From assembly GCF_014054525.1 (NCBI RefSeq), contig NZ_CP059564.1, positions 48,357 through 72,356 on the forward strand: a stretch of DNA of 24,000 nucleotides, given 5' to 3'. Below the pieces are notes generated by a model. The model did no database searches. It saw nothing but the letters and a program-made list of their open reading frames with translations, and had not been told where the DNA came from. The position numbers were made by a program, and so were the translations under genes. This document shows, in pieces, positions 1 through 24,000 of the stretch. How positions within the stretch are numbered: position 1 is the stretch's first letter; the number at the start of each line of letters is the position of its first letter. This DNA comes from Alysiella filiformis. Lineage in GTDB: Bacteria; Pseudomonadota; Gammaproteobacteria; Burkholderiales; Neisseriaceae.

Positions 1-27
1 TTTAAATAATGCCATTTAAAGCAAAAC

Positions 28-55
28 AGGCTGCCTGAAACCTTTCAGGCAGCCT
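28..55. repeat. Inverted pair of DUS 12-mers forming a perfect 13-bp hairpin
   Basis: aggctgcctgaaa (28-40), cc, tttcaggcagcct (43-55). AGGCTGCCTGAA reads on + at 28-39 and on - at 44-55. Confidence 0.85.
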
Positions 56-82
56 TAAACTTTTGCAAAACTCAATTCGTAG

Positions 83-109
83 GGGCAGATTTCATATCTG
101 CCCTTTTTT
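83..109 (+). terminator. Rho-independent terminator-like hairpin inside the left inverted repeat
   Basis: gggcagat (83-90), loop ttcat, atctgccc (96-103), followed by tttttt (104-109). It would terminate a + strand gene lying left of the window. Confidence 0.55.
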
Positions 110-169
110 CAATTTATTGATAACGCGATTTCGGAATAAAAGTGATTGATAAATTTAAGTCACTTTGCT

Positions 170-202
170 CCCTCTCCCTGTGGGAGAGGGCTGGGGAGAG
201 GG
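170..202 (+). repeat. GC-rich hairpin repeat unit (CCCTCTCCC-loop-GGGAGAGGG plus CTGGGGAGAGGG tail)
   Basis: ccctctccc (170-178), tgt, gggagaggg (182-190): perfect 9-bp stem, then ctggggagaggg. Same architecture as the units at 4511-4546 and 4593-4628. Confidence 0.7.
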
Positions 203-217
203 TATGCTGCTCAACAA

Positions 218-254
218 GCCCTCTCTCCAACGCTTTCCCATAGGGAGAGAGGGC
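218..254. repeat. GC-rich hairpin repeat unit (11-bp stem)
   Basis: gccctctctcc (218-228) pairs with ggagagagggc (244-254); 15-nt loop. Confidence 0.6.
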
Positions 255-333
255 TGGTTTGTTGGCAAATTGACAGTGATTTATCCCGAGTTCACGTTAT
301 TGATAAAAATAAAAATTTCTGCAATTCTAAACA

Positions 334-354
334 GGGCAGATATGAAATCTGCCC
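334..354 (-). terminator. Hairpin in the right inverted repeat; possible weak terminator for rtcR
   Basis: gggcagat / atgaa / atctgccc, 43 nt downstream of the rtcR stop. On the minus strand it is followed only by tgttt, a weak U tail. Confidence 0.35.
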
Positions 355-396
355 CTACAAACCGAGTTTTGCAAAAGTTTCAGCCTGTTGCCGCAT

Positions 397-2004
397 TCAC
401 ACATCAATATCTTGCCATGTTAAACCGAATTTTGCCAAATATTTGCGTAAGCGGTCGCTGTCGTTGGGCTTGGCTTTTGCCAAACGCGATACGCCAAACA
501 AAGCCCGCCCAGCGTCTGCCAAATTTTTGTGTTGGCGACACACCGCCAGCACATTTGCCAACTGCATTTTGTCAAATTCGTCCCATTGTGCCGCGTTCAC
601 TTTTTCAGGCAGCCTGAAATGCGTTTTTTGCGGATTTTCAACATCTTGCCACAAATATTTCAACCGCTCAATTTCCGCTTGCACCAATTCCAGCGAAATG
701 CGTCCCTGCGGTGCCAGCGTTGCCAAACGCATGATGCTCGCCGCCAAATCACGAAAATTGCCACGCCAAAGTGCCTGTTCGGAAAGCGCAAAATCCAAAT
801 ACGCCGCCTGCGCCTCACGATTAAAGCGCGTGGCACGCCCCAATTCCTGCGACACCAACGCCAGTTGATGCACAATATTCGGCTCAATGTCTTCGCGCCG
901 CTCGCACAGGCTGGGCAGACGATAATGCCAAATATTGATGCGCGCAAACAAATCTTCCCGAAACCGCCCTGCCCGCACTTCGTGGCGCAAATCGCGGTTG
1001 GTGCCCGCAATCAGTTGAAACGATGAGCTGACTTCGCTGTCGCTGCCCACAGGATAAAAGCGTTTTTCTTCAATGGCTTTGAGCAACATGGCTTGTTCGT
1101 CCAAGCCCAATTCGCCAATTTCATCCAAAAACAACACGCCTTGGTCGGCGGTTTTCAGCCAGCCATCGCGTTTGTCGGCTGCGCCTGTGAATGCGCCTTT
1201 TTTGTGTCCAAACAAGGCACTGGCAGCCCCATCGCCACGCAAAACCGCACAATTCACATCAACAAAGCTGCCTGAAACCCAATGCCGCGCCTTTTTCAAT
1301 TCATAAATGCGCCGTGCCAACATGGATTTGCCCGCGCCCGTTGCACCGCTCAACAAAATCGGCGATGGCGAATTGAGTGCCACCTGTTCAATTTCAGCAA
1401 TCATTTGATTAAACTGCGGATTTTGGGTAGAAATGCCGCTTTTCAAATACAAAACCGCGTCATCGCGCACCGCCGCCAAACGTTGCGCCAAAGCATCGTA
1501 TCGCGCCAAATCCAAATCAATGATTTCAATCGCGCCCACATCGCCTGTGTCCATGCTTTTATTCTGATTTTTTGGGGGAGACGTTTGCAGCAGCACAGAC
1601 GGAATTTGCCGACTTTCCACCAGCAAAAACAAGCAAATTTGGGCAACGTGTGTGCCTGTTGTGATGTGGGTCAGATAGTTTTCATTATCCAAATCAAAAT
1701 GATAAGCAGACGACCAATCGTGTAAAGCGGTGTACACTTCACTGAAATCCCACGGATTTGCCAATTCAAGCGGCACAAAATTGACTTCGGTTTCGGGCGA
1801 AACCTGCTGAATGTCCGCCCGAACCTGTTTTGCCAAGCCCCAAAATTTTTCCTGAATAAACAATTCCATGCGATGTATGTGAAAATCATCGCGCTGATTC
1901 ATGGCGATATTGGGTCGCCATTTGCGCCAACGCCCATCACCACGACTTTGCACCGCGTCCAGCACCGTCCCCAAAAATCCGATGACGACATTTTGTTTTT
2001 TCAT
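397..2004 (-). CDS. rtcR: RtcR, sigma54-dependent transcriptional activator with N-terminal CARF-like RtcR domain
   Basis: 535 aa, colinear with E. coli RtcR as I recall it: N-terminus MKKQNVVIGFLGTVLD, HITTGTHVAQICLFLL, Walker A GATGAGKS, GAFTGA loop (GHKKGAFTGA), C-terminal RLRKYLAKFGLTW. Its ATG overlaps the apbE stop (ATGA at 2001-2004). Confidence 0.9.
   Translation of the reverse strand: MKKQNVVIGFLGTVLDAVQSRGDGRWRKWRPNIAMNQRDDFHIHRMELFIQEKFWGLAKQVRADIQQVSPETEVNFVPLELANPWDFSEVYTALHDWSSAYHFDLDNENYLTHITTGTHVAQICLFLLVESRQIPSVLLQTSPPKNQNKSMDTGDVGAIEIIDLDLARYDALAQRLAAVRDDAVLYLKSGISTQNPQFNQMIAEIEQVALNSPSPILLSGATGAGKSMLARRIYELKKARHWVSGSFVDVNCAVLRGDGAASALFGHKKGAFTGAADKRDGWLKTADQGVLFLDEIGELGLDEQAMLLKAIEEKRFYPVGSDSEVSSSFQLIAGTNRDLRHEVRAGRFREDLFARINIWHYRLPSLCERREDIEPNIVHQLALVSQELGRATRFNREAQAAYLDFALSEQALWRGNFRDLAASIMRLATLAPQGRISLELVQAEIERLKYLWQDVENPQKTHFRLPEKVNAAQWDEFDKMQLANVLAVCRQHKNLADAGRALFGVSRLAKAKPNDSDRLRKYLAKFGLTWQDIDV
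604..618. repeat. DUS palindrome TTCAGGCAGCCTGAA
   Basis: Exact 15-mer inside rtcR; encodes FRLPE in frame. Confidence 0.85.
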
Positions 2005-3053
2005 TTTTTTATCAAAAATTTATCAAATTCAGATGATTGTTTGGTTTCAAAACCATTGGGGGTTTTTACAATCAAGAAAATCGCCAATTTTTCGCGTTCC
2101 GCCACGCGCAAGGCTTCGGTTTCGCCCAACACATACAAGCCCGTTGCCAAGCCATCTGCCGTCATGGTGTTGTCTGCCACCACGCTGATGGAGGCGAGAT
2201 TGTGGCTAATCGGCTGCTGCGTTTTGGGATTGATGATGTGCGACAAGCGTTTGCCGCTTTCATCGGTGTGAAAATTGCGGTAATCGCCCGAAGTTGCCAA
2301 AGCGCGATTGTCCAAAGCCACCACCACTTGACTGTTTTGCTGTTGCGCCAAACTGGGCTGTTCAATGCCAACTGCCCATGTTTTTCCTTGAATATTCTTG
2401 CCTTTACCGCGCAATTCGCCACCAATTTCCACCAAATAATCTGCCACGCCCAAGCTGTCCAAATGCTGCGCCACTTTGTCTACGCCGAAACCTTTGGCGA
2501 TTGCCGACAAATCCACATACACGCCGTCCACCGTTTTGCCCAAAGTGGCTTTGGCGTTTTCAGGCTGCCTGAAAAGCAGTTTGTCCAAGCCAACCATTTG
2601 ATTGGCTTTGGCTAATTCTGCTGGCGTGGGCGATTTGTTCACGCTTTTGTCTGCGCCAAAGCCCCACAAATTGACCAAAGCCCCCACGGTAACGTCCAAT
2701 GCGCCTTCGGTTACGCCATTCAAGCGTATGGCTTCTGCCAACACGGTGGCAAAATCGGCAGAAATCGGCATGGCATTTGCGCTGGCAGGCATTTGGTTAA
2801 ATTGGCTGATTTCGGAATTTTTGTCATAAGTGGACATTTGCCGATTCACTTCTTTCAATAAATCGTCAATTTGTTGCTGCACCGTGTGGCTTTCAGGCAG
2901 CTTTTGATGGGGCTGCGCGATGTATTTGACGGTGTAAGTCGTCCCCATGGTTTTGCCGTTGAGCGTGGTCATTTCGGCTTGGGGTTGCGGTTGGCAGGCA
3001 ATCAGCACAGTGCTGGCGATTGCTGCGAAAAAAAGTTTAAGTTTTTGTTTCAT
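2001..3053 (-). CDS. apbE: ApbE-family FAD:protein FMN transferase (flavinylates NqrB/NqrC), lipoprotein
   Basis: 350 aa. Lipobox MKQKLKLFFAAIASTVLIAC. ApbE-type motifs (TSGDYRNF, GELRGKG). Sits directly downstream of nqrF, as in other NQR loci. Confidence 0.88.
   Translation of the reverse strand: MKQKLKLFFAAIASTVLIACQPQPQAEMTTLNGKTMGTTYTVKYIAQPHQKLPESHTVQQQIDDLLKEVNRQMSTYDKNSEISQFNQMPASANAMPISADFATVLAEAIRLNGVTEGALDVTVGALVNLWGFGADKSVNKSPTPAELAKANQMVGLDKLLFRQPENAKATLGKTVDGVYVDLSAIAKGFGVDKVAQHLDSLGVADYLVEIGGELRGKGKNIQGKTWAVGIEQPSLAQQQNSQVVVALDNRALATSGDYRNFHTDESGKRLSHIINPKTQQPISHNLASISVVADNTMTADGLATGLYVLGETEALRVAEREKLAIFLIVKTPNGFETKQSSEFDKFLIKK
2559..2573. repeat. DUS palindrome TTCAGGCTGCCTGAA
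   Basis: Exact 15-mer inside apbE; encodes FRQPE on the coding strand. Confidence 0.85.
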
Positions 3054-3146
3054 GATTGATGAATTTCAAAATAATACAAGGGTGCAATTTATTGCACCGT
3101 TCTCCTTATACAACACGACCAAAAACGTTCATTTTGTCGTGTACTT

Positions 3147-3161
3147 TTCAGGCTGCCTGAA
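3147..3161. repeat. DUS palindrome TTCAGGCTGCCTGAA
   Basis: Exact 15-mer in the nqrF-apbE intergenic region. Confidence 0.85.
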
Positions 3162-3194
3162 AACAAAAACAGGGAAAAGCAAACCACTTTTCCC
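3158..3194 (-). terminator. Intrinsic terminator-like hairpin just downstream of nqrF
   Basis: gggaaaag (3172-3179) pairs with cttttccc (3187-3194); 7-nt loop. On the minus strand it is followed by ctgtttttgtttt. The + strand side is also T-rich (cattttttctttt), so it may act in both directions. Confidence 0.5.
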
Positions 3195-3221
3195 CATTTT
3201 TTCTTTTCAGGCTGTCTGAAT

Positions 3222-4445
3222 TTAGCCGCCAAAATCGTCCAACAAGATGTTTTCGTCTTCCACGCCCAAATCTTTGAGCATTTTAATCACAGACGCATTC
3301 ATAATCGGTGGACCACACATATAAAATTCACAATCTTCTGGGGCTTCATGATTTTTCAGATGATTTTCATAAACCACATTGTGAATGAAACCCGTGTAGC
3401 CGTCCCAATTATCATCAGGTTGAGGGTCGGATAAGGCAACGTGCCATTTGAAATTGGGAAATTCTGCCGCAAGCTGGTCAAAATCTTCCACATAAAACAT
3501 TTCGCGTTTGGAACGTGCGCCATACCAGAACGTGATTTTGCGTTTGGATTTCAAACGTTTAAGCTGGTCAAAAATGTGCGAACGCATCGGTGCCATACCT
3601 GCACCACCACCAATGAACACCATTTCCGCGTCCGTGTCTTTGGCAAAAAATTCTCCAAAAGGTCCTGAAATCGTTACCTTATCGCCCGCTTTCAAAGACC
3701 AAATGTAAGACGACATTTGCCCTGGTGGTACATCGGGATTATTGGGTGGTGGCGTGGCAATGCGCACGTTGAGCATGATAATCCCCTTTTCTTCGGGATA
3801 CGATGCCATGGAATAGGCACGGATAATCGGCTCATCCACTTTGGATTCATAACGCCACAAATTGAATTTGTTCCAATCTTCGTGATATTCTTCTGGAATA
3901 TCATAATCTTGGTATTTAACCGTGTGCGCTGGGGCTTCAATTTGAATGTAGCCACCTGCACGGAATGGCACTTCCTCGCCTTCGGGAATCGCCAGTTTCA
4001 ACTCTTTGATGAAAGTCGCTTTGTTGTCGTTGGAAATGACGGTACATTCCCATTTTTTCACGCCAAACACTTCTTCTGACACTTCCACTTCCATGTCGCT
4101 TTTCACGTTTACTTGGCAAGACAAACGGCAACCTTCGGCGGCTTCACGTTTACTGATGTGCGACAATTCGGTGGGCAAAATGTCGCCGCCACCGCTTTTC
4201 ACTTTCACTTTGCATTGACCGCAAGAGCCACCACCGCCACAAGCCGATGACACAAAAATGCCTTTGCTCGCCAAAGCACCCAACAATTTACCGCCAGCAG
4301 GCAGGGTAATTGCCTTTTCGGGGTCGTTGTTGATGTTGATGGTGATGTCGCCCGAATTGACCAATTTGGCTTTGGCAAACAAAATCATCAATGCCAACAC
4401 CACAATCAGCACGGTAAACATCACAATGCCTAAAATAATTTCCAT
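3222..4445 (-). CDS. nqrF: Na+-translocating NADH:quinone oxidoreductase subunit F
   Basis: Near-colinear with Vibrio NqrF: 2Fe-2S ferredoxin motif [24 protein letters not shown] (FAD), [14 protein letters not shown] (NADH), C-terminal LLDDFGG. I start it at the ATG at 4445, preceded by GGGAGAA, not the TTG at 4460. Confidence 0.95.
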
Positions 4446-4478
4446 TGAATTTTCTCCCAAAATAAGGATTTTTGGTGT

Positions 4479-4667
4479 TTCAGCCTGCCTGAAAGGTTAG
4501 CCCCCTTTACCCCTCCCCTGCTTGCGGGGGAGGGCTGGGGTGGGGGAAGTTACTGCACAAACAAAATGATTGCGTTAAATGCGAAGGTCTAACCCCCACC
4601 CTAACCCTCCCCCTTCATAGGGGGAGGGACAAAATCGTGGCACGTTGCCATTTTCAGGCAGCCTGAA
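4479..4667. repeat. DUS-bounded repeat element inserted between nqrF and nqrE
   Basis: ttcagcctgcctgaa (4479-4493, one mismatch) and ttcaggcagcctgaa (4653-4667) bracket two inverted GC-rich hairpin units. Unit 1 at 4511-4546: ccctcccc / ggggaggg plus ctggggtggggg. Unit 2 at 4593-4628: cccccaccctaa plus ccctccccc / gggggaggg. Confidence 0.7.
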
Positions 4668-4685
4668 AAGCCATTTTCCCTTATT

Positions 4686-5282
4686 TTACAACTGAATACC
4701 CGAAAACGACATAAAGCCCAAAGCCATCAAGCCGCCACTGATAAAGGTAATGCCCAAACCGCGCAAGCCTTTTGGCACATCGGCGTATTTCAATTTTTCG
4801 GTGATGCCTGCCAAAGCAACAATCGCCAACATCCAGCCCAAGCCCGCGCCCACGCCATACACGGCAGATTCCACAAAGCCATAATCGCGTTGCACCATAA
4901 ACGATACACCACCAAAAATCGCACAGTTTACCGTGATGAGCGGCAAGAAAATGCCCAAAGCGTTATAAAGTGCAGGGAAATATTTGTCCAAAATCATTTC
5001 CAAAATCTGCACAATCGCGGCAATCACACCAATGAATGTGATGAATTTCAAAAACGACAAATCCACACCTTGTGCCAACGCGCTGTCTTTCAACACCAGC
5101 GAATACACCAACTGGTTGGCTGGCACCGAAATTGCCAACACCACCGTTACCGCCACGCCCAAACCAAATGCGGTGGAAATTTTCTTGGACACCGCCAAAA
5201 AGGTACACATGCCCAAGAAAAACGACAATGCCATATTTTCAATAAACACGGCTTTAACAAAAATGCTCAATAATTGTTCCAT
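4686..5282 (-). CDS. nqrE: Na+-NQR subunit E
   Basis: 198 aa polytopic membrane protein: [22 protein letters not shown] ... [13 protein letters not shown] ... FMSFSGIQL, as in Vibrio NqrE. Confidence 0.95.
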
Positions 5283-5284
5283 GT

Positions 5285-5911
5285 TTATTTCTCCGCTTGT
5301 TCAGGTTTCCAAGTGCGTAATCCCCACACCAAAAAACCGATGATGAAAAACGCACTGGGCGCAAGCAAAAACAAACCATTGGCTTGATACCAACCGCCAT
5401 TTTGCACGGTTTGGAAAATTTCAATGCCAAACCATTTGCCCGAACCCACCAATTCACGAATGCTGGCAACAATCATCAACATCATGCCATAGCCCAAGCC
5501 TTGACCCAAGCCATCTACAAAACTTTCCACAGGTGGCTCTTTCATGGCAAAGGCTTCGGCACGACCCATGACAATGCAGTTTGTGATGATTAAGCCCACA
5601 AAAACAGACAGTTGCTTGGACAATTCATACGCAAAGGCTTGCAAAACTTGGTCCACCAACGTTACCAAAGACGCGATAATCGCCATTTGCACGATAATGC
5701 GTATGCTGTTGGGAATGTAGTTGCGAATCAATGAGATGAAAAAGCTGGAACAGCCCGTAACCAACGCCACCGAAATGCCCATAACCACCGCCGTTTTCAT
5801 TTGCGTGGTTACAGCCAGCGCGGAACACACGCCCAACACTTGCAAGGCAATGGGGTTGTTTTTAATAAAAGGCGAAAAGAATAATTCTTTCAATCGTTTG
5901 GAATCAGCCAT
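5285..5911 (-). CDS. nqrD: Na+-NQR subunit D
   Basis: 208 aa; [19 protein letters not shown] and [16 protein letters not shown] motifs. Its start overlaps the nqrC stop (TAATG). Confidence 0.95.
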
Positions 5912-6681
5912 TATTTTGCTCCTGCCTTAATTTTGTTCAAATAAGGGGCGTAACCGTTTTCGCTGAACCAGTATTTGAAGGAGTTGTTCACGCCTTTGCT
6001 GGTCATGGTTGCGCCTGATAAGCCATCTACGCCGTGTGCTTGGTCGGCTGATGCGCCTTTGCCCACTTTAATTGCCACTTCGCCATTGTCGGCATACAAT
6101 TTTTTGCCAACAAAATTCTTTTGCCACAATGGGTTGGCAATTTCCCCACCCAAACCTGCGGTTTCGCCTTGTTCGTAGTAGGTGATGCCGTTGATGGTGT
6201 TGCCATCGGCTTGCACCGCCACAAAACCATACATGATGGACCACAAGCCACTGCCGTGCATGGGCAACACGATTTGTTCCACTTTGCCGCTCTCGTCTTT
6301 AATCAAAAAGACTTCTGCATATTTGGCGCGACTTTGAATATTGGCAATGTCTTGGTCTTTGGGAATGACCACGTTTTGTTTGGGGTCTTTGGCGGCGGCG
6401 CGCGCGTCAAAATCTTTCACGTCCACATAATCGCCCGTTGCCAAATCCACCACGCGCGGCTCCACGCGTTGGGCGTAAATTTGCTTAATATCGGCATTCA
6501 GGCTGCCTGAAAGCAAACCTGCTGCCTGTAAAATGTTTTTCTGTTTGTCCAACAATTTCTTTTCGTTTTGTGTGGGTTTCAAGCCAACCGCCGCGCCTGC
6601 CACCACCACCGAACAAACCAAACTAATCGCCAACACAATGCCCATTGTGCCGCCGAAACTGTCTTTATCAAATTTAGCCAT
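5911..6681 (-). CDS. nqrC: Na+-NQR subunit C (FMN-binding)
   Basis: Start at MAKFDKDSF; this ATG overlaps the nqrB stop (cATGGCTAA). Flavinylation motif [12 protein letters not shown] and [13 protein letters not shown]. Confidence 0.93.
6497..6511. repeat. DUS palindrome TTCAGGCTGCCTGAA
   Basis: Exact 15-mer inside nqrC; encodes SGSLN. Confidence 0.85.
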
Positions 6682-7906
6682 GACGTGCCTTTCTGCGTTT
6701 GATGTTGGCGCGAACCACCAAATTGTCAAAAATCGGAGCAAACAAGTTGGCAAACAAAATCGCCAACATCATGCCTTCGGGATAGGCGGGATTGACCACG
6801 CGAATCAACACGCACATCACGCCAATCAATGCGCCATACCACCATTTGCCCACATTGGTAAAGGCGGCAGACACGGGGTCGGTTGCCATAAAAATCATGC
6901 CAATGGCAAAGCCGCCCAACACCAAATGCCAATACCAAGGCATGGCAAACATGGGGTTGGTTTGCGAATCAATCGCGTTAAACAGCAAAGAAGTTGCCAC
7001 CATGCCCAACATCACGCCAGCAATAATGCGCCAAGACGCAATGCGCGTGAATACGATGAACGCCCCACCAATCAACAACATCAAGGTGGACACTTCGCCC
7101 ACCGAACCAGGGATATTGCCGATGAATGCGTCCATCCAAGTAATGGGTGCGCCTGTGATGGTGTTTTTTAAGCCAGCCGCGCCTTCGCTTGCCCATTGCG
7201 ACAAGGCGGTTGCGCCTGAAAAGCCGTCCACAGCCGTCCAAACTTTATCGCCTGAAATTTGTGCGGGGTAAGCAAAAAACAAAAAGGCGCGTCCTGCCAA
7301 AGCGGGGTTCATGAAGTTTTTGCCTGTGCCGCCAAACACTTCTTTTGCCACCACCACGCCAAATGTGATGCCCAAAGCGGCTTGCCACAAAGGCAAAGTG
7401 GGCGGCACAATCAGCGCAAACAAAATGGACGTAACGAAAAAGCCTTCGTTGATTTCATGCTTGCGGACTGTGGCGAACAACACTTCCCAAAAACCGCCCA
7501 CAATGAACACGGTCAAATAAATTGGCACAAAGAAAATCGCACCCAACAGCATTTTGCTGAACCAGCCTGCGCTGGCGGTTAAATTCACGCCAATCGCGTT
7601 TGCCAAAGCAAAATGCCAATTATTGGCGATGTTGGCTTGCAACAAATCCAAATGGTTGGCTGCCTGAATGGATTGCGCCCCCACATTGTACATGCCATAA
7701 AACATGGCAGGAAACAATGCCAACCACACCAAAATCATCATGCGTTTGCTGTCCAAAGCATCGCGTACATGGCTGGCTTGGCGCGTTACCGTGCCTTGTG
7801 TGTAAAACACGGTGGCAACCGCCTCGTAAAGCGGATACCATTTTTCGTATTTTGCGCCTTTGTGAAACTGGGGTTCAATTTTTTCTAAAAAATGTTTCAA
7901 GCCCAT
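6674..7906 (-). CDS. nqrB: Na+-NQR subunit B
   Basis: 410 aa polytopic membrane protein; FMN attachment motif [11 protein letters not shown]; N-terminus [29 protein letters not shown] is typical of NqrB. Confidence 0.95.
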
Positions 7907-7908
7907 GT

Positions 7909-9255
7909 TTAACCTTCTTTCTCAATCGTATTCAATACGTTACGCAACAGCGTGCCGTATTCGTATTTTCCTGGGCAAACAAAGCTGCACAATGCCAAAT
8001 CTTCTTCGTCCAATTCCAAGCAACCCAAGGCTTGTGCGCTGTCGGTGTCGCCCACGATTAAGTCGCGCAACAATAATGTGGGCAACAAATCCAAAGGCAT
8101 CACGCGTTCGTAAGTGCCAATCGGCACCATGGCGCGTTCGCCACCGTTTACGGCTGTGGTGAAATTGAACAATTTGTTTTTCAAAAAATGCCCCAATGTG
8201 GTGCGCGTAATCGTGAATTTTTCCGCACTTGGCACCACCCAACCGAGCAATTCTTTGGCGCGACCTTCTTCAATCACGGAAATTTGATTGTGGTAACGCC
8301 CCAAAAAGTCGTGTACGCCTGCGGCAATCGCGCCATTCAAAACCGAACCTGAAATGATGCGGTTTTCGCCACTTTTCAGGCTGCCTGAAACCAAATCGGA
8401 CACTTTCGCGCCCCAAATGGTGCGGATTAAACGTGGCTGTTCCACCTGCGGCCCTGCCAGCGAAATGACGCGGCGGCAATCCAATTCGCCCGTTGTGAAC
8501 AAATGCCCAATCGCCAACACATCTTGATAGCCGATGTGCCACACGGTTTTTTGGGCAGACACGGGTTCAATAAAATGAATGTGCGTGCCAACCAAACCTG
8601 CGGGGTGTACGCCACCAAATTCATGCACTTGCACATTGGCTGCCTGAACGCTGGGTAAAGTTGCACCTGCTTGTTTGCAAACGTGGATTTTGTTTTCGGT
8701 TAAACGGCTGATGGCGGTTAAACCGTTGATGAAATCGTCTGCGCGTTCATTGATGATTGCCACAGGATTGGCGGCGAGTGGATTGGTGTCCATCGCGTTC
8801 ACAAAAATCGCTTTGGGCGTGCTGTTTGGCGCGGGGATTTTGCTGAATGGGCGTGTGCGGAAACTTGTCCACAAACCCGATTGCAACAACTGTTCGCGTA
8901 CTTTTTCCGCGCTCAATTCGGCAATTTGGCTGCCTGAAAATGCGGCAAACGTGATTTGCTCATCGCCAGCCACATCAATCACAACCGCTTGCAACACGCG
9001 CTTTTCGCCACGATGAATCGCGCTGATTTTGCCCGATACGGGTGCGGTAAACACCACGCCCGCATTTTTCTTGTCTTCAAACAGCACTTGACCTTTTTTG
9101 ACCGTGTCGCCCTCTTGGACTTTCATGGTCGGTTTCATGCCCATGTATTCTTCGCCCAACACGGCGACTTGGCGCGGCGGTGGGCTGTCGTGTATTGTGG
9201 CTTGGTCGGGTTTGCCAGCAATGGGCAAATCCAAGCCTTTTTTGATGTTAATCAT
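7909..9255 (-). CDS. nqrA: Na+-NQR subunit A
   Basis: Start at [16 protein letters not shown] (the Vibrio NqrA N-terminus is [14 protein letters not shown]). C-terminus is [22 protein letters not shown]...IEKEG. The 19-codon upstream extension in the ORF track is rejected. Confidence 0.95.
8375..8389. repeat. DUS palindrome TTCAGGCTGCCTGAA
   Basis: Exact 15-mer inside nqrA; encodes SGSLK. Confidence 0.85.
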
Positions 9256-9353
9256 GGTTGCGGTTCCGTGTAATTTTGAAACAAATCGCCCGATTTTAAC
9301 CCAAATGGACATGGCTTACCATATTTTTACGGTTCAGGTGGGATTTATGGCAT

Positions 9354-9368
9354 TTCAGGCAGCCTGAA
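9354..9368. repeat. DUS palindrome TTCAGGCAGCCTGAA, left edge of the AT-rich insert
   Basis: Exact 15-mer, same orientation as the copy at 11477-11491. Confidence 0.85.
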
Positions 9369-9533
9369 CGAATTTTTATGCCTACTTAATTATCAATACC
9401 AAAACACAAAATTTCCAAATGCAGTACAATATAATTCAATTAAAAACAACTAGATAAAAAACACCAATCACATTACATTAGCCATGCTTTCAAAGCAAAC
9501 ATCTCAACTTAAATTTTAAAAAGGAAAGTCATC

Positions 9534-10709
9534 ATGGCTAAACAATACCGTAAACCCACAAATGAAGTTACCATTATTTATGGTGGTCGCAGCCCTGCTG
9601 GACGTGATACGCTTAATCCAAAAGATGTATTACCAAACGGTATGACAGCAAAACAACATTGTGAAAAATTGATTGCTGAACGCGGCGGCAAAGGGCATTT
9701 CATTGAAAAAAATTCTGAATTGGAAGATGTATGTATGTTGCACAGTTGCAGCTATTTTGGCGGCTGCTATGAAGCTGCCGAATACAGCTACCATTACGCA
9801 CTTTGCACCGAAATTGAATTTACCGCCACACTCAATGGCAAAGCCACTACCGCCAAAGAACTGGCAGCCTTAAAAGGTGGCGAGCGTGTGATTATCACAG
9901 CCAATCAAGATGTCGCTTGGTCTGCCAACGACAATAAAAAATTGGAAAAAGTGGCAATTAACCCAACTACCTATTCATTTACCATGCCCAAAGTAGGCTC
10001 ATTTACCATTAAAGCAACAGGAAAATGCGACCCGAAAGCGAGTAAAAGTGTTACGGTTGCAGTAAAAACAACCATTACATCGCCAGCACCCAAACCACAA
10101 TTTCCCAAAGACAAATTCATTGATGAACTTTATAAAGCAATGGATGAATTTAGTATTAAAGAGAAAAATGACCGTGCTGCCTTTTTAGCAAATGTTGAAC
10201 ATGAAACTATGGGTTTTAAAAGTTTATCAGAAGGTCAAGGCTTAAAATACACATTCAAAAACTGGAAAACAATTAACAAAAATACAAAAAATTGGGCAGC
10301 ACAAAAAGGGATGAATGCAGAAAGTGAATTTAACAAATTATCAGAACAAGATAAAATCAATATTATGTATCGCAATATGATTGGTAATAACAAACCAAAT
10401 GATGGTTGGGAATTTCGTGGGCGCGGCGCAATTCAATTAACAGGTAGGGGAAATTATCAAGGATTTGCCAACTACGCCAAACGTCCTGATATCATGACTA
10501 ATCCCAATTTAATTGCGACAGATATTATATTAGCTGCTCGTGCATCTGCATGGTTTTGGAAAAAAGGCTCACAAGCCAGCACATTAGCTTTAAAAGGTGA
10601 TTTCAGAAAATCACGTTTAACAGTCAATCATGGACGAGGTATGGAAGAAACTTTAAACTTTATCAATCGATATCTTTCAGGTAAAGGTTCTATTCCACTT
10701 TATCGTTAA
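9534..10709 (+). CDS. Leaderless multidomain protein with C-terminal GH19/COG3179 lysozyme (chitinase-like) domain; candidate secreted peptidoglycan-hydrolase toxin
   Basis: 391 aa; RBS aaaggaaag lies 6 nt before the ATG. C-terminal motifs are AAFLANVEHETMGFKSLSEG, FRGRGAIQLTGRGNYQGF and ARASAWFWKK. No N-terminal hydrophobic leader. Cys-rich N-terminal ~90 aa, central beta-rich ~90 aa, PAPKPQFP linker. AT-rich codon usage unlike the flanks. Confidence 0.75.
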   Translation: MAKQYRKPTNEVTIIYGGRSPAGRDTLNPKDVLPNGMTAKQHCEKLIAERGGKGHFIEKNSELEDVCMLHSCSYFGGCYEAAEYSYHYALCTEIEFTATLNGKATTAKELAALKGGERVIITANQDVAWSANDNKKLEKVAINPTTYSFTMPKVGSFTIKATGKCDPKASKSVTVAVKTTITSPAPKPQFPKDKFIDELYKAMDEFSIKEKNDRAAFLANVEHETMGFKSLSEGQGLKYTFKNWKTINKNTKNWAAQKGMNAESEFNKLSEQDKINIMYRNMIGNNKPNDGWEFRGRGAIQLTGRGNYQGFANYAKRPDIMTNPNLIATDIILAARASAWFWKKGSQASTLALKGDFRKSRLTVNHGRGMEETLNFINRYLSGKGSIPLYR

Positions 10710-10723
10710 ATAATACCAGTCAA

Positions 10724-10762
10724 AATCCAAGCTGTATTGTTTTAAATCATACGGCTTGGATT
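10724..10762 (+). other. Intercistronic stem-loop between the hydrolase gene and its partner
   Basis: aatccaagc (10724-10732) pairs with gcttggatt (10754-10762): 9-bp perfect stem, 21-nt loop, no U tail. It ends 21 nt before the next ATG. Confidence 0.45.
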
Positions 10763-10783
10763 AAAAGATTTAAGGAAACATTT

Positions 10784-11188
10784 ATGAAAAAATATTTATC
10801 ACTTTTATTACTTGGCTTAACACCGTTTACCTTTGCCAAAGAAACCTTGGAATTTTTGTGCAACACCGACCACAATGGAAAAGTCAGCATCCACTCCACA
10901 CCCCAAAAGTCCCATTATATTTACCGATTTTATAAAAATGGTAAATTAAAACTAACGATTAAGCACAATTATCAGCAAATTTTTCAAAACAGTTTAAATG
11001 AGAACCATATATCAATTATGCGTTTTCAAAATAACAATTATCAGTATTCCATTTATAACGCAGATTTTCGTTATGCAGGTGCTGATAATCCCGTAGCTGG
11101 CATTGAAATTACAACCCTAAATGATAAAGAATTCGTATCAAGATTAGCATGTATTAAAATTCATAAAAATTTTTCAAATATTCAATAA
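10784..11188 (+). CDS. Small exported (periplasmic) protein; candidate cognate immunity protein
   Basis: 134 aa; RBS taaggaaa. Sec-type signal peptide MKKYLSLLLLGLTPFTFA|KE. Mature part is N/Y/H-rich with two Cys (FLCNTD, LACIKI). Lies 74 nt downstream of the hydrolase on the same strand and is the lowest-GC stretch hand-counted. Confidence 0.65.
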   Translation: MKKYLSLLLLGLTPFTFAKETLEFLCNTDHNGKVSIHSTPQKSHYIYRFYKNGKLKLTIKHNYQQIFQNSLNENHISIMRFQNNNYQYSIYNADFRYAGADNPVAGIEITTLNDKEFVSRLACIKIHKNFSNIQ

Positions 11189-11476
11189 TCACATCACTAT
11201 TGGTTTAAAGAATACATTATCCTTGGTTACACAATATCAAAACAATAAAGGACAAATTCCATTATTAAAATAATCTAAAATACAAAAAAACAGTCCGAAT
11301 ATTCTCTTGATGAATTTCATTGATAATACTCGGATACAATCATGATTTCAACATTTATCTATAAAGCAAGTCCAATCATGCAAAAACACCTATCTCTTAT
11401 TATTTTATGTTTTTTCTATGTATCACATACAGTGGTCATGCAAAAAATACAGATATGATAAAAATTCAAAATGATT

Positions 11477-11491
11477 TTCAGGCAGCCTGAA
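11477..11491. repeat. DUS palindrome TTCAGGCAGCCTGAA, right edge of the AT-rich insert
   Basis: Exact 15-mer; first of two direct copies 30 bp apart, downstream of the SBP gene stop. Confidence 0.85.
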
Positions 11492-11506
11492 AAGCCAAAA
11501 TGCGCT

Positions 11507-11521
11507 TTCAGGCAGCCTGAA
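11507..11521. repeat. DUS palindrome TTCAGGCAGCCTGAA
   Basis: Exact 15-mer; second direct copy, 21 nt beyond the SBP gene stop. Confidence 0.85.
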
Positions 11522-11541
11522 ACATTTGAAAAATCAAAATA

Positions 11542-12471
11542 TTATTTTTGTTCTGCGCTGGCAGATTGTGCGCCAACATCGGGGCGTACACTCACATCTT
11601 CGCCAAAAAATTGTTCGCCCAATTTTTTCAATGTGCCGTCTGCTTTCAACTCGTTCATCACGCTGCTGATTTTGGCAAGGGCTTCATCATTGCCTTTGTT
11701 CATCACCAAGCCTGCGCCCAATTTTTCTTCGGCAGGGGTACGCCAAACGTATTTCAGACCTGCGTCAGGATTTTTCTTCAAATAATCCAGCAGCGACAAT
11801 TCGTCATTGAGCGTAATGTCGGCGCGTTTTTGTTGCACATTCAGCAAGCCTTGCGCCATGGTGTCGGTATGCACCAAATCTGCGCCCATTTTTTTCGCCA
11901 CTTCATCGTAATTGGAACCCAACATCACGGTGGTTTTCATGCCTTTGATGTCTTCCAATTTGGCGATGGGGGCGTGGTCGTTACGCGCGACTATCATTTT
12001 GCCGCTCCAACTGTATGGTTCGGCTTTGTCAAATTGGGCTTGGCGTTCGGGCGATGTGAGCGCAACTTGGTTTGCCACCAAATCAAAACGCCCTGCTTTT
12101 AAGCCTGCCATCATCGCGTCCCATGGGGTTTCTTTAAATTCCACTTTCACACCCAATTTGGCGGCAACGGCACGGGTTACTTCCACATCATAACCTGTTA
12201 AAGTGCCGTCCTTTTCGTGATAGGAAAAGGGGGCGTAAGTACCCATTGTGCCAACCAAAATGGTTTCTTTTTTGTTGATTTTTTCCATCAGGCTGCCTGT
12301 AAGGGCAACAGGAGCAGAGGCAGCTTGCGATGCTGCACCATCGGCTTGCGCGGCACTGGCTGTGCTGAGAGCAGGCGGATTGGTTTTTTGTTCGCTGGCA
12401 CTGCCGTTTTGTTGTCCGCAAGCAGATAAAATCAACGCCAAGCTGGCACTCAACATCAGTTTTTTCAACAT
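11542..12471 (-). CDS. Amino-acid (cystine/polar amino acid type) ABC transporter substrate-binding lipoprotein
   Basis: 309 aa. Lipobox LALILSAC, then a ~45-aa Ala/Ser/Gln-rich linker, then a family-3 SBP core (LVGTMGTYAPFSY, GYDVEV, WDAMMAGLKAGRFDLVANQV, DGTLKKLGEQFFGEDVS). No permease or ATPase gene adjacent. Confidence 0.85.
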   Translation of the reverse strand: MLKKLMLSASLALILSACGQQNGSASEQKTNPPALSTASAAQADGAASQAASAPVALTGSLMEKINKKETILVGTMGTYAPFSYHEKDGTLTGYDVEVTRAVAAKLGVKVEFKETPWDAMMAGLKAGRFDLVANQVALTSPERQAQFDKAEPYSWSGKMIVARNDHAPIAKLEDIKGMKTTVMLGSNYDEVAKKMGADLVHTDTMAQGLLNVQQKRADITLNDELSLLDYLKKNPDAGLKYVWRTPAEEKLGAGLVMNKGNDEALAKISSVMNELKADGTLKKLGEQFFGEDVSVRPDVGAQSASAEQK

Positions 12472-12504
12472 GATTGTTCTCCAAAAAAGTAAAAGGGAAA
12501 GATG

Positions 12505-12533
12505 ATTGTAAAATAATGTTATCCGTTTACTAA
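12505..12533 (-). promoter_or_regulatory. Putative sigma70 promoter of the SBP gene
   Basis: On the minus strand: TTAGTA (12533-12528), 17 nt, TACAAT (12510-12505), about 35 nt upstream of the ATG at 12471. Sequence pattern only. Confidence 0.3.
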
Positions 12534-12581
12534 AGATTTTTTGATTATTTTAAGATGGGTTTTGGCTACGCTGAACTTTGT

Positions 12582-12596
12582 TTCAGGCAGCCTGAA
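12582..12596. repeat. DUS palindrome TTCAGGCAGCCTGAA
   Basis: Exact 15-mer, 11 nt downstream of the permease stop. Confidence 0.85.
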
Positions 12597-12606
12597 AACC
12601 GCTTTT

Positions 12607-13833
12607 TTAACCAATCACCGCAGGCAACCAATCCCATTTAATCAAAAACGGCACATGCACAATAATCAAACCCAACACCGCCGACACCAACAAAGCAGCA
12701 TACCCCCCCTTCACACGATATGGCAAATTGGGGTGTTTTTTGCGAACCTGCCACGCCAAAGCCGCAGGCAGCACCACCGCATAAAACGCAAACATCTGCC
12801 CCGCATAACCCAAAGCCTTAATGAAACCTTCGGGGTAAAACAGCACAAACAACAACGATGGCAAAAAAGTCATCACAGACAAAACCAAACGATTCAAACG
12901 CTTATTGCAAGATTTAACCAGCAAATCGTCCAAACATTCCAGCAAACCCAATGCCACGCCCAAAAACGAAGTAATCAACGCCAATGCCGAAAACAACGCC
13001 ACCGCCCCAGCCACCACATTGCTGCCCGTTACCACCCGAATCGCTTCCACCAAACCTTGCAAATTCGGTTTTTGTGTGATGATTTCGGTAAAAGTGGCTT
13101 GGCTCAAAACCCCATGTGTTGCCAGTTGCCACACAATGTAGCCCGCCAAAGTAATCAACGAACCCATCACCACCGAACCGCGCAACGCCGCCACATTGCC
13201 TTCCAAATAACGGTTTAAGCTGTGAATCGAACCGTGAAAACCAAACGATGTGAAAAACACAGGGCTGGCTGAAACCAACAAAGCATAATCCAAAGGCATT
13301 TCCAGCAAATAACCCAAAGACAATTTCGGCAACATCAACACCAGCACCAAAGCAAACGCCACCAACATCGCCACAAACAACAATCGGTTTACCGCGTCCA
13401 CCACTTTGGTGCTAATCGCCACAAATCCCCCAAAAATCAAGGTAAACACCACCGCCGACACAATTTTTAAGCCATCGCCTGCGCTTTCCACACCCTGCAA
13501 ATTTGCCACCTGTTGCGCCACAATGCCGCCACCACCCGCAATGTATGCCGCCAACAAAGCATACAAAAACACCAACAACACAATATTGGTTACAATTTTG
13601 CCCCATTTACCAAAATATTGTCCTGCCAACGTGCCAATGCTCGCCTCTGAATCGGTGGTTTGGAACACCTCCACAAACAACAAGGCACTGTATGTCAGCA
13701 AAAGCCACAGTGCCAATAACAAAATCACCGTCCATGTGAAACCAATGCCAGCCGAAGTCAGCGGCATTGCCAGCATACCCGCACCAATCATCGTGCCAGC
13801 AACCAATAATGTACTGCCCAATTTTTTGTTCAT
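12607..13833 (-). CDS. tyrP: Tyrosine-specific transport protein (TyrP/TutB/Mtr aromatic amino acid permease, HAAAP family)
   Basis: 408 aa, colinear with E. coli TyrP as recalled: LGSTLLVAGTMIGAGMLAMPL, FTSFGFHGS, ALITSFLGVALGL, FYPEGFIKALGYAG, YRVKGG. Immediately downstream of tpl on the same strand; AGGAG RBS. Confidence 0.88.
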   Translation of the reverse strand: MNKKLGSTLLVAGTMIGAGMLAMPLTSAGIGFTWTVILLLALWLLLTYSALLFVEVFQTTDSEASIGTLAGQYFGKWGKIVTNIVLLVFLYALLAAYIAGGGGIVAQQVANLQGVESAGDGLKIVSAVVFTLIFGGFVAISTKVVDAVNRLLFVAMLVAFALVLVLMLPKLSLGYLLEMPLDYALLVSASPVFFTSFGFHGSIHSLNRYLEGNVAALRGSVVMGSLITLAGYIVWQLATHGVLSQATFTEIITQKPNLQGLVEAIRVVTGSNVVAGAVALFSALALITSFLGVALGLLECLDDLLVKSCNKRLNRLVLSVMTFLPSLLFVLFYPEGFIKALGYAGQMFAFYAVVLPAALAWQVRKKHPNLPYRVKGGYAALLVSAVLGLIIVHVPFLIKWDWLPAVIG

Positions 13834-13873
13834 GATGATGCCACTCCTGTGTCCAAATTAAAGGTGGGGGCTT

Positions 13874-13888
13874 TTCAGGCAGCCTGAA
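13874..13888. repeat. DUS palindrome TTCAGGCAGCCTGAA
   Basis: Exact 15-mer in the tpl-tyrP spacer. Confidence 0.85.
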
Positions 13889-14007
13889 AACCCATTTTCA
13901 CCCCAAAATCCCAAATATACAGATACAAAAAGGGAACAGCCAGTCTATGCCACAACATTTTAACCAACTGCTCCCAAATTCATTTCAATTTAATTCAATC
14001 AAAACAA

Positions 14008-15465
<1,458 letters not shown>

Positions 15466-15601
15466 TTACATTCGGTAACAAAATTTAAGTAATTGTATGC
15501 TTGAAAGCGACACCGTTGCAATATTTTTATCATCTTAAAAATCAAAAAGATGAAAATTTTTTTCGCCATCATCAATTTCAAAATGGGTTTATTTTCACAT
15601 T

Positions 15602-15648
15602 GAAAATGCCAAAATTGGTGCAAATTCAGCACGATTTTTGCCATTTTC
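15602..15648. promoter_or_regulatory. 47-bp imperfect palindrome (candidate operator) in the tpl / speE-like divergent region
   Basis: gaaaatgccaaaattggtgc (15602-15621), aaattca, gcacgatttttgccattttc (15629-15648): 17 of 20 arm positions are complementary. Followed by the direct repeat ctacattg at 15651-15658 and 15661-15668 (10-bp period). Confidence 0.35.
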
Positions 15649-15671
15649 GCCTACATTGAGCTACATTGCAT

Positions 15672-15686
15672 TTCAGGCAGCCTGAA
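15672..15686. repeat. DUS palindrome TTCAGGCAGCCTGAA
   Basis: Exact 15-mer. Confidence 0.85.
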
Positions 15687-15733
15687 ATGCGAAAAATGCT
15701 AAAATCGCGTTTATTTTTGCGATTTTTCGGCTT

Positions 15734-17248
15734 ATGAAATTTTCACGCACCCTGATTTTGTCTGTGTTTATCGTGGCAAGCTGCGGTTTGGCTTACGAGC
15801 TGATTATGGCGGCATTGGCAAGCTATTTGTTGGGCGACAGCATTTTTCAATATTCGTTTATCATTGGTTTGTATTTGTTTTCAATGGGGATTGGGGCGCA
15901 CATCACGCGCTACATTTCAGACCAAGACACGCTCACACGGTTCATAGAAATTGAATTGCTGGTGGGTTTATTGGGTGGCATTTCTGCCTTGTTTTTGTTT
16001 GTGGCGTTTGGTTTTGCGGCTGCGCCATTTCGCACTTTGCTTTACGCGCTGGTTTTCATCATTGGCACGATAGTGGGCATGGAAATTCCGCTTGTGATGC
16101 GCGTACTCAATCATCAAGATATTGATTTTAAAGAAATCGTATCGCGTGTTTTGACTTTTGATTATTTGGGGGCATTGGCGGTATCGTTGTTGTTTCCGCT
16201 TGTGCTTGCGCCCAAATTGGGCATGGCGCGTTCGGCTTTGCTGTTTGGTTTGCTCAATGCGGCGGTGGCGTGGCTGACGGCACGGGTTTTCAGGCAGCAT
16301 TTGCCCAATTTCAAATCATTGAATTTTCGTGCTTATTTTGTTTTGATGATGTTGTTGCTGGCATTTGTGTATGCCAACCGTTTGGTGTTTGCGGCAGAGC
16401 AGAAATATTTTGGCGACCCTGTGGTTTACGAAAGCCATTCGCCCTATCAACGCTTGGTGGTAACGCAATGGAAAGACGATATCCGATTGTACATTAACGG
16501 CAATTTGCAATTTTCATCGCGCGATGAAAAGCGTTATCACGAGGCGTTGGTCATTCCCGCCATGCAAATGGCAGCGCAACACCAGCGCGTGTTGATTTTG
16601 GGTGGCGGAGACGGCTTGGCAGCGCGTGAAGTGCTGAAATTCCCACAAGTTCAAAGCGTTACCCTGATTGACCTAGACCCTGAAATGACCCAAACCTTTC
16701 AGACTGCCCCCAAATTGACCGCGCTCAATCAAAACGCGCTCAACCACCCCAAAATGCGGATTATCAATGACGATGCCGCCCAATGGCTTGAAAAAAATCA
16801 AGAAAAATTTGATGTGATGATTGTGGATTTGCCCGACCCGTCCAATTTTGCGCTGGGCAAACTGTATTCCGTGCCGATGTATCGCTTGACGGCACGGCAT
16901 TTGGCAGAAGGGGGCAAAATCGTGATTCAATCCACTTCGCCCTATTTTGCGCCCAATGCGTATTGGTCGGTGGTGGCGACTTTGGAGGCGGCAGGGCTGC
17001 ACACCGCGCCCTATCACGCTTATGTACCCAGTTTTGGCGAATGGGGTTTTGTGCTGGCAAGCGCGAAAAACGATTTCAGGCTGCCTGAAAAAGTGGACGT
17101 TCCCAGCCATTTTCTCAACGCCACCACTTTGCGGCAAATGTTTGATTTTCCACCCGATATGGCACGGCGCAATGTGGAACCCAATTATTTGAACAACCAA
17201 AAATTGGTTGCCTATTTTGAGCAAGATTGGGCGGAAGTGATACGCTGA
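15734..17248 (+). CDS. Membrane-anchored polyamine aminopropyltransferase (spermidine synthase-like) protein
   Basis: 504 aa. N-terminal ~200 aa has multiple hydrophobic helices. C-terminal SpeE fold motifs: YQRLVVTQ, VLILGGGDGLAAREVLKFP, VTLIDLDPEM, DVMIVDLPDP. Confidence 0.82.
   Translation: MKFSRTLILSVFIVASCGLAYELIMAALASYLLGDSIFQYSFIIGLYLFSMGIGAHITRYISDQDTLTRFIEIELLVGLLGGISALFLFVAFGFAAAPFRTLLYALVFIIGTIVGMEIPLVMRVLNHQDIDFKEIVSRVLTFDYLGALAVSLLFPLVLAPKLGMARSALLFGLLNAAVAWLTARVFRQHLPNFKSLNFRAYFVLMMLLLAFVYANRLVFAAEQKYFGDPVVYESHSPYQRLVVTQWKDDIRLYINGNLQFSSRDEKRYHEALVIPAMQMAAQHQRVLILGGGDGLAAREVLKFPQVQSVTLIDLDPEMTQTFQTAPKLTALNQNALNHPKMRIINDDAAQWLEKNQEKFDVMIVDLPDPSNFALGKLYSVPMYRLTARHLAEGGKIVIQSTSPYFAPNAYWSVVATLEAAGLHTAPYHAYVPSFGEWGFVLASAKNDFRLPEKVDVPSHFLNATTLRQMFDFPPDMARRNVEPNYLNNQKLVAYFEQDWAEVIR
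17075..17089. repeat. DUS palindrome TTCAGGCTGCCTGAA
   Basis: Exact 15-mer in the coding sequence; encodes FRLPE. Confidence 0.85.
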
Positions 17249-17272
17249 ATTTTATCGTGCTGCCAACCTACC

Positions 17273-17296
17273 CCCTCCCCTGCTTGCGGGGGAGGG
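17273..17296. repeat. GC-rich hairpin repeat unit between convergent genes (probable bidirectional terminator or RNA stabiliser)
   Basis: ccctcccc (17273-17280) pairs with ggggaggg (17289-17296). The 25 nt cccctcccctgcttgcgggggaggg (17272-17296) are identical to 4510-4534. A degenerate DUS (acaggcaacctaaaa) follows. Confidence 0.65.
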
Positions 17297-17321
17297 AACA
17301 GTTTACAGGCAACCTAAAAAA

Positions 17322-18806
17322 TCATTCCTCATTCAAATCAAGCTGTTTCAATGCGTCAAATTTCGCTTTCATGGTTGGGTTTTTGCGTGTGAGTTTTTTC
17401 ACGGTCAAATCATCGGCTTTGCGGTTTGCCAGCTCCAAATTGCGCTCAGACGACAACAATTCCGCTTTGGTTTTTTCCAACTCTTTGATACTTTTATCAA
17501 TATGTTCAATGGCAGCCTGAAACTTGCGGCTTGCCAATTCATAATTGCGCGAAAAATTGGTTTTAAACTCGTCCAATTCATTTTCAAAATTGGTGATGTC
17601 AATGTTTTGCGCTTTCATTTTTTGCATTTCCTGCTTGTATTTCAAAGCCTTAAATGAAGTTGTACGCAAAATCGTAATCAAAGGAATGAAAAACTGCGGA
17701 CGAATCACATACATTTTCTCGTATTCGTGCGACACGTCCACAATACCGCTATTATACAAGTCGTTATCGTTTTCCAGCAGCGACACCAGCACCGCATATT
17801 CACAATTTTTTTCGCGGCGGTCTTTGTCCAACTCTTTGAAAAAATGTTCATTTTTCTTTTTGGTGGCGGTGGCATCGTTTTCATTTTTCATTTCAAACAT
17901 AATGGAAACGATTTCCGTGCCATTTTCGTCCAATTCACGGTAAATGTAATCGCCTTTGCTGCCTGAACGCGCGTCATTATCCTTATGAAACAAAGCATTG
18001 GGAAAAGCCGTTGCCCGAATTTGGTTGAACACAATTTCACAATGCTGCTCCAAACTTTCGCCCAGCATTTTGGTGGATTGTTTGGCTTTAAAATCTCGAT
18101 AAAATTCAATGGCTTCATCTTTTTGTTTGAGCTGCATTTCATATTGTTGCTGCAAATTTTGTTTTGCCAACTCGTTTTGGGTTTTCTGCAATTCAAGTTG
18201 TGATTTTAAGTGATTGATTTCTTGTTCTTTTGCTGATTTATTTTCCAGCAACAGGTTTTGCGTTTCCATTTTGTGCAAATTCAATTTATTTTCAGAAAAT
18301 TGCTTTATTTCACGCAATTCATTCTCTTTTTTCATCAATTCTTGTTCAAATTGTGCCGTCAAATTTTGTTGGAGCGCGGCAATTTGGCTGTCAAATTTTT
18401 CTTGCCAAGCGCGAAGTTCGGCATTTTTGGCGGCAATTTCTTGTTTTAATGCGGTTTCGGCTTGGTTCATTGCCAAGCGGCTTTCACTTTCGTGATTGGC
18501 AATTTGCGCTTGCAAATGAATGATTTGCTGCTCTTTTTCCGATAAGGCTGCCTGAAAATCGCGTTGGCTTTCGGCTTTCAACTGCAAAATGTGCTGTTCT
18601 TTTTCGTTTAAGGCTGCCTGAAAATGCTGTTGGTTTTGGGCGTGTTGTAATTGCAAATCGCTGTGGTATTTTTGTTCCAACTGTTTGATTTGTTTTTGCA
18701 ATTCCAATTCAAATTCGCGTGTGCGAACCTGATTTTGAATGTCGGCATAGTGGTTTTCGTCTATGGTAAAGGCGGTGTGGCAATGGGGGCATTTGATGTC
18801 GTGCAT
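17322..18806 (-). CDS. DUF2130-like protein: N-terminal Zn-ribbon, long coiled coil, C-terminal PD-(D/E)xK-like nuclease core
   Basis: Begins MHDIKCPHCHTAFTIDENHY, a C-x2-C ribbon typical of DUF2130 as I recall it. About 230 aa of Q/E/K-rich heptad-like sequence follow. The C-terminus has KGDYIY...SIMFEMKNE (D...ExK). The start could also be the GTG at 18839. Confidence 0.7.
   Translation of the reverse strand: MHDIKCPHCHTAFTIDENHYADIQNQVRTREFELELQKQIKQLEQKYHSDLQLQHAQNQQHFQAALNEKEQHILQLKAESQRDFQAALSEKEQQIIHLQAQIANHESESRLAMNQAETALKQEIAAKNAELRAWQEKFDSQIAALQQNLTAQFEQELMKKENELREIKQFSENKLNLHKMETQNLLLENKSAKEQEINHLKSQLELQKTQNELAKQNLQQQYEMQLKQKDEAIEFYRDFKAKQSTKMLGESLEQHCEIVFNQIRATAFPNALFHKDNDARSGSKGDYIYRELDENGTEIVSIMFEMKNENDATATKKKNEHFFKELDKDRREKNCEYAVLVSLLENDNDLYNSGIVDVSHEYEKMYVIRPQFFIPLITILRTTSFKALKYKQEMQKMKAQNIDITNFENELDEFKTNFSRNYELASRKFQAAIEHIDKSIKELEKTKAELLSSERNLELANRKADDLTVKKLTRKNPTMKAKFDALKQLDLNEE
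18545..18556 (+). repeat. DUS 12-mer AGGCTGCCTGAA
   Basis: Exact; encodes FQAA on the coding (minus) strand of the DUF2130-like gene. Confidence 0.85.
18611..18622 (+). repeat. DUS 12-mer AGGCTGCCTGAA
   Basis: Exact; 66 nt from the previous copy and in the same frame (FQAA). Confidence 0.85.
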
Positions 18807-18844
18807 GGTGTGTTTCTCGCAAAAATTCGTATTATTCACAAAAA

Positions 18845-18856
18845 AGGCTGCCTGAA
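18845..18856 (+). repeat. DUS 12-mer AGGCTGCCTGAA
   Basis: Exact; in the DUF2130-like / ispD divergent intergenic region. Confidence 0.85.
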
Positions 18857-18946
18857 AAAGCCATTTAACAAAAAAATATGATTTAAAAATCAGTCTATTT
18901 CAGTTAAAATAACGTTAAATTTTAAAAAAATCCATTTCCTAAAAAC

Positions 18947-19639
18947 ATGAACACCCGCCGCATTGCCCTGATTCCTGCCGCAGGCATTGGCAGCCGATTC
19001 GGTTCGGAATTGCCAAAACAATATGTTCAAATTGGCGAAAAAACCGTTTTGCAACATACCCTTGATGTGTTTGCCGCCAATGAGCGCATTGACCACATTG
19101 CCGTGGTCATTTCGCCCGATGACAGCTATTTTGATGTGCTGATTAACCTGCCACACAATGGCAGCGTACATCGCGTGGGTGGCAGCAGTCGCGCCCAAAG
19201 CGTGTTTAATGGCGTGAATGAATTGGTGGATTTGGGCATTGCCACCTTGTCCGACAGCATTTTGGTACACGATGCGGCACGGTGTTGCTTGCCCCAAACG
19301 GCACTCAATCGCCTGCTTGACCACACCGAACACAACTACAATGGCGGCATTTTGGCATTGCCTGTTGCCGATACGCTCAAACAGCAAAATGCCCACCAAC
19401 ACATTGCGCGTACCGTATCGCGCGTGGGCATGTGGCAAGCGCAAACGCCCCAATTATTTCAGGCAGCTTTGTTGCAACGCGCCTTGGCAAACGTGAATTT
19501 GAACCACATTACCGATGAAGCCAGCGCGGTGGAACAACTCGGCATATCGCCCATGCTGGTGGAAGGCGACAGCCGCAACATCAAACTCACACGCGCAGAC
19601 GATGCGGCTTTGGTGGCATTTTTATTAACGCAAATGTGA
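18947..19639 (+). CDS. ispD: 2-C-methyl-D-erythritol 4-phosphate cytidylyltransferase
   Basis: 230 aa; IALIPAAGIGSRFGSELPKQY, VLVHDAARCCL and KLTRADD motifs. Confidence 0.9.
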   Translation: MNTRRIALIPAAGIGSRFGSELPKQYVQIGEKTVLQHTLDVFAANERIDHIAVVISPDDSYFDVLINLPHNGSVHRVGGSSRAQSVFNGVNELVDLGIATLSDSILVHDAARCCLPQTALNRLLDHTEHNYNGGILALPVADTLKQQNAHQHIARTVSRVGMWQAQTPQLFQAALLQRALANVNLNHITDEASAVEQLGISPMLVEGDSRNIKLTRADDAALVAFLLTQM

Positions 19640-19660
19640 TTTCAGCCAGCCTGAAATCAC
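19636..19660 (+). repeat. 10-bp-stem hairpin containing a one-mismatch DUS, overlapping the ispD stop
   Basis: gtgatttcag (19636-19645), ccagc, ctgaaatcac (19651-19660). No U tail, so probably not a full terminator. Confidence 0.6.
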
Positions 19661-19678
19661 CGAAAGACAATTTTGATA

Positions 19679-20053
19679 ATGGACATCAATGAAATAGATT
19701 TGGGCATCGCGGTGGTCAGTGGCACCTTGGTGGGTTTTTTGTTGTTTTTTCTGATTATTTGGTTCATCATTCGCCGCTTGCTTGCCAAGCAAGAAAAACA
19801 ATTGGGCTACCCCCATGTGCAAGAAAGTTTTGACGATTTTAAGTTATTGGTTTTTCTGCAACAAGATATTTTTGCCTTGCGGATTTATCGGCGTTTGTAT
19901 CCCAAATCGCATTTATCCGAAGCCAAATACATGATGGACAAAGTGCGCGGCGAAGCCAAAGACAATCTGCAAGAAGCCGCCAATGAAGTGGCACAAAAAA
20001 TTCAGGCAGCCCGCCGCAAAATCAAACCCAAACACATACACAACAAACAATAA
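19679..20053 (+). CDS. Small single-pass membrane protein of unknown function between ispD and ispF
   Basis: 124 aa from the ATG at 19679. One clear TM helix ([26 protein letters not shown]), then a basic soluble tail. Host-like composition; weak RBS. Confidence 0.5.
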
Positions 20054-20069
20054 AATCAAAGAGATAAAA

Positions 20070-20549
20070 ATGAAAATTCGCGTAGGACAAGGTTACGATG
20101 TACACCAGTTGGTTGAAAATCGCCCCCTGATTTTGGGTGGGGTTCACATTGATTTTGAAAAAGGTTTGCTGGGGCATTCTGACGCAGACATTTTGCTGCA
20201 CGCCATTACCGATGCGCTTTTGGGCGCGGCTGCTTTGGGCGACATTGGCAAATTTTTCCCCGACACCGCCCCCGAACACAAAGATGCCAACAGCCGCGAA
20301 TTGCTGCGTGTGGCATATCAAGCGGTGCAACAGGCTGGCTGGCAAGTCATCAACGTGGACAGCACCATCATCGCGCAACAACCCAAATTGCGCCCCCACA
20401 TTGATGCCATGCGCCAAAACATTGCCGATGATTTGGGCTTGCCCCTTGATTCGGTAAACGTGAAAGCGAAAACCAATGAAAAATTGGGCTATTTGGGTCG
20501 CATGGAAGGCATGGAAGCCCAAGCCATTGTCTTATTAAGCGAAATTTGA
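20070..20549 (+). CDS. ispF: 2-C-methyl-D-erythritol 2,4-cyclodiphosphate synthase
   Basis: Start at [14 protein letters not shown] (AAGAG RBS). [18 protein letters not shown] and the [10 protein letters not shown] metal/substrate motifs. 159 aa. Confidence 0.95.
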
Positions 20550-20587
20550 TTTTTAGCTACGCTAAAACCCATATTGAAGGAAAAATC

Positions 20588-21256
20588 ATGTCCAAACAAG
20601 ATGAAATGAAACGCTTGGCAGCCGAAAAAGCGGTGGAATTTGTCCCTGAAAATGAATACATTGGCATTGGTACAGGCAGCACGGTCAATTTTTTCATTGA
20701 AGCATTGGGCAAAAGCGGCAAACAAATCAAAGGTGCCGTGTCCACATCACAAAAAAGTGCCGAACTGATGGCGCAATATGGCATTCCCGAAATCCACCCC
20801 AACGAAGCGATGAAATTGGCGGTGTACATTGACGGTGCCGATGAAATCAACCATTCGCTGCAAATGATTAAAGGTGGCGGTGGCGCACACCTGCCTGAAA
20901 AAATCGTGGCAAAATTATCGGAAAAATTCATTTGCATTGCCGATGAAAGCAAATATGTGTCGCGTTTGGGCAAATTTCCTTTGCCGCTTGAAGTGGTGGG
21001 CATGGCACGTTCTATGGTGTCGCGCCAAATTGTGAAAATGGGTGGGCAGCCTGAATTGCGTATTGGTTTCAAATCTTTGCATGGCAATGAAATTGTGGAC
21101 GTGCGCGGTTTGGATTTGTCGCAACCTTTGACCATGGAACGCCAATTAAATGAAATCACAGGCATTGTGGAAAACGGTTTATTTGCCGAACGCCCTGCCG
21201 ATTTGCTGATTTTGGCGCGTGAAAATGGTGTGGTTGAGTTGATTACGCCACATTAA
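20588..21256 (+). CDS. rpiA: Ribose-5-phosphate isomerase A
   Basis: Start at MSKQDEMKRLAAEKAVEFV (AAGGA RBS). GIGTGSTVNFFIEAL, YIDGADEI, KGGGGAHLPEKIVA motifs. 222 aa. Confidence 0.9.
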   Translation: MSKQDEMKRLAAEKAVEFVPENEYIGIGTGSTVNFFIEALGKSGKQIKGAVSTSQKSAELMAQYGIPEIHPNEAMKLAVYIDGADEINHSLQMIKGGGGAHLPEKIVAKLSEKFICIADESKYVSRLGKFPLPLEVVGMARSMVSRQIVKMGGQPELRIGFKSLHGNEIVDVRGLDLSQPLTMERQLNEITGIVENGLFAERPADLLILARENGVVELITPH

Positions 21257-21281
21257 ATGCCCCATTCATCACCAACCCAAG

Positions 21282-21313
21282 CTGCCTGAACCCTTTTCAG
21301 GCAGTTTTGTTTT
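21282..21313 (+). terminator. Rho-independent terminator of rpiA built from a DUS half-site inverted repeat
   Basis: ctgcctgaa (21282-21290), ccctt, ttcaggcag (21296-21304): 9-bp stem, then ttttgtttt (21305-21313). Confidence 0.8.
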
Positions 21314-21326
21314 AAGGAAAAACACC

Positions 21327-22118
21327 ATGTTCCAACCCAAAATCGCCTTTTTTGACATAGACCAAACCCTGTATTTGAAAAACGAAAACCGCGTTCCCGA
21401 CAGCGCACGGCTCGCCCTGCAAAAACTGAATCAACGCGGCATCATCACCGCCATTGCCACAGGTCGGACTTTGGCGGTGCTGCCTGAAAGCATACGCGCC
21501 CTCATCGCCGAATGCGGCATAGAAATGCTGATTTCCGTAAACGGGCAATACATTGAATTTAAAGGTAAAGAGCTGATTTCATTTGCCATGCCACGCGATT
21601 GGATAGAACACATCGCCACCGCCTTGCAATCACAAAATGTGGATTACGCCTTTGTTTGCCGCAACGGTATTTTCGTGTCGCGCAACAATGCCCACATTCA
21701 GGCAGCCGCGCAAGATTTGAATTTGCCCTATTTTGTGGACGCGCTGGCGTATCAAAAATACGATGTTTATCAAATGCTTGGATTTTATCCTGCGGCTTTG
21801 TCTGCCCAAATTGAAGCCCTGTTGCCCCCCAACGTGAAAACAATCCGTTGGCATGAATTTGGTGTGGACATTTTGGACAAAAACGGCTCCAAAGCGCGTG
21901 GCATTTTGGCGGCTTTGGACAAATTGTCATTGAAAATTCAAGATACTATGGCATTTGGCGATGGCTTGAACGATGTGGACATGATTCAAGCCGTGCATTT
22001 GGGCGTGGCAATGGGCAATGCCGAGCCTGAACTCAAAGCCATTGCCGATTACATTGCCCCGAATATTGATGATGATGGCATTTATCGTGCCTTGGTGGAT
22101 TTACAAATCATTGATTAA
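21327..22118 (+). CDS. Cof-type HAD-IIB family hydrolase (sugar-phosphatase-like)
   Basis: 263 aa. HAD motif I FFDIDQTLY, motif II IATGR, motif IV FGDGLNDVDM; cap domain length typical of Cof/YbiV-type. Confidence 0.85.
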   Translation: MFQPKIAFFDIDQTLYLKNENRVPDSARLALQKLNQRGIITAIATGRTLAVLPESIRALIAECGIEMLISVNGQYIEFKGKELISFAMPRDWIEHIATALQSQNVDYAFVCRNGIFVSRNNAHIQAAAQDLNLPYFVDALAYQKYDVYQMLGFYPAALSAQIEALLPPNVKTIRWHEFGVDILDKNGSKARGILAALDKLSLKIQDTMAFGDGLNDVDMIQAVHLGVAMGNAEPELKAIADYIAPNIDDDGIYRALVDLQIID

Positions 22119-22125
22119 AAATAAT

Positions 22126-22764
22126 TTAATTGCTGGTAATGCGTTTTGCCCACGCAAACAATTCATCTAAATCATCATCGCCACCATGCCCCTGCCCCCA
22201 AGGTAAACTGAAATCCACATCTTTGTTTTCATTTTGCAATTTGAGCGCAAGCAAAGCAGGAATCGCCAAAGACGTATCGCGGTCGTTCACGCCATGACGA
22301 ATGCGGTAATATTTTGTTTTGGATTGAAAATTCATCGCGTTCATCATTTTCACAATGTGGGGGTCGGCTTTCAGGCTGCCTGAAACCGTGCTGTGTGTCG
22401 CGCCAAATTCGGTAAAATGCTTTTTATCCACATTGGCATCGCCAAACAAATTGTTCTCGCCTGTGGATAAATCCATGCCATCAAAGGCTGGGTGGTTTTT
22501 TGTCTGCCCACCGCTTTGGCGTAGGCATCAAAATCCACTTTGTCCACCGTGCCATTCACGTCCATTTTGCGATTGGTTTTGATAAGGGTCAGCCAATTTG
22601 CATTTTTTACTTCATCTATTTGATTTTTTGAATATTTTCCAAATTCATTATGCAAAACATTTTGTGCCGACAAAAGCAATATGCGCATGGGCATGTTCAT
22701 TGCCACTTGCATTGCAGGCAGCCAAAGAAACCACCGTTGCACAAGCCAAAAGCATTTTATTCAT
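22126..22764 (-). pseudogene. Truncated, twice-frameshifted tannase-like alpha/beta-hydrolase lipoprotein gene
   Basis: Three frames are needed. (i) ATG 22764 with AAGGA RBS gives the lipoprotein leader MNKMLLACATVVSLAAC and stops after 34 codons. (ii) A frame with ...NEFGKYSKNQIDEV...DFDAYAKAVG. (iii) A frame with NHPAFDGMDLSTGENNLFG...YRIRHGVNDRDTSLAIPALLALKL...FSLPWGQGHGGDDDLDELFAW, which resembles the C-terminal Asp/His region of bacterial tannases as I recall it. No GxSxG nucleophile region is present. Confidence 0.6.
22370..22384. repeat. DUS palindrome TTCAGGCTGCCTGAA
   Basis: Exact 15-mer inside the pseudogene. Confidence 0.85.
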
Positions 22765-23007
22765 CAAATTTTCCTTTCAAATCAATACAAACCCAATCAA
22801 ATAAGAAATTTTATCACAATCATTCTTAAATAAGGCAAAATCAACATTTCCCAAATCATTAAATTGACTTAGAACCTGTGTTCGTCAAATTGATGACTTG
22901 ATTTGATTGACAATTCTTGCGAATACAAAGCAAACCATTAAGATTATGAACGCAGATTCTTAATATTCGTTAAAATCACGATTTCATTTTTTGATGAGAT
23001 AAAACCC

Positions 23008-24000
23008 ATGCCCACCCTTTCCTACCCCACGCCAAATGCAAAAGAACGCAAAATAATCAATGACCTATTTCAATCATCACATGGCGATGTGTTTGCCTAT
23101 TTGGGGCAACACAAAATAGAAGGCACAGGCGAAGTGATACGCGCCCTGCTGCCACAGGCACAGGCGGTGAGCGTGTTGTCGCGCAATAGCCAAAGCATTG
23201 TTTGTAAAATGGAAAAAATCGATGAGCGCGGTTTGTGGGCGTGCAGGCTGCCTGAAAGCCCAACCGACAGCAATCCCTATTTATTGCAAATTATCCAAAA
23301 TAATCAAACCATTATTCAAGAAGACCCCTACCGTTTTGGCAGCTTTTTGGGCGACACCGACCATTGGCTGTTGGCGCAGGGCAAACATTTGCGCCCCTAC
23401 GAAAAATTGGGCGCACATTTGCGTGAAATCAATGGGATACAAGGCGCGTATTTTGCCGTTTGGTCGCCCAATGCCCAGCGCGTTTCCGTGATTGGCGAAT
23501 TCAACGATTGGGACGGGCGCGTTCATGTGATGCGCCGCCACCACGACACGGGCGTGTGGGAGATTTTCATTCCGCATGTGCCATTCAATGCCCTCTACAA
23601 ATTTGAAATTCGGGACAAAAATGGCAATATCCGAGTCAAATCAGACCCTTATGCTTTTGCCACCGAATTGCGCCCCACCACCGCGTCTGTGTTGCGCGGG
23701 CTGCCTGAAAAAATGCCCGTACCCCAATTTCGCCAAAAAAACAATGCCATAGATGCCCCCATTTGCATTTACGAAGTGCATTTGGGTTCGTGGCGCAGAA
23801 AAGCGGACAATGCGTGGCTCACTTACACCGAATTGGCAGAGCAACTGATTGATTATGTAAAAGAAATGGGGTTTACCCACATTGAATTGTTGCCGATTTC
23901 AGAATACCCGTTTGACGGTTCGTGGGGCTATCAGGCAACGGGTTTGTATGCGCCAACCAGCCGTTTTGGTTCACCGCAAGAATTGCAATTTTTGGTGCAA
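23008..24000 (+). CDS. glgB: 1,4-alpha-glucan branching enzyme, 5' partial (runs off the window)
   Basis: Not in the ORF track because it is open-ended. My translation from the ATG at 23008 is open for 331 codons: [111 protein letters not shown]. Confidence 0.93.
23245..23256 (+). repeat. DUS 12-mer AGGCTGCCTGAA
   Basis: Exact; inside glgB (encodes RLPE). Confidence 0.85.

Follow-up and report, generated by a model that had tools for sequence, protein, structure and literature searches.

Which function is served by two genes embedded in AT-rich DNA between nqrA and a binding-protein (SBP) gene in the chromosome of Alysiella filiformis, and how did they come to reside there? In the window, the whole 24-kb stretch of DNA analysed, ORF1 (9534-10709) and ORF2 (10784-11188) lie side by side on the plus strand and their neighbours on the minus strand, as pointed out in an earlier note on this DNA. 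The note had also called the stretch AT-rich, and proposed sliding-window GC and tetranucleotide profiles as a check. Both bear the claim out. GC content is 33.6% in 9369-11476 vs 46.6% in the rest of the window, the lowest value among all 2.1-kb windows, and the tetranucleotide deviation is largest in the same interval, which thus deviates from the host in composition. GC3 is 0.29 in ORF1 and 0.28 in ORF2, and ranges from 0.52 to 0.60 in nqrA, nqrB, the SBP gene and the permease gene. Homologous modules have a GC content of 32-37%, their hosts of 42-55%.

DNA uptake sequences (DUS) had been given weight in the same note, which described a DUS-free insert bracketed by DUS and regarded it as recently acquired. 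The DUS TTTCAGGCAGCCTGAA is indeed found three times in the same orientation (9353-9369, 11476-11492 and 11506-11522), hence at both ends of the stretch, and no exact or one-mismatch DUS is present inside 9369-11476. What does not hold is the meaning attached to the pattern. With 21 DUS sites spread over 24 kb, the window has many gaps of 1.8-2.0 kb, one gap measures 3.5 kb (18856-22370), and under random placement the probability that the largest gap is at least 2108 bp is 0.999. DUS depletion as a sign of foreign origin is ruled out by these statistics, and the absence of DUS is no evidence for recent acquisition. The bracketing is unspecific as well, because nearly all the intergenic spacers of the window carry DUS; for the same reason, the idea of flanking DUS as att-like repeats was set aside. 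Integrase, transposase and tRNA genes are missing at the locus, and its flanking repeats are DUS only. The parts of the locus are the following.

9353..9369, no strand: left DUS TTTCAGGCAGCCTGAAC, left edge of the module common with Wielerella bovis, where it lies at another chromosomal site; homology runs from 9360
9369..9533, plus strand: conserved AT-rich promoter/5'UTR of the predicted toxin gene (GC 0.27), 83% identical in a five-locus alignment
9485-9497, plus strand: palindrome TGCTTTCAAAGCA, a block invariant in the five-locus alignment
within 9369..9533, plus strand: ribosome-binding site AAGGAAAG, recognized in the sequence
9534..10709, plus strand: ORF1, 391 aa, leaderless, composed of head, Ig-like domain, linker and GH19 muramidase (ORF call; AF2 model, pLDDT 90)
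9534..9809, plus strand: head domain, aa 1-92, with conserved MAKKYR N-terminus and no Pfam or NCBIfam match
9810..10067, plus strand: Ig-like (Big-type) beta-sandwich, aa 93-178 (profile and Foldseek matches)
10071..10091, plus strand: inter-domain linker, aa 180-186, pLDDT < 50, the left recombination breakpoint (homology is lost at 10067-10074)
10101..10706, plus strand: GH19 endolysin-type muramidase domain, aa 190-391 (PF00182, phmmer, Foldseek, PHROG)
10724..10762, plus strand: imperfect hairpin between ORF1 and ORF2, with 19-nt arms 84% complementary (sequence)
10784..11188, plus strand: ORF2, 134 aa, predicted periplasmic immunity protein of family I (signal peptide, gene linkage)
10071..11453, plus strand: variable cassette including the toxin C-terminal domain, the immunity gene and an AT-rich tail, GC 0.314, with no nucleotide homology to the same-site alleles L096 and L095
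11189..11453, no strand: non-coding AT-rich cassette tail, 265 bp, GC 0.27, with no similarity to downstream genes of other loci
11454..11494, plus strand: 41-bp relic made of the end of a family-III immunity gene (YDKNSK*, last six codons) and a DUS; right recombination junction
11476-11492 and 11506-11522, no strand: two direct DUS at the 3' end of the convergent SBP gene, where homology to L096 restarts

The palindrome at 9485-9497 occurs once in the window, and nothing convincing as a Fur or SOS box was seen by eye in the promoter.

The C-terminus of ORF1 is a GH19 muramidase of the phage-endolysin type, with a GH19 lysozyme-like fold and a predicted ability to degrade peptidoglycan, in which E224 and E233 presumably form the GH19 catalytic dyad. 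The domain matches PF00182 (GH19) with 38.2 bits vs a cut-off of 25.5, and the SPN1S endolysin (4ok7) in phmmer searches over aa 197-367 (2.7e-22). E224 (HET) and E233 (SEG) align with the HES...QEN glutamates of the latter, and are invariant in 16 homologues. GH19 endolysins head the Foldseek matches of the AF2 model (pLDDT 90), at E values between 1.8e-8 (4ok7) and 1.4e-7. Likewise, a PHROG endolysin is matched at 1e-34, and matches to phage families are confined to the GH19 domain of ORF1. Catalytic fold and glutamate dyad are shared with the endolysins of SPN1S and of the P. aeruginosa phage KTN6 (gp46, 8p8e), but GH19 endolysins reside in phage lysis cassettes, and have neither a head and Ig-like region nor a dedicated exported inhibitor.

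ORF1 as a whole is 100% identical to an annotated A. filiformis protein. Its N-terminal half is of a different sort. No known family was found for aa 1-179 in Pfam or NCBIfam, and Foldseek searches of PDB and BFVD returned no match for the head-domain fold. In turn, the Foldseek matches of the Ig-like domain are exclusively Ig-like domains, and its profile also matches the repeat arrays of giant Ig-repeat proteins. An Hcp/tail-tube fold was considered and discarded: the Foldseek matches to lambda gpV and T5 pb6, which combine tube and Ig, are weak (E ~2e-3, rmsd > 15 A, TM ~0.3), and are read as plausibly driven by the Ig domain. The segment MAKKYR...VTIIYGG is modelled as beta-strands packed on the head domain (pLDDT ~87). 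VTIIYGG resembles a TonB box, but fits the consensus poorly and sits in a well-packed beta-strand of the AF2 model. No match to the N-terminal module was found in 50,697 phage genomes, a plasmid collection (both searched by tblastn) and IMG/VR, and a phage or plasmid origin of the module was discarded on these grounds. In the head domain H42, C43 and C67 are invariant, and C72 and C78 co-vary; C165 of the Ig domain co-varies with C91 of the head domain. The co-occurrence of the three cysteine pairs is perfect among 28 sequences. The pairs could point to an extracytoplasmic life of the module, though they may bind metal instead of forming disulfides. We know of no T6SS effector with such a head and Ig module rich in cysteine pairs.

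ORF2, by its sequence a Sec-exported protein, has a signal peptide (approximately aa 1-18, cleavage MKKYLSLLLLGLTPFTFA|KE) and two cysteines, C26 and C123. It belongs to no recognisable known family, and its own family is tiny (5 clusters). The distribution is informative. Each GH19-type toxin, in four lineages, has an ORF2 homologue as the next gene, and no toxin of another type does. The one homologue outside this pattern is an orphan, located in L096 behind a toxin that is not of the GH19 type. Non-GH19 toxins are followed by LprI lysozyme-inhibitor-like proteins (PF07007, family II), by family-III proteins, or by other exported proteins. Orphan immunity genes of all three families are arranged in arrays (L089, L090, L091-94, L095, L096, L098, L103 and L106), and the 41-bp relic is the only orphan-immunity remnant at the A. 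filiformis locus. From gene linkage we infer that ORF2 is the inhibitor of the ORF1 muramidase. The leaderless cell-wall hydrolase and the small exported protein of the earlier note are recognizable in the GH19 domain of ORF1 and the signal peptide of ORF2, and its view of the cargo as toxin/immunity-like receives strong support from the two glutamates, the linkage of ORF2 to GH19 types only, and the family pattern. For proteins with an LprI domain, a role in immunity to lysozyme-like effectors has been proposed (PMC9796082).

The N-terminal 179 aa are common to about 27 protein clusters in a set of 1.84 billion proteins. Identity in this region is 43-98% across members, and the C-termini are unrelated. 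At least six types of C-terminal domains occur, five of which are related to peptidoglycan hydrolases: GH19, SleB/Hydrolase_2, tail-lysozyme/SLT-like, transglycosylase and Tae4 amidase have been assigned (the latter in P0049, PF14113, 2.7e-11), others have not. As an example, the P0031-type domain has no match in PDB, Pfam or PHROG. A conserved N-terminus, alternative C-termini, a downstream immunity gene which co-varies with them, and orphan immunity arrays are all found. Most likely, these proteins make up a small, previously undescribed polymorphic toxin/immunity family of oral and animal Neisseriaceae, since polymorphic toxins typically combine a conserved N-terminus with a variable C-terminus and arrays of orphan immunity genes.

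How old the locus is may be judged from its relatives. Two related taxa (L096, and L095/L111) carry the same 5' module at the nqrA site, but differ in the C-terminal domain and in the exported proteins encoded downstream. L096 is colinear with 5001-10070 at 82% identity, and homology is gone until 11474. Promoter and first 179 codons are 81.4% identical to L096, nqrA 81.6%, and the locus must be old at the nqrA site because the two divergences are equal. L095/L111 are 97% identical up to 10067, and a different cassette follows. Homology to L096, L095, L089 and L090 invariably stops at 10067-10074, approximately at codon 179. On the right, the relic at 11454-11494 is 100% identical to L089 (12257-12297) and L090 (8700-8740), and 93% identical to L095 (2396-2438); in all three its counterpart ends an intact gene of 174-188 aa. 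The tail (11189-11453) was considered as a decayed gene, and rejected as such, since blastx and blastn found no similarity beyond the terminal 41 bp. As homology breaks at 10070 and resumes at about 11454, the exchanged unit spans approximately 10071-11453, not the whole 2.1 kb, and its boundaries coincide with DUS-containing junctions. Relative to same-site relatives, only the 3' cassette, GH19 domain and ORF2, is exchanged, as judged by alignment.

In other genera the module resides at other chromosomal sites, and begins at the left DUS (~9360). W. bovis modules are at sites other than nqrA. In Neisseriaceae bacterium B1, gltS is directly upstream of nqrA, with no module in between, and copies are found elsewhere; therefore, the locus is accessory, and mobile on a longer timescale. 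The recent insertion of 2.1 kb envisaged in the earlier note survives in part. Composition is of the acquired type and the locus accessory, but promoter and first 179 codons are old residents, and only 10071-11453 has been swapped. Similarly, the nqrA-to-SBP interval, suggested there as a place to look for an empty site, lacks the module in B1, yet carries its 5' part in the two closer taxa.

A close parallel is offered by pesticin of Yersinia pestis, a muramidase bacteriocin made without leader or lysis gene and countered by a periplasmic immunity protein, Pim (PMC3390615). Both toxins are leaderless, about 360-390 aa in length, and lack a lysis gene (PMC3390615). Both join a non-catalytic N-terminal region of about 170 aa to an exchangeable C-terminal domain derived from phage lysozymes, and are flanked by a gene for a periplasmic immunity protein, here a predicted one, specific to the catalytic domain. 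Differences are marked too. The N-terminal part of ORF1 has no sequence or fold similarity to that of pesticin, and appears disulfide-bonded; no disordered start with a clear TonB box was found in it. ORF1 has a GH19 catalytic domain, pesticin a T4-lysozyme-like one, and the locus is chromosomal, whereas pesticin is plasmid-borne. ColM-family toxins also target the cell wall, and have a common catalytic/delivery logic, shuffled modules and periplasmic immunity (PMC5821083). However, ColM toxins keep the catalytic domain and vary the delivery domains; in the present family it is the putative delivery module that stays constant and the catalytic domain that changes. With Neisseria MafB/MafI and with CdiA-CT/CdiI the locus shares a conserved N-terminus, a C-terminal toxin which co-varies with the immunity gene (PMC4287609), alternative or orphan cassettes downstream, location in AT-rich islands, and recombinational cassette exchange in naturally competent, DUS-bearing hosts. 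Signal peptide, DUF1020 N-terminus and MafA partner, all proper to MafB, are absent, and so is the CdiB partner of CdiA. The toxic domains are cell-wall hydrolases, not nucleases or deaminases, and for this reason the immunity proteins are exported rather than cytoplasmic. T6SS pairs (Tae/Tai, Tge/Tgi, TseP, lysozyme-like/LprI) resemble the present ones in that the hydrolases are predicted to act on peptidoglycan from the periplasm (PMC9796082, PDB 8xcl), in the signal-peptide immunity proteins encoded immediately downstream, in the orphan immunity arrays, and in the presence of Tae4, GH19-like and LprI domains. They differ because linkage to T6SS genes is absent in about 12 contexts, and no known loading motif is present.

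Taken as a whole, the locus probably encodes a toxin for interbacterial competition and its cognate immunity protein. A pesticin-like diffusible bacteriocin is favoured over a T6SS cargo effector. We embrace the diffusible route tentatively, at slightly less than an even chance; some contact-dependent delivery, such as T6SS, is doubtful. According to the bacteriocin model, ORF1 would be released by autolysis, because it has no leader peptide and no lysis gene accompanies it, and would get into the periplasm of related competitors, where cells devoid of ORF2 would be lysed. In the producer periplasm, ORF2 would bind and block the muramidase. The N-terminal module would be the delivery part, most likely the receptor-binding/translocation module of a diffusible pesticin/colicin-like bacteriocin. 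The order of the parts (head and Ig, in a putative receptor-binding role, then linker, GH19 domain and ORF2) is compatible with such an architecture. New cassettes of C-terminal domain and immunity gene would enter by homologous recombination, with the conserved 5' module and the 3' junction with its DUS as the two crossover regions, and natural transformation probably supplying the DNA. Against the diffusible route, no export or import signal was found in ORF1, and its N-terminus is predicted to be structured (pLDDT ~87), and not disordered like the TonB/Tol-box regions of colicins and pesticin. Pesticin import is blocked by engineered disulfides (PMC3390615); therefore, a disulfide-rich delivery domain would need to remain outside the cell, or be reduced. 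Also on the debit side of this route are the one Tae4 family member and the pairs of GH19-like and LprI-type proteins known from T6SS.

These latter observations lead to the main competitor. ORF1 may be a cargo effector of a T6SS, or of another contact-dependent system encoded elsewhere, with head and Ig loading VgrG, PAAR or Hcp, and ORF2 acting as periplasmic immunity protein. T6SS loci typically feature effectors that hydrolyse peptidoglycan, immunity proteins in the periplasm and arrays of orphan immunity genes, and a missing leader suits one-step secretion. Among T6SS effectors, TseP has a lysozyme domain similar to the GH19 domain of ORF1 (8xcl, 8.6e-5), P0049 carries its Tae4 domain, and orphan immunity genes of the LprI type lie in a Pantoea T6SS island (PMC9796082). 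We nevertheless deem this unlikely. About 12 distinct contexts, inspected over up to 10 kb, contain no vgrG, hcp, paar, adaptor or tss gene, and known loading domains (PAAR, DUF4150, MIX, FIX, WHIX, Rhs, Hcp/VgrG fusions) were not detected by Pfam/NCBIfam in aa 1-179. A domain acting in the reducing cytoplasm would, moreover, hardly be expected to have three co-varying cysteine pairs and duplicated Ig-like domains. Literature searches on a T6SS in Alysiella or Wielerella returned nothing in either direction.

Far less credit is given to a remnant of a prophage or tailocin, in which ORF1 would be a decayed endolysin with a wall-binding N-terminus, and ORF2 an unrelated moron or spanin-like protein, with no role in competition. 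Phage endolysins are closest to the GH19 domain, many phage structural proteins bear Ig-like domains, and the region is AT-rich; but no phage or mobility gene, and no holin or spanin, flanks the locus in any of about 12 contexts, as the earlier note had rightly observed for phage, secretion-system and mobility genes here, and the N-terminal module is missing from phage genomes and IMG/VR. ORF1 is a conserved and intact gene, whose C-terminal domain changes jointly with the cognate exported protein, and orphan immunity arrays are foreign to phage lysis. Just as improbable is a housekeeping enzyme of wall remodelling with its regulator, involved for instance in the septum or filament architecture of multicellular Alysiella, and no weapon at all. 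The locus is identical and present in all A. filiformis samples recovered, and its chromosomal neighbours are housekeeping genes. Yet, the own cell wall is out of reach for a leaderless enzyme, close relatives have catalytic domains of different types at this locus, no host matches it in composition, the spread is patchy (27 clusters only), and B1 lacks the locus at nqrA.

A bolder version of the bacteriocin model is speculative, and we would not bet on it. Head and Ig might be a new kind of delivery domain, apart from T6SS, CDI, Maf and TonB-box import, and define chromosomal peptidoglycan-hydrolase bacteriocins of DUS-bearing Neisseriaceae, which would lyse relatives of the same DUS dialect for DNA uptake, a Gram-negative analogue of pneumococcal fratricide. 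If so, the same process would spread toxin/immunity cassettes among strains, because the cassettes are bounded by DUS.

If delivery turned out to be ordinary T6SS cargo loading, all this would shrink to one more effector family, new along with its loading domain, useful but unsurprising. The bacteriocin model would add a family to the few known Gram-negative protein toxins which degrade the cell wall from the periplasm, and its conserved putative delivery module resembles no fold or family known so far. At the nqrA site, the alleles illustrate cleanly how naturally transformable bacteria can replace a cassette at the linker between two domains. Nature has also supplied a ready-made toolkit, at least six catalytic domains that can be interchanged, each paired with its own predicted exported inhibitor. 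It may serve to explore the passage of large folded enzymes across the outer membrane, and to develop lysin-type antibacterials against Neisseriaceae, including relatives of pathogens.

By the features tested, the locus at 9369-11476 qualifies as a polymorphic toxin/immunity system, because a conserved N-terminus is joined to variable C-termini, immunity genes co-vary with the latter, and arrays of orphan immunity genes follow. Its two plus-strand ORFs are those described in the earlier note. ORF1 is 100% identical to an annotated A. filiformis protein, the identical locus is present in 5 independent assemblies, and the AlphaFold2 model run on the family alignment (pLDDT 90; 91 for the N-terminal part modelled alone) resolves the protein into distinct parts:

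9534-10709, plus strand: ORF1, leaderless modular protein of 391 aa
ORF1 aa 1-92: head domain, beta-sheet and one helix
ORF1 aa 93-178: Ig-like beta-sandwich
ORF1 aa 180-186: linker, low model confidence
ORF1 aa 190-391: all-helical C-terminal domain
10784-11188, plus strand: ORF2, 134-aa protein with a signal peptide

On sequence and model, ORF1 ends in a GH19 endolysin-type muramidase domain of predicted activity. The Pfam PF00182 match of ORF1 exceeds the cut-off, phmmer pairs ORF1 with the Salmonella phage SPN1S endolysin 4ok7 (2.7e-22), the PHROG endolysin match of the domain reaches 1e-34, and its top Foldseek matches are all GH19 endolysins. E224 and E233, the two catalytic-dyad glutamates, do not vary across 16 homologues. 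Neither Pfam nor NCBIfam has a family for aa 1-179, and only 27 clusters (E <= 1e-10) came out of 1.84 billion representative proteins searched with a profile. In that search the head domain is confined to this toxin family, and the second half of the profile also matches Ig-like repeats in giant surface proteins; the head has no significant Foldseek partner in PDB or BFVD. The Ig-like domain is duplicated in some members, as in surface-binding proteins. Three N-terminal cysteine pairs co-occur perfectly across 28 family members, C43/C67 being invariant, C91/C165 both present in 20 and both absent in 8, C72/C78 both present in 7 and both absent in 21. This points to disulfides, and thus to an N-terminal module acting outside the cytoplasm.

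Over aa 1-179 homologues reach 98% identity, and then run on into unrelated C-termini of the following types:

GH19
SleB/Hydrolase_2 cell-wall hydrolase
tail-lysozyme/SLT-like, two types
transglycosylase
Tae4 amidase (PF14113, 2.7e-11), in one family member
at least one type without a database match

Identity is mosaic, 90% in the N-terminal and 70% in the C-terminal part for the homologue P0002, 60% and 77% for P0003. In another taxon (L101 2-3556), a member with an unmatched C-terminal domain (P0031-type) resides directly 3' of rpoB, with a 151-aa gene behind it, a further case of insertion among core housekeeping genes. In L107 (55-1186) a SleB-type member is split into 255- and 123-aa ORFs, probably a frameshift pseudogene, while the downstream 168-aa exported immunity-like gene is intact, hence immunity was kept after toxin loss. 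In proteins from other bacteria (P0033, P0034, P0037) WXG100 (PF06013) domains are fused N-terminally to the same GH19 endolysin-type domain, which therefore also appears to supply the toxin part of type VII-style polymorphic toxins.

The small genes found downstream of the toxins encode, nearly all, proteins with a signal peptide, and sort into three families. Family I, which includes ORF2, is the first gene 3' of the GH19-type toxin in each of four separate lineages (A. filiformis, Neisseriaceae bacterium B1, the L091-94/L105 group and L106), and never lies directly behind a non-GH19 toxin type in the loci compared. Family II, above the Pfam cut-off for the LprI lysozyme inhibitor (PF07007), comes after tail-lysozyme-like, P0013-type and SleB-type toxins, family III after the transglycosylase type. 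Most loci host 1-3 extra orphan immunity genes of other families behind the cognate gene; as an example, L096 has an orphan ORF2-family gene behind a non-GH19 toxin. Such arrays are the pattern expected for toxins directed against relatives, combined with defences collected against neighbours' toxins.

Two relatives, represented by the contigs L096 and L095, carry the locus at the same chromosomal site as A. filiformis. L096 is colinear with the window from 5001 to 10070, a stretch that takes in the nqr operon, the spacer and the first 179 codons of ORF1 (identity 81.6% in nqrA, 81.4% in the N-terminal part of ORF1). Similarity ends after 10070 and returns only at the DUS, at 11474; the L096 allele has another C-terminal domain, and four genes for exported proteins come after it. 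L095 matches window 9305-10067 at 97% identity, beyond which it has a further, different cassette that terminates in the DUS region beside the binding-protein gene. L095 overlaps the contig L111, whose nqrA is 90% identical to that of the window, by 88 identical bases with a diagnostic SNP in common. The left breakpoint, nt 10070, falls at codon 179, where the Ig domain ends and the flexible linker starts. On the right side, a 41-bp element (11454-11494), 100% identical in Wielerella bovis and also matched in L095 (93%), comprises in both the 3' end of an intact family-III immunity gene (its final six codons, YDKNSK, stop) together with a DUS; this stub is all that remains of the gene in the window. 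Given the breakpoint and the stub, the exchanged cassette is, as read from the alignments, ~10071-11453 (GC 0.31), and promoter and N-terminal module (9369-10070, GC 0.39) are resident. The 2.1-kb insert proposed in the earlier note must hence be restricted to its 3' cassette, whereas the 5' part is common to L096 and L095.

Window 9256-9392, which covers the nqrA-proximal intergenic region and ends shortly after the left DUS, matches L111 1-137 at 99% identity, the nqr genes only at ~90%. The assembly may have broken at the variable locus, since L111 stops 24 nt past the DUS. The longest form of the nqrA ORF (7909-9312, 467 aa) starts 19 codons upstream of the database start (448 aa, 9255), and this extension reaches into the conserved intergenic region. 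The toxin 5'UTR hosts, ~40 nt upstream of the start codon, a palindrome, TGCTTTCAAAGCA (9485-9497), perfect save for the central base. Copies are found in W. bovis (L089 9945-9964; L090 6388-6407 and 9945-9964), L095 (174-193) and L096 (5327-5346); the arms are conserved at every position, even where surroundings diverge, and the central base differs in L096 only. Other small palindromes reside at the equivalent place in the more distant L086, L091, L103 and L104. The element may be an mRNA hairpin or an operator.

The AT richness perceived in the bare sequence is borne out by computation. GC is 33.6% in 9369-11476 vs 46.6% in the rest of the window, the lowest value among 2.1-kb windows of the 24 kb, and tetranucleotide usage is also the most deviant; third-codon-position GC is 0.29 in ORF1 and 0.28 in ORF2, and 0.52-0.60 in nqrA, nqrB, the binding-protein and the permease genes. 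The lack of DUS, formerly taken as a sign of foreign DNA, carries no weight. The 24-kb window has 21 DUS sites, gaps of 1.8-2.0 kb are common, one of 3.5 kb exists elsewhere, and under random placement P(largest gap >= 2.1 kb) = 0.999. The same-orientation DUS copies exist (9353-9369, 11476-11492, plus 11506-11522), and are expected, since DUS fill most intergenic spacers in the window. The 15-nt DUS core TTCAGGCAGCCTGAA (e.g. 9354-9368) is palindromic save for the central base, so that the strand read decides whether a site counts as AG-kingDUS or AG-simDUS; the ratio between these readings varies by host (window 15:21, W. bovis 34:13, L091 36:3). Among 2-kb stretches of the window, 17251-19000 (GC 0.38-0.41) ranks second in AT content; it covers a minus-strand DUF2130 gene of 494 aa, which may likewise be foreign. 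GC drops strongly a second time, to 0.35, at 22501-23250, adjoining 116- and 123-aa ORFs that overlap in different frames (22126-22742, minus strand) and resemble one frameshifted or decayed gene.

Judged from its distribution, the whole module is mobile over a longer timescale. The W. bovis 5' module is 93% identical to that of the window, two housekeeping genes 77.5% and 87%; it starts exactly at the left DUS, resides at another chromosomal site, and occurs in tandem copies. In Neisseriaceae bacterium B1 the module is flanked by a gyrB-type topoisomerase gene (DNA_gyraseB Pfam domains) on one side and a copper ATPase gene on the other, and gltS directly precedes nqrA, with no module there. 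Every module has 32-37% GC, in hosts of 42-55%, and all DUS-bearing hosts use one DUS dialect, AG-king/AG-sim. Integrase, transposase, tRNA and long flanking repeats are missing in the window locus, and no vgrG, hcp, paar, tss, adaptor, phage or secretion genes are near the toxin in ~12 distinct genomic contexts; the earlier remark that phage, secretion-system and mobility genes are lacking nearby thus holds. Cassettes would be exchanged through transformation and homologous recombination. In W. bovis CP092357 (L090 5757-11619) two tandem cassettes that differ in C-terminal type, with a HIT-family gene ahead of each, look like a cassette duplication or insertion between duplicated HIT genes, and a Fic gene adjoins; W. 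bovis CP092360 (L089) has one cassette only.

The comparisons of alleles and homologues establish ORF1 as a leaderless modular protein with a muramidase domain predicted to be intact, ORF2 as an exported partner genetically tied to the GH19 domain, and the two as replaced in pair between alleles. ORF2 would inhibit the muramidase in the periplasm, and ORF1 would attack the peptidoglycan of competitors devoid of ORF2. The system is neither Maf nor CDI, because signal peptide, DUF1020, MafA and CdiB are all lacking. A diffusible, receptor-mediated bacteriocin released by autolysis is cautiously favoured, because the layout resembles that of pesticin and its periplasmic immunity protein Pim. Like ORF1, pesticin has no leader; the activity domain of this bacteriocin derives from a phage lysozyme, its catalytic domain can be exchanged, and it comes without a lysis gene (PMC3390615). 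The ColM family shows the likeness in mirror image, but neither system has a delivery domain homologous to that of ORF1. Support for the bacteriocin route is limited, in that no TonB or Tol box was found in ORF1, the N-terminus is predicted to be folded, not disordered, and engineered disulfides stop pesticin uptake (PMC3390615).

That ORF1 is rather a T6SS cargo effector is a serious rival explanation, as a Tae4 domain occurs in one family member, TseP, a T6SS effector, has a lysozyme domain similar to the GH19 domain (8xcl), and LprI-type orphan immunity genes occur in T6SS islands. Yet, linkage in the ~12 contexts is negative, and no known T6SS loading motif was detected in ORF1. A prophage remnant and a housekeeping role are both poorly supported. 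Neither 50,697 phage genomes nor 72,556 plasmids nor IMG/VR contain the N-terminal module.

Toxin/immunity biology as such is familiar. The family is new, with a very narrow distribution, and its presumed delivery module is uncharacterised. No description of the head plus Ig module was found in Pfam, NCBIfam, PHROGs, PDB or the literature searched. The locus provides a natural set of swappable cell-wall hydrolases and inhibitors, which makes the question of delivery open to experiment.

Follow-up and report, generated by a model that had tools for sequence, protein, structure and literature searches.

A polymorphic family of putative peptidoglycan-hydrolase toxins and exported immunity candidates in Alysiella filiformis and other bacteria, with a possible outer-membrane delivery module

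The putative toxin gene and its product

What would a bacterium use a cell-wall hydrolase for when the enzyme carries no export signal, has no phage gene near it and is followed by a small exported protein, and by which route could such an enzyme reach a wall? The question is raised by an open reading frame (ORF) at positions 9534..10709 (+ strand) of the window, i.e. the whole 24,000-nucleotide stretch of Alysiella filiformis DNA that was analysed. The ORF codes for a protein of 391 amino acids (43 kDa), which is 100% identical to an A. filiformis entry whose sole annotation is "GH19 protein"; the family Neisseriaceae, named in the earlier interpretation introduced next, is therefore right. 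An earlier interpretation, made from the DNA letters and their translations (the sequence-only reading), had proposed a leaderless, three-part lytic bacteriocin or effector, and all the motifs it listed are present. The start of the gene is firm and the protein is truly leaderless, since a ribosome binding site (AGGAAA) lies 6-7 nt before the start codon, an in-frame stop is found at 9510-9512, and the N-terminal MAKxYR is kept in all homologues; the claim that there is no Sec, Tat or lipoprotein leader is thereby borne out. The upstream region (9360..9533, +), with the promoter and the ribosome binding site, accompanies the toxin gene, with an identity of 91% to Wielerella bovis loci that have another gene neighbourhood and of 97% to loci L027 and L028.

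The AlphaFold model of the whole toxin (pLDDT 88.5) reproduces the layout proposed earlier. Residues 1-92 (9534..9809, +) form a Cys-containing alpha/beta domain (the N-domain, pLDDT 87.9), and residues 93-178 (9810..10067, +) an Ig-like beta-sandwich, assigned from the model and its Foldseek neighbours. These are followed from about residue 179 by a flexible Pro/Lys-rich linker (residues 179-193, 10068..10112, +; pLDDT 50-56 from residue 181 on) which contains PAPKPQFP. In the family described below, the recombination junction where the constant part meets the variable one falls on this linker. The remainder (residues 194-391 and the stop codon, 10113..10709, +) matches the Pfam family PF00182 (38.2 bits, cut-off 25.5). 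Its best sequence match in the PDB is the SPN1S endolysin (4ok7, E 2.7e-22, residues 197-367), and it is also matched by the PHROG endolysin family phrog_181 (E 1e-34). Residues H223, E224, E233, Q301 and T303 align with H50, E51, E60, Q127 and T129 of PaGH19Lys (PDB 9EOI), which is an experimentally characterised muramidase, and the HET...EG and QLTG motifs are found in the aligned GH19-type members. Judging from these alignments, we consider the C-terminal domain to be an intact endolysin-type GH19 muramidase with a complete active site, in which the codons of the putative catalytic residues E224 and E233 are located at 10203-10205 and 10230-10232 (+), respectively. The GH19-like lysozyme domain with a catalytic Glu pair that had been recognized by eye thus agrees with the Pfam and PDB matches and with the active-site alignment.

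GH19 enzymes were historically chitinases, the Pfam name is "Chitinase class I", and one UniRef source labels the protein "Predicted chitinase", which would be in line with a chitinase or an anti-eukaryotic enzyme rather than an antibacterial one. We regard this as exceedingly improbable: the best matches belong to the endolysin subfamily, including the proven muramidase PaGH19Lys, sister proteins bear peptidoglycan-specific domains (Tae4, SleB-like), and a periplasmic immunity protein is sensible only if the target is a bacterial cell wall.

The downstream gene

The ORF at 10784..11188 (+) codes for 134 amino acids and starts with a typical Sec signal peptide (MKKYLSLLLLGLTPFTFA, followed by KE; judged by eye), which takes up residues 1-18 (10784-10837). 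The exported partner postulated downstream of the toxin is therefore present. No match was obtained for it in Pfam, NCBIfam or the PDB, and its family comprises only 18 clusters among 5.8 billion proteins. It is considered the cognate immunity candidate on the basis of family and position. Its family, TLEF, is found directly after every GH19-type member examined for which downstream sequence was available (the window, L003/L005, L008, L018, L023, L024 and L025), and orphan copies of this GH19-linked immunity family occur in L010 and L013. The arrangement extends to the other toxin classes described below, as a small ORF with a Sec-type signal (again judged by eye) follows the toxin in 7/7 classes examined. 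The family of this small ORF tracks the class of the toxin, with TLEF accompanying GH19 and LprI/DUF1311 accompanying the "GYYGFYQFG" type, and some toxin and immunity genes overlap by 4 nt. Orphan or extra immunity genes are common; those of the TLEF type include genes in Moraxella bovis and next to a copy of the toxin gene with a frameshift. A cognate gene which co-varies with the toxin domain, together with orphan immunity genes, is what characterizes polymorphic systems, and a leaderless toxin with an adjacent immunity gene is the arrangement of colicin-like and pesticin-type bacteriocins. The two genes very probably form a toxin-immunity cassette, whichever the delivery route.

Genomic setting

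The cassette lies on an island with a GC content of 0.27-0.42 (vs ~0.48), which is bracketed by DUS-like repeats. The 12-mer concerned, AGGCAGCCTGAA, has 15 copies in the window, against 0.01 expected. At the left edge of the island it is part of a terminator-like inverted repeat (9354..9368, +), and the homology with the W. bovis cassettes begins at 9360. The right cassette junction is marked by a conserved 41-nt element (11454..11494, +), also terminator-like and with a DUS-like inverted repeat, and a second copy of the DUS-like 12-mer (11510..11521, +) forms the right edge of the low-GC island. The 41-nt element recurs with 100% identity in W. bovis (L007, 12257-12297, and L011, 8700-8740) and with ~93% identity in L027 and L028, and in all four it is positioned after the immunity genes.

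Toxin and immunity pairs were found in ~10 unrelated housekeeping neighbourhoods, one of them between rpoB and rpoC. No phage, holin/spanin, type VI secretion system (T6SS) or transporter genes were detected within +-8-10 kb, where contigs reach that far, in these ~10 neighbourhoods. Among the complete genomes with the family are, besides the A. filiformis chromosome, those of W. bovis (CP092360.1, CP092357.1), Neisseriaceae bacterium B1 (CP183313.1) and M. bovis CCUG 2133. A MafB gene is located 6 kb from one family member. Residues 1-178 (the N-module) have no match in the 50,697 phage genomes of INPHARED or in IMG/VR, and neither the lysis-cassette neighbours nor the phage homologues that go with a phage endolysin were found. 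This gene context, and phage collections in which the N-module is lacking, discard an ordinary endolysin with a cell-wall-binding domain; the sequence-only reading had named wall-binding N-terminal parts and homologues always residing in holin/spanin cassettes as observations that would speak against it, and neither was made. The similarity to the GH19 phage endolysins (SPN1S, 4OK7, and PaGH19Lys, 9EOI) lies in the homologous catalytic domain (E 1e-22 to 1e-13) and in the identical constellation of the active site. Those enzymes are however single-domain, holin-dependent and encoded in lysis cassettes or prophages, while the present protein has a 190-residue N-terminal extension and an immunity gene and lacks any phage context. 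A plasmid-borne bacteriocin was also considered and set aside, the N-module having no match in PLSDB.

Exchange of toxin domains

The N-module is common to ~30 protein clusters with at least 8 different C-terminal domains, namely GH19, SLT-like, an "EHEGG..GKFQI" type, a "GYYGFYQFG" type, SleB-like Hydrolase_2, Tae4 and two uncharacterised ones (in P0031 and P0045); three of these types are lysozyme- or transglycosylase-like. The Tae4 domain is recognized with 44 bits (cut-off 27). Three of the C-terminal classes are putative cell-wall hydrolases from PHROG similarity only, and searches of PDB sequences with three C-terminal classes besides GH19 returned nothing meaningful. No nuclease or NADase payloads are among the classes seen. 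At the DNA level, the window is 97% identical to L027 and L028 from 9305 to ~10069 and 91% identical to W. bovis from 9360, and unrelated to them beyond. Among cassettes with different toxin domains this break in homology at ~10069 (codon ~180) corresponds exactly to the end of the Ig-like domain. The hosts of the family are Alysiella, Wielerella, Kingella-like bacteria and the gammaproteobacterium M. bovis, in which an intact copy is found. A constant N-terminus followed by unrelated, replaceable C-terminal toxin domains is the hallmark of polymorphic toxins, and literature searches did not return any description of toxins with this N-module. From these comparisons the proteins appear to be a previously undescribed polymorphic family of peptidoglycan-hydrolase toxins with their immunity proteins. 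As the front end is kept while the enzyme and its antidote are swapped, the cassette would be a weapon against neighbouring bacteria.

The swapping also bears on the possibility of a domesticated phage-type lysin or autolysin which acts on the producer itself, for programmed lysis or DNA donation in a naturally competent family, or for remodelling of the wall in Alysiella filaments, with the downstream protein as a periplasmic safety inhibitor. Phage endolysins are the nearest relatives of the GH19 domain, and the protein is leaderless as these are. Alysiella forms multicellular filaments via incomplete septation (PMC10715097), and autolysis islands are known in Neisseria (PMC11798529). We nevertheless find such a role improbable. 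Payload swapping with matched immunity, arrays of orphan immunity genes and a horizontal transfer into Moraxella are the marks of conflict rather than of housekeeping, and the family is patchy and carried on low-GC islands. The lack of nearby holin, spanin or phage genes and the absence of the N-module from the 50,697 phage genomes and IMG/VR point in the same direction, and a leaderless enzyme would have no access to the wall unless the membrane was damaged.

The N-terminal module

The reading of the cassette as a weapon directs attention to the constant part of the protein. In the AlphaFold model residues 1-178 are two confidently predicted domains, i.e. the 92-residue N-domain and the Ig-like sandwich. 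Profile searches with the N-module against PDB sequences, Pfam, NCBIfam and PHROGs gave only weak Ig-like matches, and it corresponds to no family of any kind in Pfam and NCBIfam, T6SS marker domains included. The N-domain alone has no match in Foldseek searches of the PDB and BFVD (best E 0.26-0.64) and is confined to ~30 protein clusters among 1.84 billion representatives; it is the family-defining part of the putative delivery module. The Ig-like domain has intimin, the C-terminal Ig domain of lambda gpV and LigB as Foldseek neighbours, its profile also matches the tandem Ig/PKD-like repeats of giant proteins, and it is present in duplicate in members P0025, P0026 and P0048. A tail-tube-like N-domain, suggested by Foldseek matches of the two-domain model to T5 pb6 and lambda gpV, was rejected, as a search with the N-domain alone retrieves no structure, and in gpV it is the C-terminal Ig domain that is matched.

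Residues C43 and C67 are invariant across the N-domain family, and C91 and C165 are absent together in P0031. Both the invariance and the joint loss fit disulfides, and hence a protein meant for an oxidising compartment. The CxxxxC...C run of the A. filiformis protein is specific to the Alysiella/Wielerella branch, and C67 is the only residue of this run that is conserved; a ferredoxin-like or zinc-binding Cys cluster was discarded, as only C43, C67, C91 and C165 are conserved.

The extreme N-terminus had been proposed, with reserve, to contain a TonB box (NEVTIIY, residues 10-16). AlphaFold places residues 1-27 in strands of a folded domain (block pLDDT 79-88), and the segment overlaps the predicted strand 12-20 of the N-domain instead of lying in a disordered tail. 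Since it sits inside a confidently folded strand, we reject the TonB box, and a disordered N-terminal translocation region with a TonB/Tol box is not predicted for this protein. Most members of the family have GG at positions 17-18 (..IYGG) with hydrophobic residues at -4 and -7, which could suggest that residues 1-18 are a double-glycine leader cleaved by a peptidase-ABC exporter (T1SS/PCAT), the remainder being secreted as a large bacteriocin. The substrates of PCATs are normally small peptides. RtxB/D-type T1SS components have been reported in Alysiella without an RTX toxin (PMC10352306). Residues 4-27 are however confidently modelled as strands of the N-domain, P0005 and P0010 have other residues instead of the GG (FADYD/FAPYD), its position varies in distant members, and no ABC transporter gene is adjacent at any locus. 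With a GG that is not invariant and lies within the modelled fold, and without a linked peptidase-ABC transporter, such a bacteriocin is highly improbable.

Delivery route

The toxin could also be the cargo of a T6SS whose genes lie at another place in the genome, in which case the N-module would load it onto VgrG, PAAR or an adaptor, the muramidase would be injected into the periplasm of neighbours in contact with the producer, and the partner would be a Tsi-like immunity protein. Muramidase and amidase effectors with periplasmic immunity are hallmark T6SS pairs (Tse1/Tsi1, Tse3/Tsi3 and Tae4/Tai4 being the classic ones), Tae4, a named T6SS amidase family, is among the payloads, and orphan T6SS effector pairs can sit far from T6SS genes. 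T6SSs are present in some Neisseria commensals (PMC10210955, PMC8263058). On the other hand, no vgrG, hcp, PAAR or adaptor gene was found in the ~10 distinct neighbourhoods, no PAAR, MIX, FIX, RIX or Rhs marker was detected at any locus, and the N-module is without a Pfam or NCBIfam match, while the Neisseria T6SS effectors described so far bear PAAR/Rhs domains. A 43-kDa protein in which two folded domains precede the payload and disulfides are likely would be an atypical cargo, a set of payloads that are all periplasmic in action and include neither nucleases nor NADases would be unusual for a T6SS loading domain, and the intact copy in M. bovis would require a compatible T6SS there. A tblastn search of plasmids with Hcp gave no Neisseria among the matches listed or the top organism names, we found no coverage of Alysiella, Kingella or Wielerella in published work on Neisseria T6SSs, and literature searches returned no T6SS data for Alysiella, Wielerella or M. 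bovis. T6SS delivery is in our view unlikely, although it has to be taken seriously.

We favour a self-contained, diffusible, bacteriocin-like delivery, comparable to that of pesticin or pectocin M, over T6SS cargo, because of the intact M. bovis copy and of payloads that all act in the periplasm. This preference is tentative, the chances being somewhat below even, and what is left after the two routes goes to delivery by some other means. A disordered translocation domain with a TonB/Tol box is typical of colicin-like bacteriocins, and the predicted folded N-terminus counts against a route of that type; nor was a transporter gene for the export of a leaderless 43-kDa protein found in the ~10 neighbourhoods. 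Of the original proposal, the leaderless lytic toxin with a periplasmic partner, distinct from an ordinary endolysin, is upheld by strong comparative evidence, while pesticin-like import is not, the supposed TonB box being folded and a disordered segment missing. The more specific reading, to which we give a probability of roughly one in three (0.35), is that residues 1-178 are a self-sufficient outer-membrane delivery module, made up of an N-domain with a new fold and an Ig-like domain and probably stabilised by disulfides, which ferries at least 6 classes of cell-wall hydrolases into the periplasm of relatives without a dedicated secretion machine, on cassettes exchanged by transformation.

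According to this bacteriocin-like scheme, the toxin would be released by the producer, and its N-module would guide it to related bacteria and through their outer membrane. There the muramidase would cut the glycan strands of the wall, so that cells without a matching immunity gene are lysed. In the producer and its kin, the exported protein would reside in the periplasm and block the muramidase. The cassettes would diversify by homologous recombination, probably after natural transformation, with the homology supplied by the conserved 5' part (promoter and coding region of the N-module) and by the 3' element with its DNA-uptake sequences.

Comparison with known systems

Pesticin from Yersinia pestis, with its immunity protein Pim, is a leaderless protein of 357 amino acids with an N-terminal targeting part, a C-terminal muramidase whose site of action is the periplasm, periplasmic immunity and no lysis gene. 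The protein described here resembles it in being leaderless, in size (391 vs 357 amino acids), in having its N-terminal part before a C-terminal muramidase and in its exported partner. The catalytic fold is however GH19 instead of T4-lysozyme-like, and the disordered TonB box and FyuA-binding domain of pesticin are replaced by a folded N-terminus and an Ig-like domain, without sequence or structural similarity between the N-terminal parts; as a further difference, the present family swaps its payloads. Pectocins M1 and M2 (colicin M class), in which a ferredoxin domain is fused to a lipid II-degrading domain and which have periplasmic immunity, share an N-terminal domain that is small and folded and lacks a long disordered translocation segment, fusion through a linker and a payload acting only in the periplasm. 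Their payload acts on lipid II as a phosphatase and is neither a glycosidase nor an amidase, and the N-domain of the present family is not a ferredoxin.

The T6SS peptidoglycan effectors (Tae4/Tai4, Tse3(Tge1)/Tsi3 and Tse1/Tsi1) are similar as leaderless wall hydrolases with exported immunity, as orphan pairs on islands, and through the Tae4 domain borne by the N-module, but neither T6SS genes nor marker domains occur at any of our loci, and we know of no described T6SS loading domain which consists of a constant two-domain module with an Ig-like domain. MafB and other polymorphic toxins of Neisseria have a constant N-terminus, variable C-termini, downstream immunity and orphan modules as well, and are likewise exchanged by recombination in naturally transformable hosts. 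MafB carries a signal peptide and DUF1020 and mostly nuclease-type toxins acting in the cytoplasm, whereas the proteins considered here are leaderless and combine an unrelated N-module with periplasmic payloads. In design, the family resembles the engineered "lysocins" and pesticin-lysozyme hybrids, which combine a bacteriocin uptake module with a phage-type lysin for passage across the outer membrane; these are artificial, while the present family, with its putative uptake function, would be natural.

Implications

Polymorphic toxins are already known, and it is their delivery domains that define how bacteria fight. An N-module with no match to a sequence family or structure, together with the lack of linked secretion genes, points to an unrecognised way of transferring folded wall enzymes between Gram-negative cells. 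The outer membrane is the main obstacle to the use of endolysins against Gram-negative pathogens. If the N-module is a self-contained uptake module, it would provide a natural blueprint for bringing lysins across this barrier, with ready-made specificity for veterinary and paediatric pathogens such as M. bovis, W. bovis and Kingella. To our knowledge, the protein weapons described so far in the oral and ocular Neisseriaceae are Maf toxins, CDI systems and plasmid or chromosomal T6SSs. Should the reading of residues 1-178 as an outer-membrane delivery module be true, host-associated Neisseriaceae and Moraxella would possess a natural "lysocin"-type family of lytic bacteriocins, which would add to their ecology a weapon at the protein level, diversified by an exchange of cassettes that is bounded by DNA-uptake sequences.

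Putative toxin gene and its GH19 domain

The 391-aa putative toxin encoded at 9534-10709 (+) contains all of the motifs quoted in the sequence-only reading, and since it is 100% identical to a database protein, the attribution to Neisseriaceae made there was correct. An AGGAAA ribosome-binding site is located 5' of the start codon, an in-frame stop (9510-9512) lies upstream of it, and the MAKxYR N-terminus is kept in all homologues; judged from these features, the start codon is secure. With a secure start and a conserved N-terminus, the description of the toxin as leaderless (no Sec, Tat or lipoprotein leader) stands.

Residues 194-391 form an endolysin-type GH19 domain, with matches to PF00182 (Pfam, 38.2 bits against a cut-off of 25.5), to the SPN1S endolysin (PDB ID: 4ok7, E 2.7e-22 among PDB sequences), to three more solved GH19 lysins (E 1e-13 to 1e-16) and to PHROG endolysin families (E 1e-34). 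The active site of PaGH19Lys (PDB ID: 9EOI), an enzyme proven by experiment to be a muramidase, includes H50, E51, E60, Q127 and T129 (PMC12329726), and the alignment places H223, E224, E233, Q301 and T303 of the toxin at these positions. The HET...EG and QLTG motifs are retained in the aligned GH19-type relatives. Judged by the database matches and the aligned active-site residues, the GH19 "warhead" is intact, as had been proposed; set beside this muramidase, a chitinase role is unlikely. Related GH19 domains are also fused to WXG100-type N-termini in three proteins (P0033, P0034 and P0037), which look like Gram-positive T7SS-style polymorphic toxins with the same muramidase payload.

An N-terminal module shared by unrelated payloads

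The N-terminal 190 residues were modelled confidently by AlphaFold using a 22-sequence alignment (pLDDT 88.5). The model comprises an alpha/beta N-domain (residues 1-92), in which three strands are followed by two helices and four more strands, and an Ig-like sandwich (residues 93-178), succeeded from about residue 179 by a linker of low confidence (pLDDT 50-56 from 181 on). Structural neighbours of the Ig-like domain are LigB, domains of intimin and, in the lambda tail-tube protein, the Ig domain at the C-terminus; the profile of the Ig-like domain matches tandem Ig/PKD-like repeats of very large proteins. In three related proteins (P0025, P0026 and P0048) it is present as a tandem duplicate between N-domain and payload. 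The N-domain modelled by itself (pLDDT 87.9) gave nothing significant in structure searches of PDB and BFVD (best E 0.26-0.64, TM ≤ 0.4), and sequence searches of Pfam, NCBIfam, PHROG and PDB returned no match. The TonB box tentatively placed at residues 10-16 is unsupported, because this segment overlaps a predicted strand (12-20) of the folded N-domain. C43 and C67 are invariant, while C91 and C165 are nearly so and are absent together in the related protein P0031; this pattern suggests two disulfides, and hence a toxin destined for an oxidising compartment.

When 1.84 billion representatives were searched exhaustively by profile, the N-domain turned up in just some 30 clusters. It is invariably N-terminal there, in proteins of 200-450 aa which carry at least eight unrelated C-terminal domains. 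In addition to GH19 (Pfam, PDB and PHROG), these are a SleB-like Hydrolase_2 (PF07486, precomputed), a Tae4 amidase (PF14113, 44 bits against 27), a "GAGQFT" type (PHROG transglycosylase, E 1e-12), a "GYYGFYQFG" type (PHROG baseplate-hub tail lysozyme, E 8e-6), an "EHEGG...GKFQI" type (unnamed PHROG, E 5e-18, with a tail lysozyme at 0.002) and two further types with no match. The family occurs in Alysiella and Wielerella, in Kingella-like and Neisseria MAGs, in a Neisseriaceae isolate and, outside their class, in Moraxella bovis. In the gammaproteobacterial pathogen M. bovis CCUG 2133, the locus of toxin and immunity genes (L013, 8001-11022) includes an intact SleB-type member with 62-64% identity in the N-module, which implies transfer between bacterial classes sharing the bovine niche.

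Partner genes

A small ORF with a Sec-type signal, as judged by eye, follows the toxin in all seven classes examined, and each class has its own. Such an exported partner for every class implies that all payloads act in the periplasm. The 134-aa partner in the window (10784-11188) belongs to the TLEF family (motif "TLEFxC...HST...YIYRFYKNG"). Among 5.8 billion proteins this family is represented by just 18 clusters, which all come from the same sources. Wherever the sequence downstream of a GH19-type member was examined (the window, L003/L005, L008, L018, L023, L024 and L025), a TLEF-family gene comes next, an association which holds over 50-100% identity. The GYYGFYQFG class is followed by an LprI/DUF1311-family partner with a 4-nt overlap, and the remaining classes by other partners. 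Extra orphan copies are common: L024 has two TLEF paralogues, and in M. bovis TLEF-type genes adjoin the SleB-type toxin as orphans, one of them split (10544-10798 / 10795-11022, L013). In Neisseriaceae bacterium B1, LprI-type and TLEF-type genes lie downstream of a second toxin copy (L012, 8001-9199, equal to L010, 9974-11065) frameshifted after about residue 20, so that immunity has been kept after toxin decay. A short ORF in the window (11340-11460) has a signal-peptide-like start (MQKHLSLIILCFFYVSH...) and a weak tblastn match to the N-terminus of a TLEF-type immunity protein (E 0.026), and may be the remnant of an additional immunity gene.

Cassette structure and genomic context

The GC content of the island formed by the toxin and partner genes drops from 0.42 to 0.27, against about 0.48 in its surroundings. 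We read its flanks as an nqr operon on one side and an amino-acid-binding protein gene on the other; of the genes there, those for an NqrF-like protein and ApbE have Pfam confirmation, and NqrA/B is our own reading of the translation. Further along, a 505-aa ORF with a DUF2130 domain (17322-18839, minus strand; E 1e-87) is unrelated to the cassette.

Between 9305 and about 10069 of the window, DNA identity is 97% for two metagenomic contigs (L027 and L028), and from 9360 it is 91% for Wielerella bovis loci; in each, similarity ceases altogether precisely where the coding sequence of the Ig domain finishes (VAVKT). A 41-nt element (11454-11494) recurs downstream of the immunity genes at these loci, and is 100% identical in W. 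bovis. Because of the shared 5' DNA, the abrupt break and the recurring 3' element, the cassette consists of a constant 5' part (promoter and N-module), a variable part (toxin domain and immunity) and a constant 3' element, a layout which homologous recombination following transformation would exchange. The 12-mer AGGCAGCCTGAA, which matches the Kingella-type dialect of the DNA uptake sequence, is present at the island's left edge as well as in the 41-nt element. It has 15 copies in the 24-kb window (e.g. at 607, 4656, 9357, 11480, 11510 and 15675) against 0.01 expected, often building terminator-like inverted repeats; three bracket the island and none is inside it.

Toxin-partner pairs occupy about ten unrelated housekeeping neighbourhoods, next to nqrA in the window and elsewhere next to cobW, a HIT gene, a gyrB-like gene, a ComEC-like gene or rlmL. 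In W. bovis CP092357.1 (L011, 6444-11619), there is a tandem of two cassettes with different payloads. A HIT-family gene precedes each of them, which suggests that the whole insertion site was duplicated. At L020 (2025-3556), a member with an unassigned C-terminal domain and its signal-peptide partner are inserted between rpoB and rpoC, an unusual site within a core operon. A Kingella MAG has, about 6 kb upstream of a family member, a toxin gene of the MafB family (L015, 806-2721; PF06255, E 9e-25), which is followed by a small ORF.

Delivery and novelty

Within 8-10 kb, where contigs reach, no holin, spanin or phage structural gene was found near any pair, and searches of 50,697 phage genomes, IMG/VR and 72,556 plasmids did not find the N-module; a role in self-lysis or remodelling is unlikely. 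Over the same distance there was no vgrG, hcp, PAAR, adaptor or ABC exporter. Export through a GG leader and T1SS is likewise improbable. T6SS cargo is a serious rival, as it is characteristic of that system for Tae4- and Tge-like payloads to be paired with immunity in the periplasm, and we consider this reading possible but rather doubtful. Our tentative preference is a self-contained bacteriocin-like route, because the module consists of two genes only, is never found with secretion genes, has passed intact into a gammaproteobacterium, and joins payloads that are only periplasm-acting to a surface-binding-type Ig domain and probable disulfides. Pectocin M lacks a disordered tail with a TonB box, and its folded N-terminal domain suffices for such delivery.

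In databases, the sole annotation of the toxin is "GH19 protein", and its sister toxins and the partner are listed as "hypothetical protein". Neither the family nor a GH19 bacteriocin or effector of Neisseriaceae was found described in literature searches. Polymorphic toxins with immunity proteins are an already known kind of system; new are the trafficking module, the payload set and the immunity family, with functions that are predicted. We put the probability at roughly 0.8 that the two genes form a toxin-immunity cassette and belong to a new polymorphic family, the predicted payloads of which would degrade peptidoglycan in the periplasm of competitors.
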